Notes: generated by a model from the letters alone, not told the origin. Positions 1 through 61,775 are shown, counted from the stretch's first letter. The stretch is 61,775 nt of DNA from Chitinivibrionales bacterium (GCA_038247415.1 JBBRUX010000024.1:1-61775), one strand, 5' to 3'. Numbers and translations: made by a program.

Positions 1-597
1 AAACCGATACGTCTTGGTGCCGATATTGTAGTGCATAGCGCAACAAAATATTTGTCGGGACATAATGATACTGTTTCGGGCGTTGTGGTATCGGCAACTC
101 AGGTTCTCGGGGAGAAAATTGCCTATATTCAAAATGCAGGTGGGGCCATTTTATCTCCCTTCGATTGCTGGCTCGCGCTTCGTGGGCTTAAAACATTAGC
201 AGTGCGCATGGATAGAGCAATGGATAATGCAAGTAAGCTTGCTGTGTGGCTTAAGAAACACCCCAAAGTAAACGAAACCTATTTTCCGGGATTATCATCA
301 CACTCCGATAGTAAAATTCATGCTCGTCAATCGTCTGGTCCTGGAGCAATTCTTTCGATTCGTGTAAAAGGCAAAATTCTGGCTCGAAACATTATTAATT
401 CTGTAAAAGTATTCTCGTATGCCGAAAGTTTGGGCGGTGTAGAGTCTCTGATTACCTACCCAGTCTCGCAAACCCATGCAGATATTCCTGTGTCAACGCG
501 TAAAAAGCTCGGCATTACCGATGATTTGCTGAGGCTGTCGGTGGGAATTGAGCATATTGATGATATTATTGCTGACCTTTCTAATGCGCTTAAATAA
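1..597 (+). CDS. PLP-dependent cystathionine gamma-synthase/beta-lyase family protein (5'-truncated by window edge)
   Basis: Frame open from base 1 (KPIRLGADIVVHSATKYLSGH, PLP-lysine motif); AESLGGVESLI and LRLSVGIE motifs of the Cys/Met metabolism family. Confidence 0.9.
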   Translation, partial: KPIRLGADIVVHSATKYLSGHNDTVSGVVVSATQVLGEKIAYIQNAGGAILSPFDCWLALRGLKTLAVRMDRAMDNASKLAVWLKKHPKVNETYFPGLSSHSDSKIHARQSSGPGAILSIRVKGKILARNIINSVKVFSYAESLGGVESLITYPVSQTHADIPVSTRKKLGITDDLLRLSVGIEHIDDIIADLSNALK

Positions 598-646
598 TAT
601 GCGATAGCTTTTGCCTTTCCATAGGGCTAAAGCAGAATGAGAATCT

Positions 647-990
647 GGGCGTTCCAGCTTCGCTGTCGATCCTCACCCCGTCCGCCCTAACGCGCTTGAC
701 ATCAGAATGTCTGAACGCGATTACATGGATTATGCGATTACCATGATTAGGCCTGAAAAAATCATGTCCATCACGTAAATTAACACTTCGACATTTCGAC
801 GACGCTCAATGCGGCGAACCGCGCAGGGTCCGAGGTGAGGTTCTAAAGTAAATAAATCCCATAGTTCTTCTTCGGAAAAGATCCCTTGACTTCCGCGCCT
901 GTAAGAAGAGCCGACGGTGCACACCGTGGCGCCCTGATTCAGATTGATGGATTGAAATCTATGAATTTATTAGTTTGGCGACCAAATGGA
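647..990. repeat. Composite palindromic intergenic element, copy 1 (internally deleted)
   Basis: Shares GGGCG..TCCTCACCCC, GCGCTTGACAT, GGATTATGCGATTACCAT, TTGACT.CCGCG and GTAAGAAG.GCCG..GGCGCCC blocks, in the same order, with 27054-27560. Confidence 0.85.
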
Positions 991-1056
991 TTGGAATCAA
1001 AGTATGACTTTATTCAAATTGTAAGAATTTATTGGGTTAGGGCCCAGAATCCGGCA

Positions 1057-2241
1057 TTATTTCTGGTCTGGGATTTTTATCATCCTCGCTGCAAAAAAAT
1101 TAGCAACTGCAATAATCGCCCCGCCTAAAAAAACCGCTTGATAGCCAAATTTTGCCCAAATAAGACCACCAATAAGTGCAATGGATATAGAAAAAATATG
1201 ATCGAGGGTAATTGACATGGTAAGTGTTGGCGTAAGGTGATCCTTGTTGGTGATAATTTTTTTAAGATAGGTTGATCGAGCCATATTTACCGACATCAGG
1301 AGCTGGTCGATGATAAAACATGCTGCTGCAATAATGAGGGCGATTGCAGGCGTAAATATATTTTGTGCATAACCATAGCCTGCGCATACAAAAATAAGCA
1401 ACACGGCTTCGAAGGTAAGAACCCATTTTTCTCCGAGTGTATCGACTGCTTTTCCAAGGAGGGGTTGAAAAAATATCCCAGAAACACCCGCTATGGTGAG
1501 CAATGTAGCAATGGTTGTTGTAGGCTGTTTGTAAACGGTAACAAGTACCCATGGTGCAAAGGTTAAGAATATTTGTTTGCGTGTACCAAAAAGAACTGAG
1601 AGCCAATAATAGAGACGATATTCTTTATGCAATTTGAGGTGCATTTTTGGTGGATGCGCCTTGCCAGGCTTCATAGTAAAAAGTAGTATCGCTCCAAGGA
1701 TATAAAAAAATGCTGCAATAATAAACGAAGACGTAAAGGTAAAGTGAAACCATTTAAATCCTATCAAAATAAAGAAGCTTCCACAAATGACTGCGGTGTT
1801 GCGGATTGCATTTAATTGCCCAAGGCGTGCCCCGGTCTTACCTTCGAAGGAAAGCTCCATAGCGATGGCAGTATTAAGAGGCATGAACATGTGTTGACCA
1901 AGACTAAAAAGAAAAAGCCACACAAACATCCAATGAAAAGTAATCGAAAACAATCCCATACAGACAAGTCCGATGCCACCTACAATGGTAGCGAACATGG
2001 CAAGGCGTCGATTGGGTAAAAAGTAGAGAGCTGCGGATGCAAATATAACAAGAAATCCTCCCGATTCACGCGGGAGCTCTAAAAATGTTCGATTGAGTCC
2101 GGATAGCATAAATCGTTCGTTAAGAAAGTTGTTGAAAATTGCGTTTACAATACTTTCGGCAAAACCAAGTGCTGCAATGGTACAAATAAAGAGGGTTAAA
2201 TCTTTGCGAAATGAGAGGCTTTTAGAGGCTTCGGTATCCAT
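1057..2241 (-). CDS. MFS transporter
   Basis: 394 aa, about 12 hydrophobic segments, GKAVDTLGEK loop motif. Confidence 0.85.
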   Translation of the reverse strand: MDTEASKSLSFRKDLTLFICTIAALGFAESIVNAIFNNFLNERFMLSGLNRTFLELPRESGGFLVIFASAALYFLPNRRLAMFATIVGGIGLVCMGLFSITFHWMFVWLFLFSLGQHMFMPLNTAIAMELSFEGKTGARLGQLNAIRNTAVICGSFFILIGFKWFHFTFTSSFIIAAFFYILGAILLFTMKPGKAHPPKMHLKLHKEYRLYYWLSVLFGTRKQIFLTFAPWVLVTVYKQPTTTIATLLTIAGVSGIFFQPLLGKAVDTLGEKWVLTFEAVLLIFVCAGYGYAQNIFTPAIALIIAAACFIIDQLLMSVNMARSTYLKKIITNKDHLTPTLTMSITLDHIFSISIALIGGLIWAKFGYQAVFLGGAIIAVANFFAARMIKIPDQK

Positions 2242-2278
2242 ATTATTTTCTTTCTGTCAAAATGGTGCAATGCTTTGA

Positions 2279-3541
2279 TCAGGTGTTTTCGGTATGCCTC
2301 TGTTTTTGAGCCGCCCTTTGTGGAGGAAATGTGGCTGCAAGTAATCCAAGTACTAAAAATATAAGACTTGTTAGTGCAAAAACACTGCGCATGCCAAACA
2401 AAGCCACACATACCGCGGCGAGAAATGGCGAGAGTGCTCTTCCTGCTGCTCCGATACTGTTATCTAAGCCGTATACTCTCCCCGCATCGTTTTTATGCGA
2501 AATGTGTGAAAGTAAAGACGATAATGTAGGCGCTAAGCCACCAATGCCAATACCAGCCACCGCATACAGAACCATAAGCTGCCATTGACTAGTAACGAAT
2601 GCTTGCGGAATAAATAAAGCTGCGGAAAAAAGCGCACACAAAAGAGCTACCCTGTGCGGACTTTTAGAGTCTGACCATGATCCCAGAAAGTAGGTCGAGA
2701 GAGTGCTTGCAAGCGATGATACGCCAATAATTATACCCGTCGTACTCCCAACGCCTTTTTTTGATTCCATGAGAGTTGCCACAAAAAGAGGAAGTATTGG
2801 TGACAAAACAGTTCTTCCCATACTCGACAAAAAACGAAGCAAAAGCACCTGTTTCATTCCACGCAGCTTAAGCAGGCTGCCCCATGAGCTGGCTTTGGGA
2901 GATTGGAGATCGCTGGCTGAATTCTGATTAATTTTAATCTCATTGATAAAAAGAATAACAACAATTCCTGACAAAAGCAGAAGCATGGCTGTGCCGATAA
3001 ACGTAACACGAAAGCCAAATGCATCGGAGATTATACCACCTAAAAAGGGGCCAATAGACACGCCAGACCACAGGCCTAATTGAAAAACTCCCATGGCATA
3101 ACCTGTTTTATTTTCTGGAACTCGCGCAATAATGAGTGCCGAAAGTGAAGCGATTACCCCGCTTAAAAAGCCCTGGATTGCACGGAGAATGATAAGTTCT
3201 TCTGAGGTTCTTACAAACCCCATAAGGCAAATACTGAGCGCGCCACCAAAGAGCGATCGTACTACCATAGGTTTTCGACCGTAGCGGTCTGCCAAGCTAC
3301 CCCATATCGGTGAGGCAATCATCATGGTAATTGCAGCCGATGAAAATGCCATTGCGGAAAGCGTTGAATTTTTTAAGCCAGAAACTGAGGGAAGTGTGTC
3401 GATGTAGAGCGGTAAAAAAGGAAATACCGTAGAGAAGCTTATTGAGGTGCACACTTGCACCCCAAAGCAGAGCCAGAGCATTGTTTGCCATGATTGCTCT
3501 TTGTGGACACCATAATCTGACGATGCGACACCCAAACTCAT
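2279..3541 (-). CDS. MFS transporter (MdtG/DHA1-like)
   Basis: WGSLADRYGRKPM motif A and LRAIQG motif B; start overlaps metH stop (ATGA). Confidence 0.9.
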   Translation of the reverse strand: MSLGVASSDYGVHKEQSWQTMLWLCFGVQVCTSISFSTVFPFLPLYIDTLPSVSGLKNSTLSAMAFSSAAITMMIASPIWGSLADRYGRKPMVVRSLFGGALSICLMGFVRTSEELIILRAIQGFLSGVIASLSALIIARVPENKTGYAMGVFQLGLWSGVSIGPFLGGIISDAFGFRVTFIGTAMLLLLSGIVVILFINEIKINQNSASDLQSPKASSWGSLLKLRGMKQVLLLRFLSSMGRTVLSPILPLFVATLMESKKGVGSTTGIIIGVSSLASTLSTYFLGSWSDSKSPHRVALLCALFSAALFIPQAFVTSQWQLMVLYAVAGIGIGGLAPTLSSLLSHISHKNDAGRVYGLDNSIGAAGRALSPFLAAVCVALFGMRSVFALTSLIFLVLGLLAATFPPQRAAQKQRHTENT

Positions 3542-6500
3542 GATTTACAAATTTGAGAGAGCCGCTTTTTTGCCTCTTCAAATGAATCGCCATTTCGTGA
3601 AGCATATGATCGCGCTTGATCTGCATCTATTGCCGTAAGCCCAAAATATGCCGATTGCGGGTGCGAGAAATAATAGCCGCACACCGATGCTTCGGGAGTC
3701 ATCATTTTAGAGTCGGTTAAAGAAATTCCACAATTCTTTTCTACATCAAGCAATGAGAAAAGTGTTGATTTAAGAGCATGGTCGGGGCAGGCTGGATATC
3801 CTGGAGCTGGTCTGATTCCTTGATAGCGAACACGAAACATTTCATCAATAGAGATGTTCTCGTTTGGTGCATAACCCCAATAATCTTTACGCACTTCCTC
3901 GTGAAGTTTTTCGGCAAATGCTTCGGCAAGTCTATCTGCAAGAACTTTAACCATAATTGCAGAATAATCGTCGTTGGCTGCTTCGCACTCTGCAACAATT
4001 TTGGCAAGACCATCGCCCGCTGTAACTGCAAAAAAACCAAGGTAGTCTGCTTTTAAGCTTTCGTGTGGAGCAATGAAATCTGCAAGAGAATAGAGCGGTT
4101 TATTATCTGCTTTAGGGGTTTGTTGCCGTAAACAAGGAACTGTTGCAGCAATTGCAGTACGTGTGTCATTTGTATAGACAATGATATCTTCGTTATTTTT
4201 GGAATTGGCCGGCAGGATGCCTACAACTCCGTGGGCTTTTAATCGTCTCTGTGCAATAAGTTTATCGAGGAATACATTTGCTTCTGCAAAGAGTTTTTGC
4301 GCCTGAATACCGTATTTTTCATCTGAGAGAAGGGCTGGGTAGGTGCCTGGAATTTCCCACGCAGTATAAAAGAATGTCCAATCGATATAGGGACGTAACG
4401 TTTCGAGCGGGTAATTTTTTAAGACAACAGGAAGAATGGTACGCGGCTTTGGCGGGGTATAGGTATTAAAATCGAGAACAAGTTTTCGTTGTTTAGCTGT
4501 TTGGTAGGGGAGAAGGGCAGCTTGAGCGCTTGAGTTTTCGTAATTCTCGCGAATGGTCGTATAATCGCGAGCTATCTCTGCGCAATAGGCGTCTTTTTCC
4601 GTAGGGCTCATAAGTTTTTGACAAACGCCCACTGCAAGAGATGCATCAACTACATGCACCACAGGCTTTGTGTAGCGTGGCGCGATTTTTACTGCAGTAT
4701 GTTTTTTTGAAGTTGTTGCACCACCAAGAATAAGGGGGACAGTAAGTGCTCGTTTTTCCATTTCTGCGGCAACAGAACACATTTCGTCAAGTGAAGGAGT
4801 AATAAGGCCGCTTAAGCCAATAATATCTGCTTTTTCTTTTATTGCGGTGTCAAGTATTGTTTCGCAGGGAACCATAACGCCGCAATCGATAACTTTATAA
4901 TTGTTACACGCAAGCACAACTTCTACAATTTTTTTGCCAATATCATGAACGTCACCCTTGACAGTAGCAAGAACCACAGTGCCCTGATAAGAGCGATCAG
5001 ATCCTGCTGTTTGCATAAAAGGAGTTAGATACGCAACCGCCTTTTTCATGACGCGAGCACTTTTAATAACCTGGGGCAAAAACATTTTCCCTGCGCCAAA
5101 GAGTTCGCCAACTGCATTCATGCCATTCATAAGAGGACCTTCGATAACAAGTAAGGGCTTTGATAGAACCTCGAGAGCTTCTTTGGCATCGTGTTCTATG
5201 TATCGGTCGATTCCATGTACAAGAGAATGTGATATGCGTGCTTCTATGGGTAATTCCCGCCATGAAAGGTCGATTGTTTGTCCTTTTGCCTGAGATGAAG
5301 CACTATCGGCAACCGCAAGCAATCGTTCTGTTGCATCTTCTCTACGATTAAATATCACATCTTCGATACGCTCACGAAGCTCTGTGGGTACATCCTCAAA
5401 AATGCCAAGCGTAGCCGGATTAACAATTCCCATTGACAAACCAGCTTTGATGGCATGGTATAAAAAGACGGTATTTATTGCTTCTCGCAAAGCATTGTTG
5501 CCGCGAAATGAGAATGAAACATTGCTTAGACCACCACTAATTTGGCAGAGAGGATATGTTTTTCTTAGCCATGCTACTGCATTTATAAAGTCTATTCCGT
5601 AAAGGCTATGTTCGGTTAACCCGGTTGCTATAGCAAAAATATTAGGATCAAAAATTATATCTGAGGGATTAACGCCTGCCTTTTCTGTAAGCAACGTATA
5701 TGAACGACTGCAAATGTCAATTTTTTTCTGAAAAGTGTCGGCTTGTCCATTTTCATCAAATGCCATCACCACAACGGCAGCCCCAAGGTGTCGAAGCAGA
5801 AGAGCCCGTTCCAGAAAAATTCCTTCACCTTCCTTAAGACTTATCGAATTTACAATGCACTTTCCCTGAACGCATTTTACGCCAGCAATAATTGTTTCCC
5901 ACTTAGATGAATCGACCATGATAGGTACTTTACTAACTGCTGGTTCGCTGCTTACATAATGCAGAAATTCCTGCATGGCAGCAACAGAATCAAGCATTGC
6001 TTCATCCATATTGACATCGATAATTTGGGCGCCATTATCGACCTGATTGCGCGCAACATCGATTGCCGATTCGAAATCATTACTTTTAATGAGTGTAGCA
6101 AATTTAGATGATCCGGTAACATTGGTACGTTCACCAATATTTGCAAAAAGGCTATCCTGAGTTATCGCCAAAGGCTCAAGACCCGAAAAGAAACTGCCTT
6201 TTTCTGGATTGTCTACTTTTCGTGGTTTGATTGATGCAACAGCATCGGCAATTGCTTGGATGTGTGCAGGGGTAGTGCCGCAACAGCCTCCTACTACGTT
6301 TAGTAAACCTTCTTGTGCAATATCACCTATAATAGCGGCCATGATCTCGGGGGTATCGTTATACAGACCAAACGCATCGGGTAAACCTGCGTTGGGATGC
6401 ATGCTAACACCAAAGGGAGAGTGTGCAGCGAGTTCCACAATATGCCGTTTGAGTTCGTGGGCTCCTAGTGCACAATTAAACCCAATAGAAAAGGGATTTG

Positions 6501-7230
6501 AGTGTTCCAGAGAGTATAAAAATGCGCTTGGTGTTTGTCCCGAGAGCGTACGTCCGCTTGCATCAGTAATGGTTCCCGAAATCATGATGGGCATTTCGAT
6601 CCCACGCTTTTGGAACACGTTCAATGTTGCAAAAATGGCGGCCTTTGCGTTGAGGGTATCGAAAATGGTCTCGATAATGATAATATCAGATCCACCGTCT
6701 ATGAGTCCCTCCACAGCAGTGATATACGCTGTTGTCATGAGGTCGAACGATGTTGCCCTAAAAGCAGGGTTGTTGACATCGGGAGAAATAGAAAGCGTTT
6801 TGCTTGTTGGTCCAATAGAGCCTGCAACAAAGCATGGCCTATTGGGGTGTTTTGAAGCATGTAGCGTAACGCATTCGCGGGCAATTCGAGCGCCGGCAAC
6901 ATTGAGTTCGTAGGCAAGCTCTGTTGTGGCGTAATCGGCCTGAGAAACGGTGGTCGAATTGAATGTATTGGTTTTAAGAATCTGGGCACCCGCTTCAAGG
7001 TACGCAGAATGAACATTTGCGATAGCATGTGGCTGAGTAAGGTTTAAAATGTCGTTATTTCCAGCCAAGTTCTGCACATGATTTTTAAATCGATCGCCTC
7101 TAAAATCAGCTTCCGAAAGCTTAAGAGACTGGAGCATGGTGCCCATAGCCCCATCGAGAATTAGGATGTGGTCTTTGTTCCAAGAGTCAAGGATTGCGCG
7201 TGTGTTCATGTGCAAAAAATCTTTCTTCAA
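3538..7230 (-). CDS. metH: Cobalamin-dependent methionine synthase
   Basis: LDGAMGT, GGCCGT, IGERTNVTGS, GDVHDIG cobalamin motif and RPAPGYPACPDH; start may be ATG 7209. Confidence 0.97.
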   Translation of the reverse strand: MKKDFLHMNTRAILDSWNKDHILILDGAMGTMLQSLKLSEADFRGDRFKNHVQNLAGNNDILNLTQPHAIANVHSAYLEAGAQILKTNTFNSTTVSQADYATTELAYELNVAGARIARECVTLHASKHPNRPCFVAGSIGPTSKTLSISPDVNNPAFRATSFDLMTTAYITAVEGLIDGGSDIIIIETIFDTLNAKAAIFATLNVFQKRGIEMPIMISGTITDASGRTLSGQTPSAFLYSLEHSNPFSIGFNCALGAHELKRHIVELAAHSPFGVSMHPNAGLPDAFGLYNDTPEIMAAIIGDIAQEGLLNVVGGCCGTTPAHIQAIADAVASIKPRKVDNPEKGSFFSGLEPLAITQDSLFANIGERTNVTGSSKFATLIKSNDFESAIDVARNQVDNGAQIIDVNMDEAMLDSVAAMQEFLHYVSSEPAVSKVPIMVDSSKWETIIAGVKCVQGKCIVNSISLKEGEGIFLERALLLRHLGAAVVVMAFDENGQADTFQKKIDICSRSYTLLTEKAGVNPSDIIFDPNIFAIATGLTEHSLYGIDFINAVAWLRKTYPLCQISGGLSNVSFSFRGNNALREAINTVFLYHAIKAGLSMGIVNPATLGIFEDVPTELRERIEDVIFNRREDATERLLAVADSASSQAKGQTIDLSWRELPIEARISHSLVHGIDRYIEHDAKEALEVLSKPLLVIEGPLMNGMNAVGELFGAGKMFLPQVIKSARVMKKAVAYLTPFMQTAGSDRSYQGTVVLATVKGDVHDIGKKIVEVVLACNNYKVIDCGVMVPCETILDTAIKEKADIIGLSGLITPSLDEMCSVAAEMEKRALTVPLILGGATTSKKHTAVKIAPRYTKPVVHVVDASLAVGVCQKLMSPTEKDAYCAEIARDYTTIRENYENSSAQAALLPYQTAKQRKLVLDFNTYTPPKPRTILPVVLKNYPLETLRPYIDWTFFYTAWEIPGTYPALLSDEKYGIQAQKLFAEANVFLDKLIAQRRLKAHGVVGILPANSKNNEDIIVYTNDTRTAIAATVPCLRQQTPKADNKPLYSLADFIAPHESLKADYLGFFAVTAGDGLAKIVAECEAANDDYSAIMVKVLADRLAEAFAEKLHEEVRKDYWGYAPNENISIDEMFRVRYQGIRPAPGYPACPDHALKSTLFSLLDVEKNCGISLTDSKMMTPEASVCGYYFSHPQSAYFGLTAIDADQARSYASRNGDSFEEAKKRLSQICKS

Positions 7231-7351
7231 AAAAGTATTTCGTAAATTTAATACTGCATTGAGCTGGTAATGGCTTTAAATCGAGCCTATTAAAATACAC
7301 TCTTGGGTGCATATAACAGATACGTTACTTTGTTAAATAAAATGCAATATA

Positions 7352-7380
7352 TTGACTTTTAATTCCGTATTGGTTATATT
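7352..7380 (+). promoter_or_regulatory. Sigma70-type promoter upstream of cysK
   Basis: TTGACT (7352-7357), 17-bp spacer, TATATT (7375-7380). Confidence 0.6.
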
Positions 7381-7444
7381 AGTTAATGTTGATGAACATG
7401 ATAAACAAAATGATCTACTATATACAATTAATTAAGGGGGAAGT

Positions 7445-8374
7445 ATGAGTATCGCAAAAAATGTCACTGAATTAATCGGAAATACGCCATTAGTTCAAAT
7501 TAATCGGCTTAATGCGGGCTCAATCGCTCAAATTGTAGCCAAGCTCGAATACTTTAATCCGCTATCAAGCGTTAAAGATCGTATTGGAAATGCAATGATC
7601 GAAGATGCAGAAAAAAAAGGATTGCTCAATAAGGATAGCGTTATTATAGAGCCAACCAGTGGAAATACAGGGATTGCGCTCGCTTTTGTAGCTGCTGTTA
7701 AAGGATACAAGCTTATTCTTACCATGCCTGAAACCATGAGCATCGAACGCCGCAAATTGCTTAAAGTTTTTGGCGCAGAACTAGTCCTCACCGAAGGGCC
7801 AAAGGGCATGAAAGGGGCAATTGCCAAAGCCGAAGAGCTGGCTGCATCAACGCCTAATTCATATATGCCACAACAATTCAAAAATCTGGCAAATCCAGAA
7901 ATTCACAGAACAACAACTGCCGAGGAAATTTGGCGCGATACCGACGGAAAAGTTGATATTTTTATAGCTGGCGTAGGTACTGGTGGTACCATAACCGGTG
8001 TTGGGGAAGTGCTTAAAAAGAAAAAGCCTGGCATTAAAATAATCGCTATCGAACCAGATAAGTCTCCCGTATTATCTGGCGGTCAACCGTCTCCTCATAA
8101 AATTCAAGGAATTGGAGCAGGTTTTGTTCCCGATATCCTTAATAAAGGCATTATTGATGAAATTATTAAGGTAAAAGATGAAGATGCTGGTATCACTTCC
8201 CGTGCGGCGGCAAAACAAGAGGGTCTCTTAATTGGAATTTCTTCTGGGGCCGCACTCTGGGCTGCTTTACAAGTTGCCCAGCGTCCCGAAAATGCGGGAA
8301 AGCAAATTGTGGTTTTGTTGCCAAGTTGCGGAGAGCGCTATTTAAGTACATGGCTCTTCGAAGATATCGCATAA
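7445..8374 (+). CDS. cysK: Cysteine synthase A
   Basis: [23 protein letters not shown] and [10 protein letters not shown] motifs. Confidence 0.96.
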
Positions 8375-8474
8375 GATACTTCGTTAAGTGCATGGGGGTT
8401 AGTTTGCCGGGCGAGCACGTTTTTCGTTGCTCGATATATCACAAATATCAGATAGGTACGAAAGGACTACCAGT

Positions 8475-9764
8475 ATGAGTCAGACAAAATATCATTTTGA
8501 AACTCTTGCTTTACATGCAGGACAAACCATCGATGCAACGCAATCGCGTGGCGTTCCAATTCATAGAACAAGTTCTTATGTGTTTAAAAATACAGAGCAT
8601 GCAGCAAACTTGTTTGCTCTTAAGGAATTAGGTAATATTTATACGCGTCTTACGAATCCTACAACCGATGTCCTTGAGCAAAGAATTTCTTTGCTTGAGG
8701 GTGGAGCTGCTTCTGTTGCAGTTGCATCGGGGACTTCGGCCATTTTTTATGCGATTATTACGCTTGCGCAAGCAGGGGATGAAATCGTATCTGCAAACAA
8801 TTTGTATGGTGGTACCTACACACAGTTCGATGCTATTTTGCCAAAATTTGGCATTACGGTTAAGTTTGTCGATCCAAAAAATCCTGCCAATTTTGCAAAG
8901 GCGATTACTCCAAAAACGCGTGCTATCTTTGTCGAAACTATTGGTAATCCTGTTTTGGATGTGACCGACATTAAAGCTATTGCCGATGTTGCCCATGCCC
9001 ATGGTTTGCCACTCATTGTTGATGCAACCTTTACAACACCGTATTTACTTAAAACAATTCCGCTTGGTGCCGATATTGTTGTTCAATCGCTTACGAAATG
9101 GATTGGCGGCCATGGAACAGCACTTGGTGGAATAATTACCGATGCAGGAACTTTTACGTGGAATGCTGGCAAGCACCCCTTATTTACAGAACCAGATAGT
9201 AATTATCATGGATTGCGCTGGGGAATCGATTTACCCGCGCCTCTTGCTCCTCTTGCTTTTGCATTGCGCGTGCGTACGGTTCCTTTACGAAATCTTGGTG
9301 CAGCTATTGCGCCGGATAATTCGTGGTTTTTCTTGCAAGGGCTCGAAACATTACCCCTTCGTATGCCTCGACATTCCGAAAATGCATTAGCAGTCGCACA
9401 GCATCTTAAAAAGCATGCCAAGGTTTCCTGGGTGCGCTATCCTGGGCTAGCCGACGATCCTGCTTATCCTGTTGCGTCAAAGCAATTAAAAAATGGCTTT
9501 GGTGGAATGGTTGTTTTTGGTGTAAAAGGTGGATACGACGCTGCGGTGAAGATTATCGATTCGATTCAGCTCTTTTCTCATTTAGCTAACGTTGGCGATG
9601 CGAAAAGTCTTATTCTTCATCCTGCAAGTACAAGTCATAGCCAGCTAACCCCAGAGCAGCAGGCTGAGAGCGGGCTCACACCAGATTTGATACGACTTTC
9701 TATTGGTCTTGAACATATCGATGACTTAATTGCAGCCCTTGATGAAGGTTTATCGAAAGCTTAA
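8475..9764 (+). CDS. metY: O-acetylhomoserine aminocarboxypropyltransferase (sulfhydrylase)
   Basis: FETLALHAGQ, GNIYTRLTNPT, SLTKWIGGHG and LANVGDAKSLILHPASTSH; ATG 8475 follows AAAGGA. Confidence 0.93.
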   Translation: MSQTKYHFETLALHAGQTIDATQSRGVPIHRTSSYVFKNTEHAANLFALKELGNIYTRLTNPTTDVLEQRISLLEGGAASVAVASGTSAIFYAIITLAQAGDEIVSANNLYGGTYTQFDAILPKFGITVKFVDPKNPANFAKAITPKTRAIFVETIGNPVLDVTDIKAIADVAHAHGLPLIVDATFTTPYLLKTIPLGADIVVQSLTKWIGGHGTALGGIITDAGTFTWNAGKHPLFTEPDSNYHGLRWGIDLPAPLAPLAFALRVRTVPLRNLGAAIAPDNSWFFLQGLETLPLRMPRHSENALAVAQHLKKHAKVSWVRYPGLADDPAYPVASKQLKNGFGGMVVFGVKGGYDAAVKIIDSIQLFSHLANVGDAKSLILHPASTSHSQLTPEQQAESGLTPDLIRLSIGLEHIDDLIAALDEGLSKA

Positions 9765-9781
9765 TCTTCTTTTTTGCAAAT

Positions 9782-9820
9782 AAAAAAGCCCTGGTAGCAA
9801 TGCTATCAGGGCTTTTTTTA
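9782..9820. terminator. Bidirectional intrinsic terminator
   Basis: AAAAAAGCCCTGGTAGCAATGCTATCAGGGCTTTTTT between convergent genes. Confidence 0.85.
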
Positions 9821-9873
9821 TTGGTACAAGACTTCTGTGAGTGAAGCCTTAGACAAGCTGAGTCGATAATTTT

Positions 9874-12800
9874 TTATCTACCGCCAACGCCTTCGACAGT
9901 TGACTTGAGCGTAGAGTAGGCATCTGCATCGAGATTAGCAGACAGCATGTTTTGCTGAGATTTAAAAAGTTTTATAGCATCGGAATTTTTCCCGTCGCCA
10001 ACATAGGTATAAACCTGTTCCAGAATTTTTTGTGCCTTGGCTTGATTTGCAGGAGAAAAAGTTGCCTGTTGTTGTGGCGCAGGAGTTTGCTGTGCAGCAG
10101 GTCTCGGCTCAGGCTGTGGCGCTGGTGCGGTATAAACTGGCTGAACCGTTTGTCTCACTGGTGGCGGAGGTGGTGTATAAGGAGTAGGAGAAGGTATACT
10201 TGCTCTCTGCTGGCTTAATGTTGTCACAGACTGTTGGATTTGCGAAATGCGATTATCCATTTGGGTTAGATCAGATTGTTTTTGGCGCAAGGAGTTTGCT
10301 TGCTGCATTGCGATAGCACTACTATCTGATGAAAGACGATTGCGATCTGTCTGCAAGAGTGACGCTGCAGATTTTTTCTGCGATAAGAACGATTTTTGCT
10401 TGAGAATTTCTCCGTGTGCTGTAAAAAGCTGGTTGCCTTGATTACGGCGACTAGCATCAGAATCTATGCGTGCTTTTTGGCGTTGGGTTCTCAAATTAGC
10501 AATTTCTTGTTCTTTAAAAACGATTTGACTATCGATACGAGCTATTGTTGACTCATAAGGATTATAGGTTGTTGAATTTTTCCCTGCAAGCGTGACGCTG
10601 TCGTTAATTGCCAATGTCACTTTGGATTCAAGCAATTGCACTTCCGAACGAGCATTCATGATGTCGTTCTCTTTTTGGCGAATGGCTTCACGTGTGCGAG
10701 AGAGTGCAGGAGACTCTCCCGACGATTCGGCGCTGAGTTGTGCCCGCATTTGATCTCGTCGGGTCATTGCGTCATTCAGATCACGCTGCGTCGATGCTAT
10801 CGCACTTTCTAGACGTGCTGCTTCTCTTTGAGCTGCGGCCTCTTGTGCAACGCGTTGTGCAACGAATGAACGTGCATCTTGTTCAGCAATCATTGTGCGA
10901 CTTTTACACAAAAGTAGTTCTCGATTGATTGATGCAACTTTATCTGAACTTGATGCAATTAACTTGTTTTGCTGCAATTTATTTCTATCTCGTTCGCTTG
11001 CAAACGTCTGCCTGGTTTGCTCAGCATCTCTTGTGCGTTGGTTCAGAGATGCTATTTGCTGGCTTATTGCGCCTTGCGAAGATTGGTATACCCGTAGAGC
11101 ATCGGAAGAATCTCTTTTGATCTTATCCAATTGCGGAGTTAAAGAGATCTGCTCTTTTTCGGCATTTGCAATGCTCACGTCAAGTCGTTGTTTTTCGGTG
11201 GCTGCTGCTGCTTGCTGTTGCGCACCTTTGGTACTTGCGTCTGAAATGAGTTGGCTGATTCTTGCTTTTTGAGAAGTGTACGATTGCAGTTGTTGTTCGG
11301 CAACCATTTTCCCGCTTCGTGCGCTTGCTGCATCCCGCATTGCTTTAAAAAGGTCTCCAGACGACCGAGTTTGTCCGGCAGCAGCAATTTTAGATGCGTT
11401 GGTGCGTGCATTAGAAGCATCTGAGCGTTCACGACTTTTATCGCGAATCTGATTTTCGAGTGGCCCTGTAACAGTCGATGTAGAAGATTGCGATTGGGCT
11501 ATTGTTGCTTCGAGTTTTGCAATTTCCGAGCCAAACAGAGTACTTTGCTGGGATTGAGTTTGGAGAGTCTCTTTTTTTTGCTGCAGTACATTATCTATTT
11601 CGGTGATACGAGTAATAGATGTTGAAACCGAAGAAGGCAATGATTTGTCGAAGTTATCGAGATTTTGTTGGGCCCGACTTGCCTGCACTGCAAATGCAGC
11701 AAAGGTAGAAGCACTTGTAGCGAGTATACTATCGACCAATCTTCGTTTTTGGGAGAGGGTCATACCTGCCATAGAAGCTTCGCGTTGTACAATGTCGGTT
11801 TTTTTACGTAGTGGATCTTGTTTACCGACAAGAGCATTAATATCTGTTTCTTTGGCTTCTGCAAGCGGTCTGGCGTTACGTTTACCTCGAGCTGCATCTT
11901 CGAGTAGTTGTTCGTACATACTTCTTTCGCCTGCAATTGCACTATCGAGTCGAAGTTTTTCCTTGTGATTGACAAGAGATTCCTTGTCTTTTTTTGCGTC
12001 GTTGAGTGTGCCTGTGGCAGCGGCCATCGCATCGGCGAGGGGTTGTCTCTGACTGTCATATTTTTTCTTGGCAGCCCCAGTTTGCACACCGAGACGATCC
12101 TTTTCTGCTTCGAGAACACTGATTTCTGAATTGGTTCGCGCATAGAGATCGTCGGCTTGCGTTTTTTGACTGCGAACGGTGGTAAGTTTTTGCTGATCTG
12201 CAACCGATCCAGCCGAAGCACTGTGCCGAGCTTTTTGAATTTGGCTGTTTAAATCTGCTATTGTCGCATCGATTGTAGCAATTTGGGTGTCGATTCGTTT
12301 GACATCATCAGACTGTTGACGACGTTCTGATTCGACAGCGGCGGTGGCTGTTGCTGAATCGGAAACTGCCTTTGCAAGAGCGTTGCCAAACGAACCTATA
12401 TCGGATTGCTTTACCCGAATCAGAGAATCAGTGCGATTTTGATCAGCATAATAAGTATCAAGAATGCGCGAGGAAGAATTTGAGCTTTGAGCTGCAGCCT
12501 GGTCACGTTTGCTTCGCTGGGCTAAAATGTCGTTTGCAAGCGAAGCAGAGCGACTTTGTAGTTTAAGACTTTCGGTATATAAAGCAGTTAATTGGGAACG
12601 GTGCGCAGCAAGAAGATTAATACTGTCTGAGCGATACTTTTCTCGTTGTGATCGGAGCGAAGCAATTGTTTGTTCTGATTGAGAGATCGAAACATCGAGA
12701 GCTTGTGTTGAATTATTCTGCGTTGCGAGGCCTAATTCTCGTGCTGCAGATGTGCTATCGGCTCGTAGCTGATTAAGCTTATTAGTTTCTAAGGAGATTT

Positions 12801-12987
12801 GGGATTGTGCAGATCCAAGGCGCTGGTTGATCTCGGCAATACTTATAGTGCTCTGGGGGGAACTGGATGCTTTTTGAGGAGTTTTAGCACGAGGTGCAGC
12901 TTCGATAGGGAAAGATAAAAAAGATGTCCCAAGAATCGAGACAGCCAAGAATCCGCGAACCAATGTTTTTGTCAATCGAAATTTCAT
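9874..12987 (-). CDS. Secreted long coiled-coil protein of unknown function
   Basis: N-terminal signal peptide, about 870 aa of A/Q/S/R/K-rich heptad-like sequence, Pro-rich linker, short helical C-terminal domain. Confidence 0.8.
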   Translation of the reverse strand: MKFRLTKTLVRGFLAVSILGTSFLSFPIEAAPRAKTPQKASSSPQSTISIAEINQRLGSAQSQISLETNKLNQLRADSTSAARELGLATQNNSTQALDVSISQSEQTIASLRSQREKYRSDSINLLAAHRSQLTALYTESLKLQSRSASLANDILAQRSKRDQAAAQSSNSSSRILDTYYADQNRTDSLIRVKQSDIGSFGNALAKAVSDSATATAAVESERRQQSDDVKRIDTQIATIDATIADLNSQIQKARHSASAGSVADQQKLTTVRSQKTQADDLYARTNSEISVLEAEKDRLGVQTGAAKKKYDSQRQPLADAMAAATGTLNDAKKDKESLVNHKEKLRLDSAIAGERSMYEQLLEDAARGKRNARPLAEAKETDINALVGKQDPLRKKTDIVQREASMAGMTLSQKRRLVDSILATSASTFAAFAVQASRAQQNLDNFDKSLPSSVSTSITRITEIDNVLQQKKETLQTQSQQSTLFGSEIAKLEATIAQSQSSTSTVTGPLENQIRDKSRERSDASNARTNASKIAAAGQTRSSGDLFKAMRDAASARSGKMVAEQQLQSYTSQKARISQLISDASTKGAQQQAAAATEKQRLDVSIANAEKEQISLTPQLDKIKRDSSDALRVYQSSQGAISQQIASLNQRTRDAEQTRQTFASERDRNKLQQNKLIASSSDKVASINRELLLCKSRTMIAEQDARSFVAQRVAQEAAAQREAARLESAIASTQRDLNDAMTRRDQMRAQLSAESSGESPALSRTREAIRQKENDIMNARSEVQLLESKVTLAINDSVTLAGKNSTTYNPYESTIARIDSQIVFKEQEIANLRTQRQKARIDSDASRRNQGNQLFTAHGEILKQKSFLSQKKSAASLLQTDRNRLSSDSSAIAMQQANSLRQKQSDLTQMDNRISQIQQSVTTLSQQRASIPSPTPYTPPPPPVRQTVQPVYTAPAPQPEPRPAAQQTPAPQQQATFSPANQAKAQKILEQVYTYVGDGKNSDAIKLFKSQQNMLSANLDADAYSTLKSTVEGVGGR

Positions 12988-13011
12988 AAAGCATCCAAAT
13001 GCGTTAAAGGT

Positions 13012-13482
13012 TCAGCTAGAGTGTGGCAAGCTTTTACAGCGGGGAATAATAGTGTTGCATAGTAAATCTGCTCCAACCGGACGCTCTACAGGAGTTTCAA
13101 AAACAATGCTTGTATCAACATTTCCTCGTGGTAGAAAATCACCAACAATTAAGGCCCATCGGGGTTCTAAAACCGTGCAAATGGTTTCGAATAGATGTGC
13201 TGTGACTGTTTCGTGAAAGGTGCCGATCATGCGAAATGAGTTTAAATAGAGCTTCCATGCTTTAAGTTCCAGACACAAATCTCGAGGCAAATAAGAAAGG
13301 TGTATAACACCAAAATCGGGGTAGCCAGTTTTTGGGCAAACGCAGGTGAATTCAGGGAAAACTATCCGAATAACCCCTGTTGCTGTTTTTTTTGTGTCGT
13401 ATGGACAGGGAAATGTTTCCAGTGATGGGAGTTCCCCCTGTGCAAGAGCGCTTTCAAGCGGAGTAACATTATTGAAAAACAT
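13012..13482 (-). CDS. queF: 7-cyano-7-deazaguanine (preQ0) reductase, type I
   Basis: EFTCVCPKTGYPDF, ELKAWKLYLNSFR QueF motif, FHE, PRG; start uncertain (13482-13551). Confidence 0.9.
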   Translation of the reverse strand: MFFNNVTPLESALAQGELPSLETFPCPYDTKKTATGVIRIVFPEFTCVCPKTGYPDFGVIHLSYLPRDLCLELKAWKLYLNSFRMIGTFHETVTAHLFETICTVLEPRWALIVGDFLPRGNVDTSIVFETPVERPVGADLLCNTIIPRCKSLPHSS

Positions 13483-13604
13483 TGGATAAAAATGCAACAT
13501 GACGTCGGGACATGCAATTTTTTCTTGACCTTGGTATGTTAAAAAAATCATTTTTAAAAAACTAGTAGAAATCGGCTACTGTATCAGCTCAACAAGGAGA
13601 GATT

Positions 13605-13775
13605 ATGGCCTACGAAATCAGCGATACCTGTCTTGCGTGTGGATCCTGTATTCCAGAATGCCCCGTTGATGCAATCAGTGAGGGGACGCCCTATAGCATT
13701 AACCCCAATAAGTGCACCGATTGTGGCACGTGTGCAGAGGCTTGCCCCGCCGAAGCAATTATGCAGTGCTCGTAA
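13605..13775 (+). CDS. 2x[4Fe-4S] ferredoxin (56 aa, below ORF-track cutoff)
   Basis: MAYEISDTCLACGSCIPECPVDAISEGTPYSINPNKCTDCGTCAEACPAEAIMQCS has two CxxCxxCxxxCP motifs; AAGGAG RBS. Confidence 0.95.
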   Translation: MAYEISDTCLACGSCIPECPVDAISEGTPYSINPNKCTDCGTCAEACPAEAIMQCS

Positions 13776-13822
13776 AGGCGAAGACCACAGAAATTAACCT
13801 GGAAATCCCTTGGGGATTTCGT

Positions 13823-13855
13823 AAACCGGATTGGTCTTGATCCGGTTTGTTTTTT
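13823..13855 (+). terminator. Intrinsic terminator after ferredoxin
   Basis: AAACCGGAT-loop-ATCCGGTTT followed by a T run; preceded by a second hairpin GAAATCCC..GGGATTTC. Confidence 0.7.
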
Positions 13856-14006
13856 GATGCAGCAAATTAATTAATGCTTGCATAGCTCGAGTGTCAAGAT
13901 GCTCACGATCAGAGTTTATTTCTTATGCTTAGATGTAGCAATCCGCTGTGATATGAATCATTTTTAGCGTGGCCAGGATTGTTTTTCTACAGTAAGGATA
14001 TCAAAC

Positions 14007-16859
14007 ATGTTTGTACCAGGACAGCGATATAGTAGTTCTGCTGAACCAGATCTTGGGCTTGGAACCATTTCTGCGGTCTCGGCAAAACAGGTTTCGCTTA
14101 CGTTTTCGAATGGCCGAATTGCTCGCACCTATGGAACCGTAGCAGCACCTTTGCGCCGGGTGGTTCTGAATCCTGGCGATTCTTTTGCTTGGTCAAAAAA
14201 TGTTTTGTGCACCATAATTTCTATTGAAGGAAATAAAGATTCCGAGGTTCTTTCGTATGCAACAACTCAAGGGACATTTTTAGAAAAAGATTTACCCGAT
14301 ACGGTCCTTGGTGGCGGGCCATTTTCACGCTTGAGCGCGTGTCTTGTAGATGTCTGTTCGGAATTTGATTTTCGATTGCGGGTGCTTCGAGCTCAATGTA
14401 AGAGGATTGGATTACCTGTTGCTGGCTTAGTTGGTGGTAGAGTAGAACTTCTTGCGTATCAATTCGATTTAGCTGCTATGGTGGCAGCTCGCCGATTGCC
14501 GCGTGTTTTATTATCGGATGAGACAGGTTTAGGCAAAACCATTGAGGCATGCCTCATTATGCACCGCTTGCTAGCATGTGGATTAATATCGCGTGTGCTT
14601 ATAATTGTACCAGGCCCCTTAATTCATCAGTGGTTTGTGGAACTTTTAAGGCGTTTTAACTGCACAGCGCGCATTTTCGATACTGAGTTTTGTAAAGAAT
14701 ACTCGCTGGATTTAAATCCTTTTTTAGCAGATCAGATTGGGCTTATCGACCTCGACCTTATTGCCTCCGACAAAAATGTTCGCAAAGATGCCCTCGAAGC
14801 GGGTTTCGATTTGTTGGTAGTTGACGAAGCGCATCATCTTAAAGAAACGTCTGCCGGGTACAAGGCTCTGGAAGAACTGTCTAAGGTGTCTTTGGGGCTT
14901 TTGCTCTTGAGTGCTACCCCTGAACATCTAGGACGATACGACCATTTTTTACGGCTTCGATTACTCGATCCGGCACGGTATTCCAATTTCGATGCTTTTT
15001 GTAAAGAATCAGATACCCTCACAGAACTTGCAGAATGTATAGATGAACAGCACGATTTTGCGCAATCGGGGAACCAATCGGATGTAACATTACACTTTAC
15101 GCCCCGACTGCAAAAATTTATAGCCGACCGTAATGAATTGACACCATCTGATTCTGCTACGGTGCTTTCAGCAGTTTCTATTGCACAGGAAACCGGCTCG
15201 ATTGTTCTTACCGATCTCATTGATAGGTATGGAATTGGCAGAAGCATTTTTCGGAATACACGCAAGATGGTTCAAGGAAGCATAGAACGAACTGTAATGC
15301 TTATTCCCCTCGATGTATCCGATAAAATGCTCGAACGACTTTACGATGAATATAACTCTGATTGCAATGGGACGCCCTACACCGAAACGATTGATGCTTC
15401 AGACAACCGTGTTGTGTGGCTTGCTAGCTTGCTAATTGATAATCCTACACAAAAGTTTTTAGTGATCTGCCATTCCAAGGAGCGTGTGATTCGTCTTGAA
15501 CGAGCCCTTGCCGCGCAATGCGTGGCAAAGTGCGGGATGTTTCATGAAGATATGACGCTCGTTGCGCGAGATCGCAATGCTGCATGGTTTTCAGAACCCG
15601 ATGGAGCTAAGGTTTTGTTGTGCAGTGAAATTGGGAGCGAGGGACGTAATTTCCAGTTTTGTCATAATCTTGTAATGCTGGATTTGCCGCTCGATCCAGA
15701 AGTACTCGAACAAAGAATTGGACGTTTGGATCGTATTGGGCAAAAAAGCGCAATTACGATCTATGTCCCTTATGGTCAAAATTCTGCGCAACACATTTTG
15801 GCACTCTGGTATCATGAGGTACTTAATGCCTTTGCTACCCATCAGAGTAGTGGTCGTGCGGTATTCGACCTTTTTAAAAATGGTATTGTCGATTGGATTA
15901 TCAAACGTAAATCTCCTCTCACGCATAAAGATGCGTGGAGTGCATTTGTAGTCCTTGCCCAAGAGGCGAAAAATAAAACCGATCACGTTATGGTTGCCGG
16001 AAGGGATCGCCTTCTTGCTTTTTCGTCTTTTAGACCGGAACGGGCAGCATCGCTTATACAATCTATTAAGTTCGAAGATAATGATACCGCCAAGGAGGAA
16101 CTCTTTTTAACACTCTGTAAATCTTTTGGGATCCTCACAGAAGATGCTGGAAGTAAACGAATTGCTCTTCTTACCGAATCGCTTACCGATTTGCGTTTCC
16201 CTTTGCCGCGAACCGAACGCCCCGTGATTACCTTCGACCGTGCAACTGCACTGTTGCGTGAAGATATCGAATTTATTACTATCGATCATCCAATGTATGC
16301 CGGGGCGCTCGATCTGTATGTTTCATCGGAGATGGGAACATCGAGTTTTGGAATTTGGCAGGCTCCAGCAAGTAAAGAACTACTTTTGGAAGTGGTGTTT
16401 GTGCTAGAATGTGTTGCACAAGCATCTCTTCATTGCGGGCGGTTTCTTCCGCCTACTCCCATTCACCTTATTATTAATCATGGTTTACAAGATTGCACTC
16501 AAGCATATGCAGGGTTAATTGCCTTAGAACATCTTGTTGTGGGCCCCATACATAAGCTTATTGCCCGCGGAGATATTGTTAATACCATTCTTCCTGCTAT
16601 GCATGCAAAAGGTCAGGAGATTGCCGAAAACCAAGCTGCACACGCAAAAGAGCGTGCAATTGCCTCTGCTACAGCAATACTTGACATCGAAGTAGATCGA
16701 CTTGTTGCCCTGTATCAGAAAAATCGATCGGTACGGCACGAAGAAATTGAAGCATGCACAGCAGAAAAAAGCGCTCTTGTTAAGGAACTTTCCTCTGCGC
16801 GATTGCGCTTGGACTCCTGCAGAGTTATATGGAGGGGAAAAGGTTTTGGCCAAGCTTAA
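14007..16859 (+). CDS. rapA: RNA polymerase-associated SNF2 ATPase RapA
   Basis: N-terminal GQR..EPDLGLG, DETGLGKT, DEAH, SATPE, CSEIGSEGRNFQF and LEQRIGRLDRIGQ. Confidence 0.93.
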   Translation: MFVPGQRYSSSAEPDLGLGTISAVSAKQVSLTFSNGRIARTYGTVAAPLRRVVLNPGDSFAWSKNVLCTIISIEGNKDSEVLSYATTQGTFLEKDLPDTVLGGGPFSRLSACLVDVCSEFDFRLRVLRAQCKRIGLPVAGLVGGRVELLAYQFDLAAMVAARRLPRVLLSDETGLGKTIEACLIMHRLLACGLISRVLIIVPGPLIHQWFVELLRRFNCTARIFDTEFCKEYSLDLNPFLADQIGLIDLDLIASDKNVRKDALEAGFDLLVVDEAHHLKETSAGYKALEELSKVSLGLLLLSATPEHLGRYDHFLRLRLLDPARYSNFDAFCKESDTLTELAECIDEQHDFAQSGNQSDVTLHFTPRLQKFIADRNELTPSDSATVLSAVSIAQETGSIVLTDLIDRYGIGRSIFRNTRKMVQGSIERTVMLIPLDVSDKMLERLYDEYNSDCNGTPYTETIDASDNRVVWLASLLIDNPTQKFLVICHSKERVIRLERALAAQCVAKCGMFHEDMTLVARDRNAAWFSEPDGAKVLLCSEIGSEGRNFQFCHNLVMLDLPLDPEVLEQRIGRLDRIGQKSAITIYVPYGQNSAQHILALWYHEVLNAFATHQSSGRAVFDLFKNGIVDWIIKRKSPLTHKDAWSAFVVLAQEAKNKTDHVMVAGRDRLLAFSSFRPERAASLIQSIKFEDNDTAKEELFLTLCKSFGILTEDAGSKRIALLTESLTDLRFPLPRTERPVITFDRATALLREDIEFITIDHPMYAGALDLYVSSEMGTSSFGIWQAPASKELLLEVVFVLECVAQASLHCGRFLPPTPIHLIINHGLQDCTQAYAGLIALEHLVVGPIHKLIARGDIVNTILPAMHAKGQEIAENQAAHAKERAIASATAILDIEVDRLVALYQKNRSVRHEEIEACTAEKSALVKELSSARLRLDSCRVIWRGKGFGQA

Positions 16860-16882
16860 TTCAACTGCGCTTGGCTTCTTTT

Positions 16883-17890
16883 TTACTTCGCCTTTTTTAA
16901 AGCATCAAATTCTGCGCACAGTGCAACAATACGATCGTATGTTTTTTTATCGATCGACTTGTCGAATAATTTAGGCAAACCGGTTGCGACCACTGTTTTC
17001 CATGCTGCAAGAGCTGCTTGGGATACGGGGTTAATTGTAAGTCCGTGTTGTTGCATAATGGTAAGAGCCGAAGCCTCTGCTGCCCTCGATTCGGCATCCA
17101 TTCCTGCAGAAATTTTTGCAGCGGCATGTATGAGCTGAGGCTTAACAGATGCGTCGATTTTATTCCAGGTATCATTGGTAACGATAATCCCGCCGACAAG
17201 GGGAGCCCAGGATAGTTCGCACATGTTTGTGGCAAGCCCAAACCATTGGTACGAAGCTGCCGAGAGGGGCGTTGTGGTAAAGGCATCTACCATACCGCTT
17301 TGCAAAGATGTCATGAGATCGGTTACCGCGAGCGGAACGGGATTAAAACCCATATTTTTCCAAGCAGAAGCGCCATCGGGGTCGCCAGCCCAAATAAATA
17401 ATTTTTGCTTTTTGAGATCATCGGGGGTTGAAACAGGCGATTTAGAAAAAAAGTGTACCCACCCCACCGTCGACCATGCTACAATAGTAAAGCCTTTTGC
17501 TGCCAGAAGCTGCTCAAATTCAGGTTTCATTTTGCCAAGAACATATGCAAGTTGGTCGTTGTTTGAAATCAACAAAGGCGTTTGAAGCGCGAGAATTTCC
17601 TGGGAGATCCTGCACAATCCAACTCCTGTTATCGCAGCAGCATTCAATTGCCCAACTTTCATTTTACGAATCATATCCATTTCATCTCCAACAATTCCAC
17701 CAGCATAAATTTTCAGGTTAACGGTATTCCCAGAAGTTTTAGCCCATTCATTGCCGATTATGCGCAAGTTTTTGTCCCAAGGGGAATTTGCAGGAGCAAG
17801 GCTACCGAGTTTAATTGAGACAGGAGCAGAATAAGCGAAAGAAAATAAAGTGCTTATAACAAGAGTTTGGGTAAGCAAGAATTGTTTCAT
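16883..17890 (-). CDS. TRAP transporter substrate-binding protein DctP (TatP-like)
   Basis: Signal peptide, IKLGSLAPANSPW, GDEMDMIRKMKVGQL and SLQSGMVD; overlaps upstream gene by ATGA. Confidence 0.9.
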   Translation of the reverse strand: MKQFLLTQTLVISTLFSFAYSAPVSIKLGSLAPANSPWDKNLRIIGNEWAKTSGNTVNLKIYAGGIVGDEMDMIRKMKVGQLNAAAITGVGLCRISQEILALQTPLLISNNDQLAYVLGKMKPEFEQLLAAKGFTIVAWSTVGWVHFFSKSPVSTPDDLKKQKLFIWAGDPDGASAWKNMGFNPVPLAVTDLMTSLQSGMVDAFTTTPLSAASYQWFGLATNMCELSWAPLVGGIIVTNDTWNKIDASVKPQLIHAAAKISAGMDAESRAAEASALTIMQQHGLTINPVSQAALAAWKTVVATGLPKLFDKSIDKKTYDRIVALCAEFDALKKAK

Positions 17891-18852
17891 TGGGCAAGAA
17901 TGTCCTTTGTGTCAAGAAAATAGTCGCTTGTATGAGCTAAAAGCCATCGGGCTTGTTCTTGGCCAGTAATATTTGATAGCCGGTATTGAATATAGGTATC
18001 GGGATTTAAGGCAAGCGCGCTCTCTAAGAGCGTTGTAAATCGTTGCTGATCTTGCGCCTTAACACATACGGATGTCGCAAGCGCAATATACGGTGCAACG
18101 CGCATCCCGTGTGCATACTGTAAAGATTTTTCGAAATGAGCCTCTGCTTTTTGGATACTGCCACCCATGGATGCGGGAAGTGATCCGTAGTAGGATATAA
18201 AAAAATCGTGAGCAGAACCATTGCTAAATGAATCGCACAAGGCCATTGATTTTGAAATGCACGCTACTGCAGTTGGCGTGGTTAAGGCCAGAGAAAGATC
18301 AAATTTATCGATGCTCACCGCAGCCATCCAGGCCATGCCACTCCAGTATAAAATGCTCGTATCTTTAAGAGTACATTCAGAGAGTGCAGCCTCGGCAGTT
18401 CCTTGCAAAAGTGATTTTTTTATACCCTTGTGTCGACTCTCTAAAGCGCTTATGAGATAATCGCGGGATCGCATATATAATCTTTTGGCCCGCAGTCGCT
18501 GTGATGTTTTTAAATCGAGTTGTTCATCGGGTAATCTGTCGGCTGGAATCTGGACAAAGAGATACCCATAGGTACAGAGGGCTTTGCCGGTTGCCAGAAG
18601 GAGTTTTGTATCCTTGGGGTTTTGTGCCAATAGGCTTTCGTAGGTTTTAATAGCAAAAGGAAGTGCATCGCCAACGAGTTCTGGGTCGTTATCGCCAGAA
18701 AAAACAGTTCCGCTCTCGCCAGACAGCGCTTTTGATACAGCTTTGATGGCAATTTTTTTAACGCACTGAAATTGAGAACCAACAACAGAAATAAGCGCAA
18801 TACCAACGAAAATTCTTAGAGAAGTGTTCTTTTTAAGTTTAAAAGTGTTCAT
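17887..18852 (-). CDS. TRAP transporter TatT component (TPR-like, probable lipoprotein)
   Basis: DNDPELVGDALPFAIKTYESLL, MGGS..KA..HFEK; Cys after the hydrophobic leader; adjacent to dctP. Confidence 0.85.
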   Translation of the reverse strand: MNTFKLKKNTSLRIFVGIALISVVGSQFQCVKKIAIKAVSKALSGESGTVFSGDNDPELVGDALPFAIKTYESLLAQNPKDTKLLLATGKALCTYGYLFVQIPADRLPDEQLDLKTSQRLRAKRLYMRSRDYLISALESRHKGIKKSLLQGTAEAALSECTLKDTSILYWSGMAWMAAVSIDKFDLSLALTTPTAVACISKSMALCDSFSNGSAHDFFISYYGSLPASMGGSIQKAEAHFEKSLQYAHGMRVAPYIALATSVCVKAQDQQRFTTLLESALALNPDTYIQYRLSNITGQEQARWLLAHTSDYFLDTKDILAQ

Positions 18853-19014
18853 AATTTTAAAAATCGCATGCGTGGCAAAGATTGTCAATGGTTTATTTTA
18901 CACATTATTAAACTAAATAAATGGGTTCCTTGAAATATTTTATTTTTATGCCAGCTAAAAAAATGTCGAGCTTACTACAAATACGCATCCAGATTATAAG
19001 GATCTGAAACCGCA

Positions 19015-21231
19015 ATGAATAAGAAATATCAGAAACCTGCAGAGCATACGCTTTCCAGTACTATCACTGGGCATATTGAAATAAAACCGCGATTTTTTGA
19101 GACCTACCGTACCGACATTTTCTTGATTATTGGGCTTATATTCGCTGGTGTTTTTGCTGCACACTCGTTTTTGCAAGCGGGCCACCCAGTTATGGGCGAT
19201 GTGTGGCCTCATTTAGCTCGAACGAAAATGTTTTATGAGATGCTTGTAGCAGGGGAGTGGCCTATGTGGAGTTACAAGCTTTATTATGGATATCCCTTTA
19301 TGCAGTTTTATGGACCACTTTATTTCGCCATTTCGGCTTGCGTTACCATTTTTTTTGGAGGCGATTGCCTCTTAGCTACCAAAGTGCTTCTGTTTACTTT
19401 GCATGCAATTTCTGGTGTTGCTGTGTATCTCTTTGTTGCTCGCTTTTCAAAAAACAAATATGCCGGATTTATTGGTGGGCTGGCTTATCTTTTTACTTTT
19501 TGGCATCTTTTTCATGTTTTATACATGGGTCGATACCCTGTTGCGTTGTTGTATGTGCTTATTCCGCTAGCGTTCTGGCTCGAGATACGCTTTTTAGATA
19601 AGCCTGGCATTCGCAGAGCTATTCTATCGGCAACAGCGCTTTCTATGGTTTTGTTAACACATCCCATTTATGGATTATTTACCTTTCTTTTTGCAGCTGT
19701 ACTTGCTCTACCTCACGTAGCAAGACTTTTTAAAACACCAGGATTTTGGAAAATTGCTGTTACGTTTGCTTGTTCCGGTTTTGCAACCAGCGGCTTTTTT
19801 ATCGTACCGTTCTTTTTAGAAGGTTTACATTTTAAGGCTCCACCAGAAGAAACCATGAACCTTGTTGGCGTAAATCTCATGGCATTATTGACATGGTCTA
19901 AATCAATAACTCCTTTAGGTAGTTGGCAGATGGGATCGTATTTGGGGTTATCGGTATGGGGATTGGCACTGCTTGGCGTAGTAAATATTATTAAACGGAA
20001 AGAATGGACAAAAGTAACGATTATAGCAGGCTTATGCATTACTGCATTTCTCATTTTTGGTTTTCAGATTCCATGGTATCGGGATAATTTCTTCAAAATG
20101 GTTGGTGGATTCATACCTAAGCGATTTTTAGTGTTTTTTATCGTGTTTTTAGCATTTTTATCGGGAGAAGGCTTCCTTTTTATTTTGACATATGTTAAAA
20201 AGGCCCGCTATGCAGTGCTCATTGCAGTGGCTTGTATCCTTGCCGATCTTGCTCCAACATCTTTTCAGAAGGTCTTTCCAAATGCCTATGATGTTATTGG
20301 CGGAAGACAAGAGATTTATTCCGCTATCGAGGCGCAACAAGGAACCGATAAGATATGTGCGGACTTAGATAAGCTTGGCAATGAAGACTACCCGTATGGT
20401 CGTGTTATTCGCTATCCCGGTATGCAAATGTTATATACGCGTAACCCTTCGCCCTTTGGATTTTTTGGACAATTTGCCCCTCCGTCAAGTCGATATGTGT
20501 ATCCATGGATGAAGCTTGTATCCGAAGACCTCGCAGCAACCGATTCAACCGGAATTTCTCAACGATCCAGGGATATTCTTTGGCTCTTGGGTCTTAATTA
20601 CTTAATAATGTACCCACCAACCACCACAACGCCGCAAGGGCAGCAGTTGTGGCTCAAACAAGGATTAACCTGGTATCCCTATGGTATCCGCAATCCACGG
20701 GTTCCTGCTATTTCGGCGGTTGTACCTTTTGTTAAGAAAGCGCTCGTTTCAGATACTCTGATGCCCTATTCTACCACTTCGATTCACGCTAACATCGCAA
20801 CGGATTATGAGCTATTTCTTAAAAAAATCACGATAGATACAAGCAGAGCTGCATTAGCCCAAATTCCTACCCGAGGTATTTCTAGTCCTGTTTTTTCTGG
20901 CAGTATTGGCAGCGCGCTAATTGGTAAACCCACACTCACGTTTCATCATACACGGGTCGAGGGCTCTGTTTCTGTCAATAATCCGTGCTTTGTTCGTTTG
21001 CCAGTATCATGTGCACCCAATCAACGGATTACCATAAATAAAAAAGTATCTTCTTATTACGAAACGGGGGATCATTTTATAGCAGTTCGCGCCGAAAAAG
21101 GGTTAAACACCATTACTATTTCTTCGCATGTTTCTAATCTCAGAAAAGCATTTAACGTAGTATCGATAGGGCTTTTGGCACTTCTGGCAGTATTGTGGTG
21201 GAAGTGTCCCGAGAAGAAAGACGTAGATTAA
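19015..21231 (+). CDS. Polytopic GT-C-like membrane protein (PTPS-related/YfhO-like)
   Basis: DVWPH..W...YYGYPFMQFYGPL loop, many TM helices, soluble C-terminal domain with final TM. Confidence 0.7.
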   Translation: MNKKYQKPAEHTLSSTITGHIEIKPRFFETYRTDIFLIIGLIFAGVFAAHSFLQAGHPVMGDVWPHLARTKMFYEMLVAGEWPMWSYKLYYGYPFMQFYGPLYFAISACVTIFFGGDCLLATKVLLFTLHAISGVAVYLFVARFSKNKYAGFIGGLAYLFTFWHLFHVLYMGRYPVALLYVLIPLAFWLEIRFLDKPGIRRAILSATALSMVLLTHPIYGLFTFLFAAVLALPHVARLFKTPGFWKIAVTFACSGFATSGFFIVPFFLEGLHFKAPPEETMNLVGVNLMALLTWSKSITPLGSWQMGSYLGLSVWGLALLGVVNIIKRKEWTKVTIIAGLCITAFLIFGFQIPWYRDNFFKMVGGFIPKRFLVFFIVFLAFLSGEGFLFILTYVKKARYAVLIAVACILADLAPTSFQKVFPNAYDVIGGRQEIYSAIEAQQGTDKICADLDKLGNEDYPYGRVIRYPGMQMLYTRNPSPFGFFGQFAPPSSRYVYPWMKLVSEDLAATDSTGISQRSRDILWLLGLNYLIMYPPTTTTPQGQQLWLKQGLTWYPYGIRNPRVPAISAVVPFVKKALVSDTLMPYSTTSIHANIATDYELFLKKITIDTSRAALAQIPTRGISSPVFSGSIGSALIGKPTLTFHHTRVEGSVSVNNPCFVRLPVSCAPNQRITINKKVSSYYETGDHFIAVRAEKGLNTITISSHVSNLRKAFNVVSIGLLALLAVLWWKCPEKKDVD

Positions 21232-21263
21232 AAGCCTTAGAAGGTTTTTTGAGATGATGGGTA

Positions 21264-21813
21264 TTAAAGCTGTTCAATTTTGACAAGCCACTCGTTGAAA
21301 ATTGGGCACGTATCTCGTAATTTCTGTAAACCGATTTCTCTTGCTATGGTGATGCCTGTTGTTGTCTTCTTAAACCTGTCAGAAAGTGCTTCTAATCGTT
21401 TTGATTCTGCACTTATTGGAGAGTCATTGATATTTTCAGGTTCTCCGCATTCTCTTAGTATGTCTTCGATTTTATCTTTGTGAACTTGCAGCTTATCGGA
21501 AAGTATGTGCGGGTCACTGAAAAGGAAAGCCTCGAATTCATACATTGCACTAAATGGGATGAATCGCCCATTAGGTCGATAGCCGTCGTATAATTGACAT
21601 ACTTCATGCATAGGATCGTCATTTACTTTTTTTGCCTTTTCGGTAGTAGATAAGGCCGTTGCTTAAGATGGCGTTCAATTTTGTAACTTTGCGCCAATTA
21701 TATAAATAATCACTTATCCCACCACCATTACGAATAAATTCTTCCAGATTGTTGTCAATTACAGAGCGCAGATGCCGAAATAAGTTCAGAATGATGTTTC
21801 CCCTTTTTACCAA
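21264..21813 (-). pseudogene. Relic of AAA ATPase + DUF4276 gene pair
   Basis: 21264-21611 resembles a DUF4276 C-terminus (YEFEAFLFSDP, PENIND, SKRL, IGLQKLRDTCPIFNEWL); 21619-21813 resembles the post-Walker-A segment of the partner ATPase. Confidence 0.6.
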
Positions 21814-23736
21814 TCAAGCATTTCTAAAATCAATCATGCTCTGGCGATACACATCGGGTAGCCCGGTATCGTATCTTCTGCCCTTGACAACATACCCATA
21901 AAATCCTTTTTGCTGTCGCAAAATATCCAGGCATGAGGTGAGCTGAAACTCACCTTTTTCACGTACATTATTGGTAATATTGTCTTCGAGGTATTCGAAA
22001 ATTTCTGGCTGAAGCACATATTGGCCAAACACAGAAAAGTAATGGTTGTCTGCAAGCCCGGGCACTCTCAGATTTGTTCGCGCGTAATCGAGGCTTGGTT
22101 TTTCGGCAAATTCCGATAGCGCAAGAATTGAATTTTCTTCTTCCCACGTTCCTGCTACACATCCAAAGGTATGGATAGTTTCTCCTGGAGTGCTTTTGAT
22201 TCCTACAATACTACAGCCCATGCTTTCGTAAGCGTTAACCAATTGGCGAGCACAGGTTGTACCCGAATCCGAAGAGTAAAGGTGATCCCCGAGCATGAGA
22301 AGGAACGGCTGGTTCCCTACAAAGCTTTTTGCGCAATAAACAGCATGGCCAAAGCCATCTTGAGTTTCTTGTATTGCAAAGGTTATTTTGTGGCCTACTT
22401 CCAAAATATAGTCACTGTATTCCTGATTTTCTTTCGAGAGCTTGTTGTAATTCTCGATCATGGGCGCCACACAGAAAAAATCTTCGAAAACAGCCCGTTC
22501 ATGCTTTTGCACAATAATACATATCTCTTCAACCCCGGCGCTCAGGGCTTCTTCAACAATCGCCATGATAACAGGCTTAGCGCGGCCATCTTTATCGATT
22601 ATAGGGAAGAGTTCTTTTTTCATAGCCTTGGAAGCCGGGAATAGGCGTGTTCCAAAACCTGCTGCGGGAATAACGGCTTTTCGAACCGTTCGTGCCGAAT
22701 GGAGCGTGAGCGCCAGCGGTTGCATGTGTAAATCTTGCTCGATAATTTCAATTATCTTTTGTTGACATTCCGCATCTTTTGCTAAAAATTGTGCTGTGCC
22801 ATCTCCCTGGGATCCAACTCCTTTTGCCCCATAGATATATTGCTGCAACGGCTTATAAGACAAAGCCTTATGAAGTACTGGCGAAGTAAGCTGAGAGGGA
22901 CAAGCAGGCATCAGATGCTCATCAAATTCCTTTTGCGCGAGAGTCATGAGTTCGCCAAGTCGTTGTGCATCTCCTTTTTGGAGCGCATCGGCAGCATCAT
23001 GAGTCAAAGAGCGATTGATTGGACCTAAGTACTCCTGAACATTTTTTTGAAGGTCGTTTTCTGCAAAGGGATAACAGTGATTAAGCCTATTGAGAATCTC
23101 TCGCGTATCTTTGCTTGCGCATAAATCAACAATCACATAATGTAAATCTGTTCCGACGGTAATTTCCTTTACGTCAATTTTGTCTCCATCAAATGCCATG
23201 AGGATAGGTCGATCCCCAAAGGCACACCCTTGATCCATCCTGCCACATCGGCTGGGAGTGGTTATTTCACCCATGTAGGCAAGTTCCATTTCCCCACGCG
23301 TGGTCATTTTCAAATCGTACATTCTATTAAAAGCACGAGCAACAAGCACACAAAATGCGGCAGAAGATGATAAACCTTTTTTAACAGGGAGATCTGTTTC
23401 GTAATTGTCTATTTCAAGACCCCGTACCCGATAGTGGGTGAGTATCTGATATGCGACACCTGCTGCATACGAAAAAAATTCACCTTTTTCCGCTTCGCGC
23501 AGGAGTGTATCTCGATCCATGTTTATTTCATAGGGGCCACGCTTTTCGCCATTCGTTAAGGTCGTGCGAATAACAAGCTTGCTCGGATGAGGCTTGATTT
23601 CGGCATAAATGCCCTGATTTGTTCCTGCTATAATAGTATAGCCTTTTTCGAGTTCTCCATTGATGCGTCGGTAATTTCCAGCCCAATCGCTATGTTCACC
23701 AAAGAGGCAGATGCGTCCGGGTACGAATAATTTCAT
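21814..23736 (-). CDS. Bifunctional GHMP sugar kinase / sugar-1-phosphate nucleotidyltransferase (GalU-like)
   Basis: PGRICLFGEHSD, LPVKKGLSSSAA and GAKGVGSQGDG, followed by KAVIPAAGFGTRLFP, GFGHAV, EKP and GEFQLT; ATG 23736 with GGAG. Confidence 0.88.
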   Translation of the reverse strand: MKLFVPGRICLFGEHSDWAGNYRRINGELEKGYTIIAGTNQGIYAEIKPHPSKLVIRTTLTNGEKRGPYEINMDRDTLLREAEKGEFFSYAAGVAYQILTHYRVRGLEIDNYETDLPVKKGLSSSAAFCVLVARAFNRMYDLKMTTRGEMELAYMGEITTPSRCGRMDQGCAFGDRPILMAFDGDKIDVKEITVGTDLHYVIVDLCASKDTREILNRLNHCYPFAENDLQKNVQEYLGPINRSLTHDAADALQKGDAQRLGELMTLAQKEFDEHLMPACPSQLTSPVLHKALSYKPLQQYIYGAKGVGSQGDGTAQFLAKDAECQQKIIEIIEQDLHMQPLALTLHSARTVRKAVIPAAGFGTRLFPASKAMKKELFPIIDKDGRAKPVIMAIVEEALSAGVEEICIIVQKHERAVFEDFFCVAPMIENYNKLSKENQEYSDYILEVGHKITFAIQETQDGFGHAVYCAKSFVGNQPFLLMLGDHLYSSDSGTTCARQLVNAYESMGCSIVGIKSTPGETIHTFGCVAGTWEEENSILALSEFAEKPSLDYARTNLRVPGLADNHYFSVFGQYVLQPEIFEYLEDNITNNVREKGEFQLTSCLDILRQQKGFYGYVVKGRRYDTGLPDVYRQSMIDFRNA

Positions 23737-24086
23737 AGTAGGTGCTCCCAAATGTGGGTAAAATCAAAGTTTTATGAATGAAAAGCAATTTATAAATATA
23801 GTTTGAGGAGAGAAATGGCGTGAGATTGTACAAGTTTTGGCGAAGAAAAGGGAATAGTCCAAAAAGCCACTGTTTACTATCATTTCAGGCAAGGGCGAAG
23901 ACTTGTTAGGGATAAAGGATTAGCTTTGTTGTTCTTGCGGGAATTGATTAATTTACTTTTATGAGAATATAGGGCATGTGGATATCAAGATGATGCAGGG
24001 CGCTTTTATCCAATAATATTTTTTGACTCCCCTTATCTGAAAGCCGAACTAGTATGCCAAAAGTTGAAATCATATTTGCCCACCCA

Positions 24087-24473
24087 ATGGCTCTTACTCC
24101 AATTTTGTTCATTTAATCATAGCAGATTTTGGACGCTTCGGACAAATTGTTAGTCGGCTTCTTAATGCGAATGGCATTCAAACAACTGTTTTAGAGATCG
24201 ATCCTCTGCAAGTGGAAACCCTTCGCAAATTTGATCACAAAGTGTTTTATGGAAATGCTGCACGTCCCGATTTGTTGCATGCAGCAGGAATCGAGCACGC
24301 GTCACTTCTTATTTTGGCAATTGATGATAGGGACGCAGGGCTCAAGCTTGTTGAGGAAGTTAAACGATTATATCCTGCGCTACAATTCTGGCCCGCGCAC
24401 AAGACCGCATACATGTCTATGAGCTTATGAAACGTGATGTCAACAAAATTACTGTCGGGGGGACACGCATAAT
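24087..24473 (+). pseudogene. KefB/KefC potassium-efflux system fragment (TrkA-N domain)
   Basis: MALTPILF, frame break, IIADFGRFGQIVSRLLNANG..VETLRKF..VFYGNAARPDLLHAAG, then frameshift to ARAQDRIHVYELM; CPA2 membrane domain absent. Confidence 0.75.
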
Positions 24474-24529
24474 AAATGGCTATCATTTTTGAAAACCGGC
24501 ATGTGATCAATTAGAACCTAGGGAATTAG

Positions 24530-25597
24530 TTATACTGGGGTTGCCCCGCCTTTAACAAACCTCGACTTATCAATCGCTTTCATATGCGCATCTTCCATGC
24601 GCACTTTCCCTGTTTGCACTAATTGCATAAGACAATCATCCATAGCAATCATGCCTGCTTGCTTTCCGGTTTGCAAAATAGAATTGAGTTTTATTGTCTC
24701 TCCCGAGCGAATTATTGAGGGTAAAGCCGATGTACAGAGCAGAATTTCATGCGCAGCCCAGCGTCGTGTATGATCTGCGCTGCGTAAGAGTTGTTGCGCA
24801 ACCACAGCTTTGAGAGAATTTGCGAGCTGTGAGCGGGCTTGATTTTTCATGTGAGTTGGGAAAATATCAATAATGCGGTCGATTGTTTTTGCGGCTGAAT
24901 TGGTATGGAGCGTTCCAAAAACGAGCTGTCCCATTTCTGCTGCAGTAAGTGCTAGTTCAATAGTTTCTCTATCGCGCATTTCTCCAACCAGAATGATATT
25001 AACATCACTTTTAATTGCGCCAGAAAGCCCAGAAGAGAATGTTTCGGTGTCCAAACCTACTTCACGGTGTACGATAACTGATTTTTTGCTTTTGTGAACA
25101 AATTCAACAGGTTCTTCGATAGTCACAATCTTTTTTGCAAGAGTCGCATTACTATGATCGATAATTGCTGCGAGTGTGGTTGATTTACCGCTTCCTGTTG
25201 GGCCTGTGACTAAAACAAGACCAGACTGATATGCTGCAAACGACGACAATATAGCAGGCGCGCCGATTTGTTCGAGCGTGAGTACGGTTGACGGAATAGT
25301 GCGAAATACTGCACTGTAGCCGTGAACTTGATTGAGAAGATTTGCGCGCAAGCGAGCTTTTGTTCCCATAGAATACGCAAAATCGCAATCGCCGGTTCCA
25401 ATAAACGAGTTCCATCGTTTTTCCCCTGCAATCTCTTGTAAATAGAGCTCCAGATCTTGTCTCGAAAGTACTGGCTCATTGGGCATGATACCAATTTCAC
25501 CATGAATCCGATACCGAGGGGGCTGGCCCTCTGCAAGATGCAGATCCGATGCTCCAGCAGCAAGCAGTGCTTCGAAAAGTCGGTCGATTTTTGCCAT
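24530..25597 (-). CDS. pilT: Type IV pilus retraction ATPase PilT
   Basis: ASDLHL, VTGPTGSGKSTTLAA, TIEEPVEF, VGEMRD, GTLHTNSA. Confidence 0.9.
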   Translation of the reverse strand: MAKIDRLFEALLAAGASDLHLAEGQPPRYRIHGEIGIMPNEPVLSRQDLELYLQEIAGEKRWNSFIGTGDCDFAYSMGTKARLRANLLNQVHGYSAVFRTIPSTVLTLEQIGAPAILSSFAAYQSGLVLVTGPTGSGKSTTLAAIIDHSNATLAKKIVTIEEPVEFVHKSKKSVIVHREVGLDTETFSSGLSGAIKSDVNIILVGEMRDRETIELALTAAEMGQLVFGTLHTNSAAKTIDRIIDIFPTHMKNQARSQLANSLKAVVAQQLLRSADHTRRWAAHEILLCTSALPSIIRSGETIKLNSILQTGKQAGMIAMDDCLMQLVQTGKVRMEDAHMKAIDKSRFVKGGATPV

Positions 25598-25599
25598 GT

Positions 25600-26952
25600 T
25601 TATTCTCTCCCTGGTGCCGGTAGATTTGCTAATCCGTGCTTTTCTGCAACGTGTTGAGAGATTATTCCCTGCGCAACAAGCTTTCTTATAGAGTCGTGTA
25701 GTAAGAGCATTCCGCTTGCTTTTCCGGTTATCATTGCGGTACCAAGCTGATGCATTTCGTCTTTGCGAATCATATTTGACACTGCAGAATTGACAACAAG
25801 AACTTCAAAAGCAGCTGCCATGCCTTTGCCATCGAGGCGGGGGATAAGCTGCTGGGCAATTACTCCGCGCAAAGATTCCGAAACCATGTTTCGCATTGCA
25901 GCTTGCTCTTCTGCGGGAAACGAATCGATAAGTCTATAAATAGTTCGCGATGCACATAGCGTGTTCATGGTTCCTAGTACTAAATGGCCAGTTTCGGCTG
26001 CCGATACAGCAAGGCGCATAGTCGATAAATCTCGCAACTCTCCCACAACTATAACATCGGGATCCTCGCGCAGTGCAGCGCGTAGCGCAGCCTCTTGCGA
26101 CTGGGTATGTACACCCACTTCTCTTTGCGTAATGTGACATTTCGCAGGTGTAAATAAAAATTCGATAGGCGATTCGAGGGTAATTATATGGTCGGTTCGA
26201 TTTTGGTTAATAAGTTCAACAAGTGTTGCGAGTGTTGAAGATTTTCCACTGCTACCAGTTCCCGTTACCAAAACGAGCCCTTGTGCCCACTGAGTAAGAG
26301 AAGTACACGACTCGGGAATGCCAGCTTGCGCAAATGTCCTAATCTGCGATGCGATGCACCGCGCAGCCATATCCCAGCCAGCCCGCTGTTTCATGAGGGT
26401 TATGCGGTATCGATCTTTGTTGGGAGTGGTATGCACAAATTCCAGATCGCCTTTAGATTCGAGCTGATTACATTGATTTTCAGTAAGAATTGCTGCAATG
26501 AGAGACTTTACTCGATCGGAATAAACCGGCTCGGAAGTTAAGTTCGTCAACACTCCAAATCTGCGCGCCATGAGAGGAAGGCCAGGTGACATGTGTATAT
26601 CTGATGCGTTTATAGCCCTTCCGTAGGCAAGCATCTGATTGAGCGTCGAGTTTACGTTTATTTCTGGGTTTACCGTTATTTGAGAATTATTGGTATCGGG
26701 TGCAATCGGTTTGATTTGAGGCTGTGGTTGCGGTGGATTTGCAGCTAAAGTTGTAGGTGGAGTTGGTTGTATAAACCTCTGTATCGCTTTCTCGTAAATC
26801 GATGCAGGAAAGATCCCTTTTTCTACCAGCAGCGCGCCAATATCTTTTCCCGTAGCAATTTGCGGCCACATTTCAAGAATTTGTTCTCGCGAGGCTAGCT
26901 TGTTAGACAAGAGAAAATTTGCTAATTGCTGATTGTCGACTTTTTGGGGCAT
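25600..26952 (-). CDS. PilT/PilU-family ATPase with extra N-terminal domain
   Basis: ASDIHM, VTGTGSSGKSST, LREDPDVIVVGELRD, AAETGHLV; real start taken as ATG 26952 because the upstream frame runs through repeat DNA. Confidence 0.85.
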   Translation of the reverse strand: MPQKVDNQQLANFLLSNKLASREQILEMWPQIATGKDIGALLVEKGIFPASIYEKAIQRFIQPTPPTTLAANPPQPQPQIKPIAPDTNNSQITVNPEINVNSTLNQMLAYGRAINASDIHMSPGLPLMARRFGVLTNLTSEPVYSDRVKSLIAAILTENQCNQLESKGDLEFVHTTPNKDRYRITLMKQRAGWDMAARCIASQIRTFAQAGIPESCTSLTQWAQGLVLVTGTGSSGKSSTLATLVELINQNRTDHIITLESPIEFLFTPAKCHITQREVGVHTQSQEAALRAALREDPDVIVVGELRDLSTMRLAVSAAETGHLVLGTMNTLCASRTIYRLIDSFPAEEQAAMRNMVSESLRGVIAQQLIPRLDGKGMAAAFEVLVVNSAVSNMIRKDEMHQLGTAMITGKASGMLLLHDSIRKLVAQGIISQHVAEKHGLANLPAPGRE

Positions 26953-27053
26953 ATGGAAAGTATATCGTTTAGGGCAGAGAAATTCTAGATGGACAAGATA
27001 AAAAGAATAAAAAAAATAAAAGGAATAAAATATGCATAAATGCATATGGTTTT

Positions 27054-27560
27054 GGGCGTACCGGCTTCCCCGTCGGTCCTCACCCCTTCGGGCGCCCAAA
27101 GGAAGTAGCCTTGGGGTATTTTCCGATGCGGCTTCCTTTACGGGCTCTGGCTTCGCCAGGTGGTCTTTCATGCCATGCGGCACTTCGTGCCCAAGGCATT
27201 CAAGACTGAACGCTTTACTCCGTTTCGCTTTCACCCTCCAGTCCTGGCTAATGCGCTTGACATGAAAGGGGCCTGAACATGATTACAAGGATTATGCGAT
27301 TACCATAATTAATTCGGACAGAAATCAAGATTATCAAGGTAATCATGTGAATCAAGGTTCAGACAATTGACTCCCGCGTCAGGCAGGACTGAAGTGTGAT
27401 GGATGAACAGCGTGAATCCATCAGTCTGCAAAGACCCAGGTGCAAAGCACCGCAGTGCTTGACAGACCGGCTTGCGAAGCAAGAGCACGTAAGAAGGGCC
27501 GGTACCGCAGGTAGGCGCCCAAATTCTGATTCTGTTTAATTCCTAAGTTTGGCGCCCATA
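27054..27560. repeat. Composite palindromic intergenic element, full-length copy 2
   Basis: Left arm 27054-27255 (+) and right arm 27375-27520 (-) are homologous GGGCG...CT(A/G)A(T/C)GCG multi-hairpin units around a CTGAAC...GTTCAG palindrome (27272-27364). Confidence 0.9.
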
Positions 27561-27752
27561 TTTTTTCTTCATCTATTAAAAAGCCGTAGCTCTCAGGAAA
27601 TTATAACAAGGAAAAACTTCTATTGTTATGGTATGGCTATTTAACCTTGCGAAAACTATTTTATTTCGCTTAAATACGGGTGATCACATTCGCCTGCGGG
27701 AAATAAATGTTTCCCGAGCTGTTGTTTCCTAACTCTCGAAAGGACCGATTTC

Positions 27753-30128
27753 ATGGCAACAAAAGTTGCAGACCGGTATCTCAAAGTAGATCCTTGGAAA
27801 GTTATCGAAGAAGGGTTCGAGCATCCGCGGTCTCGCGTTTCTGAATCCATGTTTTGTCTTGCGAACGAATATATGGGTGTTCGCGGATACTTCGATGAAG
27901 GTTACAGTGGCGACCGCCTTTTAGGCTCCTATTTTAATAATTTGTACGAGACAAAAACAGCTGCTCATCCTCAGCATTTTAAAGGTATTGTTACCCGTGA
28001 GTGCTTTGGTGTGAATTCGGTTGATAATTTCTATACGCGCATAACCCTCGATGGGGAAGTGCTCGATCTAGCTAAAGTAAAGTTTTCTGCCTTTTTACGC
28101 ACGCTTAATATGAGCGAAGGTACCATGGAACGTTCATTTGTGTGGACGACAAAAAACGGCAAAAAGGTGAAATGCATCTTTGAACGTTTTTTGAGCATGT
28201 CGGTTCCTTATATGGTATGTCAACGTGTGTCGTTTACAGCACTTAATTTTACCGGTGCGATACAAATCAAATCGGGACTCGACTTTTCTATCATCCATGA
28301 AATTGCTTCGGGTTGGAGCCAGACAAAAGTTGCTTCTTCTACCGAAAATGCAGGGAAAAATTTCTGGACTGTTCCTAAAATGGAGCATGCTGGCGATTCG
28401 GTTTCTGTTATAGGTAAAACTATTAATAGTGGCCATCTGTTGTATTCGAGTTTCCGTATCGATTCGAGCACTCCTATTGCGCCAAAATTTGTTCGGCAAG
28501 AAAAAATTGCCACACTCGATTTTTCGATCAGGCTTGTTAAGGATGTCGAAGCGAGTTTCGACAAAATCATTACAAATTTTTGGGAAAAAAGCGATCAGAT
28601 CGAAAAAGTCTGGTCTAAGGGCGCAGCCATTACCAAGAAAAACGTAAAGGCTACCTTTAAGTCTGCACATGCTCAGCAGAAAGCTTATTGGGTAAAAGCA
28701 TGGGATATGATCGATATGCCTATCGAAGGCGATCCCGAAAATCAGCAGGGTCTTCGATTCTCTCTTTTTAATTTGTACCAGACCTATCATGGTTTTGATG
28801 CAGGTTTAAATGTGCCTTGCAAAGGTTTAACCGCAGAAGTTTACTATGGCGCAATTTTCTGGGATACAGAAACTTATTGTATGCCTTTCTATATGCTTAA
28901 TAATCCTAAAGCTGCGCGCAATCTCATTTTGTATCGGCATAAATATTTGCCTCAGGCAGTTGCACGTGCAAAGGAACTCGATTGCGAAGGTGCTCGTTAC
29001 CCCATGATCACCCTCGATGGCACGGAATCGTGCGCAACATGGCAACATGGCGACTTCGAAATTCATGTGAGCGTTGCTATTTCGTATGCTATTTGGATGT
29101 ACACCCGTACCTGTCAGGATACCGAGCTCCTCTACAAAGAGGGTATCGAGATGCTCCTTCAGATTTCACGTTTTTATGCAAGCTGGGGTGAATACAGCCC
29201 TAAAAACGGCGACTTTTGTTTGTATGGAGTTATGGGTCCCGACGAATATCACATGAATGTAAACAATAACGTTTACACAAATGTTATGGCAAAGAAATCA
29301 TTCGAATTTACCCTCGAAGTTGCTGTTGCAATGCAGAAAAAAGCTCCCGATCTGTGGAAAAAGGTTGCCAAGAAAGTTGCGCTACGTGATGATGAGCTTG
29401 CTAATTGGAAAAAGATGGCTAAGAAAATGCGCATCCCAATGGACGTCAAAACAGGTCTGCTTGAACAACATGACGGCTATTTTGATTTGCCTGAAGTTGA
29501 TGTTAAAAACTTGCCAGAAGACCAGATCCCTATTTATAAAAATTGGTCGTATGTCAGGATTTTCCGCTATAACATGGTTAAGCAGCCCGATTCGCTTCTC
29601 TTGCATTTGTTTTATAGCAAAGATTATCCAATCGAGCAGAAAAAGATCAACTACGATTATTATGAAGCAAGAACCATTCACGAATCTTCTCTTTCGCCTG
29701 GCATACACTCTATTTTGGCTGCCGAACTGGGTATGAAAAAAGAAGCTGATGAGTTCTTCCAGTATATGACTCGTTTAGATCTTGATAACTATAACAAGAA
29801 TACCGACCAAGGTCTTCATGTTACCTCTATGTCGGGTGCATATTTGAATATTCTTTACGGATACGGTGGCTTCCGTTCAGATTATGACAAGTTGTTTTTT
29901 GCACCTTCGATCCCTGCTCATTGGAAATCGCTGAGCTTTAAAATGATGTATCGTGGTAGTGTTCTTAAAATTACCATCGATCAGAAAAATGTGACCTTCG
30001 AAGTTGTCTCTGGTAAATTGTTTGATATCCTTGTGTACGGCGAAAAAGTTGTAGTTTCTGATAAGCCCACAGTTATCAAATTGATCCCACTCGGTGTTAA
30101 GACTGCAAAAATCGCAAAAAAGAAGTAA
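27753..30128 (+). CDS. Glycoside hydrolase family 65 (alpha-glucoside phosphorylase)
   Basis: ESMFCLANEYMGVRG, KGLTAEVYYG.IFWDTE, GPDEYH, KQPD and HESSLS. Confidence 0.92.
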   Translation: MATKVADRYLKVDPWKVIEEGFEHPRSRVSESMFCLANEYMGVRGYFDEGYSGDRLLGSYFNNLYETKTAAHPQHFKGIVTRECFGVNSVDNFYTRITLDGEVLDLAKVKFSAFLRTLNMSEGTMERSFVWTTKNGKKVKCIFERFLSMSVPYMVCQRVSFTALNFTGAIQIKSGLDFSIIHEIASGWSQTKVASSTENAGKNFWTVPKMEHAGDSVSVIGKTINSGHLLYSSFRIDSSTPIAPKFVRQEKIATLDFSIRLVKDVEASFDKIITNFWEKSDQIEKVWSKGAAITKKNVKATFKSAHAQQKAYWVKAWDMIDMPIEGDPENQQGLRFSLFNLYQTYHGFDAGLNVPCKGLTAEVYYGAIFWDTETYCMPFYMLNNPKAARNLILYRHKYLPQAVARAKELDCEGARYPMITLDGTESCATWQHGDFEIHVSVAISYAIWMYTRTCQDTELLYKEGIEMLLQISRFYASWGEYSPKNGDFCLYGVMGPDEYHMNVNNNVYTNVMAKKSFEFTLEVAVAMQKKAPDLWKKVAKKVALRDDELANWKKMAKKMRIPMDVKTGLLEQHDGYFDLPEVDVKNLPEDQIPIYKNWSYVRIFRYNMVKQPDSLLLHLFYSKDYPIEQKKINYDYYEARTIHESSLSPGIHSILAAELGMKKEADEFFQYMTRLDLDNYNKNTDQGLHVTSMSGAYLNILYGYGGFRSDYDKLFFAPSIPAHWKSLSFKMMYRGSVLKITIDQKNVTFEVVSGKLFDILVYGEKVVVSDKPTVIKLIPLGVKTAKIAKKK

Positions 30129-30151
30129 TTCTTAACGATTTTTAAGAGTCT

Positions 30152-30188
30152 AAAGGGGCAGATGTAGCAAACATCTGCCCCTTTTTTT
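30152..30188 (+). terminator. Intrinsic terminator
   Basis: AAAGGGGCAGATGT-AGCAA-ACATCTGCCCC-TTTTTTT. Confidence 0.88.
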
Positions 30189-30322
30189 AGAAGCTATTCC
30201 CGATTTTGGGGTTGTTTTAAATTGTGGTAGTTGCAGTGAAAGAGTATTTTTTTACTTTGTACAATATTAAACTTGCAAGAAACTAATTCTCTATTTAATA
30301 ACGTTTTTGCAGAGGAGCATGC

Positions 30323-31651
30323 ATGTTTGGATGTCATTTAGGACGGCTTTTTCAGGTGTCGGTGGCGGGCGGATCGTATCAAGAAGGTTTAACCGCGGTT
30401 GTTCAAGGTGCGCCATCTGGAATGATTTTAACAGAACAAGAATTGTATGGGGATTTGTTGCTTCGTAAGCCCGGTGCAGACGAACTCTCTTCGCCTCGTA
30501 AAGAACCAGACCTACCCATTATCTTTACAGGCCTTAACCCCGATGATACTATCGAGAATGCCGGAAATAAAAATCATACCAATGGGACGCCAATTTCTAT
30601 TCTCATTCCAAACCTCGATCGTCATTTTATTCATGTAAAGCAATATCAAGATACCAATAGAACCCCTCGGCCCGGGCATGCATCGTATGCTTCTTTTGTT
30701 AAATATGGTCCCGATGACGATGCTGTGGGAGCTGGTATTTTCTCGGGTCGATATACATCCACTATTGTTGCTGCTGGCTATATTGCCAAAAAAATACTAG
30801 GTCGTCTCGGAATACGCGTTTTCTCGTATGTTAAGGAAGCTGCCGGCGTTTCCTGTGGTGAACTCGACTACGAAAAGGCCTTTTTGTCTACCGAAAATTA
30901 TAAAAAAATGCGGCAAGATTACGATCCTTTTTATCAACAAGTATATGTTAACAAACGCGTGACCATGGATATGCGTTTTTTAGAGAAAGCGGCAGTTTTT
31001 GCTCAAATCGAACAAGAAATCGATGCAATTCGCGATACAACGCCAATTTTTAACCCCAAAGCTATTGCAGAAAAATATGGTGTTCATCATATTGTAAATT
31101 GCCCAGATAGTGTTGCTGCACAGGCCATGGTTGATGCTGTCAATAAAATTTCTGCAACCGGAGATTCTGCTGGCGGTCTTATTGAGGTTGTTGCACTAGG
31201 TTGCCCTGCAGGACTTGGTGAACCGGTTTTTGACAAACTCGATGCAGAATTAGGCCGAATGCTCGGTATTGGAGCAATTAAAAGTGTAGAAGTTGGAGCG
31301 GGAATTAAAGTTAAAGATATGACCGGGTATCAATCGAACGACAGAATGCACTCCGAGAATGGCAAAGTGATATTTGAAGGCAATAGCGCAGGTGGTATCA
31401 CAGGCGGACTAGCCACAGGACAGCCAATCGTTGTACGCATGGCCGTTAAACCAACGCCAACAATCGATAAACGACAAAATACGATTGATAAATACACCTT
31501 AGAGAACAAAGACCTTGCAGCAATCACGCGCCGTGACCCAACTATTGTTGCACGCGTGTGGCCCGTTGCAGAAAATTACACTGCACTTGTATTGCTGGAT
31601 AACCTTATTGCGCATTTTGGCTATCAAAAAATGCGGGAGATCAAATGGTAA
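30323..31651 (+). CDS. aroC: Chorismate synthase (atypical)
   Basis: SPRKEPD, TNGTPI, PRPGHA, GDSAGG, PAGLGEPVFDKLDA, GGITGGLATG, KPTPTI; altered N-terminal motif and an internal insertion. Confidence 0.82.
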   Translation: MFGCHLGRLFQVSVAGGSYQEGLTAVVQGAPSGMILTEQELYGDLLLRKPGADELSSPRKEPDLPIIFTGLNPDDTIENAGNKNHTNGTPISILIPNLDRHFIHVKQYQDTNRTPRPGHASYASFVKYGPDDDAVGAGIFSGRYTSTIVAAGYIAKKILGRLGIRVFSYVKEAAGVSCGELDYEKAFLSTENYKKMRQDYDPFYQQVYVNKRVTMDMRFLEKAAVFAQIEQEIDAIRDTTPIFNPKAIAEKYGVHHIVNCPDSVAAQAMVDAVNKISATGDSAGGLIEVVALGCPAGLGEPVFDKLDAELGRMLGIGAIKSVEVGAGIKVKDMTGYQSNDRMHSENGKVIFEGNSAGGITGGLATGQPIVVRMAVKPTPTIDKRQNTIDKYTLENKDLAAITRRDPTIVARVWPVAENYTALVLLDNLIAHFGYQKMREIKW

Positions 31652-33147
31652 AGAAACGAATTGGGCGTTATTGCCTTCTGGCAATTTTCTTGTGGTCTAC
31701 ACTCCTGTGTGCCGCATCGGTTCGATTGGATGTAAAAGCAGATACGTTGCCAAATGGCCTGCGAATACTCATGGTGCCCGATTCAAATCTTTCGGTGGTC
31801 TCGTGCCGGCTTTATTATTTTGTTGGTTCTATGTATGAGGGAGCCACGCTCTCGGGGCTTTCTCATTTGTATGAGCATATGATGTTTAAAGGTACCAAGC
31901 AGCTTGGTACCACAAATTATCAAAAAGAAATCCCTCTCATGCGTCAGCAGGATTCTCTCGATGCAAAGGTACTTTCTCTAAGGGCTCAAGGAATTGCAGA
32001 TACTGCAAGCATTATTGTAACGCTTAAAGACCAGATTAGCAAATCGCTCGATAAGCAGCGCGCCTATATTAAAAAAGATGAAATTTGGGATTTGTACACG
32101 CGCAATGGGGGTAGCGGATTAAATGCTTGGACTGGTGATGATATGACTGCCTATATTGTCACCTTGCCTGCAAATAAGATCGAGCTTTTTTATGCAATTG
32201 AATCTGAGCGTATGCGCGATCCCATCCTGCGTGAGTTTACGAGCGAGCGAGATGTTGTGCTCGAAGAACGTCGCATGCGTATCGATAATCGCCCCCTTTC
32301 CCGGTACTGGGAACGTCTAAATGCTCTCTTTTATATTGCTCACCCGTATCGCATTCCAACTATAGGATGGGAATCTGATGTTTCCAATACTCCCCGCACT
32401 ATTTTAATTGATCATGTCAAGAAATTTTATACACCCGATAATGCTGTGCTTATTCTTAGTGGTAAATTTGATCCTGTAGTGGCTCGTAAAAAGATACAAG
32501 CGTATTTTGGTTCTATACCTCGCGCCTATATTCCTAAACGTGAAGTAGTGACGCGCGAACCACCTCCCATCGGCGTAACGCGTTTTGCACTCTCCGATGA
32601 TGCTGAACCTCGCCTCGATATGCTATTTCATACTCCGGGGTGGCCTCATACCGACCTTTTTGCCCTCGATATCCTAGAAGGCATTCTTTCGGGGCGAAGT
32701 GGTCGGCTGTATACCCGGCTTGTTGTAAAAGATGGCCTGTGCACCGATGCAAGTGCTGGGAATGCGATTCGTATTGATGATGGCTCCTTTGAAATATGGG
32801 CAACCTTAAAAAAGGGTATCGATCCTGCACAGGTTGAGAAAACAATTCTCGAGGAATTGAAAAAGATATCCCTGGAAAATCCCTCGCAGCGGGAGATGCA
32901 GCGTACTGTCAACGAAATTGCAATGTCGTATGTAACACAACTCACAACTTCCGAAGGGATTTCCGACCGTCTTGCCACATTCGAACGGCTGGGATCTTAT
33001 AAAAGTATGTTTACCTACCCAGACTCAATTGCAGCTGTAAATCCTGGCTCGGTATGCAGGGCTGCAAAAAAATATCTTAACCCACATACTATGACAATTG
33101 GCGTGGTCACCGAAAAACCGATACCCAAAGAAGGCACTAAACCATGA
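31645..33147 (+). CDS. M16 family zinc peptidase, catalytic subunit
   Basis: Signal peptide; HLYEH (HxxEH) motif, NAWT, ERDVVLEERR. Confidence 0.92.
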   Translation: MVKKRIGRYCLLAIFLWSTLLCAASVRLDVKADTLPNGLRILMVPDSNLSVVSCRLYYFVGSMYEGATLSGLSHLYEHMMFKGTKQLGTTNYQKEIPLMRQQDSLDAKVLSLRAQGIADTASIIVTLKDQISKSLDKQRAYIKKDEIWDLYTRNGGSGLNAWTGDDMTAYIVTLPANKIELFYAIESERMRDPILREFTSERDVVLEERRMRIDNRPLSRYWERLNALFYIAHPYRIPTIGWESDVSNTPRTILIDHVKKFYTPDNAVLILSGKFDPVVARKKIQAYFGSIPRAYIPKREVVTREPPPIGVTRFALSDDAEPRLDMLFHTPGWPHTDLFALDILEGILSGRSGRLYTRLVVKDGLCTDASAGNAIRIDDGSFEIWATLKKGIDPAQVEKTILEELKKISLENPSQREMQRTVNEIAMSYVTQLTTSEGISDRLATFERLGSYKSMFTYPDSIAAVNPGSVCRAAKKYLNPHTMTIGVVTEKPIPKEGTKP

Positions 33148-34601
33148 ATAAGATTATACCCATAAGGTTTGGGGTCGTAGTAGGTTTACTTGTATCGAGC
33201 ATGGTTCTTGGAAGCCCAGGAAAACATCCGTCAACCATTATCTATCCAAAACTTGATTGGAAAGTCCCGCTTGGAATAGAATATCGCAGGGTACTTAATG
33301 ACAGTATTGTTGCATACATTGCCCGGGATACGTCATTGCCGCTTGTTGCAATTACAGGATATATCAAGTCGGGAACACTGTTTGATCCTCTTGGAAAAGA
33401 AGGGTGTGCATCCTTTGCCGTACATATGATGCGTACAGGTGGAACAAAAAAGTATTCTGCCGATGCGCTCGATGCTCGTCTTGAACAATTTGCCATTAAA
33501 CTAGGTTTGTCTGCTTCGGAATCCCAGGTCGAATTTTCCTGTTCGTTTCTTCCTCAATTTACCGATACCGCTTTAGAAGTTCTTGAACAAGTTCTTGTAT
33601 ATCCTATTTTTGACGTTGAGAAAATTAAGCTTGAAAAAAGCCTTGCTTTAGAGGATATTCAACATCGGTTTGATAATCCAGCACCAATTCTTGATGCTGC
33701 TTTTGATAAGTTTTTATATCCCCGTCAATTGAGTTCTCGTCTGGTTACCGAGAAAAGCCTGACAAAGCTCACGCAAGCAGACTTGATACAATATCATAAA
33801 CAGGTGTTTACTGGTTCCAACATGATTATTGCAGCTTCTGGATCTATCGACACGACGCGCATTAAGCAAGCATTTGGATCATGGTTTATCCCTGGAAAAA
33901 CAAACGCATTCACAAAAAACTTTAGTAATAACCCAAAGCCAGACTATACACTAGTGCTTGTTCATAAGCCCCAAGCAACCCAGACATATGTTCAAATCGG
34001 AATTCCTTTTATCAAGCGCCCCACTAGCGAATACTATCCTATGTCTGTTGGTAATCTCATTTTGGGTGGGGGAGGGTTCAATTCTCGACTGGCAACAAAA
34101 GTACGATCTGACGAAGGTCTTACGTACTCTATCCGATCGGAAGCGGGCTCCAATTATATTTATCCGTCAACAATATCGATTTCCTTTTTTACAAAAAACA
34201 AATCGTTAAGCCGCGCTCTCATGGTCACACTATCCGAAATTAACAAGCTTCTTGCTTCTGGAATTACTGACGATGAACTTGTCTTTGCTAAAAAAACGCT
34301 CCTCGAATCGTTTCCATCTATGTTTCGTTCACCCAATGATATCGTAAAAACATACGCTTGGAACGAATTTTATGGCCGCTCGCCCTATCATTTTAAAACC
34401 TATGAAGACAGCATAAATACTATTTCAAAAAAAGATGTTTCTGCTGTGCTGAGTAAGTATTTGATTCCATCAAAATTTACTTATGTAATTGTTGGCGACA
34501 CCTCAGAAATTTTGAAAAACGATACTCTTGCCGATTTTAAAGTATCAAAATTGGCTCCACGATTTGTAACCATAGCAGATTCTATTCCGTATCTGCCCTA
34601 G
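33144..34601 (+). CDS. M16 family peptidase, non-catalytic subunit
   Basis: No HxxEH; LGGGGFNSRL..VRSDEGLTY motif; ATGA overlap with partner. Confidence 0.9.
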   Translation: MNKIIPIRFGVVVGLLVSSMVLGSPGKHPSTIIYPKLDWKVPLGIEYRRVLNDSIVAYIARDTSLPLVAITGYIKSGTLFDPLGKEGCASFAVHMMRTGGTKKYSADALDARLEQFAIKLGLSASESQVEFSCSFLPQFTDTALEVLEQVLVYPIFDVEKIKLEKSLALEDIQHRFDNPAPILDAAFDKFLYPRQLSSRLVTEKSLTKLTQADLIQYHKQVFTGSNMIIAASGSIDTTRIKQAFGSWFIPGKTNAFTKNFSNNPKPDYTLVLVHKPQATQTYVQIGIPFIKRPTSEYYPMSVGNLILGGGGFNSRLATKVRSDEGLTYSIRSEAGSNYIYPSTISISFFTKNKSLSRALMVTLSEINKLLASGITDDELVFAKKTLLESFPSMFRSPNDIVKTYAWNEFYGRSPYHFKTYEDSINTISKKDVSAVLSKYLIPSKFTYVIVGDTSEILKNDTLADFKVSKLAPRFVTIADSIPYLP

Positions 34602-34614
34602 ATAGGACTTTTTT

Positions 34615-35238
34615 GTGCCCGTAACTATTCTTAAATTTGTATTAGGTCCACTCGAAAACAATTCGTATCTGGTACTAGGAGAAGATTTAACGTGTATTAT
34701 CATTGATCCTGCAATTGGCTCTCAAAAAATGGTCGAGCATATCATTAACGAGAAGCTGACCCCCGTGGCAATTCTTTTGACTCATGGGCATTTTGATCAT
34801 ATCATGGGAATCCCAGCAATACACAAGGCGTTCCCCTCTTTGTCAATTTATGCGTCTCACTTGGAACTTCCTCTCTTAACAAATCCAGAGTACAACGGTT
34901 CTCCAATGCTTGGAAAACCATTTGTGATTGCCGATCCAATTGTTCCTATCACAGAAGGTGATGTTACGATTGGATCGATTACATTCCATGCAATGCCAAT
35001 TCCTGGGCATAGCCCCGGTGGTTTTGCCTATTTGTTTGGTACCCATTGTGTTACAGGCGACTCGCTTTTTGCCGGCTCTATTGGCCGAACCGATTTTCCT
35101 CACTGTGATCAGGATGCACTCATTCATGGTATTAAAACCCATTTGTTGACTCTGCCAGAGGAAACGTCGGTGTTGCCAGGGCACGGCGGGAGAAGTACCA
35201 TCGGCCGCGAAAAACGCCACAATCAATACTTGCAATGA
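34615..35238 (+). CDS. MBL-fold metallo-hydrolase (glyoxalase II-like)
   Basis: THGHFDH, PGHSPG, GDSLF, GRTD, PGHG. Confidence 0.92.
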   Translation: MPVTILKFVLGPLENNSYLVLGEDLTCIIIDPAIGSQKMVEHIINEKLTPVAILLTHGHFDHIMGIPAIHKAFPSLSIYASHLELPLLTNPEYNGSPMLGKPFVIADPIVPITEGDVTIGSITFHAMPIPGHSPGGFAYLFGTHCVTGDSLFAGSIGRTDFPHCDQDALIHGIKTHLLTLPEETSVLPGHGGRSTIGREKRHNQYLQ

Positions 35239-36146
35239 AGGAACTTCCTTACGCAAGCGCGTTTTTTGCCCATTTGCGTTTGGAGCGCACACTATCGCCC
35301 AACACTCTCGAAGCATATCGCTACGATCTTGACCGTATGCGAGCATTTCTAGGACAGCATGCGGTTACAACAATTGGTGATATAACTCCCGATCATCTTA
35401 ATGCATTTTTAGCGATACTTTTTGATATTGGATTTGCTCCAACATCTATTCAACGCACCCTTTCTGCGCTACGAGGCTACTTTGGATTTGTAGCTGCAGA
35501 AGGAGCAATACCAAAAGACCCCACCGAGCTTTTAGCAGGCCCTAAAGCTTCTCGATCGCTTCCAACGGTTCTTTCGGTTGATGATATCGATCGTCTTTTT
35601 GCCGCGATCGATACTAATAAGCGCGGTGGAATACGAGATAGAGCAATGCTTGAAACCATGTACGCAACGGGGATGCGCGTTTCTGAGTGTGCAACATTTA
35701 CTTTTGAGCAATTGCTCAAAGAGGAGCATCTTGTACGAATCACCGGCAAAGGCAGCAAAGAACGTATTGTTCCCATAGGAGAAATTGCGTTGCATTGGAT
35801 AGCGCAGTATTTAGAACATGAAAGACCCCGGTTTGTAACCCCGCTCTCTGATAATACTCTTTTTGTTAATATTCGTGGCGCACAATTAACCCGCATGGGC
35901 ATCTGGAAAATTCTGAGAAAATATTGTGTTCTTGCAGGTATTTCTTTAGAAACTTCTCCACACACCTTGCGTCATTCGTTTGCCACCCATTTGCTTGAGG
36001 GTGGAGCAGATTTACGCATTGTGCAAGAGATGCTTGGACATACAAACATTGTTACCACCGAAATTTACACGCATGTAGATAGAGAATATCTCATGGAAGT
36101 TCACAGGTCATTTCATCCACGGTCGCAACGTAATGTCAAAAGCTGA
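35235..36146 (+). CDS. xerD: Site-specific tyrosine recombinase XerD
   Basis: LSPNTLEAY, RDRAMLETMYATGMRVSE, GKGSKER, SPHTLRHSFATHLLEGGADLR, LGH..I.TTEIYTHV. Confidence 0.92.
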   Translation: MKELPYASAFFAHLRLERTLSPNTLEAYRYDLDRMRAFLGQHAVTTIGDITPDHLNAFLAILFDIGFAPTSIQRTLSALRGYFGFVAAEGAIPKDPTELLAGPKASRSLPTVLSVDDIDRLFAAIDTNKRGGIRDRAMLETMYATGMRVSECATFTFEQLLKEEHLVRITGKGSKERIVPIGEIALHWIAQYLEHERPRFVTPLSDNTLFVNIRGAQLTRMGIWKILRKYCVLAGISLETSPHTLRHSFATHLLEGGADLRIVQEMLGHTNIVTTEIYTHVDREYLMEVHRSFHPRSQRNVKS

Positions 36147-37710
36147 AATAGTACTTGTTCAAATACATTATCACGACCGCGAAGGCGGTGTGGTTTCTGT
36201 TATGCACTATTATGCTGAAGCCTTTAAGGTATTTAATGGTGCTCGGAAAAGCGTTTCTGTAGCATTATGTGCATCACAATCTCCCACTACATCTAAATTG
36301 GCTAAATCATCTTTTGTGCTTGCCACGCAGGCTTTCGATTATACGAGCTTTCGTACAAAAAAAGAGTACACTGCTTCTGTTGCATCTTGTAAGAATACCA
36401 TAAAGGCTACGCTGAGTAAATTTACTGGTGCTAAAATATACGTTGTTGCTCATAACATGACTTTAGGTAAAAACTGCGCAGTATCCGCCGCTTTTGCCCA
36501 ATGTGCACGGGAATTAGCGAGCTCATCGATATGTTTTTTTTCGGTGATTCATGATTTTGCAGAAGAAGGACGATTAGAAATGCTCCGCAATATCCGTTGT
36601 GCGAAGCGGTTTGACTTTTCGATTGAGGAAGATTTATATGCCGCGAATTCGGGTGTCACAACGATTGCTATTAGTAAGCGATCGTATGAAATTTTAAGAA
36701 AAAACGGTTTAAATCCTGTTCTTTTGCCTAATCCAGTTGAAATACCCAATCACACTCCGACACCAATAGCCTCGCGAAGAAAGAAGTTTGAGCAGGAGGT
36801 TGCAAAACTTGCACACGTTGATACTATTAAATTTGACAAATCGAGACCCATTGTTTTATACCCCGTGCGTATTATACGGCGCAAAAATATTGCCGAAGCA
36901 TTTTTATTGACGTGTGTTTTTTGCAATGCAACCTTAATAACAGGGCCTGTTGGTGCATCCCTTCTGGAAGCTGATCTTGTTCACGAGCTGCAAAAGAGAG
37001 CCCGCACGCACAACCTAACCTTTATTCCAAATATCAATCGAATAGGCGAGGGGAGCCCGCTCTTTGGTAAATCAAAACGCCTTTATGCCTACCTCTACGC
37101 ATGCGCAGATGTGTGCATTTCAACGTCGATTGCCGAAGGATTTGGATATGCCTTTTACGAACCATGGGGTTACGGAAAAATGATCGCAGGCAGAAAAACT
37201 CCTTTGGCAGGTGCCGAAGGCGGTCTTGATCTTTCTTATTTGTATACTACCTTGCCGGTACAAGTCTCCCGTGCTACTAAAACAGGTATCCTCAAGGATT
37301 ATATTCGATACAGAGCATTGTGCAATCTTCCAACGGATGATTCCACCAAGCCTGCTAAGTTTGCCAAATCAAACAGCATGGTAGATTTCGGCATGCTTAA
37401 CAATAGTGAAAAACTTGCGGTTATCGATGGTTTTTTAGATTCGAAGGTTAAACCCACAAAGAAGCTATCACCCATAGTTCAAAAGCAACGGGCAATACTC
37501 GCTAGGGAGTGGCCCATCGCAGCGTCGCTTATCGAAAAAAACTGTGCAGCGCTTGAGGCTCATTGTTCACTTTCGACCTTTGGCTCACGCTTAGTGGACA
37601 TTCTCACCAAAAAGAATACACCACGAAGCAAAGTTCCGCCAAATCATGGTGGAATTCTGGAATATTTCGCATCTTTTGAACAATTTAATAGGAATATGAC
37701 GAGCGAATGA
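36133..37710 (+). CDS. Glycosyltransferase, GT4/GT-B-like
   Basis: GGV near N-terminus, HNMTLGKN, HDFAEEGR, YPVRIIRRKNI, SIAEGFGYAFYEPW. Confidence 0.75.
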   Translation: MSKAEIVLVQIHYHDREGGVVSVMHYYAEAFKVFNGARKSVSVALCASQSPTTSKLAKSSFVLATQAFDYTSFRTKKEYTASVASCKNTIKATLSKFTGAKIYVVAHNMTLGKNCAVSAAFAQCARELASSSICFFSVIHDFAEEGRLEMLRNIRCAKRFDFSIEEDLYAANSGVTTIAISKRSYEILRKNGLNPVLLPNPVEIPNHTPTPIASRRKKFEQEVAKLAHVDTIKFDKSRPIVLYPVRIIRRKNIAEAFLLTCVFCNATLITGPVGASLLEADLVHELQKRARTHNLTFIPNINRIGEGSPLFGKSKRLYAYLYACADVCISTSIAEGFGYAFYEPWGYGKMIAGRKTPLAGAEGGLDLSYLYTTLPVQVSRATKTGILKDYIRYRALCNLPTDDSTKPAKFAKSNSMVDFGMLNNSEKLAVIDGFLDSKVKPTKKLSPIVQKQRAILAREWPIAASLIEKNCAALEAHCSLSTFGSRLVDILTKKNTPRSKVPPNHGGILEYFASFEQFNRNMTSE

Positions 37711-37854
37711 AAAAATATTTTCACCAATGTATATTATAGTTCCGCTTACATGAATATAACCAACCAGGTACAGTTGCCCCACTTGGCAATGATCTACAAA
37801 TTTTGATCTCTGTATCTGGATCGTTTTACTGTTACTGATAAAAAGGAGGTTTCT

Positions 37855-39738
37855 ATGGCCGACAAAACAGAACCGCAACGCATGGAATTTCAGACAGAAG
37901 CTAAACAACTGTTACATCTCATGATCCATTCGTTGTATTCTCACAAAGAAGTTTTTCTTCGTGAACTTATTTCCAACGCATCGGATGCACTGGATAAATT
38001 ACGTTTCGAATCGGTAACTAATCCCGCACTTTTGGGGGACGATACCGAACTTAAAATTACCGTTGATGTAGATAAGAAAAAGAAGATCATTACCATTACC
38101 GACAATGGTATTGGTATGACTCGTCAAGAAGTAATCGATAACGTTGGAACCATTGCACGAAGCGGTTCTAAGGCCTTCCTTGAAAAACTTTCGGGAAATC
38201 AGAAGTCTGATTCTAATCTTATTGGTCAATTTGGAGTTGGTTTTTATTCTGTGTTTATGGTTGCCTCTATGGTAAAGCTTGTAACAAAGCGTGCCGGATC
38301 CGACGAAAGTGCCGTGGTGTGGGAAAGCAGCGGGGAAAATGAATTTACCCTCAGCGATACCGTTAAGAAAACTCGTGGAACAGAAATAACCATTTACTTA
38401 AAAGAAGAAGAGAGTACCTATGCCGAATTGTATCAGGTTCGCTCTATAATTAAAAAATATTCCGATTTTATTGCTTTCCCTATTTATCTGCCCGATGATA
38501 AAGGTAAAGAGGAAGTTGTCAATGAATCAAAGCCAATCTGGAAACGGCCCGCATCTGAACTTAACGATGAACAATACGAGCTTTTCTATAAGCAATCGTT
38601 GCATGGTTTCGAAAAGCCACTCTGCACTATTCATAGCCAGGCAGAGGGTGTGCTTGAGTATGCGTATGTTTTGTTTATCCCCGAAAAGGCACCGTTCGAT
38701 CTTTTCAATATGGAGCGAAAGCATGGCGTAAAGCTTTATGTTAAGCGTGTATTCATTATGGAAGATTGCAAAGATTTGCTGCCTGAGTATCTCCGATTTA
38801 TTAAGGGTGTTGTTGACTCAGAAGATCTTCCTCTCAATGTTTCTCGCGAAATGCTTCAGCATAATCCTATTATGGAAAAAATGAAGAAGAATCTTGTGGT
38901 TAAGGTTCTTGGCAAACTTAAGGAAATGGCCGAAAATTCTCCCGATCAGTTTAAAACATTCTGGAAGCAGTTTGGTTCGGTTCTTAAGGAAGGTATTCAT
39001 ACCGACTTCGAAAATAAAGACAAACTCCTAGAAATACTCCGTTTACAATCGAGCATGGGTGCCAAAGAAGAATATACTACGCTCAAAGAATATGTAAGCC
39101 GTATGCGCGAAGATCAGAAGGATATCTATTACATTTTAGCCGAAAACCGAGAACTTGCCGAAAAAAGCCCCCATTTGGAAGTTTTGCGTTCCAAGAGTGT
39201 CGAAGTGCTTTATATGGTTGATCCCATTGACGAATGGATTGTAACTGATATTAATACGTATGAAGGTAAGCAGCTAAAATCTATTACTGCAGGCAATCTC
39301 GATCTTGGCGAGCTCGATAAGGATACCAAAAAAGAGAATGAAAAAGCCGAATCTACCTATAAAAAGCTTACCGAACGCATCAAGAATATTCTTGCCGAAG
39401 AAGTTAAGGACGTGCGTGTATCCATGCGTTTAGCCGGAAGCCCAGCGTGCCTTGTTTCCGACGAGAGCGGTATGGGAATCCAAATGGAAAAAATGATGAA
39501 AGCCATGGGCCAAGATGTTCCTGAGAGTAAGAAAACTCTTGAAATCAATCCTCATCATCAGGCCATCATTAACATTAATGCGATGTACGAGAAAAATGCA
39601 ACCGATCCAGCGCTCGATGAATATGTAAAGCTTATCTGTGATCAGGCCCTTATTGCAGAAGGGCATGTGCCTAAAGATCCTGTTGCATATTCTAAGAGGG
39701 TTAATGACCTTCTGGTTAAGGCAACTTCTGCTGTGTAA
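37855..39738 (+). CDS. htpG: Chaperone HtpG (Hsp90)
   Basis: FLRELISNASDA, DNGIGM, IGQFGVGFYS, DSEDLPLNVSRE; AAAAGGAGG RBS. Confidence 0.97.
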   Translation: MADKTEPQRMEFQTEAKQLLHLMIHSLYSHKEVFLRELISNASDALDKLRFESVTNPALLGDDTELKITVDVDKKKKIITITDNGIGMTRQEVIDNVGTIARSGSKAFLEKLSGNQKSDSNLIGQFGVGFYSVFMVASMVKLVTKRAGSDESAVVWESSGENEFTLSDTVKKTRGTEITIYLKEEESTYAELYQVRSIIKKYSDFIAFPIYLPDDKGKEEVVNESKPIWKRPASELNDEQYELFYKQSLHGFEKPLCTIHSQAEGVLEYAYVLFIPEKAPFDLFNMERKHGVKLYVKRVFIMEDCKDLLPEYLRFIKGVVDSEDLPLNVSREMLQHNPIMEKMKKNLVVKVLGKLKEMAENSPDQFKTFWKQFGSVLKEGIHTDFENKDKLLEILRLQSSMGAKEEYTTLKEYVSRMREDQKDIYYILAENRELAEKSPHLEVLRSKSVEVLYMVDPIDEWIVTDINTYEGKQLKSITAGNLDLGELDKDTKKENEKAESTYKKLTERIKNILAEEVKDVRVSMRLAGSPACLVSDESGMGIQMEKMMKAMGQDVPESKKTLEINPHHQAIININAMYEKNATDPALDEYVKLICDQALIAEGHVPKDPVAYSKRVNDLLVKATSAV

Positions 39739-39761
39739 ACTGCCCCGATAATCTGTTTGTA

Positions 39762-39806
39762 AAACAAGAAGGCCTCAGCAGAATATCTGCTGAGGCCTTC
39801 TTGTTT
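39762..39806. terminator. Bidirectional terminator hairpin
   Basis: AAACAAGAAGGCCTCAGCAGA-ATA-TCTGCTGAGGCCTTCTTGTTT, a perfect 21-bp stem between convergent genes. Confidence 0.85.
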
Positions 39807-39822
39807 ATGCAATTAGATAAAA

Positions 39823-40644
39823 TCAAGGATTTGTATAGTGAATCTTAATTTTATATCCTGCGGGTGTACCTCTATAAGTATTCAATTCAGACCTCAAAGT
39901 CCCACTTTGTCCAGCAGCTAAAATGCCATTGGCAGGAATATCAAGATATACGCGGAGTGTCCAAAGAGGGTTGCCTACAGCATCGGTTAGGATGAAAAGA
40001 GATGTACCAGCTTGAACTTTCGATGTGCTACCTGAAGTGTTTGTAATTTGAATGATTCTTTCATCGAGGTTAGTGACGCTATCTGCTTTAAAAGCTCTTA
40101 TACTATTAAGTAATGGTTTTGTATTCCCCGTTTTATAGCTCAGAGTATCAGCGTTTGCAGCTGATATAGATCGATAGAGTAAAGAGTCTTTCCCAGTCGA
40201 AAATCCTGTAAAATATCCAGTATCACCGGGAGCAAGGCAATTGTTAACCAGAACTGCAAGAGTTTGATTTTCGCAAGGTGTCCCAACAATTTGTGCAGAG
40301 CTTGACCCAGGAATTAGATCGCTTGATCCACCGCCAGTAAAATGAATGTTGGTAAGGGAGATGCTTTGCAGAGTGTCTTGACTTGTATTTATTCCACGAA
40401 GCACCCATTGAACAAAATCGCCAGATTCTGAATTTCGCAGGATGTATACAGAACCGTCAAGTTTAATAGGACTGTTTGCAGTTTGCTTGGTAACAACAAA
40501 CGGTACAGCTTTTGCCAAAGGATTTACAGGTGCGGGGTCTGTAACTTTTTCGGCACATGAGACAAGCATAATGCTTACGGTACATAAGCTAGCAATTGCG
40601 GTTGCAGAAACAATACGACGAAGCTTCATTAAAGACTCCTTCAT
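39823..40644 (-). CDS. Hypothetical lipoprotein
   Basis: Basic N-terminus, hydrophobic stretch, LVSC lipobox; S/T/G-rich beta-type body; start may be 40629. Confidence 0.75.
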   Translation of the reverse strand: MKESLMKLRRIVSATAIASLCTVSIMLVSCAEKVTDPAPVNPLAKAVPFVVTKQTANSPIKLDGSVYILRNSESGDFVQWVLRGINTSQDTLQSISLTNIHFTGGGSSDLIPGSSSAQIVGTPCENQTLAVLVNNCLAPGDTGYFTGFSTGKDSLLYRSISAANADTLSYKTGNTKPLLNSIRAFKADSVTNLDERIIQITNTSGSTSKVQAGTSLFILTDAVGNPLWTLRVYLDIPANGILAAGQSGTLRSELNTYRGTPAGYKIKIHYTNP

Positions 40645-41399
40645 GTAAGTGATTGATTAGGTGCATGTGATAACATAGTCTGAATAGTGGTTCGTACGTT
40701 TTTGGCTAATTCTTCTTTTGCAGACATATCCAGGTTCGTTACTTCGATTGGCTTGCCTACCATAATATGTATAATACCCGGAGAAAAAGAAAGGGAATGC
40801 TTTGGCAAGAGTGTTCGAGTACCAACGAGCGCAAGTGGAACGATGGCTAAACCCGATTCGAGAGCAAGCGTGAAACTCGCACGTTTAAATTCTCCAAGTT
40901 CTCCTGTTGAAGAGCGGATGCCTTCGGGGAATATAAGAGAACAAATATCTTCGACCTTAAGGCGTTCTACCGCCAAAGAGAATGATTCTCGTGCTTTTCT
41001 GGCGCTTTGACGATCGACACTAATATGTCCAACTACTTTCATGCCCCAACCAAAAAACGGTATCATGAACAACTCTTTTTTGGCCATAAAAGTTAAATGA
41101 TAGGGCATTCCTACAAAAAGCGAGGGGATATCGAGATGACTCTGGTGATTGCATACAAATACATACCTCTTTTTAGGGTCGATATTTTCGAGACCGTGCA
41201 CCACTATTTTGGCTCCAACACACAACAAAAGTTGTTTGGCCCAGATTGCCTGAAAAAAGCGGCTATATTTACGATCTAAAAACCAGGTGATAGTTGATCC
41301 GAAACTGTACAGTGGTGTGGCAATCACAAACCAGATAGAACCCAAAAATCTTCTACAGAAAAGTTCGAACCCATTTACGCGGCGCTTTTCGATATCCAC
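40641..41399 (-). CDS. plsC: 1-acyl-sn-glycerol-3-phosphate acyltransferase
   Basis: NHQSHLD, AKKEL, IFPEG.RS, FKR motifs. Confidence 0.9.
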   Translation of the reverse strand: MDIEKRRVNGFELFCRRFLGSIWFVIATPLYSFGSTITWFLDRKYSRFFQAIWAKQLLLCVGAKIVVHGLENIDPKKRYVFVCNHQSHLDIPSLFVGMPYHLTFMAKKELFMIPFFGWGMKVVGHISVDRQSARKARESFSLAVERLKVEDICSLIFPEGIRSSTGELGEFKRASFTLALESGLAIVPLALVGTRTLLPKHSLSFSPGIIHIMVGKPIEVTNLDMSAKEELAKNVRTTIQTMLSHAPNQSLT

Positions 41400-44300
41400 A
41401 CATACTCCTTACCTAATTTTGTTCTTAATTGTTTGATAACTTCGGTTGACGGATTAATACGAATGTTTTTTGCGCGAATCCGGTATTCGTTCGATTCGGC
41501 AGTAATCAGATGTATAACAAGCGAGCAATTTCCGGTATGCTCAACAAGCGATTGTCGGATTTCTGCGAGGAATTCTTTGTCTAGTCCGGGGGTTTTTAGT
41601 TTCACATGCACACACCGCGCAAGTTTTTCACGCGCATCGGAGAGTGCGATAACATTATCCACGCGGATTTTAACGGTAGACTCACCTTCTTTGATTGACA
41701 CATTTCCATGAGCAAGAATCATCGAGTCGAGCCCTAAAAGATGGCCAAATTTTGCAAACGTTTCTCCAAAGACAAGTAATTCGATCTCACCATCAAAATC
41801 CTCCATTTTGGCAAATGCCATTTGTTGACCATTGCGCTGCAAATGTGTTTTGATACTTGTGACAAGGCCACCAACCGTTATCGATTCGCCATCTTTTAAT
41901 CGACGCAAGGATTCTGGCTTGAAATTTGTTGAAGAAAAACCCCGTATTTCATCCTGAAAATGATCCAGAGGGTGTCCGCTTACATAAAAGTTAAGAATTT
42001 CTTTTTCTTTTGCAAGAAGCTCAGTATACGGCCATGGAGCAACAGCAACCAATTCCGGTTCTGGAGCAGTTGCGTCGGATGCGGCTGAAGATTTTGCCGC
42101 AAAAAGATCGTCAAAAATGTTTGTTTGACCCGATGCACGGTCTTTTTGAAAGCCCACACCATATTCGAGTGCTTTGTCGATACTGGCAAATAGTTGTGCT
42201 CGTGTTCCCGGGAGCGAGTCGAGGGCCCCGGCGCACACAAGGGATTCTAGGCTTTTTTTGTTGACTTGTCGGACATCAACAGTTCTGCATAAATCAAAGA
42301 GGCTTGCAAATTTACCTTTTGTTTGGAGTGCAGTCAAAATAGCTTCGCCTGCTTTGCCTACATTTTTAATGGCAGAAAGCCCCATGCGGATTTTATTGGA
42401 TTCTACGCTGCAATTCATTTCGGATGCGTTAACATCTGGAGGTAGCACGCCAATTCCAACGCGTTCTGCTTCGTTGCGAATTACAAGGAATTGCTCCTGA
42501 TCACCAAGCCATGAGGTGAGGTTTGCGGTCATGTATTCGAGACCATAATGCGCCTTAAGGTACGCCGCCTGATAGGAAACATGTCCATACACGGTGGCAT
42601 GTGCTTTATTAAAGCCGTATTCTGCAAATTTTGCCATGTATTGATACACATCTTCGGCAGTCTTTTTATTAATATTTTTAGCGGCAGCCCCTTCAACAAA
42701 CAGTTTGCACATTTTATCCATGGTTTCGATTTGCTTTTTGCCCATAGCTTTACGCAAGGTATCTGCTTGACCGAGCGTAAAACCTCCCATAACCTGCGCT
42801 ATACGCATCACTTGTTCTTGATAAACAATAACACCATAGGTAACGTCGAGTATGCTTTTAAGAATCGGGTGCTGGTATTCTACTTTTTCTTTGCCGTGTT
42901 TACGATGTATAAACGTATCGATATTTGCCATAGGACCAGGACGATACAGAGCTGTCATTGCAATGATATCTTCGATGCATGTTGGTTTTAATTTACGCAA
43001 ATAGTCTTGCATGCCTTGCGATTCGAACTGGAATACCCCGGTGGTATCTCCTCGACCAAAAAGCGCATACGTTACAGGGTCGTTTTCGGGCAAATGCCAC
43101 AAATCAAGTGTAATGTTATGATATCGCTTGATAAGTGTGAGCGTTTCTTGGAGAACCGTGAGTGTACGCAATCCTAAAAAGTCCATCTTGATAAGGCCAG
43201 CTTTTTCGACATAATTCATGTCGAATTGAGTCATTATAGTGTCTATATTAGGTTGCTTAAAGAGGGGAGCCCAATTGACAACAGGTTCTGGAGCAATAAT
43301 AACACCGCCCGCATGCATTCCAGCTTGACGGGCAAGGCCTTCGAGTACTTTCGCGTGGGTAAAAAGCTCCTGAAACTGTGGATTGTTCTGGATTATTTTA
43401 CCAAGTTCCCCGTTAGCTTTAATCGATTCGTCGAGCGTTTTTTCGGTTATCATATTTGCGAGTTTGGACGATTCGCTTATGGCAATGCCCATAGCACGGG
43501 CAACATCCTTAACCACCATTTTAGCCTTCATACGGCCAAAATTAATGATCTGACATACCGATTCGCGTCCATATTTTGCTACAACATAGTCGATAACTTT
43601 GTACCGATCATTATCAGCAAAGTCGATATCGGCGTCGGGCATGGAAACACGTTCGGGATTAAGAAACCGCTCAAAGAGCAAGTCGAATTTTATGGGGTCT
43701 ACATCGGTAATTTCGGTGGTATAGGCAACAAGGCTACCTGCTGCAGAACCTCGGCATCCCACCATAATTCCCATGTTTTTTGCAGCGGTAACAAATTCGC
43801 GTACAATTAAAAAGTAACCTGCGAAATCCATGGAGCAGATGATTTTGAGCTCAAATTCGAGCCGTTCGGTAAGTTCTGGTGTTATTTCGGGGTACTTTTT
43901 ATGTAAACCAGCGGTTGCAAGCTTAGTAAGATAATCGTTGACATCAGTATATTCGGAGGGCACTTCAGGAATCGGGAGCATTTTCTTTTCGCTCTTTACC
44001 GAAACTTCACACCGATTTGCAATGACAACCGTATTCTGAAGTGCCGAAGGTATCGTGGCAAAGAGTTTTGCCATTTCGGCCTGGGATTTGAAATAAACTT
44101 GATCGGTTGTAAAGCGATACCGATTAGGATCTGCCATGGTTGTTTGTGTCTGAATGCACAAGAGCACCTCATGGGAAAGGGCATCTTTCTGATTGAGATA
44201 GTGGGCATCGTTGGCAGCAATAAAGGGAACTCCAAGTTCGTTACCAAGATCTATCATGGGGTCAAGAACTTTAAGTTCATCGGCTATGCCATGGTTCTGA

Positions 44301-44836
44301 AGTTCAAAGTAAAAATTCTCTTCGCCGAAAATAGAAAGATACTCTTCTGCAATTGCTTTGGCTTTTGCTCTGTCTCCGTGTAAAAGCGCCGAGGGAACAG
44401 CTCCGCCAATACATGCAGTTGTGCCAATGATCCCTTCGCTATGTTGACGCAGCACTTCGGTATCGATGCGGGGTTTATAATAAAACCCCTCAAGGTAGCC
44501 AATGCTCGAAAGCTTCATGAGATTATGGTAGCCTACGTTGTTATAGGCGAGGAGCACAAGATGATGGTTTGATCGCTCGTCTTTGCCACCGCTGGATTTG
44601 TCGAGCCGCGAATGTGGCGCAATATAAGCTTCAAAACCAATAATTGGTTTTATTTTGGCATCTTTACATGCCTCATAGAATTCGATGGCACCAAACATAC
44701 CGCCATGATCGGTGATGGCCAGTGCATTCATTTTAAATTCTGATGCTTTTTTGACAAGATCTTTAATTTTTATTGCACCGTCAAGAAAGCTGTATTCGGT
44801 ATGGGTATGCAAATGCACAAATTCAGGAGTAGTCAT
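41375..44836 (-). CDS. dnaE: DNA polymerase III alpha subunit
   Basis: HLHTHTEYSFLDG PHP domain, RGSAAGS, FERFLNPERVSMPDADIDF, KMDFLGL, GFNKAH, OB-fold tail. Confidence 0.98.
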   Translation of the reverse strand: MTTPEFVHLHTHTEYSFLDGAIKIKDLVKKASEFKMNALAITDHGGMFGAIEFYEACKDAKIKPIIGFEAYIAPHSRLDKSSGGKDERSNHHLVLLAYNNVGYHNLMKLSSIGYLEGFYYKPRIDTEVLRQHSEGIIGTTACIGGAVPSALLHGDRAKAKAIAEEYLSIFGEENFYFELQNHGIADELKVLDPMIDLGNELGVPFIAANDAHYLNQKDALSHEVLLCIQTQTTMADPNRYRFTTDQVYFKSQAEMAKLFATIPSALQNTVVIANRCEVSVKSEKKMLPIPEVPSEYTDVNDYLTKLATAGLHKKYPEITPELTERLEFELKIICSMDFAGYFLIVREFVTAAKNMGIMVGCRGSAAGSLVAYTTEITDVDPIKFDLLFERFLNPERVSMPDADIDFADNDRYKVIDYVVAKYGRESVCQIINFGRMKAKMVVKDVARAMGIAISESSKLANMITEKTLDESIKANGELGKIIQNNPQFQELFTHAKVLEGLARQAGMHAGGVIIAPEPVVNWAPLFKQPNIDTIMTQFDMNYVEKAGLIKMDFLGLRTLTVLQETLTLIKRYHNITLDLWHLPENDPVTYALFGRGDTTGVFQFESQGMQDYLRKLKPTCIEDIIAMTALYRPGPMANIDTFIHRKHGKEKVEYQHPILKSILDVTYGVIVYQEQVMRIAQVMGGFTLGQADTLRKAMGKKQIETMDKMCKLFVEGAAAKNINKKTAEDVYQYMAKFAEYGFNKAHATVYGHVSYQAAYLKAHYGLEYMTANLTSWLGDQEQFLVIRNEAERVGIGVLPPDVNASEMNCSVESNKIRMGLSAIKNVGKAGEAILTALQTKGKFASLFDLCRTVDVRQVNKKSLESLVCAGALDSLPGTRAQLFASIDKALEYGVGFQKDRASGQTNIFDDLFAAKSSAASDATAPEPELVAVAPWPYTELLAKEKEILNFYVSGHPLDHFQDEIRGFSSTNFKPESLRRLKDGESITVGGLVTSIKTHLQRNGQQMAFAKMEDFDGEIELLVFGETFAKFGHLLGLDSMILAHGNVSIKEGESTVKIRVDNVIALSDAREKLARCVHVKLKTPGLDKEFLAEIRQSLVEHTGNCSLVIHLITAESNEYRIRAKNIRINPSTEVIKQLRTKLGKEYVWISKSAA

Positions 44837-46641
44837 GAGGTCCCCACTCCTATTTTAGCAATCAGCTTCAGATGAAACTGTTTGACCCACTTGTGATGTA
44901 AATCGGATGCTGTAACCGTTGGATTTACACCTCGCTCAATAGTTTGCGGTAGAATGGTATAGGTTCCTTTACGGATGTTGGCGGCTCCCGTATATTCGAT
45001 GATCAGTCGTTCGCTTGTGACAATCGCGTACTCGATAACATGATACATTTCATGAATATCGAGTGGCTTAAGAATAGTGCTGTATTTACCCGCGCCTACA
45101 GCCCGCGCTGGAGATTGGGTAGCGGTTTCGGCAAAATGAGTTACGGAAACACGCTTCGATGTTGGCATTGGCAGCGTTTCTGCATGATCGAATGAATCTT
45201 CGGGATTAAGCGATTCCAGTGGTTGCGGTATTCGAGGATCAAAGCCAAGTTTTTGCAGAGTTTGCTGCAGATATTCTAATCGGAGCGGGTTAACTCGAAA
45301 GACGTGTTGCGAAGGAATTTGCGTGATGTGACGGGCAATTGGTTCGTATGCAAGCAATTGTCGGGCAACACGATCGTCGCTTACGATAATAACTGGGTCG
45401 GGGCACAGCGAAACCCTGTCAAATTCTCTGATCCATTCGGAAACAGTAGCAATAACATTGCTTGGGCTATTGCATTGCGCAAGGGTTTTGAGCATATTGG
45501 CAGGCAAAAATCCTAATGCGAGGGATTCAAACACTACCTCACGAGATATTTTTGCCTTGTAAACACGATCAAACGATGAGACCGTTGCTAAAGCAAGAAA
45601 AGCAAAGAGCTGTTTTGGCTCGGTTTCCTGGGGGATGAGCGCGCTAAAATCACCCATTACTACAATAGCTGTTGCAGGATACGCTAAAGGAATAGACGCT
45701 TGTTTTTGTTGGGTGAAAGTAATACTAATGCATGTGTCATTAATGGCGATATGAGCTATCCCTGCGAGGGCCAAACCAATGCCTGTCGATTGAATAAAGG
45801 GTAAAATAGTATCGCTCAGGTAATCTGATAGTATATCTAGTTGCAAACCAGTTCCAACAAGATGTTCAAGAAAGGTCGATCGAAAACAGCCATAATGCTG
45901 ATTAAGAAAGGTAGAAAAATCATGGATCAATTGTGCACGATCCGATTCGAGCCACCGTAGCGTTTTGCCAATGTTAAGCGAAATAGAAAAGTCATCGGTG
46001 GTAACAAGTTGTCGGCTGTAGCAATACTCAAAGAGCATGTTAGGAAGCATCGGCAACGCGATCTCTGAGCATGATTTACATTGAAGCATGCGTATTAGAT
46101 TTGTTTCAGATCCTTTGGTAAGCTTTCCGTTTTTAGAAAGCTTAATTTCGCCGAGCATACATTGCGCTAAAAAGAGAACAACATTGGCAACCGATTCTTG
46201 TGAAGCTCCGTATGATTCGGCTGGAATATTTGACATAGGAACGCAAGGAGATTTGGCAATAATCCCAGTAAGCGAAGGCATGAGAATATCAGAAAATTCA
46301 TCAAAGCCAACGAGAAACCATGAATCGTTACTATCTTTTTCTGCATATACCAGAAATGAAGAGAGCAGTGACGTTTCGAAATTTGATATTGTTGAATGGG
46401 GCACACCTTTTTTGTCAAAGAGGTATGCCATAGCGCATAATTCTTGATCTTGTGGAGAGAGCGTATTAAAGCGCTTTAAAACTTCCTGGCTGCTTCCATA
46501 TTTCTTAACGGTATCGTGGAGCGCGGATGAAGAAAAAATGGTACGTAAAGCAGAGGATGTGTTGAGCAGGTGTTTGAAGACGAGTACGTGGGGAATTTTT
46601 CCTAAATAATCAGCAAATGAGTAAGTTATATGGGTATTCAC
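44833..46641 (-). CDS. Helicase-associated (XPB-partner, Helicase_C_3-like) protein with possible C-terminal WYL-like domain
   Basis: IVVMGDFS.L, YKAKISREVVFESLALG..L, P.NVIATVSEW; C-terminal IEYAIVTSERLIIEY..I.P..F.LKLI; ATGA overlap with dnaE. Confidence 0.6.
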   Translation of the reverse strand: MNTHITYSFADYLGKIPHVLVFKHLLNTSSALRTIFSSSALHDTVKKYGSSQEVLKRFNTLSPQDQELCAMAYLFDKKGVPHSTISNFETSLLSSFLVYAEKDSNDSWFLVGFDEFSDILMPSLTGIIAKSPCVPMSNIPAESYGASQESVANVVLFLAQCMLGEIKLSKNGKLTKGSETNLIRMLQCKSCSEIALPMLPNMLFEYCYSRQLVTTDDFSISLNIGKTLRWLESDRAQLIHDFSTFLNQHYGCFRSTFLEHLVGTGLQLDILSDYLSDTILPFIQSTGIGLALAGIAHIAINDTCISITFTQQKQASIPLAYPATAIVVMGDFSALIPQETEPKQLFAFLALATVSSFDRVYKAKISREVVFESLALGFLPANMLKTLAQCNSPSNVIATVSEWIREFDRVSLCPDPVIIVSDDRVARQLLAYEPIARHITQIPSQHVFRVNPLRLEYLQQTLQKLGFDPRIPQPLESLNPEDSFDHAETLPMPTSKRVSVTHFAETATQSPARAVGAGKYSTILKPLDIHEMYHVIEYAIVTSERLIIEYTGAANIRKGTYTILPQTIERGVNPTVTASDLHHKWVKQFHLKLIAKIGVGTS

Positions 46642-46751
46642 AGAAATATGCTGTTTTGATTCAATTAATAATTTTGAGCACCCGATGACTATTCAAAGTA
46701 CTCCTAAACCCTGCTACAACAAAATAATACGCGCTCGAAGATTGCCGCTGT

Positions 46752-46790
46752 AAAAAAAACTCCCCTAACATGCCAAGCATGCAGGGGAAA
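46752..46790 (-). terminator. Intrinsic terminator for the acyltransferase pair
   Basis: Minus strand TCCCCTGCATGC-TTG-GCATGTTAGGGGA-GTTTTTTTT. Confidence 0.7.
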
Positions 46791-46826
46791 AACACTGTTC
46801 TTACTGAAATGGCTCATCGATGTGCA

Positions 46827-47477
46827 TTACTGGTATCGCGTAATAACTTCTGCTGGATTACCAATTGCAACACAATGCGGCGGAATATCTTTTGTGACAA
46901 CAGAATGGCCGCCAATTGTGCAATGATGCCCGATATTCACACCCGGCATAATAATGGTGTGAGCACCTATCCAAGTATGGTCTCCAACACTCACTGGTGC
47001 CATAAAGCAATTGTCGAGTCCTGCAGGTTTTGTGGGATCTACAGGGTCCATAACGCAGTCCATAATAACAATCCCAGAGGCCAAGGCCAGATTTTTTCCC
47101 AGGGTAACGCCTACGTAGGAAATAATAGAGAAGAATCCCATCCAGTTTTCTTCGGCTATGGTGATTTTTCCGCATTCCTCGGGTTTATCACCCCACTTGA
47201 CAACGGTCATACGGCATCTCTCAGGCACAAAGTGGTTATCGATAGAACAATCGAGCCAATTGGGAAGCGTAATGGCACCTTTGAAGTCGTCGAAGTTAAC
47301 CGGTATTCCATCTGGTTTTGTAAGATCTCGATATTCGATATAAGGCTCTTCGAGAAGAAAGCGCATGGGCGTTGGGGTAGTTACCCCGAGTTCATTCATG
47401 CGGGTTATGTCGGTTGGTGGATTGCGACGTATTCCGTAAAAATCGTGTGTATCGGCTGGACGATATGAAAGAAGCAT
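46827..47477 (-). CDS. Hexapeptide-repeat (LbH) acyltransferase
   Basis: VGDHTWIGAHTIIMPGVNIGHHCTIGGHSVVTKDIP..GNPA. Confidence 0.88.
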   Translation of the reverse strand: MLLSYRPADTHDFYGIRRNPPTDITRMNELGVTTPTPMRFLLEEPYIEYRDLTKPDGIPVNFDDFKGAITLPNWLDCSIDNHFVPERCRMTVVKWGDKPEECGKITIAEENWMGFFSIISYVGVTLGKNLALASGIVIMDCVMDPVDPTKPAGLDNCFMAPVSVGDHTWIGAHTIIMPGVNIGHHCTIGGHSVVTKDIPPHCVAIGNPAEVITRYQ

Positions 47478-47511
47478 AGCATTGTCCTCTCAGTAAAGGC
47501 TTGCGCGGATG

Positions 47512-48180
47512 TTAAGTTTTTTGAGGTGCTGGATCCATGAATTTTTTAAATACTGCCATGTTTTTTGCAGGATTACCAGCCACAACACCATGGGCTGGAA
47601 CGCTCCACATCACAACAGCACCTGGCTTAATAACAGCATGATGCCCAATAGTTACACCTTTAAGAATGGTTGCGCCAAAGCCGATCCAAACATCATCTTC
47701 GATCACGATGGGGGATCGTTTTTTATTTTCTACGGTATCTGGCAATCGTCGATCGGCTTGATGTCCATCACAATCTTGAATAATAACGCGTGGTTCCAAA
47801 TGAACTCGATCGCCGATCGTGATTTTTGAAAAAGACAAAATAGAAGTATGGTTAAGATCGGTTTTACCCACCGTAATGCTACCAAAATCATCTGGTTCGC
47901 TCGTCATTTTACCAACCGTCAAACGAACTGGCCCAGCAGGAAACGAGCTCAGTTCCGATGCATTAATATTACCGCCAAGAGAAATTCGGCCTTTAAAAAG
48001 CTCGAGGTCAAACGTGTCGGTATCGGATTTAGTAAAATCTTCGTAGCAAAGCCAGGGAAGTCCTGTGCAGCTAAAATTTGGAGGCAGGGAAACGCCTGCT
48101 TTGCGAAGCATCTCTTCGCCTTTTTTGCTGTGGGCTGCTAAGTCGGGATATAACTCCACATACGATTGAAAACGTGCCAT
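47512..48180 (-). CDS. Hexapeptide-repeat (LbH) acyltransferase
   Basis: DCDGH, PIVIEDDVWIGFGATILKGVTIG..GAVV..VAGNPA. Confidence 0.88.
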   Translation of the reverse strand: MARFQSYVELYPDLAAHSKKGEEMLRKAGVSLPPNFSCTGLPWLCYEDFTKSDTDTFDLELFKGRISLGGNINASELSSFPAGPVRLTVGKMTSEPDDFGSITVGKTDLNHTSILSFSKITIGDRVHLEPRVIIQDCDGHQADRRLPDTVENKKRSPIVIEDDVWIGFGATILKGVTIGHHAVIKPGAVVMWSVPAHGVVAGNPAKNMAVFKKFMDPAPQKT

Positions 48181-48333
48181 AACAAAAACTCCTAAGGCTA
48201 TTAAGTATTGTGTTAGAAAAACTACTCCGTCACTTCAACAGCTACGCTGGATTATAAAAACAGTGTTTGTTTTAAAATCTATTCAAAAATAGGTCGTATA
48301 AAGCTCATTGGCAAGCAATCAATTCTATCTATT

Positions 48334-48367
48334 AAAATAGTGCACAGCGCCCTTAAAAAATAGTGCA
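48334..48367. promoter_or_regulatory. Direct repeat, candidate regulator-binding site in divergent promoter
   Basis: AAAATAGTGCA at 48334-48344 and 48357-48367 (23-bp period). Confidence 0.4.
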
Positions 48368-48444
48368 TCAATACCAATACCAATTGCCGATGAGTATATT
48401 TATGGCACAAGTAGCAGAGCACATTTTATTTGCGGAGGTCTGGT

Positions 48445-49407
48445 ATGCCTGGTTCCTTTGATTTACCTCTTTCAAAGCTTACATCCTACGAAGGTACTAA
48501 TCCACGCCCTTCAAATTTTGATGAATTTTGGGACGCACAACTTGCTAAACTTGATGCAATCGATACCACCTTAAAGCTTGTGCCTGCCCACTATACCTCT
48601 CCTCATTTTGCAGAATGTTTTGACGCATATTTTACTGGAGTTGGCGGGGCGCAAATCCACGCGCGATATGTGCGACCTAAGCATCAAAAAGGTAAAAATC
48701 CTGTAGTCATCATGTTTCATGGCTACGGTTGGCACAGTGAGGATTGGTTTTCTAAACTACCCTATGTTGCACAGGGTATGAGTGTATTTGCCATGGATTG
48801 TCGCGGCCAGGGGCCAGGATCCCAAGACTTTGGTGGAATTGTAGGCGATACGTGCACAGGGCATTTATTACGTGGGGTTATGGATGACCCAGAAAAACTG
48901 ATTTACACTTCCATATATCTCGATGCTGCTCAATTGATACGATGCACAAAAAATCTTGAAACTACCGATCTCGAAAATATTTACACAGCAGGAGTTAGCC
49001 AAGGTGGGGCACTAGCACTTGTATCGGCTTCTTTGGAACCATCGGTTGCGAAAGTCTTTACTCAATATCCGTTTCTCTGTGATTTCCAGCGCGCGTACGA
49101 AATGGATTTGCCCGACGGATGTTATTCAGATATTAAATTCTATTTCCGCAAATACGATCCGTTACATAAAGCATACGATTCTTTTTTCACGAAGCTTGGC
49201 TATATCGATACTCAATTTTTTTGCCCGCGGATACGGGCTAATGTTCTCTTTTTGGTAGGTCTTAATGATATTACCTGTCCGCCATCCACGCAGTTTGCTG
49301 CGTATAATAAAATTAGTTCGAAGAAAGAGCTGGCTGTATATCCCGATTTCGCTCATGGGGATTCATATGGGCTTCAGGATGTTGCTTTTGAGTTTTTGGC
49401 AAGCTAA
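48445..49407 (+). CDS. Acetyl xylan esterase / cephalosporin-C deacetylase (CE7)
   Basis: FDLPL, RP.NFDEFW, FHGY, DCRGQG, GVSQGG nucleophile elbow, D..CPPSTQFAAYN, late His; GGAGG RBS before ATG 48445. Confidence 0.92.
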   Translation: MPGSFDLPLSKLTSYEGTNPRPSNFDEFWDAQLAKLDAIDTTLKLVPAHYTSPHFAECFDAYFTGVGGAQIHARYVRPKHQKGKNPVVIMFHGYGWHSEDWFSKLPYVAQGMSVFAMDCRGQGPGSQDFGGIVGDTCTGHLLRGVMDDPEKLIYTSIYLDAAQLIRCTKNLETTDLENIYTAGVSQGGALALVSASLEPSVAKVFTQYPFLCDFQRAYEMDLPDGCYSDIKFYFRKYDPLHKAYDSFFTKLGYIDTQFFCPRIRANVLFLVGLNDITCPPSTQFAAYNKISSKKELAVYPDFAHGDSYGLQDVAFEFLAS

Positions 49408-49463
49408 AGATGGTTTTGTTTTAAGGATTTGTTTTTATTGATAGAATTGACAAATCGCAATTT

Positions 49464-49570
49464 GGGCGTTCCAGCTTTGCTGTGGTCCATGCCCCTTTGG
49501 TCGCCCAAAGGAAGTACCCGTAGCGCCCAGAATCAGATTGTGTAAAATTTAATAGCTGAGCGTCCCGATT
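49464..49570. repeat. Composite intergenic element, copy 3 (minimal deletion derivative)
   Basis: TTTGGGCGTTCCAGCTTTGCTG..CGCCCAAAGGAAGTA matches the left end; GTAGCGCCCAGAATCAGATT matches the right end of copies 1 and 2. Confidence 0.8.
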
Positions 49571-49607
49571 CATGATTTACAAGAGAATAATATTAAAGTT
49601 TTTCCAT

Positions 49608-50096
49608 TCAATCCAGATACACCCACAAAAGCTTGCGGCTCTTCGCATCCAGCGCCCCCGGATTATCGATAATATACTGATCGTTGCCCACATCTTTTAT
49701 CAGCACTTTTCCTCCCGGTAAGTTGCGTGGCATGTCGTGACGATTGGTGAGAAAGGTTCGTTCGCCTGAATTGGTCTGCACGTCCCAGCGGAAGAGTTCC
49801 ATTTCGTCGGTGATTGCGTCAATTGACGTTATACGAGCAAGGAACGTACGAAAAGCCATCTCTTCTTTGATAAGCACGCTTGTTGCGGGATCGAGATCGT
49901 CGAGCTTCTCTAAAAGTATGAGCTCTTTTCCTTTGTCGTCACGCAGACTGATCCACTGGTCTTGCAAACTCCATGGAAAACAGCAGGCGATTTGCAAAGC
50001 TGTTTCGACAGGTTTTTGGTCGGCGTCGAGATGCTTGAGCACAATGCGCCCATCCTCGCGGCGGTACAGGTCTGGTTTGGTAATTTTTTCTGTCAT
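49608..50096 (-). CDS. DUF1854 domain-containing protein
   Basis: CFPWS...WISLRDDKGKEL, WDVQT.SGE.TF, IKD..N.QY.I..LDAKSRKLL; ATG 50096 after AGGA. Confidence 0.8.
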   Translation of the reverse strand: MTEKITKPDLYRREDGRIVLKHLDADQKPVETALQIACCFPWSLQDQWISLRDDKGKELILLEKLDDLDPATSVLIKEEMAFRTFLARITSIDAITDEMELFRWDVQTNSGERTFLTNRHDMPRNLPGGKVLIKDVGNDQYIIDNPGALDAKSRKLLWVYLD

Positions 50097-50118
50097 CGTG
50101 GTCCTGCTTAATGGTTTC

Positions 50119-52419
50119 TCAAACTGCAATGGCCGCATGCAACTCCATCTGCGTTTTATGCAGTTTTGCGTATACTCCGTCGGGCTTTGCCAGAAGCTCC
50201 TCATGCGTCCCGTGTTCTGCAAGCTTTCCGTCTTCCATTACAAAAAGTCTATCCGCACGGCTGAGTGTTGACAAACGGTGTGCAATGGCAAACGTTGTGC
50301 GTCCTGCAACCAACCGCTGCAGAGCTTCCTGAATGCGTTTTTCGGTCTCGGTGTCGACCGAACTTGTTGCCTCGTCGAGAATGAGCAATCGCGGATTGTG
50401 CAGAATTGCGCGAGCAATACTAATGCGTTGACGTTCGCCACCTGAAAGAGATTGGCCTCTTTCACCAACAATGGTTTCGTAGCCATCGGGAAAACCGCAG
50501 ATGAATTCGTGCGCATTAGCGGCTTTTGCTGAGTCAATAATATCCCGAAGCTTGATATCATGCGAGCCATACGAGATGTTTTCTGAGATGGTGCCATGAA
50601 AGAGATACGGTTCCTGGAGTACTACGCCAATCTGCGTGCGCAGACTTGCAATATTCATGTCTCTTACGTCAATGTTATCGACTTTCACCGAACCGTCTTT
50701 AATATCATAAAAACGACATATTAGGTTGACTAGCGTAGTTTTGCCACCCCCCGACGGCCCTACAAGGCCGATCATCTCTCCGGGACGAACATCAAAGGAA
50801 ACGCCTTTGAGAACATTACGCACACCGTCGTAGGAGAATGTTACATTGTCGAACTGAACATGGCCCTTAATTGAGGGAATGGTGATGGCCGTGGGTTTAT
50901 TGACAATGCTTGGGACGGTGTCCATCACTTCAAACACGCGTGATGCAGAGGTGGTTACCCGATTGATCGTACGGCTCATCATGCCAAGCTGCTGAACCGG
51001 GCCCCAGAACATCCACATATATCCCGTAAATGCGATAAATACGCCAAGGGGAATTCCTTTTTGTCCGCCGCTCGTGATATACTCGAGCACTTGCGGTGCG
51101 CCCACAATCCATACAATTAAGGAACACGTGTGCATGAGCATCACAACGCTCGGCCAGAATTTGGTCCAGTTTTTGTGGAGCTCAATAGCCTCAGCCTCAA
51201 TGGCTGCATTTTTCTCTTTAAAGCGCGCCACTTCATGATCTTCCTGTGCAAATGCCTTGACAACACGGATCCCTGGGATTACATCCGATAGTACTCCGGT
51301 CATCGACGACCACTTGCGCCAAATGCGTAAAAACAGCACTTGAATGTCGCGGCCGTGAATGTAAAACATGAGCGTCATAATGGGCAGAGGAATTATCACT
51401 AAAATTGCCAAAGACCACTTTTGCGCAAATAGGGCAATGGTTACACCAATAATCTGTATGATCGACATGGCGATATCCATTACCCCGAAGGTGACAAAAT
51501 CCCATAACCGGTCGGTATCACTAGACACACGGGTAATAAGTGAGCCGGTTGACCGAGAGCCAAAAAACGACAAGCTGAGTTTCTGCATGTGCGTATACAC
51601 ATCTTCGCGCAGTTTCATGGCAATTTTCTCGCCTGCAATAGACATGGTGCGCAGCCGAATAAACGACATCAACTCGCCCAAGCCCCACACGCAGGCAAGC
51701 CCTCCAATGATGTATGCCAGCATTACAGGTGTATGTGTGGAACCATTTTTTGTAACAGAGGGAATAACGTTGTCTACCAAAAGCCGTGTGAGATAGGGCG
51801 GTAGCAGTTGCAATAGCGTGGTGAGCGTTGATAGGACAAACGCAATAATCACGACCTTCTTGTGTGGCTTCATGTAGGAGAGCAGTCGAAGCATCACACC
51901 CATTTTGGGCATGGAAAGCGTAGCCTTAGAATCCTTGACAGATTTGAAAACAGCCTCCTGATACTCGGCTGCAGCATCGAGGTCTTTGGCTAAATCCGCC
52001 ACCGAACCAGGTTCCTTGAGCCGTTTGCGCATCTGCTCTGCGGCAAACTGGAGATTTCCCACAGCGCGACTCTGACGGCGTGTGTAATAAAAAGAAATAA
52101 GCAATGTGCTTTGGGTGCTCACCAGATTGAGGCGCGAGTTTGAAAGACCCTCGAGAAGCTCATATTTTTCTATGTCAAGCAACGGGAACGACCGCACATT
52201 CCAGGAACCATCGAGAGCAGATCCGTTGGGTTCTGCAAGTGCTATGTATTTGTCGGTAAGAATGGCCCACGAAACAGTAAACGCCATACGTGCATTTAGA
52301 TCGAGCGCAGCGTACAAACGGATGGATTCCCCCGGCACTGCCGAAGAAACCGCACGGGTAACTTCATCGGGGATACTATCTGGTTGACGAAAGTAGGTCT
52401 TAAAGAGTTCTGATTTCAT
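50119..52419 (-). CDS. ABC exporter (fused TMD+NBD) with extra N-terminal domain
   Basis: GPSGGGKTT, LSGGERQR, ILDEATSSVD, IAHRLST; about 170-aa soluble N-terminal extension before the TM helices. Confidence 0.92.
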   Translation of the reverse strand: MKSELFKTYFRQPDSIPDEVTRAVSSAVPGESIRLYAALDLNARMAFTVSWAILTDKYIALAEPNGSALDGSWNVRSFPLLDIEKYELLEGLSNSRLNLVSTQSTLLISFYYTRRQSRAVGNLQFAAEQMRKRLKEPGSVADLAKDLDAAAEYQEAVFKSVKDSKATLSMPKMGVMLRLLSYMKPHKKVVIIAFVLSTLTTLLQLLPPYLTRLLVDNVIPSVTKNGSTHTPVMLAYIIGGLACVWGLGELMSFIRLRTMSIAGEKIAMKLREDVYTHMQKLSLSFFGSRSTGSLITRVSSDTDRLWDFVTFGVMDIAMSIIQIIGVTIALFAQKWSLAILVIIPLPIMTLMFYIHGRDIQVLFLRIWRKWSSMTGVLSDVIPGIRVVKAFAQEDHEVARFKEKNAAIEAEAIELHKNWTKFWPSVVMLMHTCSLIVWIVGAPQVLEYITSGGQKGIPLGVFIAFTGYMWMFWGPVQQLGMMSRTINRVTTSASRVFEVMDTVPSIVNKPTAITIPSIKGHVQFDNVTFSYDGVRNVLKGVSFDVRPGEMIGLVGPSGGGKTTLVNLICRFYDIKDGSVKVDNIDVRDMNIASLRTQIGVVLQEPYLFHGTISENISYGSHDIKLRDIIDSAKAANAHEFICGFPDGYETIVGERGQSLSGGERQRISIARAILHNPRLLILDEATSSVDTETEKRIQEALQRLVAGRTTFAIAHRLSTLSRADRLFVMEDGKLAEHGTHEELLAKPDGVYAKLHKTQMELHAAIAV

Positions 52420-52588
52420 GGATACTACCGGAGTAAGAAGTGGTCTGCGTTTAAGAGCTTCAAGAAATTATCATTTTTTATGTGTCAAATCAAGTAACAT
52501 TGGCTAATTGTTCCACATCCGTGCGGATTGAGGGCTTAATGTATTTTATAAAAAGCCTGATTTATTCATTCCACAAGGGATTTTTTTT

Positions 52589-53293
52589 ATGGCCCCAGCC
52601 GATACTGTTATTAAACTTTCCGAAGTTCGAAAAGAATATATGCTTGGCACAACGCTTGTTGAGGCCCTGCGAGGTGTATCCCTCGAAGTAAAACGAGGCG
52701 AGTTTTTAGCAGTTGCAGGCCCATCGGGCTCCGGAAAAAGCACCATACTCAATATGATAGGTTGTATCGACACACCAACTGCAGGCACCATAATTATAAA
52801 TGGAAAAGAAGTTGAGCACCTCTCCGATCGCGACCTTACCCGATATCGCCGAGTTACGGTTAGTTTTATATTTCAATCGTTCAATTTAATACCTGTTCTC
52901 AATGTTTACGAAAACATCGAATTGCCCCTCCTTTTGCAAAAGGTAGGTTCTCAAACTGAACGTCACGAACGGGTAATGCACTTTATCAACGAAGTCGGTT
53001 TATCGGATCGAATCAAAAATAAACCAACAGAACTTTCAGGCGGTCAGCGTCAGCGTGTTGCCATTGCACGTGCACTCGTAACGCGTCCAGTCATGGTGCT
53101 AGCCGATGAGCCCACCGCCAACCTCGATTCTGCAACTGGCGGCAAAATTCTCGACCTTATGCAAAAAATTAATGCTGCCGAAGGTACCACCTTTGTTTTT
53201 TCTACCCACGACACACACATCATGGATCATGCTCAAAGAATCGTGCATATTTTAGATGGACTCATTGTCAGTGACGAAAAAAAGGCCGGGTAA
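52589..53293 (+). CDS. ABC transporter ATP-binding protein (LolD/MacB-like)
   Basis: GPSGSGKST, FQSFNLIP, LSGGQRQRVAIARAL, LADEPTANLD. Confidence 0.95.
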   Translation: MAPADTVIKLSEVRKEYMLGTTLVEALRGVSLEVKRGEFLAVAGPSGSGKSTILNMIGCIDTPTAGTIIINGKEVEHLSDRDLTRYRRVTVSFIFQSFNLIPVLNVYENIELPLLLQKVGSQTERHERVMHFINEVGLSDRIKNKPTELSGGQRQRVAIARALVTRPVMVLADEPTANLDSATGGKILDLMQKINAAEGTTFVFSTHDTHIMDHAQRIVHILDGLIVSDEKKAG

Positions 53294-53297
53294 CACC

Positions 53298-54701
53298 ATG
53301 GTCACGCTCAAAATTGCCCTCCGGTCTCTTTTGCGTCGGAAAGTTCGCATGGTTCTTATTGGACTCCTTGTCTTTTTAGGAACCATGCTTATTGTCATGG
53401 GAGAAACATTTTCTCTCTCAACAAGTTTTTCTTCCAAAAAATCCATCATAGACAACTTTACCGGGGACGTTATCCTCTACTCGTCCAAGGCCAAAGAAAA
53501 GCCTACTCCTTTTGCCTTTAATTCCCCATTGCCAGTTATAGGCAATTCGGGCCACATCGAAGCGTGGCTCGATAGTAATGGCCTCTGTGTTTCTCATGTT
53601 GCAATTGCACAAAATTATGGGATGATGTCAATTGATAAGAATGGAAAAAAAACCGATGTCCCTTTTATTTTTTATGCGGTTGACCCGGTAAAATATTATG
53701 CGACGTTCAAAAATGTTTCGATGCAATCGGGTACCTTTTATAACTCGCTGGGCACCGGGATTCAAGAAGGTGTGGTGCTGAGTGTTCTGCAGCAGCAAAC
53801 ATACAAAAAAAATTATGCTGTTGATCTTAATGAAGGTGATGCCGTTACACTCTTAAGTATTGGAGATGCAGGATCTGTTAACGCGCAACCGTCACGCATT
53901 GTAGGTATTTACAAACCTAAGTATTATTCGAATGTCTTTAATTATATCAATTTTCTCGACATTACAAGCTATTCCCGTTTGTATAATTTTACCGGAGTAG
54001 ATTCTGCCTCCTTACCTGCATCTGTTAATAATGCCCTCGCACAGCAAACAGACGATGATATTTTCGGTCTTGCCGGAAACACGTCGAGCATGGTTGAAAC
54101 GAGCTCTCTTGTCAGTAAAGAATTAAGCGGATATACTACCATTGCAGTCAAGCTCAAAGAAGGCGTTTCTGGCACACTTTTTCGTAAAAGGATTGCCCAG
54201 ATGGGGTTTGATGTCAAGTGTGCCACATGGGAGGAATCTGCTGGTTTTTTTGCGTATATCGGGAGCCTTATCTCTGGAGTTATCTATGGCGCAACCATTT
54301 TAATTTTTATAATTGTGATTTTCATTCTCATGAATACCCTCATAATAAATGTATTGGAGCGAACAGGGGAAATTGGAACCCTGCGGGCAATGGGGGCCGA
54401 AAAGGGCTTTGTACGCTTGATTTTTCTCTGGGAATCATTTCTGCTTAATGGTATTGCATCTTTTGCCGGAATGTTTGCAAGTTTTGTACTCATTGCTATT
54501 ATTGCAGCGGGTAAAGGCGTTATACTTCCCGATGTAGTACAGCAATACCTAACCGGCGGAGCACCTCTTAAGCTCATTCTGTCGATAAGGCCCTTTGCCG
54601 AAGCGATTGGTCTGGTTGGGCTTGTATCTGTTTTAGCTACCGTTTACCCGGTTCGTGTTGCAACTAAAATCACTCCACTCAAGGCAATGTCAGACAAATA
54701 A
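53298..54701 (+). CDS. FtsX/MacB-like ABC permease
   Basis: IALRSLLRRK, large periplasmic domain, VLERTGEIGTLRAMG. Confidence 0.9.
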   Translation: MVTLKIALRSLLRRKVRMVLIGLLVFLGTMLIVMGETFSLSTSFSSKKSIIDNFTGDVILYSSKAKEKPTPFAFNSPLPVIGNSGHIEAWLDSNGLCVSHVAIAQNYGMMSIDKNGKKTDVPFIFYAVDPVKYYATFKNVSMQSGTFYNSLGTGIQEGVVLSVLQQQTYKKNYAVDLNEGDAVTLLSIGDAGSVNAQPSRIVGIYKPKYYSNVFNYINFLDITSYSRLYNFTGVDSASLPASVNNALAQQTDDDIFGLAGNTSSMVETSSLVSKELSGYTTIAVKLKEGVSGTLFRKRIAQMGFDVKCATWEESAGFFAYIGSLISGVIYGATILIFIIVIFILMNTLIINVLERTGEIGTLRAMGAEKGFVRLIFLWESFLLNGIASFAGMFASFVLIAIIAAGKGVILPDVVQQYLTGGAPLKLILSIRPFAEAIGLVGLVSVLATVYPVRVATKITPLKAMSDK

Positions 54702-54709
54702 GGAAAATT

Positions 54710-56032
54710 ATGCCCTATTACATTGGACTGGCGTTTAAAAATATTTTCAGGGATCCCCGCAGAAGCTTTACGCTGGGTGTCAACTATTTTTTTGTGGCAA
54801 TGCTTCTGGCACTCGTATTTTCTTTGAGTGGAGGCCTTAAAAAGAATATTGTTGACACCATTATATCGTCAACCGCTGGCCATATTACGATTTCTGGCGA
54901 AACTATAACTAAAGGCAAAACGCTGCCGGGTATACGTTTATACCACGACATCAAACAGGCTATTATCGAATCGTATCCCGGCGCTGCAGTGTATCCTCGG
55001 TATACCATTAATTCTGCAGTGTATTACAAAAATCAGACCAAACGCTTATCGTTTACGGGAATTCAATCTAATCAAGATGTGCTTTTAAGAAACCAGATTA
55101 CTATTACCGATGGATCATGGGAATCTTTTAGCGAATCGGCATCTGCTGTTATTTTCCCAAAAGCTGTTGCCGATTTTTTTGGATTACAAAAAGGCGACGA
55201 AATTTTACTTGCAAACAGGAGTAGGGCAGGAGCTTTTAATACCGCAACGGTTACTGTCGCAGGAATTTATACAACGGGGAATTATTTTTTACGCCAACAA
55301 GTCCTATCTCATTTCGAATTTTTGCAATCTCTGGATCTCGCAGATTCAACAAGTACCACAAGGCTTTTTGTTTTTTTCCCTAAGCTTGTGGACATTGCAG
55401 CTAAGCGCGATATCCTGGTAAAAAAGCTTGTTGCAGACGGTTTTTATGCACAAAAGCCAGCCACAACAACCGATGCCATTAATGCTGTGGCTGCTGCATC
55501 GCCTCGCTATAAAATACTTCCCGATAGTATCAGTCAAATTCGATTGACACTTTCAACAGCCGATGAAGTTACAGGAATTGTTTCTGCTGCTGTTGGGGCT
55601 GTTAATGGCTTAGGATTATTTGTTGCAGCTATCATGCTTTTTATTATTTCTATTTCGATATTTATCAATATGCGTATGACCATTAACGACCGCATGCAGG
55701 AAATTGGGACGCTGCGGGCGATTGGGTCCGAACAAGGCGATATTGTTGCGCTCTTTGTTTTTGAAAATGTTTTCCTTTCTTTACTTTTTGTAACTCTTGG
55801 CATACTTGGTGCTTTTGGTATAATGGGAATTATAGGAACGTTTCTCGTGTTACCCTCCGATGGTTTTCTTGGATTGTTTTTATCGAATGGACACATTGTC
55901 TTTGTTGTTCAACCACTGGCAATCCTTTTTATTTTTGTAACGTTGCTTTTGTTTACAGCATTGTTTTCTCTGTTTCCAGCTCGATACGGCGGGAAAATTC
56001 CCCCTGTTGTAGCTCTCAATAAAACTGCTTAA
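54710..56032 (+). CDS. FtsX/MacB-like ABC permease
   Basis: LAFKNIFR, DRMQEIGTLRAIG, PARYGGKIPPV.AL. Confidence 0.9.
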   Translation: MPYYIGLAFKNIFRDPRRSFTLGVNYFFVAMLLALVFSLSGGLKKNIVDTIISSTAGHITISGETITKGKTLPGIRLYHDIKQAIIESYPGAAVYPRYTINSAVYYKNQTKRLSFTGIQSNQDVLLRNQITITDGSWESFSESASAVIFPKAVADFFGLQKGDEILLANRSRAGAFNTATVTVAGIYTTGNYFLRQQVLSHFEFLQSLDLADSTSTTRLFVFFPKLVDIAAKRDILVKKLVADGFYAQKPATTTDAINAVAAASPRYKILPDSISQIRLTLSTADEVTGIVSAAVGAVNGLGLFVAAIMLFIISISIFINMRMTINDRMQEIGTLRAIGSEQGDIVALFVFENVFLSLLFVTLGILGAFGIMGIIGTFLVLPSDGFLGLFLSNGHIVFVVQPLAILFIFVTLLLFTALFSLFPARYGGKIPPVVALNKTA

Positions 56033-56045
56033 GGAGATAAATCGT

Positions 56046-56807
56046 ATGATCCGTAGTACTCTTTTAATTGTAATAGTTGGCTTTTTATGTAGCCTACAAG
56101 CTCAGATAAAGCCAAACGATCCTGTGGCAGAAAAAATTATTGTGGCCATGCAGAACAAACTCAATCTCGAAGGTACCGACGCGACAAGCACCTTTACACT
56201 TATTCAGCGCAAAGAAGGTGAAACAGACCGCGTTCTCAAAGTTCGTGTTTTCCGACGCGATGCGTCGCAAAAATTCACTCTTATTTTTCAATTCCCCGAG
56301 AGTGAAAAAGGCAAAGGATATTATCGTGATGGAGATAACCTTTATTTATATCTTCCCTCAACGCGCGAATTCGTATTTCGCAATCGTAAAGATGATGTTG
56401 GTTCCACCGATGTTCGCACCGATTTGTTTGGGAAACTCGATCTTCTTAAACAATACACCGTTGCCAATGGGGGAGCTGTAACGATTTCTAAATTTGACTG
56501 CGATCGCATCGATTTAACAGCCAAAGCATTGGATGTTTCGTTTCCCATTCAAAAATGGTACATTAGGAAATCTGACGGGCTGCCTGTTAAGGTCGAGAAT
56601 TATTCTGCATCAAAAACCTTGCTTCGGACATTTTTCTACATCGACTACAAAGAAATCAAGCCTGCAAAGTTTCTTTTTACAAAACTTATGGCAGTTAACA
56701 ACCTCGAAAAAAATCAAAAAACATTTTTAACCAACGACGACATCAACGGAAATGCTATCCCCGACTATACTTTTTCGCAAGCATATCTGGAGGAGCAGTC
56801 ACGTTAA
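56046..56807 (+). CDS. Outer-membrane lipoprotein-sorting (LolA-like) protein
   Basis: Signal peptide; F..PESEKGKGY, LYLYLPS, GSTD and C-terminal IPDYTFS..YL. Confidence 0.78.
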   Translation: MIRSTLLIVIVGFLCSLQAQIKPNDPVAEKIIVAMQNKLNLEGTDATSTFTLIQRKEGETDRVLKVRVFRRDASQKFTLIFQFPESEKGKGYYRDGDNLYLYLPSTREFVFRNRKDDVGSTDVRTDLFGKLDLLKQYTVANGGAVTISKFDCDRIDLTAKALDVSFPIQKWYIRKSDGLPVKVENYSASKTLLRTFFYIDYKEIKPAKFLFTKLMAVNNLEKNQKTFLTNDDINGNAIPDYTFSQAYLEEQSR

Positions 56808-56826
56808 CAAAAGCTAAAGGAATACC

Positions 56827-58065
56827 ATGATTCGCCTTTTTTTTCTTGCAGTTATTATGTCCTGCGTTGCTGTGTTTTCTCAACCATCACCCGCAGATGA
56901 CCCCTTTGATACATTGGCATTTGATGCGTCTGTCGCATCTTCAACGCAAATCGACAAAAAAAATCAGTTGGAATATTTGCCAGGATTATTTTTTGTTGGC
57001 GAGGGGACTCTGGGTTCCAGCACAGATAACGGCAATTATGGCGCCGATGCGCGCATGTACGGAAAAGCCTATCTCAAAGCATCAAAGGCAGATATCGGCG
57101 CACTGTATGTTGGATTCAACTTTAATTATTTCCTCTTTGCAGCCGCCGATAACGATTACTATAAGCAGTTTTACAGAGTACAATCTCCCAATCCCAAAAA
57201 GATATATTCTTCTTTGTCGGAACTGCATTTTTCGTTTGACATCAAAAAAGCCGTATTTATTCGAGTTGGTTCGCAACTTATCAGGTGGGGATCTACCTAT
57301 TTTTGGTCTCCCGAAGATTTCATAAATCTGCAAAAGTCTGTTTCTGCCAGTATGAGTGTTGTTGATTCCCGATCTGGTAAGCCAGGCATACGGGTTCATG
57401 TGCCGGTTGGTAGCAGTAATCTCTTTTTATTTACCGATTTCTCGTCGCTTGTTACGAACGGCACCCCAGCCGCATTAGAAGATTCTGTTGGTTTTGCCTT
57501 TAGACTCGATGGCACTAAAAGCGGCATCAATTTTGGCGCAGTTGGCTATATGCACAAAAATCGGCCAATCCAACTTGGTTTTGATGCAACCGGCGCCTTT
57601 GTAGGAGCTGATCTCTATTCTGAACTTGCGCTTACTTTACCAATTGACGAGTCGGCCCAAACCAATTGCGCCATCAGTGCGGGTGGCGCACGCTCATTTG
57701 GTCAAGAAAAAACAAATACGCTTCGACTAGAAGCATATTACAATGCGCGCGGGTTTGGAGATGCTGCATTTTCATCGTATACACGAGGAACCTTCACTCC
57801 GCTTTATTCTGGGCGTTGGTATGGATATGCCGAAGTGGCTACCACCAAATTAGTTTCGTCTCGTTTGGGCGGCTCTTGGTCTGCATATGCAAACCTTGTT
57901 GATGGCTCGTATGCCACAACAGTGCAATGCAATGTTGATATCCCTGGAGTTGTTCCCTTTAGCGTGTATGGCAAATACTTTGGTGGAAAACATGACAGGG
58001 AACTAACATCGCTTTACAATGGGCCATCGCTTTTGGGTGGATTACGTATCGTAGCCGAATTTTAA
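56827..58065 (+). CDS. Probable outer-membrane beta-barrel protein
   Basis: Signal peptide, RVG.Q.I.WG..FWSP.DFIN motif, amphipathic strands, terminal Phe (LRIVAEF). Confidence 0.7.
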   Translation: MIRLFFLAVIMSCVAVFSQPSPADDPFDTLAFDASVASSTQIDKKNQLEYLPGLFFVGEGTLGSSTDNGNYGADARMYGKAYLKASKADIGALYVGFNFNYFLFAAADNDYYKQFYRVQSPNPKKIYSSLSELHFSFDIKKAVFIRVGSQLIRWGSTYFWSPEDFINLQKSVSASMSVVDSRSGKPGIRVHVPVGSSNLFLFTDFSSLVTNGTPAALEDSVGFAFRLDGTKSGINFGAVGYMHKNRPIQLGFDATGAFVGADLYSELALTLPIDESAQTNCAISAGGARSFGQEKTNTLRLEAYYNARGFGDAAFSSYTRGTFTPLYSGRWYGYAEVATTKLVSSRLGGSWSAYANLVDGSYATTVQCNVDIPGVVPFSVYGKYFGGKHDRELTSLYNGPSLLGGLRIVAEF

Positions 58066-58098
58066 CATGCAATTAATTGCTCTACAAAGGATATAAAA

Positions 58099-58377
58099 AT
58101 GCCAGAAACTCGCATTAAATACAAACCAGACTCTGTATGTGCTCGAGAAATCTCGTTTATTATTCGCGATAATGCTGTCCATGATATTCAGTTCGAAGGC
58201 GGCTGCAGTGGCAATAGTAAAGGCTTGTCGCGCATTTTAGAGGGAATGCCCGTAGAAGATATTACTAAAAGGCTCTCAGGTGTTACATGCGGTCATAAAA
58301 AAACTTCCTGTCCCGACCAACTTGCTAAGGCATTGTTGCTGCATGGGAAAGGGGAGAAGGGCAAGAAGAAAAAGTAG
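58099..58377 (+). CDS. TIGR03905-like TSCPD-domain protein
   Basis: VCAREI, F.GGCSGN..G, L.GV.CG.K.TSCPDQLAKAL. Confidence 0.88.
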   Translation: MPETRIKYKPDSVCAREISFIIRDNAVHDIQFEGGCSGNSKGLSRILEGMPVEDITKRLSGVTCGHKKTSCPDQLAKALLLHGKGEKGKKKK

Positions 58378-58483
58378 TATTGTTTATTGTGAATACCTAC
58401 TGATCCAGTTCAAAATACTCTGCACTCCAACAACGAAAACTCGAATCATGGTGCGTAAACTTTGAAGTAGAAACGGAGGTGAA

Positions 58484-58842
58484 ATGATGGCAAAAAAGCA
58501 GGCAGGCTGCACTCCTCCGTTCTCGATCACTTCGCCGATTCGTACCAGCAATAAAAATGCAGAATCAACCGTTTTTATTGAATTCATGCTGGAGCGGATT
58601 TTCGAGGCTACAAAAACATTGCTGACCCCGAAGTCAGGAAAATGCTTACCTTGATTGTTGGCGAAATGACCAGAAAAAAGATTCTACAAAAGCTCGGACT
58701 AAAAGACGAAAAACATTTTAGAGAAAACTACCAGCAAGCCGCAATTGCCCAAGGTTTGATAGAGATGACGCTTCCCGATAAACCGAACAGCCGTTTGCAA
58801 AAATACCGGTTTACTGCGAACGTTAATTTTTTTAAGCAATAG
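58484..58842 (+). pseudogene. Fic-family gene relic lacking the catalytic domain
   Basis: GGAGG RBS; N-terminal TPPFSIT fused directly to ESTVFIEFML; frameshift to C-terminal LGLKDEKHFRENY..IEMTLPDKPNSRLQKYR; no HPFxDGNGR. Confidence 0.75.
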
Positions 58843-58860
58843 AAAGCGAATAAAAAACTA

Positions 58861-60105
58861 ATGAATTCTAGCCTTATGGGTACACTTAAAAAATTCGGAA
58901 GTAAACTCTCTTATCCTCTCGTCATACTTCTTTTTTCAATTCTCATTCTCACCGAAGTGCCATCGTATCATAATCATCCTGCCCGAGGTGCTGATTTAGG
59001 TGGATATATATGCGCTGGATTTGACGCTTTATCCTTGCGTGATTTATATGCCAACAGTGATTTTGCTCAAAACAATACATGGTTGCCGATCTTCTCTTTT
59101 TTAGCAATTCCGCTTGCACTGCTTTCAAAAGCGTTTGGATCTGTTGCAACAAAAACGATTTGGTTTTTTGTAAACTTTGGCGCACTTATTTGGAGTATTC
59201 AGATGTGGCAAGGTTTTTTGCAATGTGAAAAGATTTCATTTCTCAAAACAAAAGGCAAGGCTTTTGCCACAAAATTTGTATTATTCCCTTTGATCATTGT
59301 TTACTTTGCAGTCGCTAATAATTTTCTTCTTTTACAAATAAATCTGATAATACTTTTGCTTATGAGCCTTTGCGTAGCAGCGGCTTTCAATAAATCAGCT
59401 TGGAAGAGCGGCTTGTTTCTGGCTTTAGCCATTAGTATCAAGGTGTTTCCTGGATTACTGCTCATTTATTTTGCACTCAAGCGTCAATGGAAAATTTGCG
59501 GGTATACGCTGCTTTTCTTGGGAATACTCACTATCATTCCAGGCTTTTTATATGGCTTTGATAATTATATCACAATGATTAAGCATTGGATGGCTATTGC
59601 ACACAATTATAATCTTTACGATATGCGTGGCCCCAATAATCAATCGGTGTATGCTATTGTTTCGCGGTTATTTCAAAAGAGTGTAAGCCTTGCAACTATG
59701 AAGCTGATGATCTCTGGTTGTATTGGAATAACATACCTTTTTAGTTTTACAAAAATCATGTTTACAAGAATTGAATTTGGGCGCAATAAAAATTCCTATG
59801 CGGAAATTGCGCTTATAATCCTTCTCACAATTATATTCTCGCCAATTGCATGGCGTCATTATTGGGTGTTGATGCTTCCAGCCTCGTTGTGTGCCTTCCG
59901 ACGTGCTTTAGAAGGAAATTTTAAGCGCTTTCCGTTAATTCTTTATGTGTCAGCTTGCTTGTGCATGGTTTTTCCAGAGCTACTCAGCAAAAGCGCACGA
60001 TTATGGGCTTACAATCATGGCAATTACCTAGTGGCCGCGCTTTGTTTAATTTTTGCCCTTGCATTATCTTTGCCTCATCATAATCCTAATAACCAGAATT
60101 CATAG
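58861..60105 (+). CDS. GT87/DUF2029 family membrane glycosyltransferase
   Basis: DL..Y, WLP, LQIN, LAISIKVFP, NNQS, SPIAWRHY; polytopic. Confidence 0.8.
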   Translation: MNSSLMGTLKKFGSKLSYPLVILLFSILILTEVPSYHNHPARGADLGGYICAGFDALSLRDLYANSDFAQNNTWLPIFSFLAIPLALLSKAFGSVATKTIWFFVNFGALIWSIQMWQGFLQCEKISFLKTKGKAFATKFVLFPLIIVYFAVANNFLLLQINLIILLLMSLCVAAAFNKSAWKSGLFLALAISIKVFPGLLLIYFALKRQWKICGYTLLFLGILTIIPGFLYGFDNYITMIKHWMAIAHNYNLYDMRGPNNQSVYAIVSRLFQKSVSLATMKLMISGCIGITYLFSFTKIMFTRIEFGRNKNSYAEIALIILLTIIFSPIAWRHYWVLMLPASLCAFRRALEGNFKRFPLILYVSACLCMVFPELLSKSARLWAYNHGNYLVAALCLIFALALSLPHHNPNNQNS

Positions 60106-60407
60106 GGCACTCAGAGTTTTTTAAGTTTTTTTATGTCAATCTCCCCAAGGATCCCGTTTTTTCCCAAAGCGCTCTATCAAATTGGCGTTTTCGGTAACAC
60201 TTCCCAACAGAGGTTATCTAATATATCAAAATGATATGCTTCAAAAGACGAAATCCCTCAAATACCAAGGATCCTGAAGCGTATTTGCTCGAAACGAGCG
60301 GATATTCACGCGGGAATTCGATAGGTAGATCATGGCCTACATATTGCTCTATCTATTGTGGGATAAAAACTAGTATTTTATTTTAATCTTTTAACAAGGA
60401 GCGTACT

Positions 60408-61391
60408 ATGCGTTGTGTTCTGATTGCAGCTCTTATTTGTGCAGGGTTTTTAATTGCAGTCCCTACCAAATTTTCTGCATCTGCTGCAGTATCAGTATCT
60501 GCCGCAGTACAGGTTAATTTCAGCGATTTGGATGAATATGGAGAATGGGTGCATACCCCCGATTATGGTAGCGTGTGGCGTCCCTATGCCGAAGCTGATT
60601 GGAAGCCCTTCATGTATGGGCGATGGGTGTATTCTAACGATGGTTGGGTATGGGATGCCGATGAACCATTTGGTTGGATTGTATGCCATTATGGGAGCTG
60701 GGTTCATAATGATGATGATGGCTGGTTGTGGGTGCCTGGATACGAATGGTCTCCTGCGCGAGTCCATTGGCGTGTAACCGATCGGGAAGTAGGATGGAGC
60801 CCTATTTTTGCAGGACGATATGGACGTTCTTCGGTGGATATTTCATCGTCCTGGTTTTTTTGCCCTACACCACTGTTTACCTCGGTTGAAGTACGTAGAC
60901 ATATAGAGGTTCGTCAAGCGCCAAGGGCTTCGGTAAGTGTGAGTTTTGGAACTGTCGCACCACGTATTGAAGTTGTAGAGCGCTTTGTTCGTGCTCCTGT
61001 TGTTCGCGTTTCTGTAAATAAAGTTTCGGTTACGCGAGAACGGCCTTTAGTTCGCGTGGAAGTACGTCGCCCAACGAGCGAAGTGCGATACACAGCGCCT
61101 GTGGGAGTGCAGTATAAGCGCGTTGAGGTGCGGCGTGCTGAACCCGAAAATTCGCGCGTAATTGTAACGCCTTCGGTTCGGGCAAATGTAACAATTCGTT
61201 CGCAACGTGATGAAGATCCCGATGTGACGGTACGAACTCGCCGAGAAGAGCCTGCGGGTGTAACGGTGAGAAAAGTAGAAAGCGAACCCTCTAGAAAAGT
61301 AAAGGTGGAAGTAAGGGGGAAGTCGGACGATGACCAGGATGATGAAGACGATAATCATAAAAAAACACGGATTGAAGTTCGTAAGAACTAA
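60408..61391 (+). CDS. DUF6600-like secreted protein with low-complexity tail
   Basis: Signal peptide, LDEYGEW..YGSVWRP, WKPF.YGRW, PFGW...HYG.W, W.W.PG.EWSPARV.W, VGW.P; AAGGAG RBS. Confidence 0.78.
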   Translation: MRCVLIAALICAGFLIAVPTKFSASAAVSVSAAVQVNFSDLDEYGEWVHTPDYGSVWRPYAEADWKPFMYGRWVYSNDGWVWDADEPFGWIVCHYGSWVHNDDDGWLWVPGYEWSPARVHWRVTDREVGWSPIFAGRYGRSSVDISSSWFFCPTPLFTSVEVRRHIEVRQAPRASVSVSFGTVAPRIEVVERFVRAPVVRVSVNKVSVTRERPLVRVEVRRPTSEVRYTAPVGVQYKRVEVRRAEPENSRVIVTPSVRANVTIRSQRDEDPDVTVRTRREEPAGVTVRKVESEPSRKVKVEVRGKSDDDQDDEDDNHKKTRIEVRKN

Positions 61392-61432
61392 CAAGGTTTA
61401 ATTTTTGTACCATTAACATTGACGGGGGAGAT

Positions 61433-61775
61433 ATGAAGAAGTTTTCTTTTTTAAAATTGGTTGTGATCGCATCGGTGGCTGTAGGTTTATTTTCTGGATG
61501 TACTGCATTAATTTCGATCGATCCTCCAGCTACTACAGTTAGGCTTAATAACACAATGAGCAATCTTGATATATCTGTTGGTTCAATTGCATATCGGGTA
61601 AAAAATCTTGACATGTATGGAGTAATTGTAGGCGATTTGTATTTTAGTACTGCGTATGCTGGAATGCCTACGAGCTATAAAAACTCCAATGTTTCTGGAA
61701 CGTTTGGTGTTGAATTTGACAGCTGCTTGATTACTTTGACAGATAACACAGAGATAAAAGTATCAGGAACTGTAA
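61433..61775 (+). CDS. Hypothetical lipoprotein (3'-truncated by window edge)
   Basis: GGGGAG RBS, MKKFSFLKLVVIASVAVGLFSGC lipobox, frame open to the window end. Confidence 0.75.
   Translation, partial: MKKFSFLKLVVIASVAVGLFSGCTALISIDPPATTVRLNNTMSNLDISVGSIAYRVKNLDMYGVIVGDLYFSTAYAGMPTSYKNSNVSGTFGVEFDSCLITLTDNTEIKVSGTV

Follow-up and report, generated by a model that had tools for sequence, protein, structure and literature searches.

The segment at positions 27054-27520 of the window, here the entire 61,775-nt contig C24 of a Chitinivibrionales bacterium (GCA_038247415.1; a 3.84-Mb assembly of 99 contigs with 43.7% G+C, called the host genome below), is one full-length copy of a non-coding, mosaic and dispersed repeat family. 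The family is real, structured, non-coding and absent from Rfam, and we lean towards reading it as non-autonomous mobile DNA of the REPIN/BIME/MITE kind. The copy lies in a gap of ~800 nt between two divergent genes, bordered on one side by a T2SSE-type ATPase gene on the minus strand, which ends at 26952, and on the other by a GH65 glycoside hydrolase gene, which starts at 27753.

A sequence-only reading of this DNA had described an inverted pair of homologous multi-hairpin units at 27054-27520, and direct reading together with alignment bears this out. Reverse-complemented, the right arm runs colinearly with the left one at a mean column identity of 73%; GGGCG at 27054-27058 and its complement CGCCC at 27516-27520 can both be read directly, and the left-arm tail CAGTCCTGGCTAATGCG has its equivalent in CAGTCCTGCCTGACGCG at the end of the reverse-complemented right arm. 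The paired stems that had been singled out are also there (CTGGC/GCCAG versus CTTGC/GCAAG, GTCTT/AAGAC versus GTCTG/CAGAC, GGCAC/GTGCC versus GGTGC/GCACC, and TGAA../..TTCA versus TGATGGA/TCCATCA), as is a third variant of the first hairpin, carried by a solo R-type end module on the minus strand at 910-934 (GGGCGCCACGGTGTGCACCGTCGGC) that faces another copy at 636-703. The observation stands, with limits drawn slightly narrow, the repeated composite with its leaders covering ~26995-27562. The match of the arms to the rest of the family is far beyond chance.

The composite opens with the L-end leader (26995-27053, plus strand), made of AT-rich short tandem repeats, with three 18-nt copies at 9-nt spacing in 26995-27030, and then of ATGCATATGGTTTT abutting GGGCG. 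This leader belongs to repeat family D1, and comparable AAGAAT-type leaders stand before GGGC in nearly all copies. The L-type end module (27054-27079, plus strand) reads directly as GGGCG, a variable hairpin that we call hp0 and CCGTCGG (GGGCGTACCGGCTTCCCCGTCGGTCC); it recurs elsewhere with different, still complementary stems, and also alone as orphan ends. After an optional insert module of ~50 nt (27080-27132, plus strand; CTCACCCCTTCGGGCGCCCAAAGGAAGTAGCCTTGGGGTATTTTCCGATGCGGC), which we counted by eye in 13 of 58 host-genome units and which is missing from the right arm, comes core unit B1 (27133-27248, plus strand), comprising hairpins H1-H4, the conserved junctions and the start of the tail, and scoring 115.4 bits (E = 1.6e-36) over positions 1-116 of the covariance model R1 described below. 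The end of the B1 tail (27249-27265, plus strand; TAATGCGCTTGACATGA) contains a TTGAC motif and is conserved in B1-type copies.

Between the two arms lies spacer S (27266-27374), an imperfect palindrome with GATTA and TTGAT motifs at ~9-nt spacing and with inverted repeats I1 and I9, which is itself a repeated module, present also at ~700-790 of the window and shared with contigs C16, C17, C28, C38, C65 and C68. Core unit B2 (27382-27497, minus strand; 133.5 bits and E = 1.5e-42 against R1, again along the whole model) has the same four hairpins with different stem sequences, and 99% identical copies of it are found on C39, C63, C65 and C95. The R-type end module (27497-27520, minus strand; GGGCGCCTACCTGCGGTACCGGCC, read directly) is followed by the R-end leader (27521-27562, minus strand), which consists of AGAAT repeats of families D2 and D6 and includes a second solo end fragment at 27551-27558 (GGCGCCCA); the same duplicated R end is seen on C3, C95, C38 and C4. 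Because the window copy spans from an L end to an R end with two cores, it is a complete two-core element. The window also holds an internally deleted copy at 636-703 (plus strand; listed among the orphan 5' modules), in which leader and GGGCGTTCCAGCTTCGCTGTCG are fused directly to the tail CGTCCGCCCTAACGCGCTTGACAT and followed by an S-like spacer, and a coreless mini-doublet at 49455-49540, also a BLAST match, in which an L-type GGGCG at 49464-49468 faces an inverted CGCCC at 49524-49528.

A genome-wide BLASTN search, which the sequence-only reading had proposed, gave 39 matches of the left arm to other copies in the host genome (E down to 1e-70), and the whole composite gave 88 aligned pieces. 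R1 was built from 37 aligned near-complete core units, both window arms among them, and spans 116 positions, with four helices that comprise 26 base pairs; it found 59 matches in the host genome (E <= 0.01), and at least 20 copies outside its seed alignment match it. All 58 units examined there (58/58) are intergenic, lying outside long ORFs, as called by a simple script for these context counts, and between unrelated genes. The two-core composite recurs on C16, C17, C28 and C65 at 81-96% identity and, in a shortened copy, on C39 at 95%. Cores of the B2 type that are 99% identical stand at no fewer than three loci with unrelated flanks (the window, C63 and C95) which, together with the patchy distribution described next, suggests that the family has spread recently.

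R1 matched nine of 150 other sampled genomes of the phylum, all nine in the same order, and none of the six other genomes of the same family (0/6). By genus, matches were obtained in 5 of 6 genomes of g22, 1 of 2 of g31, both of g15 (one copy each) and, weakly, 1 of 6 of g8; g22 and g31 belong to another family than that of the host genome. Genomes G119, G145 and G135 each carry at least 22-24 R1 copies, and BLAST within G119 returned ~40. BLAST of the core against 40 relatives gave no match, the other genera being reached by the covariance model only. A sequence-pattern scan of 185,579 species genomes, the host genome left out, yielded 8 single matches in unrelated phyla, which we take as chance, the expected number being estimated at ~4. 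A full-text search of the literature on Fibrobacter repeats and on multicopy structured interspersed repeats did not find the family.

In metagenome contigs, a motif scan located 32 loci, 29 of them with an R1 match. The flanks of 20 metagenome copies contained 35 listed ORFs, and the 23 scanned against Pfam belong to unrelated housekeeping families or to none, with no match to transposase, integrase or reverse-transcriptase families among these 23. In the sediment DNA runs that contain the host organism, depth rises from ~11 to 144-407 across the repeat and contigs stop at its edges; several contigs of the host assembly likewise start or end within the repeat. Assembly of four DNA runs produced no contig that bridged the repeat or cleanly skipped it, and the joints obtained fit other copies of the family.

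The idea that some force preserves the pairing of the fold holds up well, since compensatory changes are strong, whether through selection or through another pairing-preserving process. In a MAFFT-only alignment of 37 host-genome units, standard pairs occupied 85.6% of cells, compared with 73.3 ± 0.9% in shuffled alignments, and double changes were found in 14 of 26 pairs (132 cells, versus 50.7 ± 6.0 when shuffled and 10-30 in slid controls). The larger alignment that the sequence-only reading had called for comprised 103 copies from several genera and showed double changes in 24 of 26 pairs (556 cells, versus 176 ± 10 when shuffled and 61-145 in slid controls); this alignment was fitted to R1 and therefore leans towards the model. 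An independent analysis of 40 diverse copies with MAFFT and RNAalifold recovered H2, H3 and H4; of the 19 pairs it predicted, 14 carry double changes. Stems are nearly all replaced between genera, H2 for example being GTCTTTCATGCC, GTCTGGGGAGCC, GTGTTTGAAGCC, GTATTTTCTGCC or GTACAAAAATCC, and the unpaired motifs GCCGGT, TGCGG, CCTG.GTC and ACTG, the H4 loop TCACTCCGTT and the tail CACCCTC.GTCCTC are constant across them. The fifth hairpin, hp0, directly after GGGCG, varies in sequence and length and keeps its complementarity.

A test of decay within subfamilies gave a mixed picture. In the host genome, 26 of 40 stem differences break pairing, and paired sites differ less than unpaired ones (4.3% versus 7.2%), so constraint on settled copies is possible. 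Within clusters from other genera, 57 of the 69 stem differences for which the consensus pair is standard are fully compensated.

The basic unit of ~190-250 nt consists of a leader, an end module, the optional insert, the four-hairpin core and a conserved tail, which ends near a TTGAC or GTCAA motif. Leaders are AT-rich short tandem repeats, of the AAGAAT type in the host genome and of the CAAA.T type in g22, and their repeat number varies (six 11-mers on C3, ~eight 6-mers on C9), while end modules have the form T(C/T)TGGGCG, hp0 and CCGTCG. Two inverted end modules, one of type L (GGGCRTT...) and one of type R (GGGCGCC...), close off most elements, and in all seven script-resolved pairs (7/7) an L end goes with an R end, none being homotypic; the other 13 rows of the comparison either were false positives of the regex or could not be classified. 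In 19 of 43 units a strict 9-nt motif of the ends was present in inverted orientation at most 450 nt downstream, compared with 3.2% of 20,000 random windows; as this motif picks up only 31 of the 56 true forward ends, more units than 19/43 must have an inverted end, and by eye no inverted end was seen within 450 nt in ~18 of 43 host-genome units. One inverted end, at C86:324, is perfect over 20 nt, and at both ends of the window copy and of the mini-doublets the leader and GGGCG form terminal inverted repeats.

Two, one or no cores stand between such ends. Two-core elements of 470-530 bp occur in the window and on C16, C28, C65 and C17; one-core elements closed by a bare inverted end on C13, C21, C23, C79, C3 and C9; coreless mini-doublets of ~90-110 bp on C8, C34 and C47 and at 49455-49540 of the window; and end-plus-tail deletions at 636-703 of the window and on C39. 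Orphan end modules number 13, versus ~1 true orphan tail, since among the 8 orphan tails listed, by our reading, ~1 is real, 4 are opposite-strand echoes inside true copies, 2 are other repeats and 1 is an internal deletion. Deletion derivatives keep the ends and not the core and, given that end modules also occur without a core and that ends are paired L with R, the family forms a series. Units in g22 seem single by eye, with no inverted partner in the 130 nt downstream.

As had been claimed from the sequence, no mobilising enzyme lies within the window. An HUH/RAYT transposase flanked by the units, which was to be looked for, did not turn up either: the one Y1_Tnp match in the host genome, a 327-aa ORF on C19, has no unit nearby. 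This Y1 family is found in 40 of 151 genomes, including all six R1-free genomes of the same family, and in the R1-rich G119 and G145 it gave no match in one search and only a marginal one in a family-model search; conversely, R1 had no significant match at 11 Y1 loci (best E 0.0016, 15.6 bits). Other candidates were tried and rejected in the host genome: TnpB (PF07282) had 0 matches, IS110 had none above the cut-off and the sole reverse-transcriptase match is a 182-aa fragment. A possible parent element on C86 was also discarded, as the only ORF enclosed by convergent end modules (<=8 kb apart) encodes an AAA_14/DUF4143 ATPase and not a transposase. In the genomes examined, Y1/RAYT, TnpB, IS110 and reverse transcriptase do not fit as mobilisers.

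Three orthologous intergenic sites contain the element in G145 and lack it in G119. At all three G119 carries other repeats, so insertion, deletion and replacement are indistinguishable, and neither a clean empty site nor an insertion boundary was found in these three comparisons, which fall in repeat-rich hot spots. At the flanks of the mini-doublets no direct repeat indicative of a target-site duplication is evident by eye.

Non-autonomous mobile DNA is the reading we lean towards. A trans-acting enzyme would recognise the element ends, and the element would pass through a single-stranded state when copied or moved, which would be why the hairpins matter; lineages that produce copies would have to keep the fold, and settled copies would decay. 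We count in its favour the copy number, the recent duplication, the paired ends, the deletions that keep these ends, the absence of strand logic, the patchiness, the presence and absence between G145 and G119, and the low share of G·U pairs. Against it we count that no mobilising enzyme, clean empty site or target-site duplication was found, that unpaired junctions stay the same across genera, as one would sooner expect of a functional RNA or RNP than inside a MITE, that g22 units seem single and ~18 of 43 host-genome units show, by eye, no inverted end within 450 nt, and that the lower divergence of paired sites leaves room for constraint on settled copies. An excess of A·C over G·T cells, detailed below, is moreover a hint of a strand-specific fold, which plain double-stranded recognition does not predict.

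Such a fold would be expected of a multicopy structured RNA, which might for example stabilise transcript ends or terminate transcription, soak up a protein or be the RNA component of an RNP, and for which dispersal would be secondary. We regard this account as unlikely, though it has to be taken seriously. The strong covariation over four or five helices and the unpaired junctions and loop conserved across genera argue for it, many units lie 29-110 nt behind a co-oriented upstream gene, and such an RNA would be new, having no match in Rfam. Orientation relative to the flanking genes, however, is random: for 58 units the upstream gene is opposite in 30, the same in 25 and missing in 3, and the downstream gene is opposite in 22, the same in 20 and missing at contig ends in 16. 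Inspection by eye also suggests that the element has no conserved promoter or terminator. A TTGAC-N17-19-TATTTT pattern seen by eye upstream of some host-genome tRNA genes is, again by eye, not conserved within or before the element; the TAAGAT-type leader was considered as a -10 box and rejected, the -35 box not being conserved and the motif upstream of some tRNA genes being the pattern just given. That deletion derivatives retain the ends rather than the core is a further point against an RNA.

The two strands also fold about equally (z of -3.3/-2.8 and -1.85/-1.83 as RNA, and of -2.2 to -2.5 as DNA), which again does not favour an RNA. G·T/T·G cells amount to 33 of 2509 pair cells on the model strand (1.3%) and to 3.7% on the other. 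Wobble pairs are thus scarce, and we judge 1.3% to be a low share of G·U for a functional RNA. A·C/C·A cells number 94, against these 33, and, counted by column, A·C is the more frequent in 15 and G·T in 4, with 4 tied (two-sided sign test, p ~0.02). This excess fits a fold on one defined strand and, if only one strand folds, hints at the complement of the model strand, a hint only because three columns carry much of the excess. The host genome has a clear GC skew, and single units with |GC skew| > 0.01 have the G-rich strand as model strand in 22 cases and the C-rich strand in 13, which is not a significant orientation bias. In a coding test two forward frames were stop-free in 70 and 74 of 87 copies, an uninformative outcome for a short GC-rich unit.

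The four-hairpin core with its invariant junctions could instead be central to movement itself, as the part that does the work in a bacterial mobile element of a new kind, one dependent on a folded single strand, a proposal we find rather unlikely. In a first variant, RNA would be copied back or would guide insertion, making a SINE-like or guide-RNA-only element with an unrecognised partner enzyme, and in a second one a single-stranded DNA intermediate would be read by some enzyme; in both variants insertion would produce the short-tandem-repeat leader as a tail.

It is improbable, in our judgement, that the compensatory changes arose from DNA-level copying of one arm onto the other, by template switching in quasi-palindromes, in a decaying palindromic repeat with no structural requirement. 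Changed pairs are nearly all perfectly Watson-Crick with very few wobble intermediates, and the fully compensated stem differences within clusters of other genera (57/69) point the same way. The 5-bp stems and 3-nt loops of H1 and H3, however, are very short for template switching, and such copying would leave unexplained that, between genera, hairpin number, order and spacing and the unpaired junctions are fixed while the stems are replaced.

Quite improbable is the more specific case of a SINE-like or RNA-guided element, whose complement strand would be transcribed, fold and be copied back or guide insertion, with the leader as its 3' tail. Variable-number short tandem repeats confined to a single end (six of 11 nt on C3, ~eight of 6 nt on C9 and, in the window, a shorter run at 9-nt spacing), truncated copies that keep the leader end, and the wobble asymmetry pointing to the complement strand are all consistent with it. 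Against this stand a genome whose only reverse-transcriptase match is a 182-aa fragment, with no TnpB match and no IS110 match above the cut-off, and truncated forms that are mostly inverted end pairs, a better fit to a DNA element. Finally, a tRNA-linked repeat, a mimic of tRNA ends or a member of Flavo-1 is very improbable and already largely refuted: the outer ends GGGCGxx...xxCGCCCA do include GGGCGTT and GCGCCCA, identical to the acceptor-stem ends of valine tRNA in the host genome, but none of the covariance models for tRNA, RtT and Flavo-1 has a match on the element, a tRNA gene is found within 1 kb in 4 of 50 loci versus 4.5% of comparable gaps (P = 0.19), and the two ends differ in type and pair over only 4-5 bp (judged partly by eye), so no acceptor-like stem is kept by covariation.

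As probable non-autonomous mobile DNA, the family bears on a wider problem. Palindromic repeats dispersed through bacterial genomes, such as REP, BIME and REPIN sequences, CGTC repeats and MITEs, influence the form of these genomes, interrupt assemblies and change gene expression, often with an unidentified mover, and the present family is an unusually elaborate case, joining a REP-like end module to a 116-nt four-hairpin core whose stems are replaced through compensatory changes, and whose junctions are fixed, between genera. Its copies, ~60 in the host genome and 20-40 or more in others, make it a well-defined test object for asking whether a fold is kept up by selection during movement, by an RNA role or by a mutational process, and which enzyme moves tag-bearing palindromes that have no dedicated transposase. 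Fibrobacterota MAGs could also be masked with a covariance model of the family, which is a frequent cause of broken contigs and of "novel ncRNA" calls that are false.

Among known systems, the resemblance to the Flavo-1 motif that had been suggested from the sequence was not sustained. Like Flavo-1, a motif of the Fibrobacteres-Chlorobi-Bacteroidetes group, our family has GC-rich hairpins in intergenic DNA, but the Flavo-1 covariance model fails to match it. No Rfam 15 family reached its gathering score in the window, the models at E <= 10 in 26900-27700 gave two irrelevant weak matches only, and in 20 further copies none matched the elements at E <= 1; the family is therefore not Flavo-1. Derivatives of IS200/IS605 (PATE, omega-RNA) are expected to show a strong orientation bias with the replication strand, whereas the family has no strong strand bias (22 versus 13), and no TnpA or TnpB gene with units at its ends was found in the host genome.

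Modularity is a feature of the pneumococcal BOX elements and of the bcr repeats of Bacillus cereus, and the latter have stable predicted folds with compensatory changes. The family is like MITEs, as far as the excerpts of that literature describe them, in being non-autonomous, 90-530 bp long and modular, with inverted ends and nested internal deletions (PMC3184786). It differs from them in that a search for a parent insertion sequence with matching ends gave none and in that the ends themselves contain a covarying hairpin.

The likeness to REPIN/BIME-type inverted doublets, also raised in the sequence-only reading, does hold for the architecture. BIMEs bind the host proteins IHF, gyrase and Pol I. 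REPINs and BIMEs are doublets of REP sequences, described in Pseudomonas and E. coli in the excerpts of these reports (PMC3116915, PMC3333891, PMC2817692, PMC3337134), and the family resembles them in its short palindromic end modules with conserved unpaired flanks (PMC3116915, PMC3333891, PMC2817692). Going by the same excerpts, it is also extragenic and dispersed, and forms inverted doublets with a defined spacer that recur as a unit at several loci; as in BIMEs, two unit types alternate in orientation, here as L/R pairs (7/7) with spacer S shared between loci. The 116-nt four-hairpin core between the ends sets the family apart from what those excerpts describe, its unit measuring 190-250 nt versus 20-40 nt, as does its short-tandem-repeat leader. 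Unlike in REP-RAYT systems, no RAYT is flanked by units, and Y1 genes and the element do not co-occur.

The end module (GGGCG, a 4-13-bp hairpin and CCGTCG) fits a REP unit in size and form, while making up only the outer 25-45 nt of the unit, and its tag is neither GTAG nor, in the excerpts of the published description, the CGTC arrangement (PMC3733652). In those excerpts, Di Nocera et al. (2013) reported CGTC-tagged REPs from several phyla, Bacteroidetes and Chlorobi included; the units carry CGTC, unpaired, as a tag at one end and have 8-9-bp stems starting with A/T pairs, 4-5-nt loops and a CCA tail (PMC3733652). Like these, the family combines a palindrome with a conserved unpaired tag, CCGTCG following the hairpin and the complement strand ending in CCA, and according to the same excerpts both occur mostly as inverted dimers, often heterodimers, with no dedicated transposase (PMC3733652). 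By contrast, its tags are TGG...CGTC on one strand and GACG...CCA on the other, apparently not the arrangement given in the excerpts of that paper, and its stems are GC-rich and of 4-13 bp (PMC3733652). What is new in the family is a four-hairpin core, large and conserved, set between the ends, and with it the tandem-repeat leader.

A 188-aa ORF with a weak, RAYT-type match to the Y1_Tnp transposase family was located in genome G145, which belongs to another genus of the same order (locus L198:1228-1794, corresponding to contig C71, ~62980-63546, minus strand), and it carries an HUH-like HVH motif together with YIEANP. Its syntenic counterpart lies at C69:5428-5586 of G119, the position being kept across the two species. 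The G145 ORF is adjoined by an intergenic block of a palindromic repeat (GGGGGAACC...GGTTCCCCC) distinct from R1, the family recognized by our covariance model of the four-hairpin core, and this palindromic repeat, rather than R1, may be the cognate REP of the ORF.

Other repeats accompany R1 units. In genus g22, a second, abundant mosaic repeat (GTGTTTTCTACC..GAGGGCGTTGCGGGAGGGGG..GCGTTTGCC..GGCAAACATCGCC..GGGGGAACCGC..GCGGTTCCCCC) is frequently found immediately behind them, as located in G145 at L146:13700-14400, L146:17100-17540 and L145:10340-10560, and its presence or absence differs between G145 and G119. Flanks of R1-family units in the Chitinivibrionales genome itself (C1:122349, C28:10274, C54, C70 and C79:8723) contain an additional repeated linker, GGGGGTAGGGGGTTGGGCTATCTGGAAAGCATTTTCCAAGTTGGATTTAAAGGG, placed between the tails of one subfamily (5') and the AT-rich leader of the next unit (3').

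In G119, a tRNA gene (L091:58-131, contig C142, minus strand) is located 5' of an R1 unit, at a distance of ~60-100 nt and in opposite orientation; no enrichment of such proximity was observed in the Chitinivibrionales genome. By eye, TTGAC-N17-19-TAT(T/A)ATTTT recurs 5' of some tRNA genes of the latter, and may represent a housekeeping promoter motif of the organism.

The same genome contains an AAA_14/DUF4143 ATPase gene (L193:382-1551, contig C86, minus strand) flanked on both sides by R1 end modules, which are inverted and separated by 1.9 kb; this enclosure may be due to chance. The sole RVT_1 match of the genome is a 182-aa reverse transcriptase fragment (L143:1408-1956, contig C5, ~47225-47773, minus strand), with YADG at the position where we would expect the YADD box. 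A 327-aa Y1_Tnp-like protein (L001:1459-2442, C19:51846-52829, plus strand) is single-copy there, and several related genomes hold from 6 to at least 14 scored matches each, which suggests that its IS200-like family is active within the order.
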